From a virus: a stretch of DNA of 64,000 nt. Numbering within the stretch: the stretch's first letter is position 1; each line of letters begins with the position of its first letter. The notes under the pieces are model-generated. The model did no database searches, was not told the DNA's origin, and saw nothing but the letters and a program-made list of their open reading frames with translations. Shown one piece after another: positions 1 through 64,000 of this stretch. Made by a program: the position numbers and the translations under genes. The DNA lies in IMG/VR virus record IMGVR_UViG_3300020439_000004, positions 1 through 64,000 of that record; one strand, 5' to 3'.

Positions 1-1
1 A

Positions 2-3000
2 GGCACTGGAACTTTCCATTCTGTAGACATTACAGGTACATCAACACTTACTGTTTCTGGTAAAGTTGGTATAGGAGAAGTTAGCCCAGATAAATCTCTT
101 CATATTGTTGGAAATGATGTAAATGGTGAGCTAATTAAACTTGAGGGAGATGCAAATTATGGAGCTACAATTCAATATGGAAGATCAGTAAATTATCTTT
201 GGAGAGCAGGTATTGGAGGGGGATCTTCTACTAATTCAAAAATACCAACAAGTTATTGGGGTATAGAAGATGTTACTTCAAGCAACACTCCATCTATAGT
301 CTGTAGACCGATTAATCAGTATGTAGGAGTTAAAAATACAAATCCTCAATACGAACTTGATGTAAGTGGCACAATTCACGGCACAAGCGGAAACTTTGAA
401 AATGGTATTACTATAAATGGTAATCCTGTTATGACAGGAGCTAGTGATTTAGATACCGATACCCTTCAAACGGTTACCGACAGAGGTAATATAACAACCA
501 ATGATATTGGCGCTGGAACAATAACAGGAAATACTTTAGTCATTACTGGTGCTAATTCTACCTTTAAAGCTTTTGAACAAGCTAACGATGATTTCCGTAT
601 AGGGACAGACACTGCTGATGATATAAGTATAATAACTAATGGTAGCAGAAGGTTAACTGTTACTGATGCTGGTAATGTTGGTATAGGAACAACTAATCCT
701 GACTCAATTCTACATATTCAAGATACTAATGATGCAGTATTAACTATTGCAGGTGGTGCAGGGGCAGGTAGTAGTGTTGGTTATATTGATTTTTATTCAA
801 GAACAGGGACTAAAAGTATAGCCCGTATTGAAGCTGATAGAGGAACAGCCAACAACAATGGTATGTTAACTTTTCATACAGCAGATTCAAGTAGTGCAGT
901 AGCCGAAAGAATGCGTATTGATCAAGATGGAAATGTTTCAATTGGTAATAATTCTCCAGCAGGTAAACTAGAGATCAGAACTGACAGCAGCACAATAAAT
1001 GGCGTTGCTTTAAGAGGAGAGTCTAGCACAGGAGCCTATTTCAGACTTTATCACGGAGGAGCTATAGATACAGAGGGTAATATTACTGCTCCTAGATTCT
1101 TACAAGATTCAGCGGTTCAAAGTAATTTTTATGCTGTTGCTGTTAGTAGATCATCTACTGGTTTAACACTTCCAGATGTATTTGCTACAAATGCTGATGG
1201 GTTAGTATTAGGATCTAGTTCTACCGATGCTACATTAGTTATTGATACTGGCGGGACAGTATTAATTAATGGAAATGGAACTGCTGATTCAAATACTTAC
1301 AAAGCTGATTTATCTGTAGATGTGGGAGGAGACCCTGAAGTCTCTTGGAGAAGAAATGTTCAGCAAGTCCAGATCGGTTCGACTGATATGAACTGGGATG
1401 GTCGAATTTTCCATGATGGCACTTATAGAATGGCTGCTTGGTCTAGTAATTTAGATTTTCATATTTCTAGTAGTTCTAGTAATGCTTATGACATATTATT
1501 CCGCCCTTGGAATGGGAGTAGCGCATCTGAAGCTATGCGTATTGTGGGAGAGGGTAATGTCGGAATAGGAACGAATGACCCAACATCAGAAATAAATAGC
1601 AACAATCAGTATGTAGGACCAAATGTAGTTAGTGGCCGCACTTTAACTGTAGGAACCACGACTACTGGTAGAGCTAATTTAATTTTACAAAGTAATAATC
1701 AAGAAGGAACTGGTGATGTTTTAGGTGGTCTTTACTTTAGTCATCCTAGCGGCCAAGGAGATGCTCACCATATAGTTGGAGCTATTGAATCTGTTGTTCA
1801 TCCACATAGTAACCGCATTTTTAATGGAGGTGATTTAGCTTTTTATACAAAACCTGCTGGTGCAGGAAGAGATACAGGTGATGCTCAATTATACATAACT
1901 CACAATGAATTGGTTGGGGTCGGGACAAAGCCACAATTTAGATTTCATGTTAATTCTGATGGAACAGACACTGTAGCAAGATTTCAGTCTACTGATAATG
2001 ATGCTCATATATCTATAGCAGACGACACTGATATTGTATACATCGGACACGATGCTGCCCTTGATGTTATGTCGCTTGGATTTAATTCAAGTATGGGAAG
2101 TAGTAGCAACCTCAATATTGATACGGCAGGTCACGTAGGGATAGGAACAAATAATCCTAATGCTATGTTGCAAATAGGAGATGGAAGTTCAGAGGCTACT
2201 CTATTTCATAGTTATGACCAATATAATGAAGTAAAGTTTTATGGTTTCAGTGACACCACTGACAGCGGTGTTTGGCAGTTTATAAACGATGGGACTTGGG
2301 ATCAAACAAGATTTTTTATTCAAGATGCTAATAACTCAAGCAGCCGTTTAACCTTACATGTAAAAGGTAATAATGGAGCTACCGAAATTTTAGCTGCAAC
2401 CTCTGCGGGAAATGTTGGTATAGGAACAAGTAGTCCAGCACATGAACTAGAAGTTGTAGGAGATGTAGCAATTTCAGACGCTAAAAAGTTTAAGGGACTC
2501 ACATACTCTAGCTCTTATGTAAATTTTCAAGATGATACAACATTAAGCGCAAATAGTGATATTATATTTGATGTTAATGGTTCTGACGAATTAATGCGTC
2601 TTGAAGAGGGAGGTTATGTTGGAATAGGAACTTCTTCTCCAAGCTATGAACTCGATGTAAATGGAACAACAAGATCCACTTACTACGTTGGTGGTGCTTA
2701 CTTAGAGGAGAACGCATCTTCCAGCAAATTAAAATTCTACAAAGATGGAACAGTCCTTGTCATGGATAAAGATGGCGAACTCAAGCCATGTGAAAAAGAA
2801 AATGACACTTTAGTTTTTGGTGTTAGTAAAATAGATTTTGATTCTCCTGTAGTTCTCGGAGCAGAGCCTATTCTTATAACAGGACCAATTAAAGTCGGTG
2901 ATTATATTGTAACTTCAAGTAAACAAGGTCACGGACAAGCCATGAAAGAGCAAAAACTAGGTACGATTATAGCCCAAGCCATGGAAAACGGCGATGGCGA

Positions 3001-3037
3001 ATCGTATAATATTAAAGCGATGATTAGAAAAATGTAA
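2..3037 (+). CDS. tail fibre/adhesin with GNVGIGT repeats (5'-truncated)
   Basis: Frame reads open upstream of the ORF-track ATG at 431 (GTGTFHSVDITG...GKVGIGEVSPDKSLHI); many GNVGIGTxxP repeats; C-terminal GDYIVTSS..GHG..GTIIAQA domain typical of phage fibre ends. Confidence 0.8.
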   Translation, partial: GTGTFHSVDITGTSTLTVSGKVGIGEVSPDKSLHIVGNDVNGELIKLEGDANYGATIQYGRSVNYLWRAGIGGGSSTNSKIPTSYWGIEDVTSSNTPSIVCRPINQYVGVKNTNPQYELDVSGTIHGTSGNFENGITINGNPVMTGASDLDTDTLQTVTDRGNITTNDIGAGTITGNTLVITGANSTFKAFEQANDDFRIGTDTADDISIITNGSRRLTVTDAGNVGIGTTNPDSILHIQDTNDAVLTIAGGAGAGSSVGYIDFYSRTGTKSIARIEADRGTANNNGMLTFHTADSSSAVAERMRIDQDGNVSIGNNSPAGKLEIRTDSSTINGVALRGESSTGAYFRLYHGGAIDTEGNITAPRFLQDSAVQSNFYAVAVSRSSTGLTLPDVFATNADGLVLGSSSTDATLVIDTGGTVLINGNGTADSNTYKADLSVDVGGDPEVSWRRNVQQVQIGSTDMNWDGRIFHDGTYRMAAWSSNLDFHISSSSSNAYDILFRPWNGSSASEAMRIVGEGNVGIGTNDPTSEINSNNQYVGPNVVSGRTLTVGTTTTGRANLILQSNNQEGTGDVLGGLYFSHPSGQGDAHHIVGAIESVVHPHSNRIFNGGDLAFYTKPAGAGRDTGDAQLYITHNELVGVGTKPQFRFHVNSDGTDTVARFQSTDNDAHISIADDTDIVYIGHDAALDVMSLGFNSSMGSSSNLNIDTAGHVGIGTNNPNAMLQIGDGSSEATLFHSYDQYNEVKFYGFSDTTDSGVWQFINDGTWDQTRFFIQDANNSSSRLTLHVKGNNGATEILAATSAGNVGIGTSSPAHELEVVGDVAISDAKKFKGLTYSSSYVNFQDDTTLSANSDIIFDVNGSDELMRLEEGGYVGIGTSSPSYELDVNGTTRSTYYVGGAYLEENASSSKLKFYKDGTVLVMDKDGELKPCEKENDTLVFGVSKIDFDSPVVLGAEPILITGPIKVGDYIVTSSKQGHGQAMKEQKLGTIIAQAMENGDGESYNIKAMIRKM

Positions 3038-3234
3038 TGAGAGTTTATTTTAAATACAATAAAAATACAAATGAGACTTCTCTTTATGGAGATGACTCAG
3101 CTTTAGACCTTTTTGAAGTAGAAAGCATTACAAATGATGATGATGAAGTTTTATTAAGTGTTGTTGTTAAAGTGGGAATGGAACCTTTGGGAGCGCCTCA
3201 AACTATAGAAGAAATGGAGGAATTTGAAGATTAA
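3037..3234 (+). CDS. small acidic protein, possible fibre chaperone
   Basis: TAATG coupling to both neighbours. Confidence 0.55.
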   Translation: MRVYFKYNKNTNETSLYGDDSALDLFEVESITNDDDEVLLSVVVKVGMEPLGAPQTIEEMEEFED

Positions 3235-5873
3235 TGGCAGCTTACACATCTACACAAAACGGCAATTTCAACGATGCTTCCACATGGGGTGGTGGTGGTT
3301 TTCCTAATGCAAACGGAGATACATTCACTATAACAAATGGACATACTGTTGTTTACAATGTTAGTGGCACTATCTCTGACGGTTTTGGAAATTCTAATAT
3401 TTATGGGCATTTAAGACACTCTGGAGGAATGGTTACAGAGTTAAGAATGGATGGAAACTTAGACGTAAGAACAAATGGTCTTTATGAAATGGTGGATGAT
3501 AGCACTTTGGTTTTTAAAGGGACAAATGCAGATGATCATGGTTTAAATGTAAGAGCTGAAGCTGGAGCGAGTTTTCTAGCTACTGGAAGTTCACCAACGC
3601 AAGAAACAAAGCTTTCGGCTACTGGAGATGTTGGAGATGCATATTTTAGTGTTGATAGTTCAACTAATTTTGCATCAGGTGACTGGTGCAGTATTCATTA
3701 TAGATATCATGATTTAAAAACAAGAGAACAATGGATTGCTAATACAGATTATCCTACTGGCCCTTTATCTGGAGATGGTGTTAATCAATCAAGAAGTTCT
3801 TGGGAAAGTAGTGATCAAGGTCACAATGAATCAGCGCGTAGTTTAGATGAGGGTTTTATTATTCATGATATTGACAGCAATAATATTTATCCAAGGCAAT
3901 TAGTTGGCCCTGAAGATACAGTTGTTTCAGCTAGAGATAATAAAATAACAGTAAATGACTCTAGAATTTTTAGAGTTGGGCAAACTTTAATTTTTGGAAA
4001 TAGCAGCGATAGAAATGTTTTAGTTATTTCTGATATTAATAATAATAGAAATAGAATAACTTTTGAAAGCAATTTATCTAGCACCAACGTTGTTGGACAA
4101 AAAGTTTACTTAGGTGGCGCTGTATCACACCACTATGCAAAATCTACTGTAAGACGAGTTGCATCTATGGTGATGTCTCATACAGCAAAAGATTCTACAA
4201 CTATAACTATAAATGATGCCAGTGATTATTCTGTTGGTGATGAATTTTACGTTGATCACATAAAAACCGATGATGAAACTTTTGATCAGTTATTTCCTAA
4301 TGATAATAACAATTGGAATGAAGATACAAACAAAAGGCACTTAATAAGCAACAAATCAGGAAACACTTTGACATTTAGCCCCGCTTTACCTCATGCGGTT
4401 GCAGTAAATACTTTCTTATATAAAGCTAATAGAAAAATAACAATAAGAGGCGCAGATTATTCTGTAGATAAACCTTATGTATATTTTCAAAATAGAACCT
4501 CTACAGCTACTACAGACGGTCAAAGTAGATATGATAGAAAACTTTTAATAAAAGATATTCAGTTTTTAGGCTTAGGCAATAGTAGTTCTTCTTACCAGCT
4601 TTGGTTTAGAGGTGGATATAACGACGGTTATTGGAGATTTTCTCACACTTGTGAAGGTGTTGTAGTAGACGGCATGGGGAATGGTCATGCTAATTACATA
4701 AGAGCAGATAGCTACCAACGTGGTATTTGGAGAAATTGGATTGTAGCAAATATGTATAGAGGCGGGTATTCAGGCAATCAAGATAATTGCATATTTAATT
4801 CTGTTTATTTAAACTGCCGCCGATCAAACGAAAATAGATATACATATTATCGTAACGGCAGGTATTGGTTTAATAGGTGCGTGAGAATAAGAGAGTATGA
4901 TTACGCAAGATCTCCAAGCAAAATGGGAGGTATGACAACTCATTATCAAAATTATTACAATGGAGAATATGGTATATATTTATATGATGCCGCAGAAATG
5001 TTTCAATGCGAAATACATTACAGGTATTATCCAATAAGAGGTTACTATGGAACTCAAAAATCAATCAGTTACAGTAAATGTGTAGCGGAGGTTATTAATA
5101 ATAATGATGAAACTTATTATGAAAGTAGTAGAGCTATTGATAGATATAGCCCAGAGTTTAATTTATTATTCAAAGATAAAGATTATATTTTAGGTAATGA
5201 TTTTATTTATTCTGGTGGAGTAGCAAAATGTTGGAAAGAAGAGGAGGGTGCTTATAGGGTTTATGGAGGTAGAAGTGGAGGCTATCATGATCCAGATGGG
5301 TCTTATCAAGAAATTGAAATACCACCAAGGGCTACAATTAGAATAACTGGTGAGGCTAAATTACCAGAAACCACATATGATAATGGCACTTCTTGGAGTT
5401 ATTGCCCGCATTTAATTTATTATTTAATTTCAGACAGAAATCATTATTCGTCAGCGTATAGTGATCAGTATCACAATTCTGATTTTTTTAGTGGCAATAA
5501 AAATAGTAGATATTTAATTAAGCCAGATGTTGATGTGAATTTTGGTGCTGCGGGCAGATTTGACTATGATGGCACAGCTCCAGCAGAAAGTTATAGGAAC
5601 ACGCCATTTAATTCAAAAACTCAATATAATAGCAAAACTATCACAATCACTAATGAGAGTTGGTTCCCTAAGAAACTTAGAGTTGGATTTTGTTCTGTAA
5701 GCGGTAATGCTAGACTTGGATGGTGGGAAAAACCGTTAAAAATAGCAATAACTAATGAAGGTGGAATAGGTAATAGAAGATTAAATACTCTTAAAAAGGT
5801 GGGGGAATACATATTTAAGATAGGTGTAAGTACAGTAAACAACATTAAAAGAATCGGAGGTTCTAGAATATAA
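3234..5873 (+). CDS. virion adhesin/tailspike-like protein (G8-like N-terminus, probable beta-helix)
   Basis: N-terminal TSTQNGNFNDASTWGGG motif, N/Y-rich C-terminal half, position between fibre genes. Confidence 0.55.
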   Translation: MAAYTSTQNGNFNDASTWGGGGFPNANGDTFTITNGHTVVYNVSGTISDGFGNSNIYGHLRHSGGMVTELRMDGNLDVRTNGLYEMVDDSTLVFKGTNADDHGLNVRAEAGASFLATGSSPTQETKLSATGDVGDAYFSVDSSTNFASGDWCSIHYRYHDLKTREQWIANTDYPTGPLSGDGVNQSRSSWESSDQGHNESARSLDEGFIIHDIDSNNIYPRQLVGPEDTVVSARDNKITVNDSRIFRVGQTLIFGNSSDRNVLVISDINNNRNRITFESNLSSTNVVGQKVYLGGAVSHHYAKSTVRRVASMVMSHTAKDSTTITINDASDYSVGDEFYVDHIKTDDETFDQLFPNDNNNWNEDTNKRHLISNKSGNTLTFSPALPHAVAVNTFLYKANRKITIRGADYSVDKPYVYFQNRTSTATTDGQSRYDRKLLIKDIQFLGLGNSSSSYQLWFRGGYNDGYWRFSHTCEGVVVDGMGNGHANYIRADSYQRGIWRNWIVANMYRGGYSGNQDNCIFNSVYLNCRRSNENRYTYYRNGRYWFNRCVRIREYDYARSPSKMGGMTTHYQNYYNGEYGIYLYDAAEMFQCEIHYRYYPIRGYYGTQKSISYSKCVAEVINNNDETYYESSRAIDRYSPEFNLLFKDKDYILGNDFIYSGGVAKCWKEEEGAYRVYGGRSGGYHDPDGSYQEIEIPPRATIRITGEAKLPETTYDNGTSWSYCPHLIYYLISDRNHYSSAYSDQYHNSDFFSGNKNSRYLIKPDVDVNFGAAGRFDYDGTAPAESYRNTPFNSKTQYNSKTITITNESWFPKKLRVGFCSVSGNARLGWWEKPLKIAITNEGGIGNRRLNTLKKVGEYIFKIGVSTVNNIKRIGGSRI

Positions 5874-8800
5874 TGCCAACAGTAACAGGAGACAATTTCT
5901 ATATAAATAAACACACACTCCAGTTTAGAACTGGGGAAACAGGAGTAGCTTCTATTGTTTATGATAAAACTGATGAAAGTATTAGTATTGCTAATGCTGG
6001 TACAGGTCAAATAAGCATAGGAGATGCAGGTGGTGATATTTATATCGGAGATGGAACTACTGAGACTGATATTATTTTTGAGCAGAATGGAGCTATAAGA
6101 GCTTTAACAAACAAAACTTTAAAGTTAGGTCAGGGTGATTCTGATGTAAAAGTAGAAGCGCAAAACTTTTTTGTTACTGGGGATGCAGGGTTTAGTGGGA
6201 CAGTTACAATAAATGGCAATACGGTTTTAACAGGAGCAAGTGGAGCAGAGGGTGATACTCTTCAAAGCGTTACTGACAGAGGGGCAATTACAACTAACAA
6301 CCTAGAAATACAAGGTGCTGGTTCAAAGTCTCTTACTGTCGATTCAACTGATGGTCATGCATCCTTAGTTATAGATAGGCACAGCACAAGTTATGATGCT
6401 AATTTGTCATTCCAAACAAATGGAGCTACAAAGTGGAGATTGTGGAATAATTCAAATGATACGACTCTTTCAATAAGAGATGAGGTCAACGCCTCTAACG
6501 TAATGACATGGGAAACGGGTGGCAAAGTTGGTATAGGAACAGATAATCCATCAACAAGGTTGCAGATAGATAACGGAGGAGCAGGAACTGTAGATAGTGC
6601 TTATTCATTGGCAATACTAGGTGATGGTATTGATGGGATTCAAATAATTAGTAGTTCTTCACACCAAGGAAGAATTGTGTTTGGAGATAATAGTAGTAAT
6701 GCGATAGGACGTATTAATTACGACCATTCAAATGACAGTATGTCTTTTGTAACTAATGGATCTGAAGCAATGCGCATCAACTCAAGTAGCAATGTTGGTA
6801 TTGGGACAACTAGTCCAGATTTTGAGTTAGATGTTGATGGAGACATTGGCATGAATGGAAAACTATACCACAATGGAGATCATAATACTTATATAGGTTT
6901 TGAAGCTGATGATATTAAATTAAGAGTTGGCGGGACTGATATAGTTAATGTAGATTCATCTAAAAACGTAGGTATAACAACAAATAGTCCGACATCAAGA
7001 CTTCATGTTTATGGTGGAGATAACACGGGTCTTTTTGGGTCAATAAGAAACGACTCAAAAAACAGAATGAACATGAAGGTCGCAATGGGTTCGACCACAC
7101 GTTACATTGGAACAGTTGAGCAATACGGAAATGGAGATTCATCAGGTTTTACTATCAGAATATATGATGGAGCGGAAAAAGTATTTAGAATTGTTCGTGT
7201 TGTTGTTGTAAATAGTGGAGGAACTAATGTTCCTAGGGCAACTGTTGAAGGTGGCGGAGAAGACACTGATATTCATATAAATTTAGAATATAAAAATAGA
7301 GATGGAGATGCGACTAAGACAGACTTCTTTCTTGTTCCTACATCAAAAAGCTTTACTCAATATGTTGAAATAGAAGGATACATATTAAGAGATACTGGTT
7401 GGAATACAACTTCACTTACAAGCGTTAGCCTTGATGATGACCTTGCTTTAAATATTCTTGATTCTGTCAACGGTAGTAGAGTTGGTGTTGGAACTACAGA
7501 TCCATCAGCAAAGCTTCATGCTGAAGGTTCCATGATAGTCAAGGGTGATGTTGGTTGGGCTGGAACAGATAATCAAGATGGAGCTATATTTCTAAACACT
7601 GCTGGAAGAGCATTACTTGGAGCTTTCTCCACTAGTTATGCAAGACCTTTAATTAGAACTGCTAGTAATTACATAGAGCATGGTAGCGCAGGAACTAGTT
7701 TAATTAACGGTTTTAGATTTTATGCAGGAAGCACAACTGCCACTGTTGGAACATATGATTTCTATACAAGTGGATCTAATAGCAGATTACGTATAGAAAA
7801 AGGCGGTAATGTCGGCATAGGAACAACTAATCCAGATCTTAAATTACACATTCATGGAGGAGGAATTTATGCTACTCCTGTCTCATACGCTGCCAATGCT
7901 GATGAATGGTTATTAAGAGCAGGAGCTAATAATAATGCTGGTTGGGATTATGGTGGCTTAAAAGTTAGAGTAAACAGCGCAGGGAATCCACGCCTTGCAT
8001 TTATGGGATTTAGTAGCAATGAAGTTTTTGCTATAGAAGGGACCAATGTCGGTATAGGGACAACTGATCCATCAGAAAAACTCCATGTGGATGAAGGTTA
8101 TATACTCGCTGATGGAGCGTCTACAAATCACGGATTTGAATTAAGAAGAGATTCTGCTGACACTTTCCAAATAAGACATTTAGGCGGTAATTTTACTATA
8201 AATAACCTTACTGATAATCGTAAAGATTTATCTATTGATGGAAATGGTAATGTTGGTATAGGAACAGATATTCCAGCTACGATTCTTGATTTAAGTAAAC
8301 AAGACAATCTTGTTGAACTTTCAATAAGGAGAAAAGGATCTGACCCAAGCGCCAATACAGATATAGGTGGCATACAATTTAAAACAGATTATACCTCTAC
8401 TTCACATGACGTAGGGAGAATACTTGTAAAAACAAACTCCAGCCCTTACAGGACTGACATGAAGTTTTCCACTAGATCAACAGCGGGAACTGAAATGATT
8501 GGTATGACTTTGCATGGCACAAGTAGTAGTGGTCCATATCTTGGTGTTGGAACAGAGACTCCATCTTCATTGCTACATGTAAGAGGTAGTGACCCCGTAT
8601 TAAAAATAACAGACTCATCTACAACTGATAATAGTGCAACTCTCTGGCTCCAAGAAAGTGATACTTATGGAGTAAAACTAAATTATGAATCTAATGGTGG
8701 TAATGGTGGAATAGATTATTTCACTATAGATACTTTATCTGCCACTGGTGGTAATAATCAAGCAGGTAATCACGACAATGCTTGGGGTATAGATCAACGA

Positions 8801-11287
8801 GGTAATGTCATGCCACATAAAGGTGCGGTAGATGGTAATTTACTAAAATCATATGAGTGGCTACTTTACGGACCAGAGGTTAGCGGTTCGACTCCTTCTT
8901 TCCCACAAAATGGAACAACAGCAGAGAATGCGAGAATCTACGGTGAAAACCCATTCGGAGAACCCGCTATCTTGTGGCATACTCCTAGTAATGATACTGG
9001 CGACAATGCTGATGGTGGTTGGAATACAGATACATTTCAAATAGATAGAGGAAAATCATATAGAACTTCTGTTTGGGTTAAGAAGATTACAACTACAACA
9101 AATGATGGTAATTTATATTTAGGAACAAATTTTGTAAACAACCTAAATGGCACTTACAATAGCAATCCATATTTTATTGGTGGAGCCACAATGGCTACTG
9201 CTGGCATGGAGACTGGTCAGTGGTATTTGATGGTTGGCTATATATATGATAGTGGTCATTCAGGAACAGCTAATCATCCAGATGGAGGTATCTACGACAG
9301 GAATGGTCGAAAAATATATGGTGCTACTTCTTTTAAGTTTACTGATAGTGGAAGTCCTAGTGATGGATTAAACAGTCAATGGAATTTATCAAAACAAAGA
9401 GTTTATAACTATTATGATCAAAATACAGGTTCTAAAACTTATTGGTGGGGACCAAGATTTGAACCATTAGAAGAAAGCACACCGACTTTAAAAGAGTTAT
9501 TAAATACTCCTTCTTCTGATACGGGGGCATTTTTTATGGGTGCTGTCGGAGTAGGAACAACTGATCCATCAGAAAAGCTTCATGTTTACGGAGGAGATGT
9601 AAGAATTTCTGACGGCACTCCTGTTTTAACTCTTCATGATACTAGCTCATCAGCACTTACTACTCTTACTCTTGATGGAGTTAATACTACTTTAAATAAC
9701 GCTGGCACAAACGGTAGCTTAATCTTTTCTACTGAAAGCGCTGAAGCTATGCGTATAGATGAGGATGGTAAAGTTGGTATAGGAGTAACTAACCCAGATG
9801 CAACTCTAGAAGTTAAAGGCGCAGGAAATACCAATGCTACTACATCTCTTCATGTTAGAGATAGTGATGACCAAAAGTTATTGATGGTTAGAAATGACGG
9901 TGTTGTAACTGTAGAGCATAATTATTTCTATGCTAGTGCAAGTGCTGGAGCTTATGTTCAAAACGGATTAAGAGTTAGAGGGTTTCTTGAGAATGACCAA
10001 GGAACTTTAGCAATAAATGGTGATGTTAATTTTGATTCTGATACTTTATATGTAGATAGCACAAATAATAGAGTAGGTATAGGAACAAATAATCCAAGCT
10101 CAACTCTTCAGGTAAGTAATTATACAGGAGCAGCAGGTGCAGCAGCGCAAAGTGTTTTTGGTGATGTATCATTTTTCTCAGATGATGGTGACGATGCTTT
10201 ATTTTTAGGTTTAAAAGATGCCACTTATCAAAATAGAGGTTGGGCATTTCAAGTCCATGCAAATGGTGTCAATTCTGATTTGGCAATTAAAGAACATGGT
10301 TCAAGTGCAGAGAGAGTTAGGATAACAACAGACGGTAATGTCGGCATTGGAACGACTGATCCACCGCAAAAACTTACTGTAAAAGGAGGAATAACACACA
10401 CAAATTCTTCAAATATTCAAATTGTCACTATGACTAACTCTAGTGAGCACGGCAGACTTATTGTAAACCAAGCGGCAGGAGTAACAAGAGTTCTACTTAA
10501 TTCGAATGGAGATAGTTATTTTAATGGTGGTGATGTTGGGATAGGGACAACTAATCCCGTTACTCAACTTGAAGTCCAAGAAGCTGCTGGCGCACCTATG
10601 TTGCAACTGCGCCCAAATGCAGCCTCTACAAACCTTAATCCTATTATATTATACAGGAGTCAGTTAGATGGTTCTGCGAACTATATGCTTTGCCAAGGGG
10701 TTTCAACTTTCTTTGGCACGTATGAAGGAGGTGTGCCAACTGATCCGTCAGACATGATCAAGCTGCAACCAAATTCAAGTGCTAATCCTCAATTACACAT
10801 AGGTGATGCAGGATCATCAGCAGCAGCATTAAATGTTGGAGACAATATAAAATTATTAAATAATGGAGCCAGCTACATTAATGGTGGCAATGTTGGTATT
10901 GGAACTCAAAGTCCAAGTTACACACTGGAAGTAATTGGAGATATTGTCGGTAGTTCTAAATCATTTTTAATTGATCATCCTACTCAATCAGACAAGAAGC
11001 TTATGCATGCTTGTATTGAGGGTCCAGAACATGGAGTTTACTTTAGAGGAAAATCACAAGATAGCGGCATACAGGCTCCAGAATATTGGTCTGGATTAGT
11101 GCATATTGATTCAATGACAGTTGATGTAACTCCAATAGGACCGAATCAAAGTATTTATGTTGATAGAATAGAAGACAATGGAGATGTTTATGTGGGGGCT
11201 AATACTGACGAACCGCTTAATTATTTTTATGTTATCTATGGTGAGAGAAAAGATATAGATAAGTTGGAGATAGTTAAAGATAAATAA
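5873..11287 (+). CDS. long tail fibre protein (1804 aa)
   Basis: More than 10 GNVGIGT-type repeats; C-terminal KSFLIDHP...HACIEGPE..VYFRG..P.YW chaperone-like domain; internal W-rich insert, possibly carbohydrate-binding. Confidence 0.85.
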   Translation: MPTVTGDNFYINKHTLQFRTGETGVASIVYDKTDESISIANAGTGQISIGDAGGDIYIGDGTTETDIIFEQNGAIRALTNKTLKLGQGDSDVKVEAQNFFVTGDAGFSGTVTINGNTVLTGASGAEGDTLQSVTDRGAITTNNLEIQGAGSKSLTVDSTDGHASLVIDRHSTSYDANLSFQTNGATKWRLWNNSNDTTLSIRDEVNASNVMTWETGGKVGIGTDNPSTRLQIDNGGAGTVDSAYSLAILGDGIDGIQIISSSSHQGRIVFGDNSSNAIGRINYDHSNDSMSFVTNGSEAMRINSSSNVGIGTTSPDFELDVDGDIGMNGKLYHNGDHNTYIGFEADDIKLRVGGTDIVNVDSSKNVGITTNSPTSRLHVYGGDNTGLFGSIRNDSKNRMNMKVAMGSTTRYIGTVEQYGNGDSSGFTIRIYDGAEKVFRIVRVVVVNSGGTNVPRATVEGGGEDTDIHINLEYKNRDGDATKTDFFLVPTSKSFTQYVEIEGYILRDTGWNTTSLTSVSLDDDLALNILDSVNGSRVGVGTTDPSAKLHAEGSMIVKGDVGWAGTDNQDGAIFLNTAGRALLGAFSTSYARPLIRTASNYIEHGSAGTSLINGFRFYAGSTTATVGTYDFYTSGSNSRLRIEKGGNVGIGTTNPDLKLHIHGGGIYATPVSYAANADEWLLRAGANNNAGWDYGGLKVRVNSAGNPRLAFMGFSSNEVFAIEGTNVGIGTTDPSEKLHVDEGYILADGASTNHGFELRRDSADTFQIRHLGGNFTINNLTDNRKDLSIDGNGNVGIGTDIPATILDLSKQDNLVELSIRRKGSDPSANTDIGGIQFKTDYTSTSHDVGRILVKTNSSPYRTDMKFSTRSTAGTEMIGMTLHGTSSSGPYLGVGTETPSSLLHVRGSDPVLKITDSSTTDNSATLWLQESDTYGVKLNYESNGGNGGIDYFTIDTLSATGGNNQAGNHDNAWGIDQRGNVMPHKGAVDGNLLKSYEWLLYGPEVSGSTPSFPQNGTTAENARIYGENPFGEPAILWHTPSNDTGDNADGGWNTDTFQIDRGKSYRTSVWVKKITTTTNDGNLYLGTNFVNNLNGTYNSNPYFIGGATMATAGMETGQWYLMVGYIYDSGHSGTANHPDGGIYDRNGRKIYGATSFKFTDSGSPSDGLNSQWNLSKQRVYNYYDQNTGSKTYWWGPRFEPLEESTPTLKELLNTPSSDTGAFFMGAVGVGTTDPSEKLHVYGGDVRISDGTPVLTLHDTSSSALTTLTLDGVNTTLNNAGTNGSLIFSTESAEAMRIDEDGKVGIGVTNPDATLEVKGAGNTNATTSLHVRDSDDQKLLMVRNDGVVTVEHNYFYASASAGAYVQNGLRVRGFLENDQGTLAINGDVNFDSDTLYVDSTNNRVGIGTNNPSSTLQVSNYTGAAGAAAQSVFGDVSFFSDDGDDALFLGLKDATYQNRGWAFQVHANGVNSDLAIKEHGSSAERVRITTDGNVGIGTTDPPQKLTVKGGITHTNSSNIQIVTMTNSSEHGRLIVNQAAGVTRVLLNSNGDSYFNGGDVGIGTTNPVTQLEVQEAAGAPMLQLRPNAASTNLNPIILYRSQLDGSANYMLCQGVSTFFGTYEGGVPTDPSDMIKLQPNSSANPQLHIGDAGSSAAALNVGDNIKLLNNGASYINGGNVGIGTQSPSYTLEVIGDIVGSSKSFLIDHPTQSDKKLMHACIEGPEHGVYFRGKSQDSGIQAPEYWSGLVHIDSMTVDVTPIGPNQSIYVDRIEDNGDVYVGANTDEPLNYFYVIYGERKDIDKLEIVKDK

Positions 11288-11334
11288 GTTGATTTAATAT
11301 TTAACTTTTAATATTGTTGGTTTATAATACCAAT

Positions 11335-12018
11335 ATGTTAAAATGTATTTTCTTAACTCCGATAGCAAATGGGATTACAGGCAACTTAGTGCCTAATTAT
11401 CTACGATTACAATCTTGGTGTGATAAAAATAATTCTGCTATATTAACTTGTCATAGATTATTTCTAAACTTTGCCCGCAATTACCTTGCAACAGGAGGAA
11501 AAGGATTTGTTGATACCAGACCACCAGATGCAGAATGGTTGTTTTGGATTGATTCTGATGTAAATTTTACAATAGAGCAGGTAGAACAAATACTATCAAT
11601 AGGCGATGAGCATAAGTTCGTTACAGGTTGGTATAGATCAAATTATTCAGATCAAGCTATGGTTGGCAACTGGGATGAAGATTTTTTCAGAAAGCATCAT
11701 CATATGCCCTTTACTTCAGTAGAATGGCTTGATAAAATGGGTAAAGAAGAGCCAAATAAGTTAGTTGAGGTAGATTGGTGTGGATTTGGTTTTACTAAGA
11801 TACATAGATCAATTTTTGAAGAGATGGAATATCCATACTTTCCACTCAATCATGCAAATATAGATGGGTGTGATGACAGAAAAGGCGGTAAATTTGATTT
11901 GAAAGATTTATCCTTTGAGGATGTTAGTTTTTGCCAAAATTGCTATAAAAAGACTGGAATTAAGCCTTTAGTAGTACCATCAGTGAGGTTGCCACATTAT
12001 AAATCCTTTTTTGTTTAA
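11335..12018 (+). CDS. GT-A fold (GT2-like) glycosyltransferase
   Basis: WLFWIDSD (DxD), CGFGFTKIHRSIF and EDVSFC motifs; ATG 11335 lies 6 nt after TATAAT. Confidence 0.75.
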   Translation: MLKCIFLTPIANGITGNLVPNYLRLQSWCDKNNSAILTCHRLFLNFARNYLATGGKGFVDTRPPDAEWLFWIDSDVNFTIEQVEQILSIGDEHKFVTGWYRSNYSDQAMVGNWDEDFFRKHHHMPFTSVEWLDKMGKEEPNKLVEVDWCGFGFTKIHRSIFEEMEYPYFPLNHANIDGCDDRKGGKFDLKDLSFEDVSFCQNCYKKTGIKPLVVPSVRLPHYKSFFV

Positions 12019-12068
12019 ATGTGTGTAAGATTTATTAGAAATAATAATAATTTTAACTATAATTAATT

Positions 12069-12548
12069 ATGCCAGAAGATAATTTAGGAGATCCAATTCC
12101 AAGAGATGAGCCATTTGTGGTTCCTGCAACTCCAGAACAAACATTTGATTCTGTTTGGTTGCGTAGTATTAATATTTATGCACCAAATACAGCAGAGGCA
12201 GCACCAACAGAAGGGAGCATCAATATTGAAATGCTTCCTTATGATGGAGCAACTGAAGAAGTTTTAGTAACTGCTGATAATGAAGGTGCTGAATATATAA
12301 ATGTACCTTCTAGAGTTAACGGAAGAAAGCCTTTTTGGCAGATGATTCAAGAAGTTCCAGAGGCAGCCGCTGCCATGGATGCTATCATTGCTGCTGTACC
12401 TGCTATTAGAACTTGGGCAAATACACCGCCCCCAGAGCCAGAGCCAGAGCCACCTGAGCCATCACCACCAGAGCCTGATCCAGAGCCAACTCCAGATCCA
12501 GAACCAACTCCTGATCCAGAGCCAGATCCAGTTGACGAGGGGGCATAA
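12069..12548 (+). CDS. hypothetical protein with Pro/Glu-rich C-terminal repeat
   Basis: (PEP/PDPEPT)n tail; GTGTAA upstream at 12023. Confidence 0.7.
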   Translation: MPEDNLGDPIPRDEPFVVPATPEQTFDSVWLRSINIYAPNTAEAAPTEGSINIEMLPYDGATEEVLVTADNEGAEYINVPSRVNGRKPFWQMIQEVPEAAAAMDAIIAAVPAIRTWANTPPPEPEPEPPEPSPPEPDPEPTPDPEPTPDPEPDPVDEGA

Positions 12549-12583
12549 GTCAAAGGTTAACGTTTATTTTTGCAAATAAGGTG

Positions 12584-12916
12584 TTAGGATATGTCTTTCT
12601 TGATGTATCCTAACATTTTTATTTGTCCGATTAAACTCATAACGTTAACACAATTTATACTTTCTGCGACTACAGTTAAGGGGTAGTTATGTTCGGTGTC
12701 TAAACGTACACCTTCTTCTCTTTTATCTGGGCTAAGTATTTCTGACACATAGTCATAGAAACCTTTTTTCTTTAGAATCTTATAATAATAGTCTATTTTA
12801 GATTCAGGAGCCTCAATTAGCACATCCATCTCTAAATAAGACTTGGCAGTCATGCTAAGAAATCTGAAATATAGACCTTCGTTTAGAGTTAAATCAGATA
12901 CAACAATCAAGTTCAC
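12584..12916 (-). CDS. hypothetical protein
   Basis: 110 aa ORF; GTG start 8 nt after GTGTAA on the - strand. Confidence 0.65.
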   Translation of the reverse strand: MNLIVVSDLTLNEGLYFRFLSMTAKSYLEMDVLIEAPESKIDYYYKILKKKGFYDYVSEILSPDKREEGVRLDTEHNYPLTVVAESINCVNVMSLIGQIKMLGYIKKDIS

Positions 12917-13002
12917 TATAATTTTTACACAAATATAGCTTAAAAATCGCCTTGATTGAATTTAAATTAATTAAAATTAAGAATAGATCTAGTAATAAAT
13001 TA

Positions 13003-13121
13003 CTTCCAAGAATGAGAGCTAAAGAGCCAAATATAGTAGGATTCATAAAAGTCCCAAGTTTGAGCGAAAAAAAGCCAAATATAGAAAGTCCCAAGTTTGA
13101 AGAGAAAAAAGCCAAATAAAG
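13003..13121. repeat. 37-bp tandem direct repeat (2 copies plus a partial copy)
   Basis: AAAGTCCCAAGTTTGA...AAAAAAGCCAAATA at 13048 and 13085; AGCCAAATATAG also at 13025. Confidence 0.85.
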
Positions 13122-13156
13122 AACTTTAAATTAAATAAAAAAACAAAATAAAAAAA

Positions 13157-13516
13157 TTAATCTGGCAAAACAAATTCTTCTTTTGTGGAATATTTCTTTT
13201 CTTTTCGTTCTTTTATCAACATTGCTTTTGCTAAAATCGCATAGTTTACAATGTCATCACAAGCATCTGTAACAGTCTCATCTGAAACAGAAAGTTCTTT
13301 GTCGTTAGTAAAAGAATTAATTCTTTGTATTTTGTCAATGACACGAATCAAAAGACCTTTTACTGGATGCATACCAATAATTTTGGCTGAGTTAAAATTA
13401 GCAAAAATATCTTGTGCGGTTTTACCACCAGTATAATCGCTGTTTTTCTTTACCATGACTTCCCTGCAACTATTGCAAGTATCTTCGTGAATGTTTAATA
13501 ATTCATTTAAATCCAT
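13157..13516 (-). CDS. DUF1599/nucleotide-modification-associated (MazG-like helical) protein
   Basis: KKNSDY..., RVIDKIQRI and DACDDIVNYAIL motifs. Confidence 0.65.
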   Translation of the reverse strand: MDLNELLNIHEDTCNSCREVMVKKNSDYTGGKTAQDIFANFNSAKIIGMHPVKGLLIRVIDKIQRINSFTNDKELSVSDETVTDACDDIVNYAILAKAMLIKERKEKKYSTKEEFVLPD

Positions 13517-13519
13517 TTT

Positions 13520-13765
13520 TTATTCCTCAGATTGTTCTCGTTTTTTTTGCTCCATTCTATAAATGTGTCTAGTCCACATATCGGCTCGTTCCATAGTTAC
13601 TCTATCAGACCATTGTTTATAAGTACCCATGTATATATAAAAAGGGTATTCTATTACTTTTGTAACAAAGCTTACTATACCTGCAAGAATTCCTAATGGA
13701 ATGCCGATAAGAATAGCTAATAAAAAGATAAATGATTTTCCAAAAAATAATTCTAATCTATTCAT
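13520..13765 (-). CDS. small membrane protein
   Basis: Hydrophobic N-terminal helix; probable start MNRLELFF. Confidence 0.55.
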   Translation of the reverse strand: MNRLELFFGKSFIFLLAILIGIPLGILAGIVSFVTKVIEYPFYIYMGTYKQWSDRVTMERADMWTRHIYRMEQKKREQSEE

Positions 13766-13895
13766 CTTCTTCTTCAAGTCTTTCTAATTCGTTTATTGCT
13801 TGTTCTATTTCTTCGTCTGTCGGATAACGCATTCTATGTTTTTCACTTTCTGGAATAACTCCCATCCAACAGATACTTTTTTCTTCATCTTTCAT
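13758..13895 (-). CDS. 45-aa acidic protein (below ORF-track cutoff)
   Basis: MKDEEKSICWMG...EEEDE; preceded by TTGACA-N16-TATAAT on the - strand. Confidence 0.55.
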   Translation of the reverse strand: MKDEEKSICWMGVIPESEKHRMRYPTDEEIEQAINELERLEEEDE

Positions 13896-13957
13896 AATAC
13901 ATATATTATAAATAGTAAACTGGTATTGTCAAAGGAATTTTTATTCAAAAAAAATAC

Positions 13958-13985
13958 TTGACCATATAAAAAGCTGTAGTAAATT
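13958..13985 (+). promoter_or_regulatory. sigma70-type promoter
   Basis: TTGACC-N16-TAAATT-N6-ATG(13992); divergent from the - strand promoter of 13895. Confidence 0.6.
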
Positions 13986-13991
13986 AGCCTC

Positions 13992-14930
13992 ATGCAAAAA
14001 GTAAACGAAGTCTTCAAAGACGCAATTGGACAGGATTCTGTCAAAAAGACATTGAGTGTCTATATAGATGCTTATAAGAAAACAAATCGTATGCCCTTCT
14101 TGAATTTCACTACTCAAAAGGGTGGCGGTAAAACATTCTTCGCTCGTAAGTTTAGAGAAGCTCTACAGCGAACAGATGGTAGTAGACCTCCAATGCTTGA
14201 GGTCAATGGTAAAACAATAAAAAACGCAAATAGTTTCTTCGAACAAGTTTATCCAGTTTGGATACAGAACAAAGCACATTTGTTTATTGATGAAGGACAT
14301 AATTTGCCTAATGAATTACAGCAGATTTTTCTTTCTGTTTTTAATGTGGATAAGAATCCTATTAGAACAGTTGAGCATGATACTATTCCATACACTTTTG
14401 ATTTTAGAGAAATATCATTCTGCATGGCAACTACAGATCAGCAGAAGTTAGCTGAACCATTGAGAGATCGTCTTCGTGATATTGCTTTTGAAGAATATTC
14501 AAATGAAGATCTATATAGTATATTTTATGATAACATGGAGAATAAAGCAGATATAAAGCAGAGCGTACAGGAAGATATTGTTTCTACTTTTAGAGGTAAC
14601 CCCAGAGATGCGGTTGTTAAAGCAGAAGATTTAAAAACATTCGTTTCTGCTAGATCTTTAAAGGAGATAACAAAATATGTATGGCAGGATTTCTGTAAGA
14701 CTATGGGAATACTTAAATACGGCTTAACTGCTTCTGAGATGTCAATCATAAAAACTCTTGGAGAAAGAGGGGCTATGTCATTGACTGGATTGTCTTCAAT
14801 CACTGGATTCCAAAAAGGAGCTATCCAGAAAGATTATGAAGCAATATTAATCAAGAAGAATCTAATGAAAATAGACTCTAAAAGAGAATTAACTAAAAAA
14901 GGATTGGATCTTGCAAGAGCTATTGCTTAA
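13992..14930 (+). CDS. ruvB: RuvB-like AAA+ ATPase (Holliday junction branch-migration helicase family)
   Basis: IGQD, Walker A variant KGGGKT, Walker B LFIDEGH, ATT, PLRDR, GNPR and a C-terminal winged-helix-like region. Confidence 0.8.
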   Translation: MQKVNEVFKDAIGQDSVKKTLSVYIDAYKKTNRMPFLNFTTQKGGGKTFFARKFREALQRTDGSRPPMLEVNGKTIKNANSFFEQVYPVWIQNKAHLFIDEGHNLPNELQQIFLSVFNVDKNPIRTVEHDTIPYTFDFREISFCMATTDQQKLAEPLRDRLRDIAFEEYSNEDLYSIFYDNMENKADIKQSVQEDIVSTFRGNPRDAVVKAEDLKTFVSARSLKEITKYVWQDFCKTMGILKYGLTASEMSIIKTLGERGAMSLTGLSSITGFQKGAIQKDYEAILIKKNLMKIDSKRELTKKGLDLARAIA

Positions 14931-14938
14931 AATTATAT

Positions 14939-15250
14939 ATGCGAAATAACTATAAGCCCAAAGAAATCATAGTCGCAGGAACAAAGTTTGATATTGTATA
15001 TAAAACAATGAAAGATTTTGGCGAATTAGATTTCGACGAAAGAAAGATTTACGTATCTAATAAAATAAAAGGAGAAGTTCTTTTAGATACAATAATTCAT
15101 GAAGCTGTTCATGTCATGCTTTCTTTCTCAGGGCTTGGTTATATCCTCGAAGATGTACAAACAGAATTAGAGGAAGCATTAGTTCGGGCATTTGATAACA
15201 TAGCAATTCCAATTATAAAAGAACAAATTAAATCTTACTATGAGGTTTAA
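14939..15250 (+). CDS. HExxH zincin-like protein
   Basis: DTIIHEAVH...EEALV. Confidence 0.65.
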   Translation: MRNNYKPKEIIVAGTKFDIVYKTMKDFGELDFDERKIYVSNKIKGEVLLDTIIHEAVHVMLSFSGLGYILEDVQTELEEALVRAFDNIAIPIIKEQIKSYYEV

Positions 15251-15307
15251 TTTTTATTTAAAAAAAATAGTTGACATTAAAAGCGAACCAAGTATATTAG
15301 AAGCACT

Positions 15308-15508
15308 ATGAGAATTACAGTCGAATATGATCACGTTATTCACAATGCTACTCAAACATCTTTTTCTTTTAAAGAGATGGCTATGAAGCACCACGACTGG
15401 CTTTGTGATCAGGGTATTTTATACGAAGGCTATGATGAGTTACCTTTTACAGAGGAGCAGTTCAATGCTGTTATTGAGTATCTGGACAGGAAAAGCCATC
15501 AAATCTAA
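15308..15508 (+). CDS. hypothetical protein
   Basis: Preceded by TTGACA-N16-TATATT (15271-15298). Confidence 0.6.
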   Translation: MRITVEYDHVIHNATQTSFSFKEMAMKHHDWLCDQGILYEGYDELPFTEEQFNAVIEYLDRKSHQI

Positions 15509-15534
15509 TAAACATAAAACTAAAAAACAAAACA

Positions 15535-15747
15535 ATGGGTAGAGGTAGACCAAAAGGAGCAAAGTCATTTGTAAACATTGACATGGAAACACTGAATAAT
15601 TATTTTGGTGCTAGACAGTTTGTTCCAGTAAGTAGGGTTTGGCTTGAAAAGCTAAACATCGTAATTGACGAGAGTCAACCAAACGTAGTAAAAACTTCGG
15701 CTAAACCGACAGAAGGTGAAGTCATATCAATGAACTTAACACAATGA
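15535..15747 (+). CDS. small putative DNA-binding protein
   Basis: N-terminal AT-hook-like GRGRPKG. Confidence 0.55.
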   Translation: MGRGRPKGAKSFVNIDMETLNNYFGARQFVPVSRVWLEKLNIVIDESQPNVVKTSAKPTEGEVISMNLTQ

Positions 15748-16599
15748 GAACTTTACTTGATGCAATTAAATTAGCAGAAAGCGAAGAGATTGATGGTCTA
15801 TGGGCTATCTTAAAGTACAAAGATATTGGTATTATGAGGAAGCTGAAATCTATGTCAGCTTTATTAGATATAGATGATAATAAAGTTATTGATGAAGCTC
15901 CTAAAGACGAAGATAATAGAATAATAGATTTTAAAACTAGAAATCAAATACATAAAATATTATTAGAAACTAGCAAACAAGCTTATGAGTGAAAAAATTA
16001 ATTTTACCTTATTAGGAGGTTGGATTTTAAAAGCAGAAGTTGACGAAGAGAATGAAGTAATTCATGTTACTCTTGGCAATGAAAAGGGGCAAATAGCAAA
16101 AAAAGATTTGTCTAATTACACAGGTGGACACCTTGATGAAGATACAACATCTTACGTTCTGATTAATGAAGGAAGTAATTAAGTACATTGTTCTTGATAG
16201 AAAGAACAGGAAGATGGGAGGATATTCTACAAAATTGCAAATAGGATGTCCTAAAAAAATGGCTATACAAAACGCAGAGCAATCAAACGGAACAGTTTTT
16301 GCGGTTGATGAAGATGGAGACATGAGAGAAGTGTATCCAAAAGATAAATTAAAATGATTATTTCAGAGAACGCACTGTATCTACACGGATTAAAAGATGC
16401 GATTGCAGGTTCTTCAAGTTGTGGAAAGATAATCTACGATTATGAAAAGGTTGTTGCTATTTTTATAAAACAAGGAATGACAGAAGACGAAGCAATTGAT
16501 TATGTTGATTATAATGTAATGGGGATGCAATGCAATGGCGATGGATTTATCATGATGTATGATAAAAATATGATTGACATAGAGGATTTTGAGGAGTAA
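15744..16599 (+). CDS. four tightly coupled small hypothetical genes (15744-15992, 15985-16182, 16166-16357, 16354-16599)
   Basis: Overlapping start/stop codons on the same strand. Confidence 0.6.
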
Positions 16600-16606
16600 T
16601 TTTTAT

Positions 16607-16635
16607 TTGACACCGAATTTAAATTAATTTAAATT
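16607..16635 (+). promoter_or_regulatory. sigma70-type promoter with tandem AATTTAAATT
   Basis: TTGACA-N17-TAAATT-N7-ATG(16643). Confidence 0.65.
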
Positions 16636-16642
16636 AAAACAT

Positions 16643-17018
16643 ATGAAGAAGTTTAAAGTTACATTCAGAGATGAAATAGAAGCAGAATCAGAAGAGGAAG
16701 CGTATAAAAACATTCTTAATTTTTGTGCAATGGTTTACAATAGTTCAGATGTTACAGCTTTTAAATTTGAAGAAATTAAAGAAGATGGCAATGGGCATGA
16801 GATTAGAATGCCTGTAACCCCATAAAAAGTAAATGTATTTTAGAAAAGAGATTGAAGCAATAGCTGAGTTAGCAAGCGAAGAACATCCGATCAAGATTGC
16901 TCATTGGGCTATAAAAAATAAAAAAGAAAGATTAGAACAGGTATTTGATTTTAGAGCAAAAACATTTAATGATCTAGAAGATTACCTTGACTTTTGCGTA
17001 AAAGAACCTATTGATTAG
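16643..17018 (+). CDS. two small hypothetical genes (16643-16825, 16833-17018)
   Basis: First carries an EIEAESEEEA motif. Confidence 0.55.
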
Positions 17019-17019
17019 T

Positions 17020-17490
17020 ATGAATATATTTGCAGTAGATAAAGATCCTAAAATTTCAGCACAGCAGTTGTGCGACAAACACGTTGTAAAAATGATTCTA
17101 GAATCGGCACAAATGCTTTGTGCGGTTTATGACAATGGTACAGCACCATACAAAAGAGCTTTTTACAATCACCCTTGCACCATATGGGCTAGGGAATCAC
17201 AAGAAAACTATGAGTGGTTAATAGATCATGCTTATGCTATGTGTCAAGAATATACGAGACGTTATGGTAAAGTGCATAAATCTATTTACGCTATTGAGTG
17301 GTGCGGTAAAAACTACCACAGATTAAATTTACCTAAGATTGGTTTGACACCTTTTGCTCAAGCCATGCCAGAAGAGTACAAAAATGATTGTGCTATTAAA
17401 GCATACAGAGCTTATTATAATGGAGAGAAAGCATATTTTGCTACTTGGAAAACAAGAAAAACTCCTGAGTGGTTTCAGCCAGTTAAATGA
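17020..17490 (+). CDS. pyrimidine-dimer DNA glycosylase/endonuclease V-like protein
   Basis: MNIF..D.DP..AQQLCDKHVVKMILESAQML...NHPCTIW...FAQAMP..Y..AYRAYY. Confidence 0.75.
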   Translation: MNIFAVDKDPKISAQQLCDKHVVKMILESAQMLCAVYDNGTAPYKRAFYNHPCTIWARESQENYEWLIDHAYAMCQEYTRRYGKVHKSIYAIEWCGKNYHRLNLPKIGLTPFAQAMPEEYKNDCAIKAYRAYYNGEKAYFATWKTRKTPEWFQPVK

Positions 17491-17774
17491 ATTTTTTAAA
17501 ACTAATTTTTGCATATATCAATATAGTAGTTCCTGCTCCTTCAGAGGAGTGGGAGCTACACCATGCAAATACTGAAGCAGTTGGTGGTGGAGATAATCAT
17601 TATCTAATTGTTCATACAAGTGGAAGATGGTATGAAAAAATAGTTGACAAGCAAAATAGACCACTATATATTTCAAACAGCGAAAGTTTTCGCTACATAA
17701 TTTCTTGGGAACAAGATAAACCAATAGTAAAATATAAAGCACCCAACTCTTGGAAGTGGGTAAAACTAAATTAA
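17487..17774 (+). CDS. hypothetical protein
   Basis: ATGA overlap with upstream gene. Confidence 0.55.
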   Translation: MNFLKLIFAYINIVVPAPSEEWELHHANTEAVGGGDNHYLIVHTSGRWYEKIVDKQNRPLYISNSESFRYIISWEQDKPIVKYKAPNSWKWVKLN

Positions 17775-17778
17775 GCGT

Positions 17779-18336
17779 ATGGCAAATATTATTACAAATA
17801 AACTAACAATAAGAAAGGGAGCAAAAAAAATCTTTTCTTCTCTTGGTTCTGAAGTTGCTAATCACACAATAGTAAGCGATGAACTTTACGACATCTTAAA
17901 AAACTTTTCTTTCCAGAAGGTTATAAAGTGCGACCCTGATGATCGTCAGGAAGCTTTTGATAAGTGGGGTTGCCCTAGTGATGCTGAAACTTCTCATGAA
18001 GAGTTTTTAGGTGAAGATGACACTGTTAATCTAATAAATAGTTTTGGTGAGTTCTGTACAGAATGGCATCCGCCAGTAGAAATAGTAAGAGCATTGCAAA
18101 AGAAGTTTCCTGATTATACTTTTGCGTTGGACTTTATAGACGAAGGATTTTGTTTTTGTGGTTCTGTAGATATAAATGGTGAAGAAAATTTCTCAGAGGA
18201 AGAAAAAGATATGAGATATTACGGAGCTTATCTCTTGAACTTATCGCACAAAGAATTAGATGAGTTTCTAGAAGTTGATGAAGAGAATGGTAAAGTCAAG
18301 AATGACATTGATAAATTTATTGAAAAAAACTCTTGA
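17779..18336 (+). CDS. YubB/DUF1281-like ferredoxin-fold protein
   Basis: KWG...F.TEWHPP..IVRAL..KFPD..F.L.F.DEG..FCG. Confidence 0.6.
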   Translation: MANIITNKLTIRKGAKKIFSSLGSEVANHTIVSDELYDILKNFSFQKVIKCDPDDRQEAFDKWGCPSDAETSHEEFLGEDDTVNLINSFGEFCTEWHPPVEIVRALQKKFPDYTFALDFIDEGFCFCGSVDINGEENFSEEEKDMRYYGAYLLNLSHKELDEFLEVDEENGKVKNDIDKFIEKNS

Positions 18337-18361
18337 CCTTGAATTTAAATTAATTTAAATT
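18333..18361 (+). promoter_or_regulatory. sigma70-type promoter with tandem AATTTAAATT
   Basis: TTGACC-N17-TAAATT-N6-ATG(18368); near copy of the 16607 promoter. Confidence 0.65.
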
Positions 18362-18367
18362 AAAACC

Positions 18368-20022
18368 ATGACCTTAAGATATTATTATTCAGAAAAAGCA
18401 GGTACAGTGATTGATACACTGAAAGAACACAAGGATTTAATTATGGAAGCATTCAATCCTATCGGAGATGTATTCGACGAGATGGAAGCACAGTTTGATC
18501 TCATGATTAATGAAGCAGAAAGAATATTAAACGCAAGCAGGAGAATAAAGTGATAGACTTAATAGAAGAAATTAGAAATATTTGTTCTACAAATGTAGAT
18601 GTAGATTGGCTAGAGAATGATGCCAGTGAAGAATTTGCAAGAATTGTTGAGTTAATTGATAACAAAGAAGATGAGTAAAGGTTATACAAACGAAGAAGTA
18701 CAGCAGTGGCAAGATTATGTTAACGGCAGACAAAAGAAGAAATATTATGTTGGCGTTAGCATTCTGAATGTCTACGAAGTAGAAGCTAAAAATAAAGAAG
18801 AAGCAGAAGATATGGTTAGAAATTATTCTAATGAAGAACTGCTTGAGGATCATGATTTTAATATTAACTACATTGACGAGATAAAAGAATGAGCGAGAAA
18901 ACAGACCAAGTAGCCAAAGATGGAGAAACTTATGAGTACGAGTTATTTTTAACTCATGAAGATGGTACAGGCTTTATAGTTGATTGTAGAGAGGATATTG
19001 TAAAAGATGGTGATGTAGTATCATCTGAGTATGCAGAAGGTTTTATTTTTGATAATTATCCTGAAGCAGAGAAAAAACTCAAAGAGATTGAAGATCGACT
19101 AGAAAAACAGAATAAAAAAATATTTGTTACTAATGAAGTAAAGACATTGCATAATGTTCTTGGTAGAAAGATTGAACCAAAAGAGAAACCAAGTCTCTGG
19201 ACAGTAGATCTTAACACAGTGTTTAAAAACATTCTATTTGAATGCACTGAGGATGAGCTAGAACAAAATATTCAAGAGTTTGTTATTAGTGAATTGGAAA
19301 ATTTAGACTGGACATATGAAAGAGCAGATGTTAATGTAAGTAAAACAATGATAAGATCATGAGCGAAGAAAATAAAGAAACAAAGTATTATAGTGCGTCT
19401 TGTAATTTAAATTTTACAGCAGGAAGTTATGAGGAGGCTTGTGACCAACTGCTAGACTATTTAAAAGACTCAGTTACCGATGGAGATGTTACATCTTGGT
19501 TTATAAACGAAGAATAAAAATGATATTATTAAATCCAAACTATTGGGATTGTGAATGTGAGAGTGATTACATCCACAAAAAAGTAGAAACAAATCATTGT
19601 GTTAAGTGCGACACATATGAAGAAGATCAACCAGATTCAAGGCAGGAGGAAATAGATGCAATATAAAATTAAAATATTTGGCGGTATTGATGATGGTAAA
19701 ACAAAAGGATTCTTTAGAGAAGATCAAATACAAAGTGCAATAGCTTTGATGACACAAAAGTACGGAAAAGATTGGGCTTATGATATTATAGAAGCCTGAT
19801 AAAAATTTAAGCCCCCATAACTTAACAACATAAAAACAAATGAGCAATAAAGCATTAGCTACAACAAACATATTAGTCATTATGACTCCATTCCTACTAG
19901 GAGTATTCGCAACCGCTTTTGAGAAGCAAATCCTTTCACAAGGATGGACTGCTATCTTAGGCTTTGTCATGATGGTCGTTGGAATTTGGACTTCATTAAG
20001 ACTAGCAAAACAACCTGATTAG
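18368..20022 (+). CDS. run of small hypothetical genes (18368-18553, 18671-18892, 18889-19362, 19359-19517, 19520-19666, 19656-19799, 19840-20022)
   Basis: Coupled starts and stops; three are below the ORF-track cutoff; the last has two predicted TM helices. Confidence 0.55.
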
Positions 20023-20787
20023 TGACATCTGTTAAAAAAATGAAAAGGAATTTGTCTTTAGGAATATTTATTGGTGCAATAGTTTTTTGCATAATGACAA
20101 TAATATCTAATATTATACATAAAGAACCAGAAGAAAGTCCGATTCCTGATCTTATAATATTGCCACCGCCTCCAGAGGAAGGTGTGCCATTAGATTTACA
20201 TCCTCCTATAGAACTTCATCCTCTAGATCATGATAACGTAGCTCAACCAAGGTTTGAGATAAAAATACAAAATGAAATAGAAGATGAGGTTCTGGAGGTT
20301 GTAGCAACATTAGCGGATGCTAAAGAATATATCGCAGAATATGGTCAATATCATGATGATTTGTTTGTTTATGATAAAGATACAAATGAATTAGTGCTAA
20401 CCAGTAATAAAAATGAATAAAAAATCAATTTTTATTCCAATCTTCCTTTTTGTTTCCTTGTTTTGCAGGGCAGACGATCATTGGGGAGAGGCTCCACCTG
20501 TACCAGAGCTACAGATAAACCATGATATATTTTCTGGTATAGTAACAGTTGGTTGGATGTCTGATTCGACTTTTGATAAGCCTATTTGGTATATTGTAGA
20601 AGTAAAGCAAGTAGATGAAGATAGAGTGGCTGATCCAGAATTCTTTTGGTTTAGACCATTTGTGCCAATACAGAGTAATTTTAATGAGTTTATTACAATA
20701 AGATTGGACTACAGAGATGAGTCTGGTTTAGTAAAAGATTGGACAAGAGCGGAGATGTTCAGAATAAGAGCAATGTGGGGAGCGTAA
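20022..20787 (+). CDS. two predicted membrane/secreted proteins (20022-20420, 20413-20787)
   Basis: N-terminal hydrophobic or signal-like segments. Confidence 0.55.
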
Positions 20788-20789
20788 AT

Positions 20790-22175
20790 ATGGACGAAAA
20801 GAGATTTTACGTTTACGCATATCTCCGTGAAGATGGGACTCCTTATTACATAGGTAAGGGTTGTAAGAATAGAGCTTATGACTATCATCGTCATAATATA
20901 AAACCGCCTAAAGATAAAAATAGAATAATTTTTTTAAAAAAGGGGCTAACTGATCAAGAGGCATACGATTATGAAAAAGAAATGATTTCTTTTTACGGTA
21001 GGAAAGACTTAGGGACTGGTATTTTAAGAAACTTATCAGACGGAGGTCACGGCCCATTGAACCCCTCCCCAGAATCAAGAAAGAAAAACTCTGAAAGAAA
21101 TAAAAAAGCATATGCTGAAGGGAAGCATCCTTTATCTAAATTGACCAAATTTGAAAGAGTCATTTATGGTCATCTAGCGACAGAAGCTCGCAAAAAATCT
21201 GAATGGTTCAAAGAAAACCCAGAATATTGGGGTGGTTCCCTTGGGAGAACGCCAGAAAAACATAAAAAAGATAGTAAAAAAGCGTGGCAAAAAGGGCTTT
21301 CGAAATGGATGGAAGATACTAAAGATGATCCAATTTGGCAAAAATACAGAAAAGAACTTTCTAGAAAAAATGGATTAAAAAATGCTAAACTAGGGATAGG
21401 TATATGTGGATTATCATCTGAAGAAAGAAGTAATATTATTAAAAATTTTTTAGCAGATCCCGTAAAAGGCCCAAAACAAAGAAAACTTTTATCAGAAAAA
21501 GGGAAAAAGCAATATGCACAGGGAATAGGTATAGCATCTGAAGAAGCAAAACAAAAATCAAGAGAAGTTAATCTTGAAAGAACTGGACATGATTTTACAG
21601 TTAGAAGTCCAGATGGGAAAATACATACTGGTCATGGCATAAAACCATTTGCTAGAAAACACGGAATACCCATGGAGTCATTCAGGGCTTTAGTGCAGGG
21701 CAAAACTCCAAAAGTTTGTGGTTGGACTTTACCTGATTATGATGAATATAAAGTGTTGAATTTATTTAGAGAAGGTTTATCAAAGGAAGAAATAAAAGAA
21801 ATAGTTGGCTACGGAGTTACTTATGTAGATAGCCACTTCCCAAAACCTGAAGAGGGTTACAAATGGTGCATATATTGTTTTGAGCAAAAACTTTTTTGTG
21901 AATTTACTAAAGATGAAACACGAAAAGATGGGTATAGAGAAAAATGCAGTCAGTGTAATCACACTCCTGAAGAATGGAGTCGAAAACAATTACTTAAAAA
22001 AGGTTATAAAAAATGTACAATTTGTGGAGAAGAGTTGTTAATAAATTCTACTAATTTTCACAAAGATGGCAAATATCCTTCTGGAGAAGTTAAATATAAA
22101 GGAGCTTGTAAAAAATGTATTCGTCCGATTGCCAGAAAAGCAGCCAGAGAAGCCTATAAAAAGAAGCTGAATTAA
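20790..22175 (+). CDS. GIY-YIG-family homing endonuclease with long C-terminal DNA-binding/CxxC region
   Basis: FYVYAYLREDGTPYYIGKG..R..., EA...E..I..YGR, L.N...GG; four CxxC motifs at the C-terminus. Confidence 0.75.
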   Translation: MDEKRFYVYAYLREDGTPYYIGKGCKNRAYDYHRHNIKPPKDKNRIIFLKKGLTDQEAYDYEKEMISFYGRKDLGTGILRNLSDGGHGPLNPSPESRKKNSERNKKAYAEGKHPLSKLTKFERVIYGHLATEARKKSEWFKENPEYWGGSLGRTPEKHKKDSKKAWQKGLSKWMEDTKDDPIWQKYRKELSRKNGLKNAKLGIGICGLSSEERSNIIKNFLADPVKGPKQRKLLSEKGKKQYAQGIGIASEEAKQKSREVNLERTGHDFTVRSPDGKIHTGHGIKPFARKHGIPMESFRALVQGKTPKVCGWTLPDYDEYKVLNLFREGLSKEEIKEIVGYGVTYVDSHFPKPEEGYKWCIYCFEQKLFCEFTKDETRKDGYREKCSQCNHTPEEWSRKQLLKKGYKKCTICGEELLINSTNFHKDGKYPSGEVKYKGACKKCIRPIARKAAREAYKKKLN

Positions 22176-22186
22176 AATAAATATAA

Positions 22187-22729
22187 ATGCATATTGATAT
22201 AAAAAGTTTAGTCGAAAAGGGCAAAGCAAAAAAAATAAAAAATCACGAAGATTATATTGTGACAAAAAATGGTAGAGTTTTTAGTTGTAAATCTAATAAA
22301 TTTTTAAAACCTTATTTATGTGGCAAAAAAGGTAAAGAGTATAAAACTGTTTCTTTATATAAAAAAGGTAAGGAAGATAAAAGAACTGTACACTCCTTAG
22401 TTGCTGAAGCTTTTATTGGGAAAAGACCAAAAAATAAAATTGTTGGTCATATAGATGGTAATAGGTTTAATAATCATGCAGACAATCTTGAATATGTAAC
22501 AGAGTCACAAAATCGTGTGAATACTTATTATAGAAAAGCGAATAAAAGTAGTCCTTACATGGGAGTTTGTATATCCAAAGGTAAAATTCGTGCTACAACA
22601 TATCGTGACGAGGGAGAGTTTTTTGATTGTGAAATAGAGGCTGCAAAAGCATATGATAGAGCAGTTTACAAAAAATTCGGCAAACACGCATTATGTAAGT
22701 TGAACTTTCCAGAATTAATAGATGAATAA
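22187..22729 (+). CDS. NUMOD4-HNH endonuclease with AP2-like domain
   Basis: VHSLVAEAF..VGHIDGNRFNNHADNLE...N; YMGV...EAAKAYD...LNFP. Confidence 0.85.
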   Translation: MHIDIKSLVEKGKAKKIKNHEDYIVTKNGRVFSCKSNKFLKPYLCGKKGKEYKTVSLYKKGKEDKRTVHSLVAEAFIGKRPKNKIVGHIDGNRFNNHADNLEYVTESQNRVNTYYRKANKSSPYMGVCISKGKIRATTYRDEGEFFDCEIEAAKAYDRAVYKKFGKHALCKLNFPELIDE

Positions 22730-22859
22730 AAAATAATTATGATATATATAATTGGAGCAATAATTTGGGTAATAGCTAATATATTAATACTAAGATTCTT
22801 TTCTGTTTGTAAGAGCGACAAGCATAGACCAAGAGATTCTGAGCTAAATAATAGAATAA

Positions 22860-23390
22860 ATGCTAATAGTCCATATAATGATGGCTATACAAGAGAATTT
22901 TATGAGTGAAAATCCACATAAGTTATTTATAAATAATGCCAAAAACAGTATTGGAGCCGTTATGTTTGTAGCAGAATGGGCGGTTTTAAAAGGTTTTGAT
23001 GTAGAAATAAAAGGAATGAAGTTTGCCAAAAACTATGGTGAATGGAAATCTTGTGCAGATGACGGCTTTGATTTAACAATTATTAATGATTCGGGCGTTA
23101 GAAAAACAATCAATGTAAAGAAAAATAGAAAATCTTTTTCTTCTGTAAATGATTTTACTAGCAACTTTAAATATTTCGAAAGACCAATTTTAGTTAGTGC
23201 TACTCATGTTAATACTCCAGATATTACTCTTATATTAAGTTCTGATTATAATGGAGCAATTAAAATAAAAAAAGAAACAAAAGAGTTTTGGGGCATAAGA
23301 AAGAATGTATTTGATGCAAGATACAATACTACCCAAGATTGCTTTGATGTCTCAAATGATCATGTAGAATGGGTTAATTTTAAAGATTAG
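22860..23390 (+). CDS. hypothetical protein, possibly PD-(D/E)xK-like fold
   Basis: DDGFDL...INVK spacing; start uncertain (possibly MSENPH). Confidence 0.4.
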   Translation: MLIVHIMMAIQENFMSENPHKLFINNAKNSIGAVMFVAEWAVLKGFDVEIKGMKFAKNYGEWKSCADDGFDLTIINDSGVRKTINVKKNRKSFSSVNDFTSNFKYFERPILVSATHVNTPDITLILSSDYNGAIKIKKETKEFWGIRKNVFDARYNTTQDCFDVSNDHVEWVNFKD

Positions 23391-23394
23391 TAGA

Positions 23395-23907
23395 ATGAAA
23401 GCTAAACCACTACCACCGCTAGAAGAATTAAAAGAATTCTTAGATTATAATCCAGATACAGGGATATTTACTTGGATAAAAAAACCAAGTAAAAAAATAA
23501 AAGTTGGTCAACAAGCTGGAAAAATGCATACTAAAGGTTACATCCAGATTACATTTAGAGGATTTTTATATCTTGCTCATAGATTAGCTTATTATATGTA
23601 TCATGGTGTAGACCCACTGGAAAACCTTGTAGACCATAAATACGGGGATAAGACTAATAACAAGATTAAGAATTTAAGATTAGCGAATAAATTTCAAAAT
23701 AGTACGAATCGTGTTAATTTACCTAGTAATAATAATAGCGGTGTAATAGGAGTGTGTTGGGATAAAAACGCTAAAAAGTGGAGATCGCAGATTGTAGTAA
23801 ATAAAGTTCAAAAACACTTAGGATTTTTCATTAATAAAGAAGATGCAATAAAAGCCCGTAGAGAAGCAGAGATAAAATATTTTGGTGACTTTCGGGGCAA
23901 TATTTAA
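23395..23907 (+). CDS. HNH endonuclease with AP2 domain
   Basis: LDYNPDTGIFTW, AHRLAY, VDH..GDKTNNKIKNLR, SGVIGV.W..KWRSQI..HLGFF. Confidence 0.9.
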   Translation: MKAKPLPPLEELKEFLDYNPDTGIFTWIKKPSKKIKVGQQAGKMHTKGYIQITFRGFLYLAHRLAYYMYHGVDPLENLVDHKYGDKTNNKIKNLRLANKFQNSTNRVNLPSNNNSGVIGVCWDKNAKKWRSQIVVNKVQKHLGFFINKEDAIKARREAEIKYFGDFRGNI

Positions 23908-24138
23908 CATAATTTATAATAAATTATTTTTAATTACCTTTTTATTATTTTTTATTAATTTAAAATACAGTATCCTACCTATACATACCATATAATCATA
24001 TAGATAAGTATAATAGAGAATATAAAGAATAGACTGATAATATAGCATTTGGGAGATATTGGGGCAAATTGGAGAAAGATGTAGGATAGTACCGCCCTCC
24101 CTAAAAATAAAATATATACTATTATATTAGCGTGAAGG

Positions 24139-24404
24139 GCTAGTTTGTGGGATATTTTAGCAAATAAAAGCTAATTCTAGCTTATTTCTTGCGTTTAATT
24201 TAAATTAATAAAAATTAATTTAAATTAATTAATATTATTTTTTATTATTTTTTATTCGAATTTAAATTAATAAAAATACAATTTAAATTAATTTTTATTC
24301 GTGCCAGAATGTCAGATATTGGGCGTAATAAAGGGCGCTAGGTTGTCGGATATTTTCCTTAATAAGCGAAGCTAGAATGTCAGATATTTTTCTTAATAAG
24401 TGTA
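24139..24404. repeat. iteron-like 34-bp imperfect tandem repeats in AT-rich intergenic DNA
   Basis: GCyAGnnTGTCrGATATT units at 24303, 24337 and 24371 (34-bp period) plus a diverged copy at 24139. Confidence 0.75.
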
Positions 24405-24540
24405 AGTATAAAAGTCGCCACTTTATACTAAAAAACCTTAATAAGCATGAATAGAATAGAAGCATTATTATATTTGTTGTTTTGTATAATCACACTTTAT
24501 CTTTTGTGTGACTTAATTTTATTTTAATTAATTTTTATTC

Positions 24541-24569
24541 TTGACGAGTACCATCGCAGATGGTACTAT
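24541..24569 (+). promoter_or_regulatory. sigma70 promoter overlapped by a perfect inverted repeat
   Basis: TTGACG-N17-TACTAT; AGTACCATC-GCA-GATGGTACT at 24547-24567. Confidence 0.6.
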
Positions 24570-24577
24570 ATGGCATC

Positions 24578-24877
24578 ATGAATAAAGCTATAAAATATCC
24601 ATTGCCCACAGTTAACTTCAATGGCACTGACAGGGAGACTCTACTCAAAGATAATGTGAGAATCCTATCTGCTATTGCTGATCTAAGAGAAGCTATTAAT
24701 GCTAGTACATTTCACCCACGAGATTACAACACATACGGGCCAAATCCTAACGCATATGAATGCCGACCTCCTTATCAGGAAGCAAGAGATGAGCGGGCTA
24801 AACACATAAAAAAGATTAATGAATTCGCTGAGTATATTGAGCAACACATAGAACACTTAGTAGAAGAAAATTATTAA
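24578..24877 (+). CDS. hypothetical protein
   Basis: Start moved to MNKAIKYP, downstream of the promoter. Confidence 0.6.
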   Translation: MNKAIKYPLPTVNFNGTDRETLLKDNVRILSAIADLREAINASTFHPRDYNTYGPNPNAYECRPPYQEARDERAKHIKKINEFAEYIEQHIEHLVEENY

Positions 24878-24953
24878 TGCCCTCTTTATCAGAACTAACA
24901 TTATTTATTATTATATTAGCCACCATTATATTAACTATTGCCCAATTACTATC

Positions 24954-25460
24954 ATGCACCCAAATAAACTAATTCATATTCAGCTATTCGCCATTAATAA
25001 ACTAAAAGAATTTGGTCTTTTCGAGCAGGGATGGAGGTTTGTGTGGGATAAATCTGTTTGTAGATATGGCCAGTGTAGACATACTAAAAAAGAAATTGGT
25101 ATTAGCAAAAAATTAACACAAATAAATGAAATAAGCGAATCAGAGGACACCGTACTGCATGAGCTTGCTCATGCACTCGTAGGCAGTGGACATGGACATA
25201 ACGCTGTATGGAAGCAAATGTGTGTTAAGATAGGTGCAAAGCCTGAGAGTTGCTACAAGGATGAAGACCATGGTGGCAAGGTTAAATCAGTAAAACCCAA
25301 ATATATAGTTGTTAATAAAGATACAGGTGAAATCTACTGTAGATATCATAGAAGACCGAAGATTAAAGATTGGTCTACTAGGTGGATAGGCGGCAAGAAG
25401 GCAGAAACATATGGTAAGCTAGAATTAAGGTCAGCGCTAGGTTGTAGGTTAAAGCTATAA
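24954..25460 (+). CDS. SprT-like zinc metalloprotease
   Basis: YGQC...I.IS, DTVLHELAHAL, HGHNAVWKQMCVKIG. Confidence 0.85.
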   Translation: MHPNKLIHIQLFAINKLKEFGLFEQGWRFVWDKSVCRYGQCRHTKKEIGISKKLTQINEISESEDTVLHELAHALVGSGHGHNAVWKQMCVKIGAKPESCYKDEDHGGKVKSVKPKYIVVNKDTGEIYCRYHRRPKIKDWSTRWIGGKKAETYGKLELRSALGCRLKL

Positions 25461-25528
25461 TAAACAAATAAGTGTGTTGTAGTTTTTCTTATTATTTATA
25501 TTATTACTTTATTTAGAGGTTAACTTCT

Positions 25529-25607
25529 GAAAGTCATTGAGGCTTAGGGAGTTACACCGCTGGCGGTATGCCGCGCCCGCCTAACTCGTTGGTATCCAAC
25601 GACTTAC
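25529..25607. repeat. tripartite palindromic element copy 1
   Basis: GAAAGTCATTG-AGGCT-TAGGGAGTTAC / 25-bp spacer containing GCGGTATGCCGC / CTAACTCGTTG-GTATC-CAACGACTTAC. Confidence 0.9.
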
Positions 25608-25734
25608 GACATTTTTTCTTATTTAATCGCTTCTTTTTATCCGTGTGGCTAGTGGTGGGCGGTGGCATCGGGTGGCGCACCATGTTTCTACCCTCTAGTG
25701 AGTTAGTCGGCAATTTTGGTTTCTTCTTTTTCAT
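25552..25734 (-). CDS. small basic protein
   Basis: MKKKKPK...RHPMPPPT...DKKK...KKKCRK; its 3' end runs through element 1. Confidence 0.5.
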   Translation of the reverse strand: MKKKKPKLPTNSLEGRNMVRHPMPPPTTSHTDKKKRLNKKKCRKSLDTNELGGRGIPPAV

Positions 25735-25747
25735 AATCTTTTTTTCA

Positions 25748-25849
25748 TGCACCAGTTAGGTGATCAACAGAGGGAAAGAAAAGGGCAATATGAGAAACCC
25801 TGAAACCCTCGTTCTAGGATCTCCCTAGACTCTACTCCTAACTGATGCA
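25748..25849 (-). ncRNA. candidate structured RNA (three-way junction)
   Basis: 13-bp closing stem TGCATCAGTTAGG/CCTAACTGGTGCA; inner TCTAGG/CCTAGA and GAGGG/CCCTC. Confidence 0.5.
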
Positions 25850-25866
25850 CAATTTACCAAAACAAA

Positions 25867-26659
25867 TTATTTTTTATTTTTAGCCATCTGTTCTTGATAG
25901 CTATTATTCATTTGATCTCTAAAACTGTATGTTCCTATTCCCTTCTTGCGAAGCCATGCTTCGCAAGCATCCCCCACAATCTTAGAAAGATTTTCATACG
26001 TTTCTTTTTTTTCTTGGTCTATTATATTTGGCTCGTGCTGTATACTTCTCATGTTAAAAACTGAATTACTGTTACAAAAAGTGTGATTACTATTAAACTA
26101 AAAAGGATTGTATCGCTTGGCATTTTTTTAAATGCTCATGCCGTCTTTTAATGTACCACGCCTATCTTTATAGATCAACTCAATTACCATTTTTTCTATC
26201 GGGTCATTCTCTACAAAGTAAGGCGGTAATTCATCTAGAACTTCTGAACCGTCTATATGTGGAATCTTCTTAAACATCTTTGCTTGATATGTCTTAACGG
26301 CATTCATTAAGCCCTTGCTGTTATCGTACTTGATGTCTAGTAGAACTTGTGTCTCTTCTAGGAAAACACGAATTTGATTTGTGTGATTAGCTGTCATTTT
26401 TTTGTCTTTCTTCTCTTACTGATATTACTAAAGTTTCTCTCATTGGATCAAACTTGCAATCCAAAAGTGTTTCTATATATTGCATATCCTCGCTGCAATT
26501 CATGCAAACGGGAGTTCCATTGTCTTCGTACCAGTCAGGGCTAACCTCTACGGTATGAACTGAGCTATTCCATTTTATACCTTCAGGATCATTGCGTCCA
26601 TCACAAACACATCTCCAACGGTGTAAAATCTTTTCGTCTTTTATTGGTCTCCAACCCAT
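25867..26659 (-). CDS. three small hypothetical genes (25867-26052, 26128-26397, 26387-26659)
   Basis: Same strand as the block; the last has a CxC...CxxC zinc-binding pattern. Confidence 0.55.
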
Positions 26660-26660
26660 C

Positions 26661-27374
26661 TTATTTCTTCTGGTTTTGTTGTTCCGATTCCGACTTTACC
26701 TTCACAACAAATCCCGAATTGTCGTGCTTGGCTTTGCCTTTTGCTTCTAGTCCGATTATTTTACCATGAGGATCAGTAAAACGCAAGTCATGATCGTCGC
26801 CACTGATTACTTCCATGCCCTCCCAAGTATTTGGAATCTCATCAAACACAACTGCAACATTACCGCCTTTTTTAATTACTTCTTTTATAAACTCAGTATC
26901 TGTCGTTTCGTCTCTGCTAAAAGTAAGATGATAGTTGTGGGGCATTTCATGAGAAAGAAACGCCATTATTCTTTCTTTGCTTTTAGTATAGTCATAGAAC
27001 TGATGTTTTGGGAACTCTTGCATGATGCCATATTTTTCCCAACGGATATCACTTGTTAAGTTTAAACGAAAACAAACGCTCATTTGTTTACGTGCCGCAA
27101 ACCTTATGCCCGCTTGAATGTCCTTCACTAACTGAAGCACAAACTCAAACTTATTCTCATAGAACTTATTTGTTTTGTTTATTCTAGCCTCTTGAACCAT
27201 TTTCATCATGCCCCGCCCTGCTGTATTTAAACAAGCTGCTGCACATCCTGCACTAGCATTAGGACAAACATTCCGCCCCGACAAAGTAGACGGTGCGAAG
27301 TGAAGACCGTAAGTGATAAAACCTTTTTGGAATCCTTTTAGGATTTTAGAATTGCTTAGTGTTAAGTATCTCAT
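26661..27374 (-). CDS. phage gp88-family protein
   Basis: NVCP.AS.GC...CLNTAGRG, RLNLTSD, FYDYTK, NYHLTFS, GD.HDLRF.DP, GL.AKGKAK. Confidence 0.8.
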   Translation of the reverse strand: MRYLTLSNSKILKGFQKGFITYGLHFAPSTLSGRNVCPNASAGCAAACLNTAGRGMMKMVQEARINKTNKFYENKFEFVLQLVKDIQAGIRFAARKQMSVCFRLNLTSDIRWEKYGIMQEFPKHQFYDYTKSKERIMAFLSHEMPHNYHLTFSRDETTDTEFIKEVIKKGGNVAVVFDEIPNTWEGMEVISGDDHDLRFTDPHGKIIGLEAKGKAKHDNSGFVVKVKSESEQQNQKK

Positions 27375-27375
27375 A

Positions 27376-27621
27376 TTAATCTATAACTATATTTGTGTTG
27401 TCTAACAATATCTGAAAATCGGTTACTTGTAAATCAGTTTGTAGATATTTCTTTTTTTGTTTTTTTATTTCTTTTACTGCACCATCATAAGTAAACCATC
27501 CGTTAATTGTTTGGTCGCCATTGCGATGTGTCAAAAAGACTTGAAAGTCTCTTTTGTTTTTGTTTATGTGAATTGGATATCCTTCTGTGGTTATTGGTAA
27601 ACCGTTTTTTCTTGTCTTCAT
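27376..27621 (-). CDS. hypothetical protein
   Basis: Start moved to MKTRKNG, after the promoter TTGACT-N16-TATGTT. Confidence 0.55.
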   Translation of the reverse strand: MKTRKNGLPITTEGYPIHINKNKRDFQVFLTHRNGDQTINGWFTYDGAVKEIKKQKKKYLQTDLQVTDFQILLDNTNIVID

Positions 27622-27725
27622 ATGTATAAACATAGCACCAGCGATTAAAAAGTCAATTTAAATTAATTTTTATTATTTTTTATTATTTGCTTGACTTATT
27701 CTTTTTGTGTGTTCAATGTTTGTCT

Positions 27726-27804
27726 ATAACTCCTTGAGTATCAAGGAGTTACGAAGGCGCGGCATGCCGCGCCGCCCCTAAGTCGTTGATACTTAACGAC
27801 TTAC
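27726..27804. repeat. tripartite palindromic element copy 2
   Basis: ATAACTCCTTG-AGTAT-CAAGGAGTTAC / 25 bp containing GGCGCGGCATGCCGCGCC / CTAAGTCGTTG-ATACT-TAACGACTTAC. Confidence 0.95.
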
Positions 27805-27842
27805 AGAACTTTTTACTTTATTACGTGTCAAGTTAAAAACAC

Positions 27843-27870
27843 AAAAAAAACCCGACCCTTTCGGGTCGGG
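27843..27870 (-). terminator. intrinsic terminator
   Basis: CCCGACCC-GAAA-GGGTCGGG followed by T8 on the - strand, after the DUF932 gene. Confidence 0.9.
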
Positions 27871-27890
27871 CGTGGCGAGTGCTTCCCCAC

Positions 27891-28715
27891 TTACGCGGGT
27901 AAGGCAACCTCTTCAGCTTCCACGATCACCGAGCGGTGACCTGCGACACCGTCAAAGATGCTCTGCATCTTCATGGTGCGCTCTGGGAGCTTGGACAAAT
28001 CGCCGCCCTTGAGATTCTCAGTGACAGCGTTGTAGAGGTTCCAGAGGGTGTTGCCTCTGAACTCAGGGTGACGAGGGTCACGGAACTCCTTGACCGTCTT
28101 GTAGACATCCCTCTCAGGAAGTGCCTTGTACTCGGCAAGGTCAACAGCAAGGTTGCTCGCAACCTCTGGGGAAATCTCAGTCTCCTTATAAGCTGAGATC
28201 CTCTGACCCATATCAGCCCAAGATGAGCGGATACGGCTGATAGCCTTGGCTAGCATACCGTCAAGATCCCGAAGGATATTAACAGTGTGTCTGCGAGCGA
28301 GCTTAACGTCAGACGAAAAGCACATATTGTCGCAAACCAACATGGAGTTACCCATGCAAGCGGAAGCCGCTGTGGACTTGTCGCTTGAGTTACGTAGCCC
28401 GAAGACCAAACGGCGATCATCGCCTGTGATGCCCTCACCTCTGAGAGCGAAGCCACCGAAGTAGCGTTGACCCCCTCTAGCGAGGGCGTGTTCCTCCTCC
28501 GAGATGGAGAAACCTGCTTTACCTAAAGCCTTACGTGCCTTAGAGACAAGTAGGCTGTGTGGGATCGGCGTATGAGTAGCCGTCTTTTCAGGCGTTTTTA
28601 CCGCCTTAAGCTGATCTTCTACGGATAGAAGCTCACGCTCTCTGCGAGTCCAAACCGACCCTGCCGTTGGCAAGGTGATTGGCTCCAGTTTGTTTTTTGC
28701 ATATATCAATGCCAT
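27891..28715 (-). CDS. DUF932-family protein
   Basis: TP..T.TH.PIPH, GLRNS.DKS, VCDNM, RRHT, TLWNLYNAVTE; visibly GC-richer; start moved to MALIY. Confidence 0.75.
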   Translation of the reverse strand: MALIYAKNKLEPITLPTAGSVWTRRERELLSVEDQLKAVKTPEKTATHTPIPHSLLVSKARKALGKAGFSISEEEHALARGGQRYFGGFALRGEGITGDDRRLVFGLRNSSDKSTAASACMGNSMLVCDNMCFSSDVKLARRHTVNILRDLDGMLAKAISRIRSSWADMGQRISAYKETEISPEVASNLAVDLAEYKALPERDVYKTVKEFRDPRHPEFRGNTLWNLYNAVTENLKGGDLSKLPERTMKMQSIFDGVAGHRSVIVEAEEVALPA

Positions 28716-28878
28716 GCCCAACTATAACCGCAAAAAAGAAAATGTGCAAGCACTAAAAACAAAAAAAAGAAAAAAAATCGCTCCAACATTGCCCGATATT
28801 TAGTCAAATATTTACTTGACAAAAAAACTTTATTTTTTAGTTGACAAGGGATTACATAGTAAAAGAGTAGTAATGTGT

Positions 28879-28957
28879 GTAACTCGTTGAGTATCAACGA
28901 GTTAGGGCGGCGCGGCATACCGCCATCTTCGTAACTCGTTCAGGGTGAACGAGTTAT
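28879..28957. repeat. tripartite palindromic element copy 3 (inverted relative to the others)
   Basis: GTAACTCGTTG-AGTAT-CAACGAGTTAG / 25 bp / GTAACTCGTTC-AGGGT-GAACGAGTTAT; reverse complement of the spacer aligns with copies 1 and 2. Confidence 0.95.
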
Positions 28958-28974
28958 AGAGAAAGTTAACAGAA

Positions 28975-29255
28975 CAAAAAGAAACCGCCGATAGGACAAC
29001 AACTATGAAAACCTATCGACGGCTCCCCTACTGGCGGGAGCGCTCCGTTGGGGCTTGCCTCCAGTATTTAGGTTTGGGATTGTTTCTCACTCTCGGAGCT
29101 GGCGGTAAATCCCTTTATAACCATACCAATGTTTCATCGTCACTTACCTACAACTTTTGTGCTGTAGGAGGCTAAGTTTAGGAAAACAGCTTGTCCGTCA
29201 TGTCAGGACTGAGGTATCTATCAAAGACCTCACTGTGTCTAAACTCGGTGACTAT
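28975..29255 (-). ncRNA. candidate ~280-nt highly structured ncRNA ending in a terminator-like hairpin
   Basis: Nested helices with G-U pairs favouring the - strand; no convincing ORF. Confidence 0.6.
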
Positions 29256-29262
29256 ACCCTTC

Positions 29263-29481
29263 CTAGGATTGTTCTGCGTTTAACGCAAATTTTTCGTTTA
29301 ATGTATTAGCGTGTTTGCGTGTCCACTTTACATTATCAATGAAGTGGTCAAGTTTATCATCTGCCACCTCTGACATTCTTTCTGCCAAGGTCTGATGTAC
29401 TACACCAAGCGCATAATTTAAAAGCGTTGCTTGGTCTTTGTTTTTCACTTCAATGCGAACTGATTCGGATGTCTTTGCCAT
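29263..29481 (-). CDS. hypothetical protein
   Basis: 72 aa ORF between two structured elements. Confidence 0.65.
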   Translation of the reverse strand: MAKTSESVRIEVKNKDQATLLNYALGVVHQTLAERMSEVADDKLDHFIDNVKWTRKHANTLNEKFALNAEQS

Positions 29482-29521
29482 GTTAGTTATAGTTTTATTT
29501 TTATATTATTGTGATTGATTT

Positions 29522-29588
29522 TGTAGGCTAGGGCGACGAGACCATGATCCCCTCAGAAAAAATCTCGCCACCCTTCACTATACCTACA
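29522..29588 (-). ncRNA. candidate intergenic RNA hairpin
   Basis: TGTAGG/CCTACA enclosing AGGGTGGCGAGA/TCTCGTCGCCCT (two G-U pairs on the - strand). Confidence 0.5.
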
Positions 29589-29846
29589 TTATACTATGAC
29601 ATCTATACTGTCAACATATAAATTTCTGTACTTCTCAGTGCCAGAGTCATCAACGTCTGAAACTTTTGCGGTTATAAACTGCTCGCTTGTTTCAACGTGT
29701 CTGCCAACTCTGTCAATGGAGTTGATTTTAAAAGTTCTAGTTCTATCTCCTGTAACAGAAGATTCTTTTTTTGTGTTTGTGTATCTAACAGTTTTACCTG
29801 CTAAGAATGATGCTAGTTGTGTAGGATTTAAGTGTTCTAATTTCAT
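29589..29846 (-). CDS. hypothetical protein (possibly SH3/Sm-like barrel)
   Basis: Own promoter; beta-rich pattern ending YRNLYVDSI. Confidence 0.6.
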   Translation of the reverse strand: MKLEHLNPTQLASFLAGKTVRYTNTKKESSVTGDRTRTFKINSIDRVGRHVETSEQFITAKVSDVDDSGTEKYRNLYVDSIDVIV

Positions 29847-29889
29847 ATAGGTAATTTAGCACATATTTAAAATGGGTGCAAGTATTTTT

Positions 29890-30096
29890 TTATTTTTTTG
29901 TTAAAGGTTTCGCTTCAACGTCAGAGATGTCAGTGCCGACAAACCTAACATTAAACTCAAGTTGATCGTTGGGTTCATCAGGATTATGAAGAAGATCTTT
30001 AGCAACGATTTCGCCATTTTCAACAAAGAGGCAAAAACCTCCATCTACAGCGGCACTATTTAGATGTGCCATTATTTCATCAATTCTATTTTTCAT
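29890..30096 (-). CDS. hypothetical protein
   Basis: Start moved to MKNRIDE by promoter position. Confidence 0.65.
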   Translation of the reverse strand: MKNRIDEIMAHLNSAAVDGGFCLFVENGEIVAKDLLHNPDEPNDQLEFNVRFVGTDISDVEAKPLTKK

Positions 30097-30161
30097 ATAA
30101 GGTAATTTAGCATAGGTTGAAATTAATTGCAAGTATTTTTTTGTATTTAAATTAATTTTTT

Positions 30162-30341
30162 TTAGAGGTAAGCCGAGTCGAATAATCCATTTACTTCTTT
30201 TATAAGCGAGTCAACTTTTTCTTCTATGTCTACCGAAGCGAACTTCATAGCGTCTGGATCATATGATTCTACCATGTCCATTTTGAAGTCGTTAAGTATA
30301 GCGTTCAAATCTTCTATTAATTCTTTTGCGGTTGTGTCCAT
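30162..30341 (-). CDS. 59-aa acidic protein (below ORF-track cutoff)
   Basis: MDTTAKELIEDLN...DSAYL; own promoter TTGACA-N17-TACAGT. Confidence 0.65.
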   Translation of the reverse strand: MDTTAKELIEDLNAILNDFKMDMVESYDPDAMKFASVDIEEKVDSLIKEVNGLFDSAYL

Positions 30342-30444
30342 GGCGTACTGTACAGGTTAAAGGCGAAGGTGTCAAATATTTATTTATATTTTTCCGTGCA
30401 AGGTTGTAGGTTATACTAACAAATACCAAATATTGCTTGACAAC

Positions 30445-30590
30445 GTAACTCGTTGAGTATCAACGAGTTATGAAGATGACGACTTGGTACTTTATTCAAG
30501 TAGAAACTTCTGTATGTCGTTGGTTATCAAGGAGTTACACATTCGGCGACATGCCGCGTCGTCGTAACTCCCTCAGTATCAAGGAGTTAC
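30445..30590. repeat. tripartite element copy 4 (30512-30590) plus a solo arm (30445-30471)
   Basis: Solo GTAACTCGTTG-AGTAT-CAACGAGTTAT; then GTATGTCGTTG-GTTAT-CAAGGAGTTAC / 25 bp containing GCGACATGCCGC / GTAACTCCCTC-AGTAT-CAAGGAGTTAC. Confidence 0.9.
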
Positions 30591-30710
30591 GAGGCTTTTA
30601 TGCGATTACCTCAAGGCGATGAAAAATTAACCAGACCAGAACTGCCCGCCGCAATGCCTAACTCTTTACTAAAACTCTAACATTATTCTAACACTAACAA
30701 AACTCTAACA

Positions 30711-31454
30711 CTACCCGAATCTTTTTTTTATGATCATGTCGCACAACTCCTCTAACTGATCAACAATTTCTTTTTTGTTCTCTTTGAATCGTAGATCATT
30801 GTGCATGAAGTGAAGCTTGAATTTTATATCTGCTAACTCTCTTAAAAGATTACTTCTATTTTGATTTTGAATTTTTTCAGTCATGATTTTTATTACAATG
30901 TTAGTTTACTGAAAGGTGTCTGCCAATCGGTCGGGTCTTTCTCGCCGAAGACTATTGCGTCGGTTCTCTCGCTATGATCTGCGAGAGCTTTATCAAGGCG
31001 AGCTTCAAGGCGCTTGAAGTTTTCAGCAGTGTCAGTGCTGATGTTCAGATCCATAGCCATAGCCTGAGCTTGACCAGATGCACCGATGACCTCCGCGCGG
31101 AGTTGATCGGCGATTTTCATTAACTCAATTATTTGTTCATCATTTTTCATAACGTAAGTATAGTGTAGATTTGAATTAAAAGCAAGTTTTTTTTTATTAG
31201 TCTATGGAGTTTATAACTGAGAGGTGGGCTAAAAGCATGAGAGAGCTTTCATTCCTTTTCAGATCCGAACCTTTGCCTTGTTTGCAAAGTCCTATAGCGT
31301 TATTAACCATGTGTTTACAGAATGCAAGCTCTGCTTCAGATTTAAGATTAAGATCTCTAGCAATTTGAAAGTTTAGAAGATCTGCGTCTTCAGTGAAACG
31401 AGGCGCTGATTTGACTACCGCCTCCGCGATTTTTAAAGTAATTTTATCTTTCAT
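30711..31454 (-). CDS. three small helical hypothetical genes (30711-30884, 30893-31150, 31197-31454)
   Basis: The last two have their own promoters; the first is below the ORF-track cutoff. Confidence 0.6.
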
Positions 31455-31562
31455 GATTATACTATAGCACACTTTCAGAAAAAAGCAAGTAAAAAAAGTA
31501 TTTTTTATTTATTTTTATTTATTTTTATTTTTCGCTTGACAAAGGTTTTCGTAAAAACTTAC

Positions 31563-31642
31563 GTAAGTCGTTGAGTGTGAAGGAGTTGCAGCCGCCGCGG
31601 TATGCCGCCGCCCGCGTAACCCGTTGATTTTCAACGAGTTAC
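31563..31642. repeat. tripartite element copy 5
   Basis: GTAAGTCGTTG-AGTGT-GAAGGAGTTGC / 26 bp containing GCGGTATGCCGC / GTAACCCGTTG-ATTTT-CAACGAGTTAC. Confidence 0.9.
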
Positions 31643-31657
31643 GCAAGATTTTACTGG

Positions 31658-32227
31658 TCAATCCCAGTAGTCCCAGATGACCTTGTTGCCCCTTTTCAGC
31701 ACGAAATGGCTCATGGTAGGCACACCCTGCGCCCCGTAGTGGCGGGTGGTCACAGAGCATTCTGGCCCCTTGTACTCACCCCTGTTGCTCCTACGGCGGG
31801 GGTTCATGGCACAGGCCAACTTAGGCGAGCGCGACATGGACACGGTGACCTCCTCGCCGTGGTCCCAGTTGCCGCCGCAAGATGGCGGGTTGCATTCGTA
31901 TGTGGTGCGGGTCAAGATGAATAGATTTGAATTTCTCATGATGTAACTATAGCACAGATTAGAATTAAAAGCAAGAACTTTTTTGTGTTTTTTTTTTGCT
32001 CACCCCTCGGTGAGCGCGTCGAGGTGCAGATCAGGCTCATCCTGCTTTGCCCATTTTGCATCCATGTGAGCGCGAGCGTCATCCATGCGGCTGTCAAGCC
32101 ACGCCTCGAATTCCTCGCGCTCCTGCGCCTCATTTAGAAGCTCGTTGATCGCGCGGTTGTCCACGCCGAACTCCGTGCCTTCGTTAGTAAGATCTCTGAT
32201 GTCTGAAGTAGTAAGTGAATTTTTCAT
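31658..32227 (-). CDS. two GC-richer hypothetical genes (31658-31939, 32000-32227)
   Basis: Each has a promoter 5-6 nt before its ATG. Confidence 0.65.
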
Positions 32228-32329
32228 GCCTGACTATACCACAGGCTAAAAGAAAAGTCAAAACTTTTTTGTTATTTTTTTCACTTTTTTTGCTTTTTTT
32301 ATTTGACAAGCTTTTGCGTAGGAACTTCT

Positions 32330-32408
32330 GTAAGTGCTTGATTATCAACGAGTTACAGCCGCGGCGGCATTCCGCGCCCGCGTAACTCCTTGAGGCTCAA
32401 CGAGTTAC
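32330..32408. repeat. tripartite element copy 6
   Basis: GTAAGTGCTTG-ATTAT-CAACGAGTTAC / 25 bp containing GCGGCATTCCGC / GTAACTCCTTG-AGGCT-CAACGAGTTAC. Confidence 0.9.
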
Positions 32409-33942
32409 GAAGATTTTTTGTCATTCCATTCTCGCCACTTTTGTAGTACAGTGTTAGGGTCTTTGTGATGTCCTAACATTATTTTAAAAGTCTCCCATGT
32501 CGGTTTTGGTTCTGTTAGGGATTCCCAAGCTTGCTTTCTTTGTTTTGGTGTCATGTTAGAGTTTAGTGCTTCTGTTAGAAAGTTTTGAGCTGACTCGCGC
32601 CAGCTCTTTAGTTTTTCTCTGCCTGATTTTGACATTGTTAGGAAACTCCGTTAAGTTTATTAACCGCTCTATTGAGCCACACCATAACGAAAGCCCACAC
32701 TAACGGAAGCCCAAACATGATGAACAAGATTGTGCCACCAGTTAAACCGTGAACGCTTTTCCTAAGTGACAGCCAAGACTCTTCTCCTAATGAGATTGCG
32801 AGCAGACAGATGAAAAGATTAAAGGCGTTTGTGATTAGACAAGTGATAGTGAACTGGTCGAACAATTGAGTAAAGAATTTTTTCATGATGTAAGTATAGT
32901 TGAATTTAAAGTTAATGCAAGTTTTTATTTTGTTATTTCTAGTTTTCTGACAGAGGCTATACTTGCGTTGAATTTTCTAGCAAAGAACCCAAGTTTTTCG
33001 TTTGTGTTTTTTGCTGTGGCTATGAGGGCATTGAGCTGTCTCATTTGCTTAAGTGTCGCCTCCTGCTTTTCCTTATCGGATAGTTGGTTGCTTTCAGAGA
33101 TCCACTGCACAAGGCTTTCAGTTGCTTTGATGGTGGCTTCAATTTTTAACATTTCTTTTGTTTTCATGTTTTAACTATAGCACAGATTTTTATTTAACGC
33201 AAGTATTTATTTTATTTTTTTTTAGAACCAAGCTTCTAAGATTTCTTCCTCTACTACTTCGAAGACCTCATCTAATTCTTTGACCTCAACGTGTACGCAG
33301 TTATCTTCAATGTGAAACACAACCCCAGTGTCAACGAACTCTAAGTTTTCGCCATGCTTGAAAGTTACATTGTCGTTTATATCTATATCAGTTATTTTCA
33401 TGTCTCTACTATACCACAGGTTCAAGTTAAACGCAAGATCTTTTTTGTTTTATTTTTCGCATCCTATGCGGGCGGCTTCACCTGTCACGGATGTGTTTTT
33501 ACCTTTATGCTCACCCTCCATGATTTCACCAGAGCAGATTGGCTCGCCATTGTGAAAGCCATAGGTGGAAGGAAAGCACTTGACCTTGTAGCCGTTAAAG
33601 GTGACAATGTAGCGAGTGCGGTTAAGGAGTTCTGGATTTATTACTAACATGTTTATACTATAGCACAGTTTAAGTTAAAAGTCAAGGATAAAAGTATATT
33701 TTTTTTTATTTTTTTATAGTCAACGTGTTGAGCATAGGCGACCAGTCACGGCTAACCATGTCAGCCAAGCTCTCGCTTATATCGTCTATAGAGTCTATAG
33801 CGATCTCCTGCTCGCCTCCGTCTTGATCGACACCCCACACAAACCCATTTTCGAAGTCTGTATCTACAACAACGAACCACTCACCGCGGGCAGTGATCTC
33901 AGTTCCATTTCCTAAACGACTAATTAATTCTTTGTTTTTCAT
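32405..33942 (-). CDS. six small early-type genes (32405-32635, 32638-32886 with two TM helices, 32925-33167, 33222-33401, 33450-33650, 33706-33942)
   Basis: Five have their own promoters; starts 33401 and 33942 corrected by promoter position. Confidence 0.7.
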
Positions 33943-34133
33943 GTGGTAAGTATACCATACATTTAGCAAAAAGTCAATGGCTAAAAGTAAAAAAATTAAA
34001 GTTTTTTTGCAGAGGGGAGGGTTTTTTGAGAATTTTTGACTTTTCAGTTGACAGTCGAAGCCGCGGGGGGTGGTGATTTCTATAAACATCTTGCCACCAA
34101 AAGCGTAATATGTGTAAAATTATTTAACTATAT

Positions 34134-34805
34134 ATGTCATATAAGCAAAACAGGTCTTTGGGCCACATTGAGTTAACAGAAAAGCAGTCAGAGTTTCATA
34201 AGATTATGAGAAGCCCACAAACGCGGGTTGCCTTTATAAGCGGGCCAGCAGGAACGGCGAAGACCTTTTTATCTATATATACAGCATTATATAAACACTA
34301 TGATGATAATCTGCTTAATATCTTATATCTGAGAAGTTTGGCAGAGAGTGCTGATAAGGGGATGGGTTTTCTGAAAGGTACGATGGATGATAAATTTGGA
34401 CCATACGTTGGGCCGTTAGAAGATAAATTGGAGGAGTTGCTGAGTCCCGCAGAAAAGAAACATATTGAAATGAAACAAGTCGTCCAAGCAGCTCCAATTA
34501 ACTTTATGAGAGGAGCTACATGGAGAAATAAAGTTGTGATTGTAGATGAGGCGCAGAATATGACTATAAAAGAACTTACTACAATACTAACAAGAATAAG
34601 CAGAAATAGTACATTGTTTATATGTGGAGATACGATGCAGAGTGATATTAAGAAAACGGGGTTTGCTAGATTTTGTGAAGTATTTGATGATGAGGAGAGT
34701 CGAAGTTATGGGATACATCATTTGGAGTTTACTAAGGATGATGTGATGAGGGATAAGATTATAGGCTATTTAGTAGAAAAAATTGAAAAAAGTAATTTAA
34801 ATTAA
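34134..34805 (+). CDS. phoH: PhoH-family ATPase
   Basis: GPAGTAKT, GFLKG, FMRGAT, IVDEAQN, LTRI, GD..QSD. Confidence 0.92.
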   Translation: MSYKQNRSLGHIELTEKQSEFHKIMRSPQTRVAFISGPAGTAKTFLSIYTALYKHYDDNLLNILYLRSLAESADKGMGFLKGTMDDKFGPYVGPLEDKLEELLSPAEKKHIEMKQVVQAAPINFMRGATWRNKVVIVDEAQNMTIKELTTILTRISRNSTLFICGDTMQSDIKKTGFARFCEVFDDEESRSYGIHHLEFTKDDVMRDKIIGYLVEKIEKSNLN

Positions 34806-34817
34806 TAAAATAAAGCT

Positions 34818-35186
34818 ATGAATAAGATGTTTTGTGTGTCGTGCGGGTTTAAAATACTCTATGAAGTAAGTAAACCTAAGTTTTGTTCTAGTTGTGGGCA
34901 TAATTTAGCAGGAATAACTAAAGCTAAAGTGGCTGAAGAGCCAGAAGAGGAGTCATCTATTGATTCTATTGATGTTAATAAGTTAAAAAGGAATATTTCT
35001 GTTGATTATAGTTCAGCTAAAACAACTTTAAAAGATATAATAGCTAGCTCTACTGCCGCGGATGCTAATCCAGAGTATAAGAGTAGACCAGCTTCAACCA
35101 ATGCTGAAGGAGATGCCTTGCTTAAGCAGATTCAACAAGAATGTGCTTCATCAAGAATGCGAGATGTAGATGAAGGAGGCGTTTGA
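34818..35186 (+). CDS. zinc-ribbon protein
   Basis: FCVSCG...KPKFCSSCG. Confidence 0.7.
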   Translation: MNKMFCVSCGFKILYEVSKPKFCSSCGHNLAGITKAKVAEEPEEESSIDSIDVNKLKRNISVDYSSAKTTLKDIIASSTAADANPEYKSRPASTNAEGDALLKQIQQECASSRMRDVDEGGV

Positions 35187-35850
35187 AGATAAACGCGAAG
35201 ATCTAGATCAACTTTTATTAAAATATAGACCTAAGTGGCAATTAAGCGCATTAGCATGGTTAGACTATGATGACGTTTGTCAGATAATTCGCTTACACGT
35301 TTATAATAAGTGGCATCTTTGGGATCAGTCGCGCCCATTTAAACCTTGGGCTTCTATGATTATCTCTAATCAGATAAAGAATCTGATCAGGAATAATTAT
35401 ACTAGTTTTGCTAAACCATGTTTGCGCTGTCAGTACAACATGGGTGGAACATTGTGTGATTGGACAAAGAGCGGAGATCAGGATAGAACATGTGCTGATT
35501 TCAACAAATGGAAGAAAAAGAAAGAACGGGCGTATAATATTAAGCTTCCATTAACATTAGATGATGGAGTTGCTACTCAAAACACTTCATCTATTAAAGA
35601 TCAAGTAGATTACAAGTTATCATCTGGCAGGTTGCATGAGTTAGTGATGACTCAGCTTAGTGAGCGGCATAAAGCGATATATGCCATGCTTTATATTGAG
35701 CATAAGGATGAGAAAGAGGTTGCTAAGAAATTTGGCTTCAAAGGAGACTCTACTAAAAGAAAAACAATAAGATATAAGCAAATATCTAATTTAAAAAAGA
35801 AATTTTATAGAATCGCAATTAAAATAATAGAGGACAACGATATACTATGA
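35170..35850 (+). CDS. phage-encoded sigma70-family (ECF-like) sigma factor
   Basis: Region 2-like DDVCQ..RL.VYNKWHLWD.SRPFKPW...I..NQIKNLIR; region 4-like LSERHKAIY..LY....EKEVAKKFG; Cys4 insert between them. Confidence 0.7.
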   Translation: MKEAFEDKREDLDQLLLKYRPKWQLSALAWLDYDDVCQIIRLHVYNKWHLWDQSRPFKPWASMIISNQIKNLIRNNYTSFAKPCLRCQYNMGGTLCDWTKSGDQDRTCADFNKWKKKKERAYNIKLPLTLDDGVATQNTSSIKDQVDYKLSSGRLHELVMTQLSERHKAIYAMLYIEHKDEKEVAKKFGFKGDSTKRKTIRYKQISNLKKKFYRIAIKIIEDNDIL

Positions 35851-36908
35851 GTGAAGTAACTTTGACAGAGGAACAAAAACAACAAATAGAAAAATTATTT
35901 AAATCAAACCCCGATTTAAGAGATATCACCCAAAAAGTGTTTGATGATGAGAGTTTGGATGGTAGGTCGAAGCAAGGTAGGGCTGTTAGAGCATTCTTGA
36001 TTAAAAGCGATTTAACCTACAAAACTACTTTGGTTGACAAAGCAGAAGAGATAGATTTAACAACAGAGCAAAAGCAATTTTTAATGAGCAACAATATAGA
36101 GCGCGGAATGAACGCGCTAGAAGTTGCTCGTTTGACTTTTAAGGATAGAGAGATACAACCGCTTAGTCAGCAGCATAGAGTGACTATGGACTTTCTGAGA
36201 AAGTATCGCCCAGAGATAGTTGATGATAATGAAATGCTAACAAATGATAAGTGGTCGCCGCCAAAGTCCTTATCTAGAGCTATCAAAAAAGTCAATGACT
36301 GGGCTGGACAAAACTTTGATGAAATAACAATACAAACAAAACATAAAAAAATGTGCGAAAAGCTCTTGTTGTATCTCAAGAGTCCAAGATTTGTACATTT
36401 TATCAATCAATATTCTACAATAGCAGATAGAGAATTATTTGAGAGTGAATATGTCAGGACTGTATGGGACAAACCTGATTTAACTAATGATGAGCTTAAC
36501 TTGTACATCACTGTATGTACAAACTATGTACGCCAAAAGCATATTCAACAGAGAATAGACAAACTCAATGCTATGCTCAACGATTCTGAGAATGAGCAGA
36601 ATATTACTATAAGACTAACAGAAATAATCAAAGCCACCAGTGAAGAACTCAACCAATGTGAGAAAAGAATAGAATCGCTCACAAAAGATCTTAACGGAAG
36701 TAGGCAAGCGCGACTGAAAGCGCGTGGTGAAGAAAACGGTAGCATCGCAGCGCTCGTCGAAGCGTTTCAAGAAAAAGAAGAGCGAGATCGTATGATTCTA
36801 ATGGCAGAGATGCAAAATAAGCTCGTTGAAGATGAAGCTAATAGACTTGAGACTATGGACGAGTACAAAGCTCGTATACTTGGAATATCTAAAAAAGAAT
36901 TACTCTAA
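35847..36908 (+). CDS. hypothetical coiled-coil protein (terminase small subunit candidate)
   Basis: Position upstream of the terminase; helical. Confidence 0.4.
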   Translation: MSEVTLTEEQKQQIEKLFKSNPDLRDITQKVFDDESLDGRSKQGRAVRAFLIKSDLTYKTTLVDKAEEIDLTTEQKQFLMSNNIERGMNALEVARLTFKDREIQPLSQQHRVTMDFLRKYRPEIVDDNEMLTNDKWSPPKSLSRAIKKVNDWAGQNFDEITIQTKHKKMCEKLLLYLKSPRFVHFINQYSTIADRELFESEYVRTVWDKPDLTNDELNLYITVCTNYVRQKHIQQRIDKLNAMLNDSENEQNITIRLTEIIKATSEELNQCEKRIESLTKDLNGSRQARLKARGEENGSIAALVEAFQEKEERDRMILMAEMQNKLVEDEANRLETMDEYKARILGISKKELL

Positions 36909-37858
36909 TGGAATACAAGTGCAAAGAATGTGATAGAGAATTTGATAGCCGAAGAGGTTTTCATCTTCATTTGAAGGCGCATGCTTTGACTATAGGTGAT
37001 TATTATGTAAAACATTTTGATAGAAGAGATTTATATACAAATGATAGAATTCCATTCAAAAATTATGACCAGTATTTTAGAGATAATTTTACTAGTTATG
37101 ATAATTTTATAAAATGGGTTAATTCTGCTCCTGACAAAGATGTTAAGACACTGCTTAAGTCAAAAGCACAAGATAAATTCTCTTATAAGGGGATCGGTCT
37201 ATCTCCACCGAATCTTTATTATGATTTATCAGAGATGGCTAATATCAACCTCTATAAGAAATTATGGGGAAGCTATTCTAATTTTCTACAAGAATTAGAA
37301 ATAGAGAACTTCTATACAAAATCTCTGCCCCGAAACTTCTGGGATGACCCACATGACGACATAGAGATCTTTGTAGACACAAGAGAGAAAGCCCCACTTA
37401 AATTTAAGAATGCTATACAAAACAAATTAGACTTTGGGGATTATACAGTTGGAGGAGAACTTTACTCTAAAACATTTGTAGATAGGAAAGCACAAGACGA
37501 TTTCAGACACACATTTGGCAAAGACATCAACCGCTTCAGGAGAGAGATGGATAGATGTGTGCAATTTGATTCTTATATGTTTGTTGTAGCAGAAACAAAT
37601 ATAGAAAAACTAGAAAACCATAATAAAAGATCTAAATTCAAATCCAACCTAAGCTATCTCTGGCACAATGTCAGAGGTTTAATGGTAGAATACCCTAGAA
37701 ACTTACAAATCATATTTGCCCACAATAGAGCAGGAGCAAAGAAGATAATACCAAAAATACTTTTTTACGGTAAGGATTTGTGGAATGTAGATTTACAATA
37801 TTTTATAGACGAGAAAGTACATGGCTTGGAACAAAGGAGAACAAGGATATCGGCTTGA
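36908..37858 (+). CDS. C2H2 zinc finger plus ERCC4/XPF-like nuclease
   Basis: CKEC...F....GF..H...H; IFVDTREK.P, LDFGDY, VDRK..DD. Confidence 0.7.
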   Translation: MEYKCKECDREFDSRRGFHLHLKAHALTIGDYYVKHFDRRDLYTNDRIPFKNYDQYFRDNFTSYDNFIKWVNSAPDKDVKTLLKSKAQDKFSYKGIGLSPPNLYYDLSEMANINLYKKLWGSYSNFLQELEIENFYTKSLPRNFWDDPHDDIEIFVDTREKAPLKFKNAIQNKLDFGDYTVGGELYSKTFVDRKAQDDFRHTFGKDINRFRREMDRCVQFDSYMFVVAETNIEKLENHNKRSKFKSNLSYLWHNVRGLMVEYPRNLQIIFAHNRAGAKKIIPKILFYGKDLWNVDLQYFIDEKVHGLEQRRTRISA

Positions 37859-39713
37859 CCATTCAGCTACAGAGTTAAATGAACAACTCAAAGCTATGGA
37901 AGGAAGCATCAAAGAAGAAGATGCTAGATACTACTTATATAAATTTCTAAGAAACAATATTTCATTCACCTCCGAAATGTTCTTAGGTGTTAGGTTATTC
38001 CCATTCCAAGCTATGGCTATTAAAGGAATGATGGTATCTGACTATTCTATGTTCGTATTCTCACGAGGAATGTCTAAGACCTTCTCTACAGCAATATATG
38101 TGCTGTTAGAGTGCCTCCTCAATCCTAAAGCAAATATAGGCGTTATAGCGGGTAGTTTCAGACAGTCTAAGCAAATCTTTCAGAAGATGGAAGATATATT
38201 GAGTAAACCAGAAGCTAGTTTACTTAAAGAATGTGGATTTAAAATACAAAAAGGAACTGACCAGTGGACATTGACTCTTGGCAGTAGCAGAGCTATAGCA
38301 CTGCCGCTGGCTAATGGAGAAAGGCTTCGGGGATTCCGATTTAATAGGATAGTGTTGGATGAGTTTTTAACTATACCAGAAAAGATTTTTAACGAAGTTA
38401 TTATTCCTTTTCTGGGTGTGGTGGAAAACCCTATCGAGCGCGAGGAATTATACAATCTCGAATCAAAATTAATCGAGAAAAATGAGATGAAGGAAGAAGA
38501 TCGGTATATTTGGCCCAATAACAAATTAATTATTCTTTCATCTCCATCCTTCAAATTTGAGTACATGTATAAACTTTATAAGAAGTATGAAGATTTAATA
38601 AATGGTTTGGGGGTAAAAGAGGGCGATGAAGAAGACGATTTTAAAGATGATGCTTATAGACTGATAATGCAGTTGAGTTATGATTGCGCTCCATCAAGAC
38701 TTTATGATCAGAACTTGCTTAAACAGGCAAAAGCTACAATGAGTGAAATGCAGTTTAAGAGGGAGTTTGGCGCACAATTTATAGATGAAAGTGATGGATA
38801 TTTTAGATTATCAAAAATGGCTGCTTGTACAATACCAGACGGTGAAATGCCAGCAGTTGAGATTGTTGGAAACCCTAGTGATGAATATATTTTGTCCTTT
38901 GACCCTAACTGGGCGGGAAACACAAGTGCTGACCATTTTGCTATGCATGTTTTCAAGATAGATAGAGATTCTCAGAAAGTTTGCTTAGTTCATAGCTATG
39001 CTATAGCAGGAGTATCTCTGAAACAGCATATGGAGTATTTTTTATATCTAATTAAATATTTTAACATAGTTGGTATATGCGGGGACTATAACGGTGGTGT
39101 CCAGTTTATAAACTCATGCAACGAGAGCGCTATCTTCAAAAACGAAAATATAAAGATTGGGGTTATAGATGTTGATTTAGAAAAACCAGAAAACTGGCAT
39201 TCAGACATAATGAGCTTCAAGAGTCAATACAATGTAAAGTCAAGAAACTATTGTATACTAAGAAAACCAACAGCAAACTGGAATAGGAATGCTAATGAGA
39301 TGCTACAGGCGGCAATAGACCATAAAAGAATATTATTTGCTTCTAGAGCGGTAGACACACACTTTGACGAGCAGAGAAAGAAAAATATACCCATAGACAA
39401 AATTAAATGGGATATGAAAATGTTGGGATCTTCAAAAGGAGCCTTAATGATTGATTTTATTGATCATCAGAAGTCAATAGTTGAATTAACTAAATCTGAA
39501 TGTGCAAACATAGAAGTTGTAGCTAATCCACAAGGCTCTCAGTCATTTAATCTACCACAAAACCTTAGAAGACAAAAAGGTCCAAATAGAGCTAGAAAAG
39601 ACTCATATTCTGCTTTGGTATTAGGAAACTGGTTTGCCAAAGTATTTTTTGATTCTGAAAATGCTACAGCAGAGAGACGAGTAGAAAGTACATTTGTGCC
39701 TTTTGCGATTTGA
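37821..39713 (+). CDS. terL: terminase large subunit
   Basis: LFPFQ, SRGMSKT Walker A, LRGFRFNRIVLDE Walker B, LSSP, REFGAQF, RNase H-like LSFDP...D, KDSYSAL. Confidence 0.9.
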   Translation: MAWNKGEQGYRLDHSATELNEQLKAMEGSIKEEDARYYLYKFLRNNISFTSEMFLGVRLFPFQAMAIKGMMVSDYSMFVFSRGMSKTFSTAIYVLLECLLNPKANIGVIAGSFRQSKQIFQKMEDILSKPEASLLKECGFKIQKGTDQWTLTLGSSRAIALPLANGERLRGFRFNRIVLDEFLTIPEKIFNEVIIPFLGVVENPIEREELYNLESKLIEKNEMKEEDRYIWPNNKLIILSSPSFKFEYMYKLYKKYEDLINGLGVKEGDEEDDFKDDAYRLIMQLSYDCAPSRLYDQNLLKQAKATMSEMQFKREFGAQFIDESDGYFRLSKMAACTIPDGEMPAVEIVGNPSDEYILSFDPNWAGNTSADHFAMHVFKIDRDSQKVCLVHSYAIAGVSLKQHMEYFLYLIKYFNIVGICGDYNGGVQFINSCNESAIFKNENIKIGVIDVDLEKPENWHSDIMSFKSQYNVKSRNYCILRKPTANWNRNANEMLQAAIDHKRILFASRAVDTHFDEQRKKNIPIDKIKWDMKMLGSSKGALMIDFIDHQKSIVELTKSECANIEVVANPQGSQSFNLPQNLRRQKGPNRARKDSYSALVLGNWFAKVFFDSENATAERRVESTFVPFAI

Positions 39714-39756
39714 AAAGTTTCAAAGTAACTTTTATAACTTTAGTGTAAACTTTTAT

Positions 39757-41721
39757 ATGCCACGAAAATATACCAAAAGATCTGATTATTGGAACAAATT
39801 TAGAAAATCTGAGCAACCTATAGAAAGTCTACTTTCTTCAGAAGCTGAGAACTTTAATCCTGAACTCATAGGAGATAGCATCTATGAAAGCGTAGAAGCT
39901 TCTAGACTTTCAGAGCCTACAAAAAGAACTTCTAAGAGAAATAATAGAATTACTATTAACCCAGCTAAAAACAGGTTCCAGAATATTAAAGATGGCCTTT
40001 TGCCATTTGAGTATTCAAAAGATTCTGTAAGCGTTAAAGAGGCTATAGAGCTTTGCCAAAAAGCTTATTTCAACATAGCTACATTTAGAAGCACAATAGA
40101 TCTTTTATCTGAATTTGCTGATTCAGACATTTATCTTGAAGGCGGCACACAAAAATCAAGAAATTTTATAGATGCGTGGTTTAAGAGAATCAAAATGCAC
40201 GATCTTAAATCTCAGTTCTTCAGAGAGTACTACAGATCAGGCAATGTTTTCTTGTATAGAGTTGACGGTGTACTACCTCTCAGAAATAGCCAAAAAGTTT
40301 TAGAGGCTTATGGAGCTAGCTCAAGATCAAAGGTTCCTATTAAGTATATGGTTATAAACCCAACTGATGTGGCAACAAAGGGTTCTGTTTCTTTTACTGA
40401 TTATAGTTATTTTAAAGTTTTGACTCCTTTTGAGATAGCAAGACTTAAAAACCCACAAACAGAACACGAACAAGAACTTTTCAACTCTTTACCAGAGGAT
40501 GTGCAAACAAGAATTAAGGTTGGTACTTCAGCAAACAGCGAGAGACTTTATATAGAATTAGATACAGATTATTTGCATCCTGTCTTTGCTAAGAAGCAAG
40601 ATTATGAGCCAATGGCTGTTCCAGCAGGTTTCTCTGTACTTGATGATTTAAACAAGAAAATAGAATTAAAGAAAATAGATCAAGCTATTAGCCGCTCTAT
40701 TGAAAATGTAGTTTTATTAGTAACCATGGGGGCTGAACCTGATAAGGGTGGTGTTAATCACAAAAACTTAGCTGCTATGCAACAAATATTTAGAAACCAG
40801 AGTGTTGGTAGAGTTCTTGTATCTGACTATACAACAAAAGCCGACTTTGTTATTCCTGATCTTAGGAAGGTTGTTGGCTCTGAGAAGTATGAGGTATTAA
40901 ACAAAGATATTGAAGAAGGTCTTCAGAATATTCTAATTGGTGATACTAAATACTCAGACGGCAAAATTAAAATGAAAGTATTTTTCCAGAGACTAGAAGA
41001 ATCTAGAAATTTATTTTTAAAAGAATTTATAAACCCTGAAATAAGAAGAATTTGTAAGAATGCAGGTTTGCGTTCTTGGCCAGAGGTAAAGTTTGTTAAG
41101 AATGACACATTAGATGATGACAACTTAACTAAGCTAGCTACAAGGCTTATGGAGCTTGGAGTAATTACTCCAGAGCAAGGAATGAAGGTTGTTGCAACTG
41201 GTACATTCCCAGATCCAGAAGAGATGGCTCCAGCTCAAGACAGGTTTAAAGAAGAAAGAGAAAAAGGTTATTACATGCCTCTAGTTAATACTATTAACTT
41301 ATATGATGACGATGATACTCCTGATAAACCTGCTCCAGCAGATACACCACAAGCTGTAGCTCCTTCAGGTGGCAGACCAGTAGGAGTATCTAATTCTAAA
41401 GTTTTCTCAAAGAAAAATATTATTGCTGCTACTAAACAAGTTAATGAATTTGAACTTAGAGCATTTAGAGAATTTGCCGCGAAATTCGGTCTTAAGAGAA
41501 TGTCTAAAGAAAAGAAAGAATTAGTATCTCGCGCTTGTGAGTCTATTATAGTAGCAAAAGATCACACTCAATGGGATGAGTCTCTTGCAGAGGTTGTAGA
41601 TAATTTAGATTCTCTAGCATCTCTTGGAGTGCATGATAAAGTGCTTGAGTTAGGTGCTGAACATCAGCTAGATGATTTATCTTCTGCAATTTTATATCAC
41701 TCTACGCAAATTTGCGTGTAA
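39757..41721 (+). CDS. portal protein
   Basis: Follows terL; FFREYYRSGNVF motif; start moved to MPRKYT, 8 nt after GTGTAA. Confidence 0.75.
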   Translation: MPRKYTKRSDYWNKFRKSEQPIESLLSSEAENFNPELIGDSIYESVEASRLSEPTKRTSKRNNRITINPAKNRFQNIKDGLLPFEYSKDSVSVKEAIELCQKAYFNIATFRSTIDLLSEFADSDIYLEGGTQKSRNFIDAWFKRIKMHDLKSQFFREYYRSGNVFLYRVDGVLPLRNSQKVLEAYGASSRSKVPIKYMVINPTDVATKGSVSFTDYSYFKVLTPFEIARLKNPQTEHEQELFNSLPEDVQTRIKVGTSANSERLYIELDTDYLHPVFAKKQDYEPMAVPAGFSVLDDLNKKIELKKIDQAISRSIENVVLLVTMGAEPDKGGVNHKNLAAMQQIFRNQSVGRVLVSDYTTKADFVIPDLRKVVGSEKYEVLNKDIEEGLQNILIGDTKYSDGKIKMKVFFQRLEESRNLFLKEFINPEIRRICKNAGLRSWPEVKFVKNDTLDDDNLTKLATRLMELGVITPEQGMKVVATGTFPDPEEMAPAQDRFKEEREKGYYMPLVNTINLYDDDDTPDKPAPADTPQAVAPSGGRPVGVSNSKVFSKKNIIAATKQVNEFELRAFREFAAKFGLKRMSKEKKELVSRACESIIVAKDHTQWDESLAEVVDNLDSLASLGVHDKVLELGAEHQLDDLSSAILYHSTQICV

Positions 41722-41729
41722 AGGAGGTT

Positions 41730-43250
41730 ATGCAATTGGATGATTTTAATATTTGCCAATTTGAAGGCAAGATAAGAGAAATAAAAGAAGAGGAATTTGA
41801 GGCGTTCGGTTTATCAGAAGGTTCTATAGCAGAGGCGGCTCAATCATTGCTCCCAGAAGACTTTGATCCAGAACAGAATATAGATGTTCTGCCAGTTGTA
41901 TTTAATTTGGCGAAAGTTAACGAGTTTAATAAAAATGGTGATGGGATTGATTCCAAGACAGCCGTGGCTGCCGTAAAAAGATTTATCAACAAGCCAATAA
42001 ATATTGAACATAAAAAAGATAAAATAGTCGGCCATATGATTAATGCGTCCTTCTCTACACGAGAGTTTGACTTTAAAAATAACGACATTGAATCTTATGC
42101 CGACAAAACTGAGCCTTACTATATAAATGCAGCAGGTCTTATTTATAGACAAATATATCCAAAATTAGCTGACGCAATAATGGAAGCCTCTGATGATAAT
42201 GATGAGACGTATCAATCCATTTCTGCGAGTTGGGAATTAGCCTTTAAGCAATACGAAGTAACATATGGTTCAAACATTTTAGAAGATTCTAAGGTTTTAA
42301 CTGGTAGCGAAAAAGAAGAGAAAAAGCAGTATTTAAAGGGTCTTGGTGGAAAAGGGCAAGATGACGACGGAGTTCCCGTCAATAGATTAATTGTTGGTGA
42401 AACCTATCCTCTGGGTGCAGCCCTAACAAGAAATCCTGCCGCAGCAGTCAAGGGTGTTTACCCAGACGAAGCCAAAGATGAAAAAATGGAATCAGAAAAA
42501 ATTTCCCTAAATAGCAATAAAAATGTAAATGCAGACAAATTTAAATTTATTTTTAATAATATGGACAAAGAACAATTCGACGAACTTATGGCTAAAGTTG
42601 GCGAGAGTGTTGCTTCTGTAGTGAAGCAAGAGTCTGAAGCTTCAACTATTGGCGAAATCATGCGTGATGCACTCACGGACCACAGCGAATCTTGGAAATC
42701 CAAGGTTGAGCTTGAGCGGGAGGCTAAAGCCAAGGCTGAAGCCGATCTTTCTGAAGTTAAGGAAGCCCTTGACGCTACGAAAGAGGAATTAGAAACTCTT
42801 AAAGCTGAAGCTGAAGCTAAAGCAACTGCTGATCTTTTCAACGATAGAATGAATTTTATCGACAATGATTACGATCTTAATGAGCAGGAGCTTGAGTTAG
42901 TCACTGCTGAAGTCAAAGAATTGGAATCTACTGAAGAAGCCTTCGAAGCTTACAAAGGTAAATTGCAGGTAATCTTTGCTCACAAACTCAAAGCTAATAT
43001 TGAAGCCAAAGAAGCTGAGATAAAAGCAAGAATCGAGGAAGCTGTTGCTAGTAAGAGTGAAGATGCTGTTGAGGAAGAGGCTCCAAAAGCTGACCCTCAG
43101 CCTGAGCCTGAGCCAGAACCAGCAGAAGAGTTAGAAGTTGAAGAGGATGAAGAAGCTGAAGCTTCAATTCCAAACAACAACGCTGACGCTAGTGAAAAGA
43201 TTTCTTTAGTCGAAAGACTCAAGAAGAACTTCTCTGTAGAAGTATCCTAA
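41730..43250 (+). CDS. prohead protease-scaffold fusion
   Basis: NKNGD, KPINIEH...VGH, SASWE, PAA; acidic coiled-coil C-terminus. Confidence 0.7.
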   Translation: MQLDDFNICQFEGKIREIKEEEFEAFGLSEGSIAEAAQSLLPEDFDPEQNIDVLPVVFNLAKVNEFNKNGDGIDSKTAVAAVKRFINKPINIEHKKDKIVGHMINASFSTREFDFKNNDIESYADKTEPYYINAAGLIYRQIYPKLADAIMEASDDNDETYQSISASWELAFKQYEVTYGSNILEDSKVLTGSEKEEKKQYLKGLGGKGQDDDGVPVNRLIVGETYPLGAALTRNPAAAVKGVYPDEAKDEKMESEKISLNSNKNVNADKFKFIFNNMDKEQFDELMAKVGESVASVVKQESEASTIGEIMRDALTDHSESWKSKVELEREAKAKAEADLSEVKEALDATKEELETLKAEAEAKATADLFNDRMNFIDNDYDLNEQELELVTAEVKELESTEEAFEAYKGKLQVIFAHKLKANIEAKEAEIKARIEEAVASKSEDAVEEEAPKADPQPEPEPEPAEELEVEEDEEAEASIPNNNADASEKISLVERLKKNFSVEVS

Positions 43251-43288
43251 TTAAACAATTAACTATTAACTATTAAATACTAATAATC

Positions 43289-43912
43289 ATGGCAAACGAA
43301 ATTACACGTTTATTGCCGTTTCGTCAATACGATGAGAATGATGTTGTAAACTTCTATTCTCTTGATGCCGAAACGGGCGAAGCGGGTTCTGTTGTTAGAG
43401 TTAGCGCTGCTAACTTAGACCAAGAACCTGTAAAGTATGTCGAAAGAGGCGATAGCAATTCTTACGACAATACGTTGGGCCACGGACTATCATTGTATCC
43501 TGAAGTACCGTACAAAGTTACTAAATGTACAGGCACTGGTGCAACTCAGATTCCGTTGGGTATTTTGTTACGGGATGTCCGTGCAAAAGATGAAAATGGT
43601 GAAAATCTTCTCTACTATCCAGAGAAGAAAGAAGAACTTCAGTGCGTTGTATCTGGAGAAGCTGTACCTATCGCAACTAAGGGTTTATTTACAATGAATG
43701 TAAATGCTCTTAAGGGTGGGTTAGCTCCTGCAATCAACTCTCTTGCTGTTTGTTCTACTAACGGAACTCTTACTGGTGTTGCTCGCTCTTCTGCGTCATC
43801 AAATCAGAAAGATGTTGCTGTTGGTAAGTTCATCGCCACAGGTCAGCGTGAGTCATCTAATACAACTGATGCTTTCGCTGGTTCATACGCAATCCTTAAA
43901 CTTGAACTGTAA
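43289..43912 (+). CDS. head decoration/cement protein
   Basis: Between scaffold and capsid; PLGILL.DV...DENGE motif. Confidence 0.6.
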   Translation: MANEITRLLPFRQYDENDVVNFYSLDAETGEAGSVVRVSAANLDQEPVKYVERGDSNSYDNTLGHGLSLYPEVPYKVTKCTGTGATQIPLGILLRDVRAKDENGENLLYYPEKKEELQCVVSGEAVPIATKGLFTMNVNALKGGLAPAINSLAVCSTNGTLTGVARSSASSNQKDVAVGKFIATGQRESSNTTDAFAGSYAILKLEL

Positions 43913-43931
43913 TTAGGAGGAAATATTACTT

Positions 43932-45077
43932 ATGAAAATTACAATCAAAAGAACCGAAGATCAATTGGCCCTTGTGAGAGCAATGGGTTCAAATAATCGT
44001 GAGGAAGCTTATGAGGCACAAGCAGCAGTAGCTGATCTTCTTGGACCAGTGGTCTCTGAAGTAATCAACAATGCTCCAACAGTTGGAAATCTCTACACCA
44101 GCCTTTCATATGGTGAAGATGATAACCCTTCTCTGCCTTTGGATCTTTTCCACGACATCACTGATGAGGACTACATTCAGGTGTATTCTCAGCAAGTAGC
44201 TGGTGGCCTTCCATATAGCCAAGTCTTTCCTGCTCACAACGAGCTTAAGTTCAGCACTTACACACTTGATAGCGCTCTTGCGTTTGACCGTAAGTATGTT
44301 CGTAAGGCTCGTCTTGATGTTGTCAGCAAGACTTTCACTAGGATGGCTCAAGAAGTTTTACTTAAGCAGACTAAAACTGCTTTTAATGTTCTTGCAACTG
44401 CATTGGTTAAAGGACAGGGAACTTCATCAACCGCTGGTAGCCAAATTATTGGCTCTACAACTGAAAACCGTTTCGTTCTTGACGACTTCAACCGCTTGAT
44501 CACAAAGAGCAAGCGTATCAACAGCTCCTTCAATGGAGGTACTCCTGTTGGTGGAGTTAAGTCTGGAATTACGGATCTTTTAGTTTCTCCAGAAATGGTT
44601 GAGCAACTCCGCTCTATGGCTTACAACCCAATCAACACAATTGATTCAGATGGTAACTCACCAGACTCTGGTGGAGACGGTCAAGTAGCTCCAGACGTTC
44701 TTCGTCAAGAGTTATTTAGCGCCGCTGGACTTCCATCTTTCTATGGTATTAATATCATGGAGATCAATCAGATGGGTATCAACCAAACCTTCAACAAGCT
44801 TTTCGCAGCAGTTGTTACTGCTGAGGGTGCTACTGTTGTTGGTGGAGGTAACACTGGAACCTTTAGTCAGACTGATGACGAAATCGTTATCGGTATTGAC
44901 CGCAGCAAAGACGCTCTTATACGTCCTGTTGTTATCGGTGAAGGATCACCTTCAGAGTTGCAAGTTCTCGTTGATGACCAGTTCTCAGTTCGCCAGAACA
45001 AGATTGGTTACTACGGTAAAGTTGAAGAGGGTCGCATCTGCATTGATGACCGCGCTCTTATCGGACTTGCTGTTTAA
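43932..45077 (+). CDS. major capsid protein
   Basis: Synteny, 381 aa, biased codon use, strong terminator downstream. Confidence 0.75.
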   Translation: MKITIKRTEDQLALVRAMGSNNREEAYEAQAAVADLLGPVVSEVINNAPTVGNLYTSLSYGEDDNPSLPLDLFHDITDEDYIQVYSQQVAGGLPYSQVFPAHNELKFSTYTLDSALAFDRKYVRKARLDVVSKTFTRMAQEVLLKQTKTAFNVLATALVKGQGTSSTAGSQIIGSTTENRFVLDDFNRLITKSKRINSSFNGGTPVGGVKSGITDLLVSPEMVEQLRSMAYNPINTIDSDGNSPDSGGDGQVAPDVLRQELFSAAGLPSFYGINIMEINQMGINQTFNKLFAAVVTAEGATVVGGGNTGTFSQTDDEIVIGIDRSKDALIRPVVIGEGSPSELQVLVDDQFSVRQNKIGYYGKVEEGRICIDDRALIGLAV

Positions 45078-45102
45078 TCGACAGACACAATCTGACATTA
45101 TT

Positions 45103-45136
45103 AAGAGTCGCCTCGAAAGGGGCGGCTCTTTTTTTT
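45103..45136 (+). terminator. intrinsic terminator
   Basis: AAGAGTCGCCTC-GAAA-GGGGCGGCTCTT followed by a T-run. Confidence 0.9.
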
Positions 45137-45168
45137 GATATTTTAATTAAAATTGATATTATATATAT

Positions 45169-45591
45169 ATGAGTAAGAAAAAGTCTCCAAAGAAAATGAC
45201 GGTATCTAAAGGTGTAGAAAAGAAGAATTTAGAGGAGTTTGATGTAACAGATGGTAAAGAAAGAGATAAAAAAGAAAAAGCTCTAGAAGAAGTAAAAGAG
45301 CTTGAAGAGTTGCTTGGAATGCCTCAAATGAATCCTTATGGAACCTTAAATAGAGACATCTTCAGACAAAGATTAGAGTCTTCATCCGCTTCAGATCTTA
45401 CAGATTTAGCTGCCAGAGTAGGCGTTCCTAGAGAAAGAAATATGAATCTTTTGAGGAAATCATTACTTCAATCTTTTGATTTCTATGCTCAAAAGCATAA
45501 CGTCACTGTACAAGGAAACGCTAAACCAATTATAGACCCAAGTTCCCCAGACTATGAAAAAACTGTAAAGTTATTTAAAGATTTACTATAA
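45169..45591 (+). CDS. hypothetical protein
   Basis: Own promoter TTGATA-N16-TATTAT-N6-ATG. Confidence 0.65.
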   Translation: MSKKKSPKKMTVSKGVEKKNLEEFDVTDGKERDKKEKALEEVKELEELLGMPQMNPYGTLNRDIFRQRLESSSASDLTDLAARVGVPRERNMNLLRKSLLQSFDFYAQKHNVTVQGNAKPIIDPSSPDYEKTVKLFKDLL

Positions 45592-45595
45592 CTTT

Positions 45596-48046
45596 ATGAA
45601 TGACTTTGGGCAATTAGCGAGTGATATAATAACATACGACTTTCCAAATGATACAGGTACTTATGGTACTGGGTATATTTCTGGCTGGTTGGAAGTTAAT
45701 TTAGGCGAGCTAAATGGTCTAACTCATGAGGAATTTTCTGGAAATGCTACAGGAGCTATAGAGTATACTTCTGGATCTGGTTTAATGCCTGTAGAGAAAA
45801 AGATTTTCAGAAGTTTATACGAAATTCATTACTATCAAAAATCAGCCAGAGAATCTCTTAGAGGGTTTACTTATGATTCTTCTGTTGATTGGATTACAAT
45901 CAAAGAGGGTGATACAACTCTACAAAGACAAAATAAAAATTCTGTTGCTAAAACATATCGGGATTTAGAAGAAATGGCTGTTGAAAAACTAGATAATCTT
46001 TTATATCAATATAATTCTACAAAATCTTCTCCACTTCAAGTTGCTGGTACAGATGGAACTTCCTCTATACTAGTTCCAGATGAAACAGACTAATGGCATC
46101 TTTACTCACAGATGCAGAAAAGACTGCAATAAATAGCGCCCTATCTGATGTCCATGATACATTTGCTAGAGATATTTATGTTTATGTTAAAGAGGCTTCT
46201 AGTGTTCCAGCGGAATTAAATTACAATCCTTTGTATGGTAGAACGAAAAATACAGCAAGTTTGCCATCTAATGATAATATACTTACAAAATACACCTTTG
46301 CTGCGCGTATATTCTACAATAACAGGCAGCCAGAGGAAATTGTGGATGCGAACGCCCAAATGAACTTGCTAGCCTCTGACGGCAAAATACGGATCAAAGT
46401 CAAGTCAGATGCTTATGAGAAAATTAAAATATGCTCCAGAATAGAAGTTGATGATGAGCTTTATGTTGTAGATGGTGATCCTAAAATTGTAGGCCCATTT
46501 GATTCTCAATTTTATTCTATATACTTAAAACGTGAAAACTAATGCCAAGACAAGGTTTTTTATCAGCAGGTAAATTCCAAGTCACAGTTAACGCAAAAGA
46601 GTTATTAAAAGAGTTAACTGTCGATAACGACAGGGCAATGGGGACAACTATAAGAAACTATATCGCTCCTAAGTTACAACAAAAGCAGGAAAGACTAGTT
46701 AAAAACTTTAAAACAAACAAAATAACTGTAGAGTTAAAAGCTGGCCCAACAGCTTCAAATACTAGTGGTGTTTTAGGAGGTTATGGTAACTTATTTTCAT
46801 TTATTGGTTTTGATGCTGGGACAGACCCGACTGATGTTATTGAAAAAATATTTGAGCAAAAATTTAGATTCAGGGTTAGAAGAATAAATAAAACAGGAAA
46901 ATATAAAATAACTTTTTTTATTCCTAGCATAGAAGAGATTTATGCCTTAACGCCTATGCCTTGGGCATCTGGATCTAGCTGGGTTGATGGTATAGAAAAA
47001 GGAATGAGTAATGTTGGTAGTTATTTGTATAGCTCTAGAGGTTTCGGACAATCTAGGGCTGGAACAGGTTTACAAGCCAAAAACAAGTCTTCTGGTGTAA
47101 CTTTTAGAAACACACCATACATAACAAGACTTTTAAATAATTTTAAAAGAACTTTAGTCAATTTTACTAAATGAAGGCACAATTTGATCAGACATTACTA
47201 TCAAGTTTTTACTTGTGGTTTGAGAATTATTTATTAAAAGATAATTCGAAGGCTTATTCTACAGGAGCTAGCAATACATTTAAATATGTAGATTTTGCTG
47301 ATGTTCCGAGTAGTCATTATGGATATCAAGGGCAATTCAAACAACTTGTAGGAGAACATAGTGTAGATGTCCCTAACTCTGGCTTTTTCTCAGATGGAGG
47401 TTTTGTTACTGGCGATTATGATAATAATGGCGGTGTATTTACAGACTATGACAACGGAAGATTAATATTTCCCTCTGCCTCTGGTACTGGTCTAACTTTA
47501 ACAGCTAATTCTACTGTAAAAGAAGTAAATACTTATATTTCCTATGATGGTGATTTAGAGACTATTTTACATTCAGATTTCAAAGAAGCTGGAGCTAGTT
47601 ATCCTTATCAATACTCAAAAGATAGCGAGTTAGATGAGCAGATATTCTTTCTGCCAGCTTGTTTTATTTCTTTAGCTTCTTCTGATAATACAGAGTTTTC
47701 TTTTGGGGGTGAAGAAAATACAGAGTCTAGAGTAAGGGTTATGATTCTCAGTTCTGACAATTATATTATGGATTCTGTTATGTCGTTATTTAGAGATTCA
47801 GTTAGAAATGACTTTAAAAACGTACCTTACGAAAGTTTCCCATATGGCCCATTTTATTCTATAAAAAGCTATCCTTATACTTATGATGGATTAATTTCAG
47901 GGTTATCAAACCCAGAAACTACTCATATTGACAATGTAACTGTATCTAAAGTTGTTTCAGAACAACTAAGAGAAAACTTAAATAAGGGCATTTCTATTGG
48001 TTTTATAGACTTTGATTTATGCACTTACCGTTTCCCTAGGCTATAA
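45596..48046 (+). CDS. head-tail joining/neck and tail-completion genes (45596-46093, 46093-46542, 46542-47174, 47171-48046)
   Basis: Coupled ORFs in the canonical position between capsid and tail tube. Confidence 0.55.
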
Positions 48047-48087
48047 AATAGTGTAAAGATGGTTAAACATTTTTATTCTTAAATTTT

Positions 48088-49290
48088 ATGGCAACTTCTA
48101 GAACACGAGTAATTTCACAATCAAAAGCTGTATTTGTAGGCCCAACAGGCATAGAGCATGATACAGACTCAGGGTACATCCCTGATCAACTACACCGTAT
48201 CGACACTTTTTCCTTTGATATTGATATCGCTGGAGCAAGGCAAGATATTAGAGAATTTGGTCAATTAGCAAGAATTGACTCTTTAACAATGTCAGACATA
48301 AACCCAAGTATTTCTTTCGGGTATTATTTTACTGACGGAGAAAATGAAGCTAGACTTGGATTTAATGATGATGGTATTGATAACACTGGTCCGTTATCTC
48401 AGTTTATATCAGGAATCATCACTGAAGATCCTAAAAAGAGCGTTAAAAATCTTTATGTTCTTACTGCTAAGGAAGGTATTGATGCCTTTAATAGTGGGCA
48501 AATGATAACTCCAACAAACAGAGCGCTTTCTGATGTAGTTAGCTTCGGTAATGTTGTTATTAACAATTATTCTGCAAGTTTCGCAGTTGGAGATATTCCA
48601 AGAGTTGATATCGAGGCTGAAGCTTCAAATATTTTATTTACAACTGGAACATATAGTGGTTTCGACAACCCATCTATAAATTCAGTAGGTGAGAAACAAG
48701 CTGGAAAAGTTGCTGTTATTGCTGATCCTGATGACGGAACTGTTCCAAAAGCTCCTTCTACTGGAGATTCTACAATATCAGTTTTAAGACCAGAAGATAT
48801 TACAATTACATTTACTTCCCCTAGTTTTGATATGGGTGGAACTAACTTTAGTGATATGCATGTACAAAGTGCATCTATTGATGTACCTTTAGCAAGAGGA
48901 AACATAGAAGCCCTTGGTAAAGCAAGAGCTGTTGCTAAACCTCTTGAGTTTCCAATTGATGTAACTATGTCATTTAGCTCATTATTAAAGAACTTTGATG
49001 ATGGTGCTTTAGACTTAGTTCTTACTGGATCAGCAGGTGATCAAAAGACAGATATAACTCTTTCTATTACAAATAGAGAAGATTTAGAGATTAGTAGATT
49101 TACTCTAAAGAACGCTCAATTAGATAGTCAGGCGTTCAGTCAAGGGCTTGACGATAATGAGACTGTAGATCTTACATTCTCTGCACAGATCGGTGGACCT
49201 AATACAATAACTCAAGGGTTGTTTTACAGTGGTAAAGCTGATCCAACTGTAGATGCTACAGGTGCTACCAACAGTTACGATATAGCTTAA
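48088..49290 (+). CDS. major tail tube protein
   Basis: Synteny, beta-rich internal duplication, terminator downstream. Confidence 0.65.
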   Translation: MATSRTRVISQSKAVFVGPTGIEHDTDSGYIPDQLHRIDTFSFDIDIAGARQDIREFGQLARIDSLTMSDINPSISFGYYFTDGENEARLGFNDDGIDNTGPLSQFISGIITEDPKKSVKNLYVLTAKEGIDAFNSGQMITPTNRALSDVVSFGNVVINNYSASFAVGDIPRVDIEAEASNILFTTGTYSGFDNPSINSVGEKQAGKVAVIADPDDGTVPKAPSTGDSTISVLRPEDITITFTSPSFDMGGTNFSDMHVQSASIDVPLARGNIEALGKARAVAKPLEFPIDVTMSFSSLLKNFDDGALDLVLTGSAGDQKTDITLSITNREDLEISRFTLKNAQLDSQAFSQGLDDNETVDLTFSAQIGGPNTITQGLFYSGKADPTVDATGATNSYDIA

Positions 49291-49313
49291 CATTATAAAT
49301 ATATAAATAAAAC

Positions 49314-49340
49314 AGCCTCGCCTTCGGGCGGGGCTTTTTT
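49314..49340 (+). terminator. intrinsic terminator
   Basis: AGCCTCGCC-TTCG-GGCGGGGCT followed by a T-run. Confidence 0.9.
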
Positions 49341-49356
49341 ATGTGTAATATACAGT

Positions 49357-50220
49357 ATGGCATTAGATAGAGTTCATTCTAGCGAGACTCAGTTGTTTTA
49401 TACTGGAGTTAGAGTACCTGCTATACAGTCTATTAATTTTTCTACAGAAAAGCAGACTACTGATATCAGGCATTTAGGTCATTTGTCTTATGGAGAAAGA
49501 ATATTAAACTCTAACCAAACAGTTTCATTTAGTTACTCTAATGTCATTACTACAGGGGCTAGTGGACAAGATCCGTTTTACAATTACCAGCTATCAGATA
49601 GTGGATTTATGAATACCACAAGTTATGGATTTAACATAAAGGATTTTGCAGGTCAAAATACTATAACTGGAGCTTATCTAAGTTCATATTCACTGAGAGG
49701 CTCTGTAGGGTCTTTTGTTGAAGGTGAATCTTCTTATGTGGGAGAAGTAGTATCTTTTGACTCTTCAAATGCTATAGGATTTAGTGACATGTCTGATGAC
49801 ACTTTTGATGTATTCCAACCTAGAGATATATCAATTGTAACATCAGGCTCTATGGGTAGTGCTGGCACAGGAGTTATAAGTACAGCTAATTTAAGTATAC
49901 AAAGTTTTGACATTTCAGTAGCTACCTCAAGACAACCTATAAATAGACTAGGTTCAAGAACTCCAGAGTTTAGATATCCAAGTTTGCCTATTGATGGCAC
50001 TTTGAATGTAAGTTTTTTAAAGACTGCTGTTACTGGAATAGACATGGGGCCGCTCATAATAGATACAGGAACTATAACAGTAGAATTGAAAGATGATGCC
50101 GACGACACTATAATGAGATTTATAAATAGTGGATGTAGTTTAAAGTCTGTCTCAGAATCAGTAGATCTAGATGGAAATAATCTTTTAAACTTTTCTTACG
50201 TTATTTGTATAAAAAAATGA
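49357..50220 (+). CDS. tail tube paralogue
   Basis: Aligns by eye with 48088-49290 (QSxxIxV..R..I..LG....L..PID). Confidence 0.6.
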   Translation: MALDRVHSSETQLFYTGVRVPAIQSINFSTEKQTTDIRHLGHLSYGERILNSNQTVSFSYSNVITTGASGQDPFYNYQLSDSGFMNTTSYGFNIKDFAGQNTITGAYLSSYSLRGSVGSFVEGESSYVGEVVSFDSSNAIGFSDMSDDTFDVFQPRDISIVTSGSMGSAGTGVISTANLSIQSFDISVATSRQPINRLGSRTPEFRYPSLPIDGTLNVSFLKTAVTGIDMGPLIIDTGTITVELKDDADDTIMRFINSGCSLKSVSESVDLDGNNLLNFSYVICIKK

Positions 50221-51479
50221 ATGTAACAGGAACTCTACCATCAGGATTTAAAAATTCAATTATAGATATTGAATTAATTGTGAATTCACCTCAAAGCGGA
50301 TTTGAAGTATCTTTAATGGAAAGCGGGAAATTTCACTCCTCTAAATTAATTACTTTTTCAGGCTCTGAGGGCGCTATGTTTGATCAAAGCGGTAATTTTT
50401 TTGGTGGCTACAAAAGTGGTTCAGCACTAGATTTAAAAGTTCACTATGATTATGCAAATTCTGGATTTTCTTATTATTTTGAAAATACTTTAATTGCTAA
50501 CAACTTACAACCTACAGGAGTTAGCGAGGGAGCCACAGATGCGAGTGTTAATGCTGTAAGTTTTAAAAAGTATGGTAATTCCTCTGTATCTGTAGTTGCA
50601 AATGGAGATGCTAGAACAACTTTAGCTAAAGATGCTACAGATCAAATAGAATCAGATATCACAGATTCCATGGATGTAGCCACTAATGGAAGCATGTTTA
50701 TAGGTTATACAGATCCTGCTGGAACTTTAGAAGGGGGTGGTTTTAATGCTTTGCGCTCTGACAACTTCTGGGGTAAAGATATTGATTTTACAGCAGTAAG
50801 CGTTTGGAATAATGAAGGTGACGGAAGTGCTGGTAGTGAAGATTTTAGGAAAAGAGCAGCAACCGCTATTACCAGAAGACACGTAGTAATGGCAAAACAT
50901 TTCCCAATAGCAGCATCTCAAGTAGTTTATTTTTCAGATTCTAATGGAACTTGGATCTCTAGAACAATTGAAGCTGTAGCAAACCACGCGAGCGCTGATA
51001 TTACAGTTGGCGTATTAGATGAGGATCTTCCTGAAACTGTAACCCCTGTTAAGGTTGTGCCTTCTAATATTAATACATACTTTAGAAGAAATACCTCAAC
51101 TCAGCTAATAAGTGATTTTTTTAGGCCAATAGTTGTTGGGTTTGATTTTGAGAAAAAAGGTTTATTGATGGAATTGAATAATGCAAATGATGCTTCAAAC
51201 TTGTTCCGATTCCTTGCAGCAGGTTCAATTCCCAGCCCTTTTAGTAATTTATCTGAAGCTTTGGGTTCTGGAGATTCAGGAAACCCATGTTTTTTAATAA
51301 TTGATGGTGAAGCAATATTAATTGGCACTTTCCACACTACAGCGTATGGGCCAGCTTTTGCTAATTATATTTCAGATATAAATACACTTATTGCCTCCGC
51401 TGATTCTTCTGCAAGTATTACTACAAATCTAGTAGTAACAGAGGCTAAGTTGCCGTTAACTACTTATTTCAGTTATTAA
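50217..51479 (+). CDS. virion-module protein with C-terminal trypsin-like serine protease
   Basis: TAITRRHVVMAKHF (His), ADITVG (Asp), GDSGNP (Ser). Confidence 0.7.
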   Translation: MNVTGTLPSGFKNSIIDIELIVNSPQSGFEVSLMESGKFHSSKLITFSGSEGAMFDQSGNFFGGYKSGSALDLKVHYDYANSGFSYYFENTLIANNLQPTGVSEGATDASVNAVSFKKYGNSSVSVVANGDARTTLAKDATDQIESDITDSMDVATNGSMFIGYTDPAGTLEGGGFNALRSDNFWGKDIDFTAVSVWNNEGDGSAGSEDFRKRAATAITRRHVVMAKHFPIAASQVVYFSDSNGTWISRTIEAVANHASADITVGVLDEDLPETVTPVKVVPSNINTYFRRNTSTQLISDFFRPIVVGFDFEKKGLLMELNNANDASNLFRFLAAGSIPSPFSNLSEALGSGDSGNPCFLIIDGEAILIGTFHTTAYGPAFANYISDINTLIASADSSASITTNLVVTEAKLPLTTYFSY

Positions 51480-51524
51480 TATTTTTTTGATAAAAGCTTA
51501 GTTATTTTTTATAATAAAAAATAT

Positions 51525-53124
51525 ATGAGTGATTTATATACTTTTGATATCAAGAGGAAAGCTGGCGGAAAATCAAAAAAAACCATAAAAACTAAAGTTA
51601 TTATTAAAAGACCAACTTTAGCACAAACTGAAGATGGTGAATTTTTCTATGGTCAAAAATTTAATGAGTTTATTAATGCTGGCTTTCTAACTAAAGCCAT
51701 GCTATCCAAGAAAATGGAAGACATAGGTGAAGGAGTCTTTTCTAAGAAAGAAAGCGCTCAAATGCAAGAAATAATGAAGCAGAATGTAGAGGCGAGTAGA
51801 ATTATTGAGTTTTATGGAGAAGCAAAAGATTTAGATGAAGAGCAAGAACAAAAACTAGAGAATGCCAAAGATGATTTTGTTGCTACCCAATCTGCTCTAT
51901 ACCAGTATCAGAGCCAACTTAGGGATCAGTATTCACAAACAGCGGATTCAAAAGCAGAGCAAAAGTTAATAGAATGGTTTGTTTTTAACTTTTCTTTTTA
52001 TGAAGATAAAATAGATAATAAAAAAGAGTTATTTCCTATCTTTCAGGGAGAGAATTATGATGATAAAAGAAAATTTTATCTATACATCTCTGATGAAGCC
52101 ACTGAAATTAAAGATGACGATCTTAAAAAGGCTAAAGATATATTTCAAGAGTCTTACGATACTTTAATTAGAGTTATTAGCATTTGGTTTAATCAATTAG
52201 GTAGGGATCAAAAGTCTATTGATAAAGCTTTGAACGATTTGTTTACAGACGAAGAAGATGCAAAATGAGATATCTCCATCTCAAATTTTATTAGAAATCT
52301 CCAGAGGTTATAGCGTTTTTGAAATAAACGAAAAAATATATTTCTTTAAGCATTTCTCTATAGAGGAAATGCTAACTCTAGATGAGTTTGAAAGAGATGA
52401 AGCTAAAAGGGCTAAAAAAATGGGCCTAAAAAATGAGGGTGAGCTTTTAAAAGATGCCATGAAATATGGCGCTTGGACTCAGCAAGAAGAAGATAAAATA
52501 AAATCTCTTGAATGGACAATTAATAACTCTTATAAGGTTTTAGAAAAATTCAGCGATCCTGTCACAAAAAGAAGCTTTGAGAATCAAATAAAAGATCAAG
52601 AAGAAGAATTAAAAATATTAAAAAATAAAAAATCTAAGATTAGTTCTTACAGCGCAGAAGCTTTAGCACAGCAAAAGAAGCTCTCGAAAATGATATTTAA
52701 CTCCTTATTTTACGATAAGGAGTTTACTAAAATTGTAAAAGATAAAGATGTTGAAGTTTTAGGTGCTTTAGTTTTTTCAAAATTTAGTGAATTGGCTAAT
52801 AAGGAAAATACTTTAAAGGCATGTTATTTAACTTATTTTTTTGAAGTCTTTATGGCTACTTCTAATTGCTTAGACTTATTCAAAACAGATTTTATGAATT
52901 TAACAATATTCCAAAAGGGTCTAATTTCTTACAGTCGCGCCCTTATGAACAAGATACAAAATACTAGCATCCCTGAGAAAATATACGGAGATCCTGTAAA
53001 AATGTTTGATTACAAGGAACCAAAGAAAGAAGAAAAAGAGAACACAACGCATGGTTTAGACGATTTAAAGAGAAGAATGTCTAGCAGAGGTGGAGAACTT
53101 AAAGCTGAGGACTTTTTAGGTTGA
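51525..53124 (+). CDS. two tail assembly chaperone candidates (51525-52268, 52258-53124)
   Basis: Helical charged proteins directly before the tape measure gene; promoter TTGATA-N17-TATAAT at 51487-51515. Confidence 0.5.
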
Positions 53125-53143
53125 TTAGTGTAATTTACACTAT

Positions 53144-56100
53144 ATGCCATCTTCTTTTGACGTAACCGCTAATGTAAATCTTGATCCCAGAAGTTTAAAC
53201 GCTTCTGCGAAGAAGATTGAGCTTGCTTTAGGCCGTATTACGGGGCAAGCATCAGAATTTCAAAAATCACTTGATGCCTCTACTGCTCGTGTTTTTGCGT
53301 TCGGAGCTACAACAGCGGTTCTAAATGGAGTCAATCAGGCATTCAAAAAACTAGTAAGTACTACTATAGAAGTAGAAAAAAGATTAATAGAAATTAATTC
53401 TATATTCCAAGCTAATGAAAAAGTATTTAACCAGTTCAGAAACTCTATATTTCAAGTAGCAAAAGATACAGGACAAGCATTTGGAACAGTTGCAGAAGGT
53501 GCTGCGGAATTAGCTAGACAAGGTCTTAGTGCAGAAGAAACAGCTAAAAGACTAAAAGCTTCTTTGGTTTTAACAAGAATATCAGGGCTTGATGCAGAAA
53601 AGTCTGTAAAAGCTCTTACTGCTGCTATAAATGGATTTGCTTCTGCTGGACTTAGTGCAAATCAGATTGTTAATAAGTTGGTTGCTGTTGATACCGCCTT
53701 TGCTGTATCTGCTCAAGACTTGGCTGAAGCATTTAGTCGTGCTGGATCTACAGCGGAGGACGCTGGTGTTAGCTTTGACCAGCTTTTGGGTTTAGTTACA
53801 GCAGTTGAGCAGAAGACTGCTAGAGGTGGTGCTGTTATTGGTAACGCCTTTAAATCTATTTTTACAAGACTTTCTAGAGGGGACACCATAGAATCTTTAA
53901 GAGAATTAGGAGTTCAGATTGATGCAACTCAAAACGGAATACAAAAACTAAACGCACTTTCGGTTGCTTTAGAAAATATCTCAGACCCTACTGTCGCTTC
54001 TCAAATTAAAGAGCTAGCTGGTGGTGTTTTCCAGATAAACGTTGTTAGTGCAGCATTGAAAGATTTAAGCTCTGACACTTCTATATTTGCTGGAGCTGCC
54101 AAGACAGCATCTGAAGCTACTAATGAAGCTTTTGAAAAGAACGCAGATTTAAATAGGAGTTTAGCCGCTCAAATAAATGCTCTTATAGCAGGACTAACAT
54201 CTCTAGCAGAAAGAGTTGGTTCATTAACTTTTGGACCTCTTTTAGAAAACTTATTGGGTCTTACTACAAAATTTACAGAGTTTTTAGATAAAGCATTGGA
54301 CCCAGAAAAAGGTAGTGCTTTTGTAAAAGGATTATTTAAAACAATTGGTCAGTTTCTTGGTGGTCCTGCTGTAGTTATATTTACTGGTGCTTTTGTTAAG
54401 ATATTCGCGCTTGTTGCTAAGTTTGCTAAAGATGGATTAATGTCTGTCTTTGCTATTGGTTCTGAGACATCTAAAATTAGAAACATAGAAGCTGGTATTG
54501 TTGGTTTATTGCAGAAGGATAGTCAGCTAAGACAGTTAATTACAAGTTCTACTGCTTCACAAGCTCAAAAAGAGCAAGCAATTATAAGCGCTATAAAAGC
54601 TGAAAATGCTTTACTTGCACAACAGGCATCATTGATGAACTCTATAGCTTCTGCTGCTAGAGCTAGAGGTGTTGCATCTTTTAATGCCTCAACAGGTCAA
54701 TTTAAAGGTAAGAAGGGCTTTGCATCTGGCTTCATGCAAGAAGAAGCGACGGCTAGAGGGTTGGGAGCTACTGGATCAGTTAAAGCTCATTTTGGTCAAG
54801 GCACAATAGGTGGCCGCAGATTCATAATGAACAACCAAGAAGTGGAGATTCCTAACTTTGCTGGTGGTAGAGATTCTGCGGTTATACCAATGTACGCAAA
54901 AGGAGGTCCGTACAGAACAAACAAATTTTCTTCAAAATCAACAGGATCAGCCGTAGGAAGTGCGGCAGGAGGTGGCAAAACTTTATTTATGGATGGTTCT
55001 AAATTTGGATTACTTGCCGCCTTTTCAGGTAAAAGTATTCCAAGGGAATCAAAAACAAGCCTTGATAAGTTAAGCCCACCAAGCGTTCAAGGTCTTTCAC
55101 AAAGTGGTTATTCTATACAAGGTCTAAAAAGACAAGGATTTAGTCATGTTGGTGTAAGAGGACTCAAAGTTACTGCTTTAGATGCTGGTAGGCCAAATTT
55201 TAGAAAAAAGTTTCAACCAAGAATACAAAAAGCATTTGCACAACCGTTAGTTAACTTTGGCTCTCAAATTATTGGAGATACCTTCAAAGGTAACGATACC
55301 AAGTCAATAGGCCAAGGTTTAAAAAAGAGTTCAAAAGGTGTTAAGCTTTTCTCTGATGCCGCTGAAGGTGGTATAATAGAGTCTGCAATAAAAGCTGTTA
55401 TTGCGGGATCAAGAGCTGCCAGTGTTTTCAGTACTCCAAATAATGAAAGAGCGCCATTTGATTTTGAAGAAAATACAAATCTAAGACAAAAAGATAGCGT
55501 TGCTGGTACGTTTTTTAGAGGTCAAGGTGTCAAAAGGGCAGATGCTAAAAGAACAGCAGATAAAGATTCTGCAAGGTCTTTTATAGCAAAGATATTACAA
55601 GATAGTTCAGCTAGGTCTATGGCGCTGCCAAGGGGAAGAGGCAAGGCTGCTGGACATATTCCTAGATTTGCAAAAGGTAAAGTGCCAAAAGGTGATGGTG
55701 GTATGGGTGAAGGTGGAATGTTCTTAGCTTTATCAGGAGCATCAATGGCTTTGAATACCATGTCTGCATCTGGCGATGAGGCTGGAGGAGCGTTGAGTGG
55801 TTTAGCGGAAACTGCAAGTAAAGCTGTAAATGCTTTGCTGACATTTCAAACATTAAGTTTTATAACTGGTGGTAAATTGGGTGGTCTTGTAACAAAACCC
55901 ATGTCTACTCTTGGAAGAGGTATGAGAGCAGGATTTGCAGGTAAAGGTGCTGGAGCTTTAGGTGCAGGAAAAATTGGAGGATTAGGAGGATTTGGCGCAA
56001 AAGCTGGTGCATTAGGGGCTACAAAACTAGGAGCTTTTAAAGGTGCTGCCGCAATGGGTCCAGTTGGGGCTGCAATTGGAGCAGCATTTGTTGGACATGT

Positions 56101-57646
56101 TATAGGTTCTAAGATTGGTAATGCAATAGGAGATCAAATTATTCAAAAAGGAACGGCTAAAGCTGCCAAAGAAATGAATATTGCCAACATTGGAGGCATG
56201 AATGCGGAGAGGGTTAATCTTAAGCGTCAGTTGGCTGGAGTTGGAGGTAGAGAAGGTATTGATCTATTTAATCAAACATTTGCTGGAAATCAAGAAGAAG
56301 TAAATAAAGCTTTTAAATCATATGAGGCTGCGTTAAGAGCTTCTGCTGAAAAAACTAAACAAGGAATACCTACCGAAGAAGCTAGAACCCAAGCGACGGC
56401 GGATTTTAACAAAAGATTAAAAGAGCTTGGCGGCATCACCAAGGATACAATATTCCAACAGACAGATTTCAATAGAAGGCAACAGTTTTTAAATAACAAA
56501 ATTGCAGAATTAACAAGCAGAATCAATAGGGTAAAAGGCAGCTCTCAGATGAGAGATATCCAAAACAGCGCAATGATTTCTTCTAGTATGAAGGATAGAG
56601 CTGATATAATGGGAGCCTTAAAGTTTTCAGGACCAATGTCAGCATCTGTTGGTGCAGCAGTAAATGTTACTCAAAGAACATCAGCGGCATCTGATGCTCT
56701 AATGCAAAAAAGAGCATTACAAGCTCAAATGCTTACAGAGGTTGACCCTAAAAAGAGAGAAGATTTAGAAAAAAGTATAGAAGCCGCAGGAAAGAATTTT
56801 GCTAATATAGTTAAAGAGAGTTCTATAAATTTTGCGAACAATATTGTTGCTTTGCAGGATCAAATGAAAGCGGCGGAAGAAAAGAGATTGCAATCTAGAA
56901 CTGATGAGGTTGGTAGAGATATAGGTGCTTTACAAGCTTTAGCTGAAGGTGGTATTATGACACCCAAAGGTCAGAAAGATTTCCAAGAACAAGCTAGAAA
57001 GCAAAGAGAAAAATTTGAAAAAGCACAAGCAAAGTTAGAAGCTAAAAAACCAATATTTAGAGGTTTAGGTGAGAATGAAGATCAAATAAAAACTAGATTC
57101 CAATCTTTAGCAACGAGCGCAGCAGCATCAGCTCTTGAGTTAATAAGATCACAAGGTATTGAGCAGCTTGCCAAACTTAGAGGTGTTTCTCTTGAAACTC
57201 AACTTGCAAGCATGGGAGGTGATGTTGCTGGTCTTCTCGGCACAGTAAGGAAATCAGGATTTGAGGCTTATGGAGCTAAAGAAACTCAACGAAGTAAAGA
57301 TATCAGTGAAGCGGTAATAAATGCTGATAAAGAATATGAGTCTTTAAGTGAGGCTCTTTTTAGAAACACAAAAGCTTTAGATGCATTTGCTGAGAACTTT
57401 AGCACTGATGAAGCAGAAGGAATTCCTCAAAATGTTAAAAAATTAGCTGAAGGTGTGCAAGCGGCGGCTAAAGGTTTTGAAAATATAAAAAATATAACTG
57501 AACCTTTTGCAAAAGTTTCAGCCATGACGGTAACTGCTGCTGAAACTGCTCAACAAGTCATTGGAAAAACAGAAGCTTCACTAAAAAACATGTTAACAAG
57601 AGTAGAAGCTTTAGAAAGAGACTCAGCAGCACTTAGAGGTGAATAA
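53144..57646 (+). CDS. tail tape measure protein
   Basis: 1500 aa, Ala/Gly-rich and helical; TP901-type core (ELARQG, DLAEAFSRAGS, G.VIGNAFKSIFTRL). Confidence 0.9.
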   Translation: MPSSFDVTANVNLDPRSLNASAKKIELALGRITGQASEFQKSLDASTARVFAFGATTAVLNGVNQAFKKLVSTTIEVEKRLIEINSIFQANEKVFNQFRNSIFQVAKDTGQAFGTVAEGAAELARQGLSAEETAKRLKASLVLTRISGLDAEKSVKALTAAINGFASAGLSANQIVNKLVAVDTAFAVSAQDLAEAFSRAGSTAEDAGVSFDQLLGLVTAVEQKTARGGAVIGNAFKSIFTRLSRGDTIESLRELGVQIDATQNGIQKLNALSVALENISDPTVASQIKELAGGVFQINVVSAALKDLSSDTSIFAGAAKTASEATNEAFEKNADLNRSLAAQINALIAGLTSLAERVGSLTFGPLLENLLGLTTKFTEFLDKALDPEKGSAFVKGLFKTIGQFLGGPAVVIFTGAFVKIFALVAKFAKDGLMSVFAIGSETSKIRNIEAGIVGLLQKDSQLRQLITSSTASQAQKEQAIISAIKAENALLAQQASLMNSIASAARARGVASFNASTGQFKGKKGFASGFMQEEATARGLGATGSVKAHFGQGTIGGRRFIMNNQEVEIPNFAGGRDSAVIPMYAKGGPYRTNKFSSKSTGSAVGSAAGGGKTLFMDGSKFGLLAAFSGKSIPRESKTSLDKLSPPSVQGLSQSGYSIQGLKRQGFSHVGVRGLKVTALDAGRPNFRKKFQPRIQKAFAQPLVNFGSQIIGDTFKGNDTKSIGQGLKKSSKGVKLFSDAAEGGIIESAIKAVIAGSRAASVFSTPNNERAPFDFEENTNLRQKDSVAGTFFRGQGVKRADAKRTADKDSARSFIAKILQDSSARSMALPRGRGKAAGHIPRFAKGKVPKGDGGMGEGGMFLALSGASMALNTMSASGDEAGGALSGLAETASKAVNALLTFQTLSFITGGKLGGLVTKPMSTLGRGMRAGFAGKGAGALGAGKIGGLGGFGAKAGALGATKLGAFKGAAAMGPVGAAIGAAFVGHVIGSKIGNAIGDQIIQKGTAKAAKEMNIANIGGMNAERVNLKRQLAGVGGREGIDLFNQTFAGNQEEVNKAFKSYEAALRASAEKTKQGIPTEEARTQATADFNKRLKELGGITKDTIFQQTDFNRRQQFLNNKIAELTSRINRVKGSSQMRDIQNSAMISSSMKDRADIMGALKFSGPMSASVGAAVNVTQRTSAASDALMQKRALQAQMLTEVDPKKREDLEKSIEAAGKNFANIVKESSINFANNIVALQDQMKAAEEKRLQSRTDEVGRDIGALQALAEGGIMTPKGQKDFQEQARKQREKFEKAQAKLEAKKPIFRGLGENEDQIKTRFQSLATSAAASALELIRSQGIEQLAKLRGVSLETQLASMGGDVAGLLGTVRKSGFEAYGAKETQRSKDISEAVINADKEYESLSEALFRNTKALDAFAENFSTDEAEGIPQNVKKLAEGVQAAAKGFENIKNITEPFAKVSAMTVTAAETAQQVIGKTEASLKNMLTRVEALERDSAALRGE

Positions 57647-57651
57647 TTAAA

Positions 57652-60600
57652 ATGGCATCAATAATAGCAAACAATATAATAAGTTCCTCTTCCAATATTT
57701 CATATCAGTATAATGAAACGGAAGAAGTGTTTGGATATGTTATATCCGCGACTTATAATTTAAATGTTGCTGATGTCGCTTTTGAAAATGGTGATGGTTT
57801 TTTAATTGCAGGTAGAGAGGCTGTAAGAGCAGCATACGCAAAGCCAGAAATTGTAGCTAGGATAGGTGGAGATGAATTTTTAAAAGGTCAAATTCAAAGT
57901 GTCTCTTTCTCAGATGGAACTTTAGTTGGTTCTGAAACTGCAAACATAACTATTCAAGAATCTAGAAGATTAGATGACTACTCTTCTACAAACTTTTGCA
58001 AATATATTCCCAATCCGCATTTAGTAAGTTCTTTTGCTGAGACTTATAATTTTACTAGATCAGAGGATACATATAGCTATTCAAGAGATATAAATTTAAC
58101 ATACAAGCAAGGAGCTGGAGATAGGTTCTTAAATGACGCTAGAATTTTCCTTACTCAATATTATTTTGCTAACAGGCCATCATTCGGATTCCAATCAGAT
58201 GGTATATCTGAAGACGCTACATTTAATAAAGACTACAGGGGTTTACTCACAGAGAAATACGACCTCATAGGTCTGACAGTTGGATTAACAGAAAATTTTA
58301 ATTCTTCTTTTATAGATAATACTAATCATATTTCTAGAAAAGAAACCCAAACAACAACAGTTGATGAAAAGGGTTATCTTAAAAAGACATTTGCTTTTGA
58401 ATTAACGTCACTAAGATTTGATTCGCAGAACATATTGCAAGAGGCTATGAAGACAATCATAGCTGAAGTCATGACAGCTCAAGGGTCAACTCTTGGAGAT
58501 CCTTCATCAATATCTAAGGGTATTAAAAAAGATGGCAACTCTGCATCTTTAAGTATTAGTTTTTCTACAAACCCCACAGAAAGACAAGGCGACTTAGTAA
58601 CCTACTCTGTTGAAGAGAGAAAAAATCAAAAATTTAAAGACTATATATTATCCGCGACCTACAAGGCTAAAGGTAAAACCGATAGAGAAAAATTTAATAA
58701 AGCTAAAACTTTATGGATTTCAGACAAAGATAATAATATAACTAAAGTACAAAGTGTATTTGCTGGATTGCCCACAATATTTGAGAAAGATAGAAACTCT
58801 AACTTTCAAAAGACTGAAGGGATTATAACAGAAACTATAACTTTTACAGACGACCCAGCTTATAAAAATCAATCAGATGGGTTACTTAAATTAAAGATAA
58901 CATCTTCTAACACAAAAAAGATAAGAAGAAATGAATTGGTTTATGATCTTGGAGATTTAAAAGAGAAGCTTGTTGTGAGTGATTTAGAAAGTGTAGGTCA
59001 AGCATCAGTAACTGCTACAACGACTATAGATCCAAATAGAGATTTATTTGGAGGGAAAGATAAATTACTCAATAAGACTTCTGATATGCAAGAGTTTGTT
59101 ACAGGCTCAAAAGTTTTTACCACTTCAGATGTTGTAAATGTAAACTTAGGAGAAGGAACCTCGACTAGAACAATAAATTATTTATATATTTAATGGCTGA
59201 TCCTACTATAACATACGGAAGTTACACATTTCCAACTCCAAGTCCTCTTGTAGCGGAAACATCAAATCCTATTGTTATAAGTGGACAATCTGATTTTTTC
59301 TTAGATGAAGTTAATTTAGTTGGAACTTTAACTGGCGCTAACCTTAGTGGATTGCATGTCAGAAAAATGCAAATGATTAGTGGTTTGCTGTCAGAATTTC
59401 AGACTCTTACTGTTACAGGAGATAATAAAGGAAAGTTTTATAGTGGAGCAAAACCAACATCAATAAGTTTTTCTGAGTCAGACTTAACAACAATTCTACC
59501 TTACTCTGTAACATTTGAGGCTTACTCGTCTGGTACTTTTAGTAAGTTTTTTGGTGTTGTAGATCCACAAGATAATTGGACTTTCTCAGAACAAGATGGA
59601 AGAGTTTCTAATGCTTCGCATACCGTTTCTGCAAGAGGATTAAATCTGGGTAATAGCGTAAGCGCATTAACAAACGCAAAGAATTTTGTATCTGGTAGAA
59701 TTACAGGAAGTAATGGAGGTTATAGAGATATTAGTTTATTCCAAACAGGCGCTAAAGCTTTCCTAAGATCAAGAACAGAAACTATAGATAATAAAGCAAG
59801 CTCATACACTATCACCGAGCAATATAATTATTCTACTAGCGATACTACAATTAATAATAATCCAAGTGGTATACTAGAATCAAACTCTCAGATATCCTTA
59901 GACTCTCAAGGAAAAGTTTCTGTAACTATAAATGGCAGCTTGAAAGGTTCTATAGATGCAAACTCTACTGGCGCTCTTCTAACAACAGGAAACTTCACTC
60001 CTACTCAGGCTCAAGAGCTAGCTGTAAATGCAGTAGCTTCTTCTCTTTCTGATTTTGAATCAGGAGCATATACTTTTTCAAACGTTGGTCCAAGTTCTTA
60101 TGAATACCAATTAAATACAGGAAGCAATACTTTAAATTTTTCTTTTACCTTCACCGATTCTTCTAACACCGAACAATCTGGGAATATATTGCATACCAAA
60201 TCAGCTTCAGTGAGTTGCTCCAAAGATGATGCTAATACAAAAGTCTCTATTAATGGTGAATTAAAGTATCACTCAAATGCTTCTGTCATAAATTCCACAG
60301 GTGACCCTACATCAAGTCAACAATGGTTAGAGTTAAGAAGAGAATTTAGTGGTATAAACTTTTTTAATTTGGCTGTAGAAGCGTTACAGGACTTTACTGG
60401 ATGTGCGACTGGTTACCAAATAAGCGGGTTAAATTTAAATGAAACACCAATAGAAAGTGGTGTTAATAAAAATCCATTTGAAGGAACTATATCTTATAAT
60501 GTTTCTTTTGATAATAAGCTTGATTTAAGTAATGGTGAGTTGACTGGTTTAAGAGTTTCTATAACTGATACTAGGCCAATACAGGTAAGTGGGATAAAGC

Positions 60601-60806
60601 CATCTATCGCGGGCTTCGCCACACAAAATGTTAAAGAAAGACAAATGGGCTTGTATGCGGTGTCTGCCACTTGCGAAGGAGACACTGGAACTTTGCCAAC
60701 TTTAGCAACCAACGTAAACAAATATATCACAGGTGTTTTTGACCAAGCTAAAAGCGAAAGTGTTGGAGAAAATACTATATCTTTTAACTTAAGTAGATAT
60801 TATTAA
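57652..60806 (+). CDS. two tail-tip/hub proteins (57652-59193, 59193-60806)
   Basis: Post-TMP position; S/T-rich repeated beta modules. Confidence 0.55.
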
Positions 60807-60808
60807 TT

Positions 60809-62185
60809 ATGTCAACGAGCGGAGTACAATATGCAATAAATCATAATTTTACCAGCAATGACCCTTTGTTGATTTATTATGATTTTTCTAGTGGAACAGG
60901 AACAGCTCTTTCTTTTACAAGTGATGTAGACGCAAGAGTAGACAACCAAGAGCCAGCAGTAAATACAACTCCATACGCTGGAGTTATAATAAATTCTAGA
61001 GCTGGAACAGAAACAGCCGCAAAGACATATGCAACTGGAGCATTTTTAAGCGAAAATAAGGCTAGATTAAGTGCATCAAATATCAAAGTTGATGCATCTA
61101 ATTTAAACTTTAATTCATTAACTGCTATATTTGATTTTGAGTTTGATACTGCACATCCCGTAACTGGTGGAGTTTTATTTGGAGCCTTAGAAAAAACTCT
61201 TGAGACTATTAATGGAGAAATTATAACAGGATCTAAAGGGTATAATTTTGGAATAACTGATAGAGGTAAACTCTACTATCAAGGCTTTGATCGTCATGGA
61301 GATTTTATACATGTCGCATCAGAAATTGAGCTATCTAAAAGAAATTTAATATCTTTTTCTTTAGATTCTAATACTTTAGAAGTGGCTAGAGTTGATTATC
61401 TTAACGAAAAAATACATAGTCAAAACTATACTCTAGATACTTCTTTTATAGCTAACTCAGATAACTTTTACTTAGGAGGGTCAAATACCTTTTACAAAAC
61501 ATCAAGTCCAAGTGACACAACGTTTAGTGGTTTCATAAATGAGTTCGCTTTGATTTCAGGGTACATTTCTACTGATATTGTTAAAAGTATAGGCAGTGGA
61601 ATGATAGGGGAGTACTTCTTCAGCTCAGGAGCTGCAACTACTAAAGAACAAATCACAGGTTATTCAGAAACAATAATTTATAAAACTGGCATCACTGGAT
61701 ACGACTTCAATCAAACTGGTCTTCTTACAATAACCACAGGAAGAGATATGCAAACAGGATCGTTTGCTTCAGATTCTACAAGCTCTATTAACGAAGGGGA
61801 TAAATATTTTAAATTTTATACTTTAGATAATGGCGATGTAAAAACATTTTATAAAGAAGAGATTGGATTTTTAGATCCTGATTCTGGTTTTAATTATGCT
61901 CCAACAGGTTCTGGAGCGTTCGCTACTTTAGGTTTGAATAATATTACTGGAGTTATAAACACTTTTGCAGAAACAACTGGTGTTGATGATGCTGGCAATA
62001 TTACAATTAAACTTTACGAGAGTATAGTTCAAACAGGAACATTAAATGAAATAAGCGGTATAACTACAACAGCTCTAACAGAAACAATCAACGTGCCAGC
62101 TATTCCAGTATCAGGAATAACACTATCAGGAAACTCTGAAGACTTAAAGAAAGATTACATCTACTATATGGGACAAAGGCTATGA
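60809..62185 (+). CDS. tail protein with LamG/concanavalin-like domain
   Basis: LLIYYDFS, FYLGG...FSGFINEFAL. Confidence 0.55.
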   Translation: MSTSGVQYAINHNFTSNDPLLIYYDFSSGTGTALSFTSDVDARVDNQEPAVNTTPYAGVIINSRAGTETAAKTYATGAFLSENKARLSASNIKVDASNLNFNSLTAIFDFEFDTAHPVTGGVLFGALEKTLETINGEIITGSKGYNFGITDRGKLYYQGFDRHGDFIHVASEIELSKRNLISFSLDSNTLEVARVDYLNEKIHSQNYTLDTSFIANSDNFYLGGSNTFYKTSSPSDTTFSGFINEFALISGYISTDIVKSIGSGMIGEYFFSSGAATTKEQITGYSETIIYKTGITGYDFNQTGLLTITTGRDMQTGSFASDSTSSINEGDKYFKFYTLDNGDVKTFYKEEIGFLDPDSGFNYAPTGSGAFATLGLNNITGVINTFAETTGVDDAGNITIKLYESIVQTGTLNEISGITTTALTETINVPAIPVSGITLSGNSEDLKKDYIYYMGQRL

Positions 62186-63003
62186 TATACAATTACATAT
62201 TTTCTACAGGTGATGCCACTATATCAGGATGCACTCTTTCTGGTTATAGCGGGCAGAAAGATAATTCATCAAGTTTTCAAGACAACTTCTATTATAACTC
62301 TGCACTAATAACAGGTTTAAAGAATATGAAGTTAGCCTCCAATGGACAAACTTTATATGAAGAAGGACCGATTGAAACTGAGGCAACAAATGAAACTGTA
62401 TATCAAATATTATCAGGAGATTTCTTTTTAAAGACTGGTGCTGTTGATCAGTTTGATAGGAATAAACTTTTTGGAGATTCTACAACTCCATTCAAGTCTA
62501 CATATAATGTTTCATATGAAAAATACACTGGCAAATCAGCCGTAGGTCTAGGAAGCGCTGCTGCTGAGCTTGGGCCAGCACTTAAATCAGGTATAAGTGG
62601 AATTGAAACAGCTTTGAATTTTGAAGATTATGAATATTTCTTGAATGGTCAAAAAGTATACTCTGGAGTAGGTGTTGGGGTTTCTGCTGGAGTTGGAACT
62701 CAGTTTATGTTGAATTTTGATAGCTCTAGTTATGGAGGAATAATTACAACAGCTAATAAATCAAATTTTAAAGGTTTTGCTTTTATAAAGCAGGGTAGAA
62801 CAAATGACATAACAGGGGAGAATCCTGATGTGTATGGGACAGGATTTGTAGAAGATCAAACATCTTTTTACTTAAATGGAGTAAAAGAGTCTGATGATAT
62901 GTATCTAGAAATGTATACAGGTGTAACTATTGTAAGAACAGGTGTGTCTGCTGGGGTTTTTGCCTTTGGAGTACCCACTGAAACAGCAAGTGTGAGCTTA
63001 TGA
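62182..63003 (+). CDS. tail-associated protein
   Basis: Repeated FLNG/YLNG motifs; ATGA coupling. Confidence 0.5.
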   Translation: MIYNYIFSTGDATISGCTLSGYSGQKDNSSSFQDNFYYNSALITGLKNMKLASNGQTLYEEGPIETEATNETVYQILSGDFFLKTGAVDQFDRNKLFGDSTTPFKSTYNVSYEKYTGKSAVGLGSAAAELGPALKSGISGIETALNFEDYEYFLNGQKVYSGVGVGVSAGVGTQFMLNFDSSSYGGIITTANKSNFKGFAFIKQGRTNDITGENPDVYGTGFVEDQTSFYLNGVKESDDMYLEMYTGVTIVRTGVSAGVFAFGVPTETASVSL

Positions 63004-64000
63004 GTTTAGAAACTATAAATAGCGTAGATATAAATTTTTCTAATGGTGCAGGTGGACACACTGCAACAGTAAACTCAACTGTTGATGTAAAAAACTCAGA
63101 CGGATCTCCTTCTTTGGGAGTTGTTGATGGAGAGATAGGGTCTAAGAATTATTTTTCTAAAGATGAGATAAATAATATTATGTCTAGATTCATATGTACA
63201 TCTCTTACTAAAAATCAAGGTCCAATAGGGTTAACCGTTTCTAGAAAATATTCAGACATAACATCTCTAACATTAAACTCTTACTTGGTAATGGTTCGAG
63301 GCGTGAATGCACCGCCAGATAACTCTGACTCTTTCGAGGGTATGTTTCCATTTTTCTCAGAGGTAAAGGGAAGTCCTTTAAAATCTTACCCATCTACTAG
63401 CGTTAGAGAAATTGAAGGTAAAAGAATTTTAGTTGTTGGTAGAATATACAACTATGAAAGCGCAACTGTACTAAATGGCTTGAAAGTTTCTTTGGTTTAT
63501 AATGATCAAGAATTGAAAAAAAATCTTTGCTTGAATCAAGATACTGTAACTCAACCGTATAAAGACTCGCCAAGTTTAGTTAATTACACTTTGAAGTTTG
63601 GATATACCTTGAATGAATATTTGGAGATGCTTGATCATGTAGGTATAGTTCATAAAGGTTTAGAAAATGTAGAAAACGGAGACACTATTTTATTTGAGAA
63701 TAGTGGCACTTTAGCAGATGTAACTTCCGCTATAGCAGCTTACTTTGGTTATTATTATTTTATTGATCCAAATACAGGGCATTTAAATTTCATTGATAGT
63801 AGAATAGCGTCTGATATAGAAATTACTGACTTCACGCAAACAACTGACGAAAATATTGTTTCTGCTACTTTCACTGAAGACAAGTTTACTCCAGAAATAG
63901 TTAATGCTTATGTAGGAAGTGCAGATAAACCTAGCATCAATACAGAACAAGGTAGATTTAAATTTGGTGATGGAGGAGATGGTAATGGACGTTCTACTAA
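63000..64000 (+). CDS. tail/baseplate protein (3'-truncated; absent from ORF track)
   Basis: ATGA overlap; MSLETINSVDINFSNGAGGH..., apparently open to the window end. Confidence 0.65.
   Translation, partial: MSLETINSVDINFSNGAGGHTATVNSTVDVKNSDGSPSLGVVDGEIGSKNYFSKDEINNIMSRFICTSLTKNQGPIGLTVSRKYSDITSLTLNSYLVMVRGVNAPPDNSDSFEGMFPFFSEVKGSPLKSYPSTSVREIEGKRILVVGRIYNYESATVLNGLKVSLVYNDQELKKNLCLNQDTVTQPYKDSPSLVNYTLKFGYTLNEYLEMLDHVGIVHKGLENVENGDTILFENSGTLADVTSAIAAYFGYYYFIDPNTGHLNFIDSRIASDIEITDFTQTTDENIVSATFTEDKFTPEIVNAYVGSADKPSINTEQGRFKFGDGGDGNGRST

Follow-up and report, generated by a model that had tools for sequence, protein, structure and literature searches.

What is the function of a composite sequence that recurs between early gene units in an abundant, uncultured marine phage and in hundreds of its relatives? 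The question arises in the window, that is, the whole 64,000-nucleotide stretch analysed (IMGVR_UViG_3300020439_000004:1-64000), where six tripartite units of 79–80 bp and one solo arm lie between 25.5 and 32.4 kb. Each unit consists of two palindromic arms that resemble protein sites, with a GC hairpin between them whose centre is a GCGGyATGCCGC-like dyad; the arms are 52 bp apart in five copies and 53 bp apart in copy 5. A scan of the window with the pattern TAASTCSTTG-N5-CAASGASTTA, allowing up to three mismatches, returned 12 arm matches, compared with 0.03 expected from shuffles. Sequence reading and scan both recovered the six copies and the solo arm reported in the first-pass annotation, and the restriction of the arms to the early region was borne out, as the pattern had no match outside 25.5–32.4 kb in the whole 108,942-bp virus record.

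Copy 1 (25529–25607), at the convergent end of a minus-strand early block, has a degenerate left arm (25530–25554), the GC dyad and a good right arm (25582–25606). Copy 2 (27726–27804) has perfect arms (27727–27751 and 27779–27803) flanking GGCGCGGCATGCCGCGCC. In the direction of the genes it lies downstream of the canonical intrinsic terminator of a DUF932 gene (27850–27871, minus strand; 9-bp GC stem and T-run), and because this terminator lies between the gene and the unit, copy 2 is not needed for termination of the DUF932 gene. Copy 3 (28879–28957; arms 28880–28904 and 28932–28956) is preceded, in gene direction, by a 17-bp hairpin and a T-run that close a non-coding stretch. The solo arm (30445–30471, pattern match from 30446) is followed by copy 4 (30512–30590; arms 30513–30537 and 30565–30589), which differs from its orthologues at many positions, its flank (30592–30700) being identical. 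Copy 5 (31563–31642; arms 31564–31588 and 31617–31641) starts 15 nt past the stop codon of the minus-strand gene 31658–31939, and the right arm of copy 6 (32330–32408; arms 32331–32355 and 32383–32407) contains the stop codon of the minus-strand gene 32405–32635.

Every unit of the window precedes a leaderless promoter of the form TTGnnn-17-TATAGT, and the succession runs from stop codon through unit and A/T tract to promoter and ATG. The distance from the unit to the next −35 ranges from 16 to about 180 bp, and the arms lie about 80–230 bp upstream of early start sites. After copy 6, for example, the promoter TTGACT-17-TATAGT (32233–32261, minus strand) is followed by the leaderless ATG of gene 32000–32227; upstream of its start site, the two arms of copy 6 lie at distances of about 115 and 167 bp. 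About 400 such units were found in at least 118 related IMG/VR stretches, and the intergenic location first noted in the window was confirmed family-wide (about 95% of units). The unit lay 0–20 nt past a stop codon in 90 of 216 cases, and a sigma-70-like promoter started 16–50 nt downstream of it in 75 of 216. A canonical sense-strand terminator was observed before 18% of the units and after almost none. When gaps of at least 90 bp were considered, 61% of the co-directional, 61% of the convergent and 34% of the divergent ones held a unit.

Many units are also flanked by −35-like boxes. On 686 unit flanks, TTGAC[AT] boxes pointed inward 197 times and outward 103 times (background 6.5%), their distances to the arm clustering at 4, 22–23, 33, 41 and 51 nt; 46 units were boxed on both sides and 55% had no box. 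The inward boxes may not be promoters, because most have no −10 hexamer. In the window, all on the plus strand, a TTGACT box preceded by a T-rich tract (27691–27696) points toward copy 2, 30 nt from its arm, and TTGACA boxes point toward copy 3 (28841–28846, 33 nt from the arm, with a second TTGACA at 28816–28821), toward the adjacent solo arm (30437–30442, 3 nt ahead of it), toward copy 5 (31536–31541, 22 nt from the arm, with no sigma-70 −10 hexamer at the right distance) and toward copy 6 (32303–32308, 22 nt from the arm, kept in seven of eight orthologous loci). The solo arm and its box are identical in three relatives (the window, L044 and L068), although the nearby unit differs.

The family arm consensus, CGTAAsTCsTTGA-N3-TCAAsGAsTTACG, is conserved as sequence rather than as pairing. 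The blocks TAA..TTG and CAA..TTA were invariant in 65 orthologous pairs, with zero changes at positions 2, 9, 17, 23 and 24, and orthologous arms showed 82 one-sided pair-breaking changes compared with a single compensatory one. The two variable S positions paired in 55% and 46% of arms (46% and 44% by chance), were each mismatched in 44–58% of arms and did not covary (mutual information at most 0.10); paired cells amounted to 83.6% in the arms and 82.2% in shuffles. Half-site variants combine freely, and no strand bias of G.U versus A.C was detected on either strand. Base pairs in the arms are thus not maintained by compensatory change as in a structured RNA; a weak excess of pairing at position 4/22 counts against the protein-site reading preferred below. 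The paired, symmetry-keeping changes of the first-pass annotation held for copies 2 and 3 of the window, which are perfect palindromes that differ from each other in sequence, but not family-wide, where pairing was at shuffle level; palindromic symmetry is poor in the left arms of copies 1, 4, 5 and 6. Judged from their sequences, the arms behave like duplex sites for a dimeric protein, in agreement with their initial reading as protein sites. The centre of the unit is 71% GC, its self-complementarity reaches 59% (30% when shuffled) and it has undergone 30 compensatory double changes, as would be expected of a lineage-specific GC-rich dyad constrained as a hairpin.

The reading that we prefer, with slightly less than even confidence, is that the units are composite DNA modules that mark boundaries within the early region and whose arms are bound by a sequence-specific protein. 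Anatomy, distribution, conservation pattern and positions are direct observations, from which we infer the binding of a protein, its identity and its effect on transcription. At the two arms, a sequence-specific and probably dimeric DNA-binding protein would recognise duplex DNA, candidates being host IHF and an undetected phage early or middle protein. The module would separate the stop codon or terminator that closes one early transcription unit from the A/T-rich DNA leading up to the next leaderless early promoter, which is of the host type. The bound protein may shape or bend the DNA upstream of this promoter, or block transcription from either side as a two-way roadblock or operator, or both. 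A roadblock would also stop transcription from the inward-facing −35/UP-like boxes that flank many units, and would in this respect be comparable with the mycobacteriophage L5 stoperators, or with an operator whose centre lies at about −13, +6 or +16. Being repeated and conserved, the sequence could incidentally also provide homology for cassette exchange. Copies 2 and 3, the perfect palindromes, are very stable as RNA (z about −7), which counts against a DNA-site model. Such a model also leaves the GC hairpin without an explained role, another point against it.

A bolder form of this boundary module, possible but doubtful, is that the arms are operators of an unrecognised regulator, phage-encoded or hijacked from the host, common to a very abundant, uncultured marine phage family, and that together with the boxes and the hairpin they form a two-way insulator or polymerase trap. 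Against the preferred reading, matches to HTH, HU and ParB proteins were sought in approximately 40 ORFs of the window; there were none, and no binding protein was identified among these ORFs.

If the protein were IHF or HU, two in-phase sharp bends at the arms could present the dyad to another protein; alternatively, as at lambda pL and Mu Pe, they could bring the DNA upstream of the next early promoter to wrap onto RNA polymerase. This reading, whose double bend goes back to the first-pass annotation, appears unlikely, in spite of several points in its favour. Our recount agrees that the E. coli IHF consensus WATCAANNNNTTR (quoted in PMC9452768) occurs exactly in eight of the 13 window arms (nine matches), and it was found in 59% of 384 family arms collected with the unbiased pattern TAA-N4-TTG-N5-CAA-N4-TTA. 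On both strands every arm can be read as TCAA-N4-TTR, a preference for T-W-A at the three central bases creates WATCAA, and it is the CAA and TTA of the consensus that stay unchanged in all orthologues. The arms also lie about 80–230 bp upstream of early start sites. In addition, Stenotrophomonas phage DLP6 has a textbook IHF site, AAATCAACGACTTA, with a 5' A-run, in paired direct repeats upstream of 25 promoters (PMC5349666). A host factor fits because neither phage encodes HU or IHF and they have no detectable regulator in common; in the present case, the 108,942-bp record (79% complete) was searched for an HU/IHF gene and none was found.

The phasing on which the double bend depends is not conserved. 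The first-pass annotation had placed the arms five helical turns apart and had named beforehand the lack of a conserved 52-bp spacing in relatives as evidence against its model; among relatives, spacing was 41–42 bp (77 pairs), 50 bp (190), 48–53 bp (72) or 58 bp (46), and because it is 42, 50, 52 or 58 bp depending on lineage, the five turns are not a family property. Moreover, an IHF site is asymmetric, with an A/T-rich 5' half, and the arms are palindromes. In the IHF-H' crystal structure the kinks are 9 bp apart, and by this geometry TTGA-N3-TCAA would be 2 bp short of a symmetric IHF site. Constraint is not limited to consensus positions: the N4, free for IHF, is sTCs in more than 80% of half-sites (mostly GTCG, CTCG, GTCC, GTTG or CTCC), and conservation extends to the outer CG, while variability in orthologues is among the highest at the W and A of WATCAA and 41% of the arms have no exact match. 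Arm conservation, as read from sequence, therefore exceeds and partly contradicts the requirements of IHF, and the units look like protein-bound boundary or promoter-upstream modules rather than a rigid, phased double-IHF device.

Somewhat less probable still is a function at the RNA level, in which the unit would fold as three hairpins or one long hairpin and terminate transcription in both directions, provide an RNase III site or stabilise the 3' ends of early mRNAs. The units do lie at gene 3' ends, the folding of copies 2, 3 and 5 is far better than that of shuffles on either strand (z −5 to −8), and the unit of the relative L039, enclosed by GGGAAAAAC...GTTTTTCCC, folds as one 40-bp hairpin; the compensatory changes of the GC centre and the plus-strand T-runs after five of the six window units point the same way. 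Copies 1 and 6, in contrast, fold little better than shuffles, and the arms show neither meaningful covariation, nor pairing at the S positions beyond chance, nor G.U bias. Family-wide, a T-run was present within 14 nt of 13% of the units in sense and 25% in antisense orientation, and canonical terminators, where present, precede the unit (copies 2 and 3). The layout does not match that of an intrinsic terminator, the GC dyad being followed by a 25-bp arm and not by Ts. A known RNA family, which would have spoken against the first-pass reading, was looked for in Rfam 15: there was no match in the window at gathering thresholds and none on any unit at E values up to 1 in the segment 25000–33000.

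It is very unlikely that the units are crossover points, site-specific or homology-based, that shuffle early-gene cassettes (PeSL-, integron- or MITE-like), a role suggested in the first-pass annotation. GC-rich islands within an AT-rich region lie between copies 2 and 3 and between copies 5 and 6, many relatives have units on both sides of the DUF932 gene, close relatives differ in gene order, and one homology block with L076 spans exactly copy 5 to copy 6. However, this was the only unit-bounded block of about 25, and compared with L044, L068, L048, L065 and L060 nearly all breakpoints (29888–29902, 30091–30096, 30889–30911, 31489/31931, 33221–33225, 33398–33457 and 33645–33659) fall at promoter-ORF repeats, hundreds of bp from any unit. 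Among 481 units, no empty-site polymorphism was seen in the fetched loci, a set biased towards carriers. Tyrosine-recombinase core sites have an overlap region of 6–8 bp and serine-recombinase sites a central region of 2 bp; the arm geometry here, 11+3+11, is unlike the former. The record, 79% complete, contains no match to tyrosine (PF00589) or serine (PF00239) recombinases and no IS200-type (Y1) transposase, and the proposed search for a partner recombinase or IHF/HU gene was negative in this record. The arm geometry and the lack of a cognate recombinase gene in the record speak against an att, dif, attC or res site, and the lack of empty sites in the fetched loci and of a Y1 transposase in the record speaks against a MITE or REP.

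Least probable of all, the TTGACA boxes would be real promoters and the unit the body of an RNA of about 95 nt, made from one or both strands and ending at the T-run: boxes with UP-like tracts point inward twice as often as outward, 46 units are boxed on both sides, a −10-like TAnnnn is present in the 33-nt class, in some cases with an extended TG, and box, unit and T-run follow in order on the plus strand at copies 2, 5 and 6 and their orthologues, but the 4-nt and 22/23-nt classes (including copies 5 and 6 of the window) have no usable −10, 55% of the units are boxless, the arms are not constrained as RNA stems and Rfam gave no match.

No published description of this unit layout was found in the literature, consistent with the first impression that no such element had been described. 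Among known systems, the PeSL (promoter-early stem-loop) cassettes of T4-type phages come closest (PMC2839356, PMC4122927). There, a composite motif recurs between the small, mostly ORFan early genes of a plastic region; a stem-loop, an A/T-rich tract and an early promoter of sigma-70-like type lie in this order between the upstream gene and the next one, and cassettes are shuffled between close relatives. The PeSL stem-loop, however, is a simple terminator hairpin of variable sequence that adjoins the −35, whereas the units described here, from a phage that is not T4-like, are tripartite, have arms conserved in sequence across a phage family, mostly lack a T-run and lie 16–180 bp from the next −35, often past a separate terminator. 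Breakpoints in this lineage lie mainly in the promoter repeats, which themselves belong to a PeSL-like whole, rather than in the tripartite unit. The 'phage promoters' of DLP6, found with PHIRE (PMC5349666; KU682439), have the 11-mer TCAACGACTTA in common with the arms; at the heads of transcription units they likewise occur in pairs, followed by a GC hairpin and then by a host-type promoter. The DLP6 motifs are one-stranded direct repeats with a 25-bp period, both copies upstream of the hairpin; the full palindrome has no match in DLP6, a T4-superfamily myovirus with only four proteins in common (PhoH, RNR, DenV-like and HAD phosphatase).

Like the IHF sites at lambda pL and Mu Pe, the arms contain the consensus at about 80–230 bp upstream of strong early promoters with A/T-rich tracts; unlike them, they are palindromic, paired around a GC dyad at variable spacing, and conserved beyond the positions that IHF specifies, part of the consensus being variable. 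The stoperators of mycobacteriophage L5, a temperate phage, are 13-bp, asymmetric, orientation-dependent sites for a known repressor, gp71, dispersed in many copies in short intergenic spaces at transcription-unit borders, where they are proposed to block elongating polymerase. The units here would likewise be dispersed copies of one protein site at such borders, but as paired palindromes of 25–29 bp with no known repressor. Enterobacterial REP/BIME elements (IHF-binding RIP/BIME-1) are extragenic mosaic repeats at operon 3' ends that also combine GC-rich palindromes with an IHF-type site; here the order is inverted, the IHF-like palindromes flanking the GC hairpin, and the carrier is a phage and not a chromosome, with no RAYT or IS200-type gene in the record.

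Should the arms prove to be operators of such a shared regulator, the units would represent a new kind of transcriptional insulator, one that splits the leaderless early genes of this phage family into independently controlled cassettes whose shut-off is timed.

The window was scanned for the arm of the repeat, a palindrome of about 25–27 bp, with the pattern TAASTCSTTG-N5-CAASGASTTA and up to 3 mismatches, and the 25.4–32.6 kb region was also read directly. The scan matched 12 arms (0.03 expected from shuffles), all between 25,582 and 32,407. Across the whole 108,942-bp virus record it found no arm outside these limits, which bears out the restriction to the early region proposed in the first-pass annotation. 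A degenerate left arm of copy 1 (c1, 25530–25554) completes six tripartite units (arm, central dyad, arm; c1 to c6), which start at 25529, 27726, 28879, 30512, 31563 and 32330; a solo arm lies at 30445. Pattern scan and direct reading therefore agree on the six units and solo arm originally described. The arm-to-arm spacing is 52 bp (53 bp in c5), and each centre is a GC-rich dyad resembling GCGGyATGCCGC. As first reported, 8 of the 13 window arms contain the exact IHF consensus WATCAANNNNTTR, with 9 matches in all. The paired, symmetry-keeping changes of the arms are real in copies 2 and 3, but they are absent as a property of the family, and 4 of the 6 window left arms are poor palindromes. 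The observation is confirmed, and the unit is a real, family-wide composite repeat, so far undescribed.

The units are contained in a block of small minus-strand genes (25867–34089), most of which have their own TTGnnn-17-TATAGT promoter 5–6 nt before the ATG; the early region is built as a series of leaderless ORFan cassettes with one promoter each. Along the gene direction, every window unit is immediately 3' of a stop codon or terminator: c6 contains the stop codon of gene 32405–32635, c5 starts 15 nt past a stop codon, c2 is preceded by a canonical terminator (27850–27871), and c3 by a 17-bp hairpin and T-run terminating a 300-nt non-coding stretch. Downstream of each unit come an A/T-rich tract and then the next promoter; c1 is the end of the block, facing a convergent gene. 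Plus-strand TTGAC(A/T) boxes, each preceded by a T-rich tract, face into the repeats at 30 nt (c2), 33 nt (c3), 22 nt (c5 and c6) and 3 nt (solo arm), and plus-strand T-runs come after 5 of the 6 units.

Several other features of this region were observed. The stretch before c3 (28960–29262, minus strand, about 300 nt, non-coding and GC-richer), which terminates in the 17-bp hairpin and T-run, is a candidate early non-coding RNA (minus-strand folding versus shuffles, z −2.7; plus strand, −1.7); it had no match in Rfam. A non-coding segment adjoining c4 (30592–30700) is near-identical in the window and in L044 and L068, two arm-bearing loci of other genomes, with a few differences around 30651–30657, unlike c4 itself, which differs at many positions among the three. 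This conservation is probably not protein-coding, since the 26-codon ORF of the segment is frameshifted in L044. The segment holds three TCTAACA copies plus a related CTAACA, and the CTAACA motif was rejected as a window signal because it is not enriched there. Genes of 51–63% GC (DUF932 and two ORFans; 27800–28700, 31600–31900 and 32000–32200) stand in a region of about 35% GC, enclosed by the unit pairs c2/c3 and c5/c6, and look like imported cassettes. Beside the early region, three tandem 34-bp iteron-like repeats (GCYAGRWTGTCRGATATT...) at 24139–24399, next to 10-bp-periodic A/T repeats (24187–24300), make a candidate replication origin; the arm-bearing locus L039 opens with similar iterons. 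Genes flanking or in the early region encode an HNH-AP2 homing-endonuclease-like protein (23395–23907), a RuvB-like AAA+ protein, unusual in a phage (13992–14930), an SprT-like protein (24954–25460) and a GP88-family protein (26661–27374). A search of about 40 ORFs with Pfam and PHROGs gave no DNA-binding candidate.

More than 1,700 terminase relatives were found at E<=1e-20 in marine metagenomes, including Tara Oceans, those listed being 79–99% identical; the closest terminase match among 50,697 deposited phages has 25% identity. Deposited phages gave no match to the region or to a single unit in megablast and blastn searches. The phage is novel, and its family has no cultured relative. An exact-pattern scan of IMG/VR gave at least 118 stretches, and those listed carry 868 arms when 4 mismatches are allowed, which make about 400 pairs. 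Because a phoH gene adjoins most of these loci, as in the window, and several also share a sigma-factor gene, they are assigned to one phage family. Among the pairs listed, the arm spacing is 50 bp (n=190), 41–42 bp (n=77), 58 bp (n=46) or 48–53 bp (n=72), so that the five helical turns represented by 52 bp are confined to the lineage of the window. The central segment varies by lineage yet is always GC-rich and self-complementary (GACCCC-TTC-GGGGTC in the 58-bp class, CGGGCC-CGG-CCCG types in the 42-bp class), and arm variants occur, for example in the TAAACCGTTGA lineages. An unbiased pattern fixing only TAA, TTG, CAA and TTA yielded 384 distinct arms with the consensus CGTAAsTCsTTGA-N3-TCAAsGAsTTACG.

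Bacterial genomes gave at least 120 matches in many phyla, none informative as a clue to host or function; they were mostly single hairpins by tRNA genes, misbinned phage contigs, or one Latescibacterota repeated element. The latter, on chromosome CBDETK010000013.1 (L181, L182, L187 and other loci), shows at least 8 arm-like palindromes, TAAGTCGTTG-N5-CAAGGACTTA, adjoining a poly-C/G tract at the end of the element in both orientations, and this combination is possibly the end of a mobile element. In Flavobacteriaceae and Spirochaetia genomes (L171, L193, L167), perfect arm-like hairpins flanked by an A-run and a T-run lie between tRNA genes; a chance resemblance of ordinary two-way terminators to the arm is the probable explanation.

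Of the units across the family, about 95% are intergenic. By crude longest-ORF gene calls, units occupy 61% of co-directional and 61% of convergent gaps of at least 90 bp, versus 34% of divergent ones, which indicates a 3'-end bias, and in co-directional gaps 90 of 216 begin at most 20 nt from the upstream stop codon. The units do not qualify as canonical terminators: a T-run follows the unit within 14 nt in 13% (sense) and 25% (antisense) of cases, and a canonical terminator separates the upstream gene from the unit in 18%. A TTGnnn-N16-18-TAnnnT promoter begins 16–50 nt downstream in 75 of 216 cases, so that stop codon, (terminator), unit, A-rich tract, promoter and ATG follow one another. 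TTGAC(A/T) boxes point inward in 197 of 686 flanks and outward in 103 (background 6.5%), with 46 units flanked on both sides. Their distances to the arm group at 4, 22–23, 33, 41 and 51 nt, which would place the arm centre near −13, +6 or +16 of a box-driven promoter if counted from the standard −35 position; a −10-like TAnnnn is present in the 33-nt class only, and the boxes are putative promoters.

The best-supported mechanism, which we propose tentatively, is that the unit serves as a boundary module, bound by protein, where one early transcription unit gives way to the next. A putative protein would occupy a pair of dimer sites in duplex DNA, one on each side of a GC hairpin, and the bound unit might act on the upstream DNA of the next promoter, block stray transcription both ways, or both.

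The model of the first-pass annotation, two in-phase IHF/HU bends five turns apart around the dyad, appears unlikely as stated, and IHF is a live candidate rather than the best-supported reading. TCAA-N4-TTR can be read on both strands of every arm, the exact consensus is present in 59% of arms, T-W-A is favoured at the three central bases, and the positions that never change include the CAA and TTA of the IHF consensus. Against this, arms are palindromic, most half-sites have sTCs at the N4 left free by IHF, and the outer CG is also kept. Few positions vary as much as the W and A of WATCAA, and 41% of arms have no exact match to the consensus. Loss of the phasing among relatives had been named beforehand as an observation that would count against the model, and the arm spacing is indeed unphased. 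A symmetric IHF site was dropped, as TTGA-N3-TCAA is 2 bp short of kinks that are presumably 9 bp apart, as in the IHF-H' structure.

A full-text search with the half-site led to Stenotrophomonas phage DLP6 (KU682439.2), in which the motifs were catalogued by PHIRE as 'phage promoters' (PMC5349666). Its genome has 25 one-stranded copies of (A)AATCAACGACTTA, i.e. AAATCAACGACTTA[C/G], mostly paired at 25 bp (e.g. 45313–45348, 74442–74477 and 121606–121641); each pair is followed by a GC hairpin, a T-run overlapping a CTTTAC −35, and the CTTTAC-17-TATAAT promoter. The DLP6 motif, with its 5' A-run, has the form of a textbook IHF site, and we read the pairs as putative IHF-type sites upstream of early or middle promoters. 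A regulator common to both phages was rejected, as tblastn of all 442 ORFs against DLP6 recovered only PhoH, RNR, a DenV-like glycosylase and a HAD phosphatase. HU/IHF genes were found in neither phage; this, and the few shared proteins, would fit a host factor.

Second among the alternatives, a pure RNA element would call for pairing between the arm halves. The two G/C-variable positions of each half pair in 55% and 46% of arms versus 46% and 44% expected from base frequencies, their mutual information does not exceed 0.10, whether computed within arms or between them, and half-site variants combine freely (CG/GG 104, GC/GG 104, GG/GG 83). For the 50-bp class (120 aligned units), the paired fraction of cells is 83.6%, versus 82.2% with shuffled partners, and each variable position is unpaired in 44%–58% of arms. 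Arm changes in 65 non-identical orthologous unit pairs comprise 82 one-sided pair-breaking, 50 wobble-type and 1 compensatory, with positions 2, 9, 17, 23 and 24 unchanged throughout; G.U and A.C mismatches are equally frequent on the sense strand. For the centre, these orthologous pairs contain 30 compensatory double changes; it has 71% GC and 59% self-complementarity versus 30% when shuffled. The simplest reading of these patterns is that two duplex sites for a dimeric protein would flank a hairpin-constrained GC dyad.

A recombination site, as the annotation had suggested, ranks third. Compared with the close relatives L044, L068, L048, L065 and L060, seven homology-block ends recur (29888–29902, 30091–30096, 30889–30911, 31489/31931, 33221–33225, 33398–33457 and 33645–33659), and all are promoter-ORF repeats of families D1/D2, 74–1,555 bp, mostly hundreds of bp, from any unit. 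These repeats (promoter plus start codon, 57–73 bp, within 29830–33706) are recurrent breakpoints of cassette gain, loss and transposition versus L044, L068, L048 and L065; for example, cassette 29888–30096 is on the opposite side of its neighbour in L044 and L068, and cassette 31490–31930 (c5 and one gene) is missing from L068. Only one block, common with locus L076, spans c5 edge to c6 edge. No unit had an empty site among the loci compared, a set biased towards carriers, and the record (79% complete) yielded neither the recombinase nor the IHF/HU gene that the annotation had thought worth seeking; tyrosine recombinases, serine recombinases and IS200-type transposases are all absent from it. 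Since the pairs c2/c3 and c5/c6 bracket GC-rich islands and many relatives have units on both sides of DUF932, cassette exchange via ordinary homologous recombination at units probably happens, but it is not evident as their primary role in the lineage of the window.

A small-RNA gene comes fourth, after recombination. The units match no Rfam family, either at the gathering thresholds or with E relaxed to 1. An ECF-sigma promoter (GAACTT-N17-TCAAC) across the left flank was dropped, as AAC is found there in only 11% of flanks. FNR/CRP-type sites, dif-type sites and a CRISPR mini-array or RNA anti-CRISPR were dropped on geometric grounds: the half-sites are wrongly spaced, what would be 'spacers' are conserved dyads, and each repeat is a full palindrome.

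The nearest described elements are the PeSLs of T4-type phages (PMC4122927). There a gene is followed by a stem-loop, an A/T tract and the early promoter of the next ORF, and the regions concerned are plastic and exchange cassettes. Unlike a PeSL, the unit has two palindromes conserved family-wide, mostly lacks a T-run, is separate from the terminator where one exists, and comes from a phage with no relationship to T4. Analogies of function and structure also exist with L5 stoperators and REP/BIME elements.

The 11-mer that the units have in common with a T4-like Stenotrophomonas phage may point to a host factor in broad use; were this IHF, the units would be the most regular natural IHF-site arrays known to us. 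The unit is the sole non-coding signal of the early region conserved across the whole family. Its sequence can serve as a precise bait for the binding protein and as a marker for early regions in metagenomic contigs, and it offers a practical entry to the way these phages organise, and shut off, transcription by the host polymerase.

Follow-up and report, generated by a model that had tools for sequence, protein, structure and literature searches.

A modular, structured 3'UTR RNA behind an early gene of an uncultured marine phage

In a tailed phage of an uncultured marine lineage, the early gene p72 is followed by a structured, modular 3'UTR of ~290 nt, which we consider a genuine RNA-level element (probability about 0.9). 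The window that we analysed is a stretch of 64,000 nucleotides, the first 64 kb of a 108,942-bp IMG/VR viral record. An earlier note on this DNA had proposed one multi-helix non-coding RNA of about 280 nt on the minus strand at 28975-29255, with a decoy, an anti-defence RNA or a ribozyme as candidate roles. The non-coding RNA stood up to analysis; the single 280-nt fold did not, and is replaced by four autonomous modules (A-D; Table 1) that have been gained, lost and re-grafted independently among relatives. The region was correctly placed, with the true 5' limit at 29262, immediately behind the stop codon. The RNA is conserved in many related phage contigs and, in this uncultured marine lineage, is better conserved than the neighbouring protein gene.

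Table 1. Coordinates of p72, of the RNA with its modules, and of the helices (window positions)
Feature	Position	Strand	Description
p72	29263..29481	-	conserved 72-aa early gene, from the ORF list
Structured 3'UTR RNA	28975..29262	-	288 nt between the p72 stop codon and the intrinsic terminator
Module A	29139..29259	-	invariant 5' GGGUA, then three-way junction P1/P2/P3
Sub-module a1	29193..29231	-	hairpins GAGGU/ACCUC and GUCC/GGAC grafted on the P2 tip
Linker GAUGAAAC and module B	29076..29138	-	30-nt near-invariant AUUGGUAUGGUUAUAAAGGGAUUUACCGCC, GGGAUU/AAUCCC, variable tip CUC/GAG
Module C	29029..29066	-	stem UACUGG/CCAGUA plus GG/CC, apical motif AAGCCCCAACGGAGCGCU
Module D	28975..29024	-	intrinsic terminator: 13-bp stem (two G-U), 16-nt loop, U-rich tail
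GUCAC/GUGAC (P1)	29252-29248 with 29143-29139	-	encloses the next five helices
GAGUUUAG/CUAAACUU (P2)	29246-29239 with 29181-29174	-	
ACAGU/GCUGU (P2 extension)	29236-29232 with 29190-29186	-	
GAGGU/ACCUC	29231-29227 with 29215-29211	-	
GUCC/GGAC	29209-29206 with 29196-29193	-	
CCUACAGC/GUUGUAGG (P3)	29168-29161 with 29154-29147	-	
GGGAUU/AAUCCC	29113-29108 with 29081-29076	-	
UACUGG/CCAGUA	29066-29061 with 29034-29029	-	
AGCCGUCGAUAGG/CCUAUCGGCGGUU (13 bp)	29024-29012 with 28995-28983	-	followed by UUCUUUUUG

The RNA is the 3'UTR of p72

The p72 ORF stops with UAG, and 288 nt without a conserved frame follow. Its ATG lies 5 nt past a TATAAC box, so the p72 mRNA looks leaderless. We found neither a Pfam nor a PHROG family for the protein, and an ESM Atlas search with p72 returned only its own viral cluster; a protein search detected relatives encoded at 23 viral loci, with 61-100% identity. 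The RNA region has a GC content of 47% against 35% for the genome.

On the 3' side of the terminator lie two operator-like palindromes, promoters and a DUF932 gene (28721/28716-27891, minus strand; Pfam E = 3.5e-10; GC 53% against 35% for the genome). The likely ATG of the DUF932 gene (28716) is 6 nt past a TATAGT box, so this gene is leaderless, and the geometry of its start is the same in relatives, whose proteins begin MALIYA, MLIYA or MSLILA. The palindrome pair (28879-28958; TAACTCGTT..AACGAGTTA) flanks a GC-rich dyad, occupies the equivalent place in nearly all related loci and, in 56 of the 71 UTRs compared, follows the terminator. Its arms vary among phages yet remain palindromic, which suggests a conserved operator for an early-region regulator.

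Two further features of the neighbourhood were recorded. A hairpin at 29531-29573 on the minus strand (11 bp, GGGUGGCGAGA/UCUCGUCGCCC, with a 21-nt loop and no U-run after it) lies ~16 nt past the stop of an upstream small ORF (29846-29589) and is another structured 3'UTR element of the same early region. Downstream of the DUF932 cassette, a 237-aa protein (26661-27374, minus strand) strongly matches Pfam GP88 (E = 9e-46) and PHROG 1617. Queries of GenBank phages with the RNA, the surrounding 12 kb, p72 and the UTRs of two relatives gave no match, and the large terminase is only ~25% identical to Bacillus phage terminases, so that neither a cultured relative nor a host can be named.

The stretch around the RNA was found in DNA and RNA runs of 13 studies, and contigs from marine RNA libraries cover the RNA itself. 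These contigs come from four runs in three studies and are assemblies, which carry no reliable ends, strand or level and may include DNA carry-over. Two of them, 29050-29262 and 29049-29244, are from one sample; another, from a strain variant, spans 29039-29237 and is accompanied by a separate ORF contig (29263-29467). In two runs the flanks were uncovered by RNA-library contigs, which can be read neither as enrichment nor as RNA ends. A contig from a sponge metatranscriptome (X18, 29233-29374) joins the end of the ORF and module A, so at least some molecules join ORF and UTR. Rather than a free-standing gene, the RNA is the 3'UTR of p72, ending at the p72 terminator.

The RNA is non-coding, as had been claimed: no reading frame persists on either strand across 13 relatives, which also speaks against a small protein-coding gene, and indels among relatives are of arbitrary length. 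Nor does it match a known RNA. With the 4227 models of Rfam 15, a set that includes riboswitches, ribozymes, RNase P, 6S, GOLLD, ROOL, pRNA and any xrRNA models among them, nothing reached gathering score in the window, and searches with 1001 nt or 301 nt returned nothing in the RNA region at E<=10; ARAGORN found no tRNA or tmRNA gene in the 64-kb window. Weak matches to ctRNA_pT181 and CrcZ at 28734-28852 (E 1.4 and 4.7) fall in the A/T-rich promoter region past the terminator and were taken as chance. Within the phage's own genome, the longest complementarity that could mark an antisense target is 13 nt, about what chance gives, and the seed with a complementary target expected of a base-pairing trans-acting sRNA was not found there.

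Folding confirms the helices, and its energy signal lies mostly in the terminator

All helices listed in the earlier note are present on the minus strand where it had placed them, and both minimum-free-energy and centroid folds recover them. On the minus strand the whole region folds at -91.6 kcal/mol (z = -3.44), and none of 200 shuffles was as stable; the plus strand reaches z = -2.19. Taken separately, module D stands out (z = -7.40, 0/200 shuffles as stable), against z = -1.85 for module A (11/200), z = -1.47 for the UACUGG hairpin of module C (15/200) and z = -0.37 for the GGGAUU hairpin region of module B (58/200). The excess over shuffles thus comes mainly from the terminator, so thermodynamics alone would not carry modules A-C, and the case for the upstream 230 nt rests on relatives.

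Related UTRs are mosaics of modules in a constant order

We collected relatives by two routes, through the p72 protein (the 23 viral loci) and through a 20-nt hairpin pattern (86 marine metagenome contigs). Together they give 71 distinct UTR versions downstream of a p72 homologue, all from uncultured marine phages. These UTRs are mosaics, in which the order of modules is constant and the subset differs from phage to phage. Module A, a domain with a three-way or four-way junction, is present in 37 of the 71 and absent from 34; module B occurs in 31 and module C in 46. At least eight further modules occur at the same locus and in the same order, among them M, between A and B, and J-E-F, between B and C. 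Terminators number one to four per UTR and fall into three types: D, present in 32 of the 71, G in 7 and K in 13. UTR length runs from 90 nt in L016, which has a terminator only, to more than 500 nt, while p72 and the DUF932 gene stay put, which makes the modules accessory to these two genes. They are no dispersed repeat or MITE-like element, each being single-copy in the 108,942-bp record, and a 91-kb relative holds one copy of the module C core.

The modules are more conserved than the adjacent p72 coding sequence. In L005, identity is 72% in the ORF against 96%, 94% and 95% in modules A, B and C, and in L091 it is 69% in the ORF against 98% in module B.

A tRNA gene stands directly behind the UTR in 4 of the 71 cases. 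In several relatives a tRNA gene follows the K-type terminator (L017:3474-3546 and L025:3474-3546, also L018, L019 and L022), scores 75-76 bits with the Rfam tRNA model and has the anticodon loop CAU. Across 15 related loci, Rfam returned only tRNA and short tmRNA-like matches, all outside the modules. The latter (L015:1200-1265 and L025:1493-1557) are ~65 nt long, lie just over gathering score and cover only the ends of the tmRNA model; they may represent a tRNA-like mini-element that these relatives carry ~1.5-1.8 kb upstream of p72.

Module A is a covarying three-way junction with invariant strands

The scaffold of module A reads GGGU(A), P1, a variable P2, (A)GCCC(C/U), P3 with the loop ACWAAA, an A-rich strand and P1'. 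In the window, the strand between P2 and P3 is AGCCU(C) and the conserved P3 loop is ACAAAA. We compared 21 close variants together with divergent versions. With the window structure imposed on 27 versions, 95.3% of cells were paired and nine pairs had changed on both sides, a level of covariation reached by none of 500 shuffles; sliding the partners by 1-3 columns lowered the pairing to 29-40%. RNAalifold, given the alignment as sole input, recovered P3, with four of its seven pairs compensatory. P3 occurs as at least six fully paired helices, and P1 as at least five, namely GUCAC/GUGAC, GCUGG/CCAGC, GGUUAG/CUAGCC, UUGGUUAG/CUAGCCAA and UAGCU/AGCUA.

P2 is missing from L081 and, at the other extreme, forms a branched arm, and grafts move between sites. 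Sub-module a1, which the window carries on the tip of P2, occupies the P3 loop of L008, lies beside a second graft in L030 and L115, and is absent in L010 and L023; its GUCC/GGAC stem becomes GCCC/GGGC in L083 and L114. In other phages the same graft sites are taken by a K-turn-like hairpin, a2, and by unit I, which also occurs free-standing on a different stem. The a2 hairpin (GGU-AAU-GA-C-UUCC-GAAA-GGAA-C-GA-GCC), on the P2 arm in L002, L020, L030, L073 and others and missing from the window copy, fits the K-turn consensus of a 3-nt bulge, tandem G-A pairs and a GNRA-capped stem.

The GGG at the 5' end is complementary, in crossing order, to CCC/CCU in the junction strand, and the two could form a pseudoknot; both are invariant in all 28 distinct module-A versions compared. 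We found no second, latch-like pairing in module A. The sole complement of the P3 loop ACAAAA is the U-tail of the terminator, which stays the same when the loop is ACUAAA, and this pairing was rejected for its lack of covariation. Long-range pairing of the module A 5' strand with the module B flank was likewise rejected: some UTRs carry B and lack A, and L067 has an uncompensated change.

This architecture raises the possibility, by analogy with flaviviruses, that module A halts a 5'-to-3' nuclease just past the stop codon and releases the downstream modules as a stable RNA. The position of the module directly after the stop codon, its covarying three-way junction, the crossing order of GGG and CCC, and the likeness of a modular, duplicated and shuffled 3'UTR to that of flaviviruses (PMC8374639) would all fit. 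So would the contig breaks seen at 29262/29263 in two studies, although these hint at it only weakly, as breaks are expected where strains diverge. We nevertheless regard such a block as improbable: GGG and CCC never vary, no latch was found and the P3 loop and U-tail do not covary, there is no Rfam match at all, and the module is missing from 34 of the 71 UTRs.

That the RNA is self-cleaving or otherwise catalytic is scarcely credible. A conserved junction with invariant unpaired nucleotides is all that could be cited in its favour, and nothing else here points to a ribozyme; the junction strands misfit the hammerhead core, no ribozyme family of Rfam appears even at E<=10, and the modules are dispensable and shuffled.

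Module B is almost invariant in sequence

Module B is an almost invariant 55-nt element. In most carriers it is 91-98% identical, where the p72 ORF is 69-86% identical at the nucleotide level, and it is also found without module A. Its stems never vary, so the covariation that supports module A, the module C stem and module D has no counterpart in B. Structurally this is the weak point of the RNA: what supports B is sequence conservation, most strikingly of its 30-nt stretch, which stays unchanged in phages whose p72 gene is down to 69-86% nucleotide identity. One conjecture for its fold is an H-type pseudoknot, in which GGUA would pair with UACC across GGGAUU/AAUCCC, a type invisible to folding tools.

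Three other candidates in B were rejected. An 11-nt tetraloop receptor (UAUGG/CCUAAA) is not conserved in relatives. A promoter (TATAAA) has no -35 box that is conserved, and contigs from RNA libraries cross it. A peptide of 16-18 aa, with AUGAAAC or AUGGUU as its beginning, keeps neither start nor stop in relatives, and its third codon positions are invariant.

Standing immediately upstream of the terminator and the DUF932 gene, the RNA might act as a regulatory leader, put-like or riboswitch-like, that governs read-through, antitermination or attenuation past D into the DUF932 cassette. Two observations on module B would also fit: the ACCGCC of its internal loop complements a GGCGGU that both D and G terminators have in their 3' half, and B is seen only with D or G terminators, never with K alone. 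However, the 6-nt complementarity is weak against a 13-bp local stem and shows no covariation, and the co-occurrence is confounded by relatedness. The DUF932 gene has its own promoter, operator sites and leaderless start, and tandem terminators argue for stopping rather than passing. We consider a leader function quite improbable.

Module C has an invariant cap, and module D is a terminator

The apical motif of module C, ~24 nt long, is invariant. Its cap, GG-A/C-AAGCCCCAACGGAGYGCU-A/C-CC, is essentially constant, with one divergent copy found, and the core, two or three variable positions aside, is the same in 71 flank contexts, on at least eight unrelated stems. In the 86 metagenome contigs this invariance is partly circular, as they were retrieved with an exact pattern; the protein-anchored loci show the same core. 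The stems are each paired (for example CUGG/CCAG, GAGAGG/CCUCUC, CGAGG/CCUCG, a 12-bp and a 14-bp stem), and the 12-bp stem doubles as the terminator of the gene upstream of p72. Flanks of C form a mean of 11.7 pairs, against 6.4 when left and right flanks are swapped between contexts.

Among 185,579 prokaryote genomes, the C core had a single match, inside a long ORF of a high-GC Acidobacteria MAG contig; we took it as chance and not as a host RNA that the phage mimics. A CsrA-type sponge of GGA motifs was also set aside, because about five GGA in 288 nt is roughly what chance gives and the variant C copy loses its GGA.

Module D is an intrinsic terminator, with a stem at -26 kcal/mol and the tail UUUCUUUUUG; a loop longer than 8 nt is the sole reason why a simple terminator scanner passed over it. 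Among relatives the stem shows covariation, from GAUAG/CUAUC to GGCAG/CUGUC (U-A to C-G, plus G-U changes), and hairpin insertions of 20-40 nt occur in the loop only. In some relatives two to four D-type terminator hairpins stand in tandem after C (L005:2362-2900 approx., L010 and L083), with differing loop inserts.

The main rival to a function in trans is a 3'UTR that works only in cis by stabilising p72 mRNA against 3' exonucleases, securing termination and insulating the next cassette, which consists of the operator palindromes and the DUF932 gene. The UTR does end in a strong terminator, and relatives have up to four in tandem; module C caps the terminator of another early gene in L043 and L047 and elsewhere lies, in sense orientation, 20-35 nt past the stop of a same-strand frame; and one of the RNA-library contigs runs from the ORF into module A. 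Simple stabilisers, however, need stems, not an invariant loop or junction of 20-30 nt that outconserves the coding region. A terminator has no need of a three-way junction that covaries and whose loop and junction strands are conserved, and L016, with its 90 nt, manages without modules A-C. We hold a purely cis-acting UTR to be possible and lean against it.

Pairing is maintained on the minus-strand transcript

The earlier note had remarked that the imperfect pairs are G-U on the minus strand and had called this consistent with selection at the RNA level. The relatives bear this out: summed over two alignments, 92 cells are G-U and 11 are A-C, so the pairing is kept on the minus-strand transcript and would break on the other strand.

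The same asymmetry weighs against a DNA-level feature without RNA function, such as a recombination hotspot, protein-binding DNA or mobile-element remnants. Such a feature could account for blocks gained and lost in a mosaic among relatives, and for the conservation of module B without a structural signal. It does not fit the compensatory changes, the confinement of insertions to loops, the single copy per genome, the consistent sense orientation past a same-strand stop or the presence in RNA libraries, and we judge it very improbable.

Discussion

For the role of this 3'UTR we tentatively favour, at somewhat under even odds, a stable early RNA that displays protein-docking loops and serves as a modular decoy or scaffold. 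The RNA would persist as a stable species, with module A guarding its 5' side and the terminator hairpin its 3' side; the sequence-invariant loops would be docking sites for host or phage proteins; the RNA would act early in infection; and cassettes might be exchanged by recombination as hosts change. Invariant loops carried on stems that are free to vary, and shuffled among phages, in our judgement fit protein recognition better than simple stabilisation, and accessory, fast-shuffling modules in an early region fit host-interaction functions. In proteins, exchangeable cassettes with invariant loops usually mark host interaction or counter-defence. If the loops are protein-docking sites, each cassette would be a ready bait for a partner. 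A more specific form of the idea, drawn by analogy, is a DNA-phage counterpart of sfRNA, in which a pseudoknotted module A would block 5'-end-dependent decay just past the stop codon and the terminator-capped 3'UTR would build up as a stable RNA. Every cassette (the C core, B, a1, the K-turn-like a2 and others) would then tie up its own host protein or defence sensor, and recombination would swap the cassettes as hosts change; we think this unlikely. Even on a modest reading, the comparisons lend good support to several RNA motifs that are new and suited to Rfam-type curation.

Several known systems share part of this design. As in intrinsic terminators generally, module D has a GC-rich 13-bp stem and a U-run, and C caps a terminator stem in relatives; unlike mere terminators, the RNA also carries modules A, B and C, which are unneeded for termination and have invariant loops. 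Bacterial sRNAs derived from 3'UTRs, such as CpxQ and SroC, share the terminator of their mRNA. The phage RNA likewise follows a stop codon and runs to the intrinsic terminator of its own transcript, and processing near the stop could release it, but it is much longer and multi-domain, with conserved loops and junctions rather than a single-stranded seed. GOLLD and ROOL are large structured RNAs of phages and prophages (structures in bioRxiv 10.1101/2024.12.08.627333), and phage T4 encodes the stable RNAs C and D in its tRNA cluster. The present RNA resembles these as a phage-borne structured RNA of unassigned function, with a tRNA right behind the locus in some relatives; it differs from GOLLD and ROOL in being much smaller, in having no Rfam match, in consisting of shuffled cassettes where those have one large conserved fold, and in being part of an mRNA.

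To our knowledge, roles have been established for few structured phage RNAs, and most of the known ones are from cultured phages. The IMG/VR catalogue of Fremin, Bhatt and Kyrpides (2023) lists 10,006 candidates, including tRNA-like structures, terminators and cis-regulatory elements (PMC10690425). It draws on the same source, IMG/VR contigs, and as far as its main-text outline goes it concerns the same kind of object and describes no modular 3'UTR like this one.

In overall plan the RNA resembles the 3'UTR and sfRNA of flaviviruses, with their xrRNA, dumbbell and terminal stem-loop modules (PMC8374639). Both are viral 3'UTRs that start right after a stop codon and are made up of autonomous structured modules, which relatives have duplicated, lost or altered. 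Flaviviruses are RNA viruses and this is a DNA phage, and the two have no sequence or covariance-model similarity. Class 1 xrRNAs are three-way junctions whose 5' end pairs into the junction, forming PK1 (PMC8374639). Module A, the first module here, is also a three-way junction supported by covariation, and its 5' flank could pair into the junction in a PK1-like manner; it differs in having no latch pairing that we could find and in being absent from 34 of the 71 UTRs. Should module A prove to block a nuclease, the xrRNA principle would extend to bacteria and to DNA viruses.
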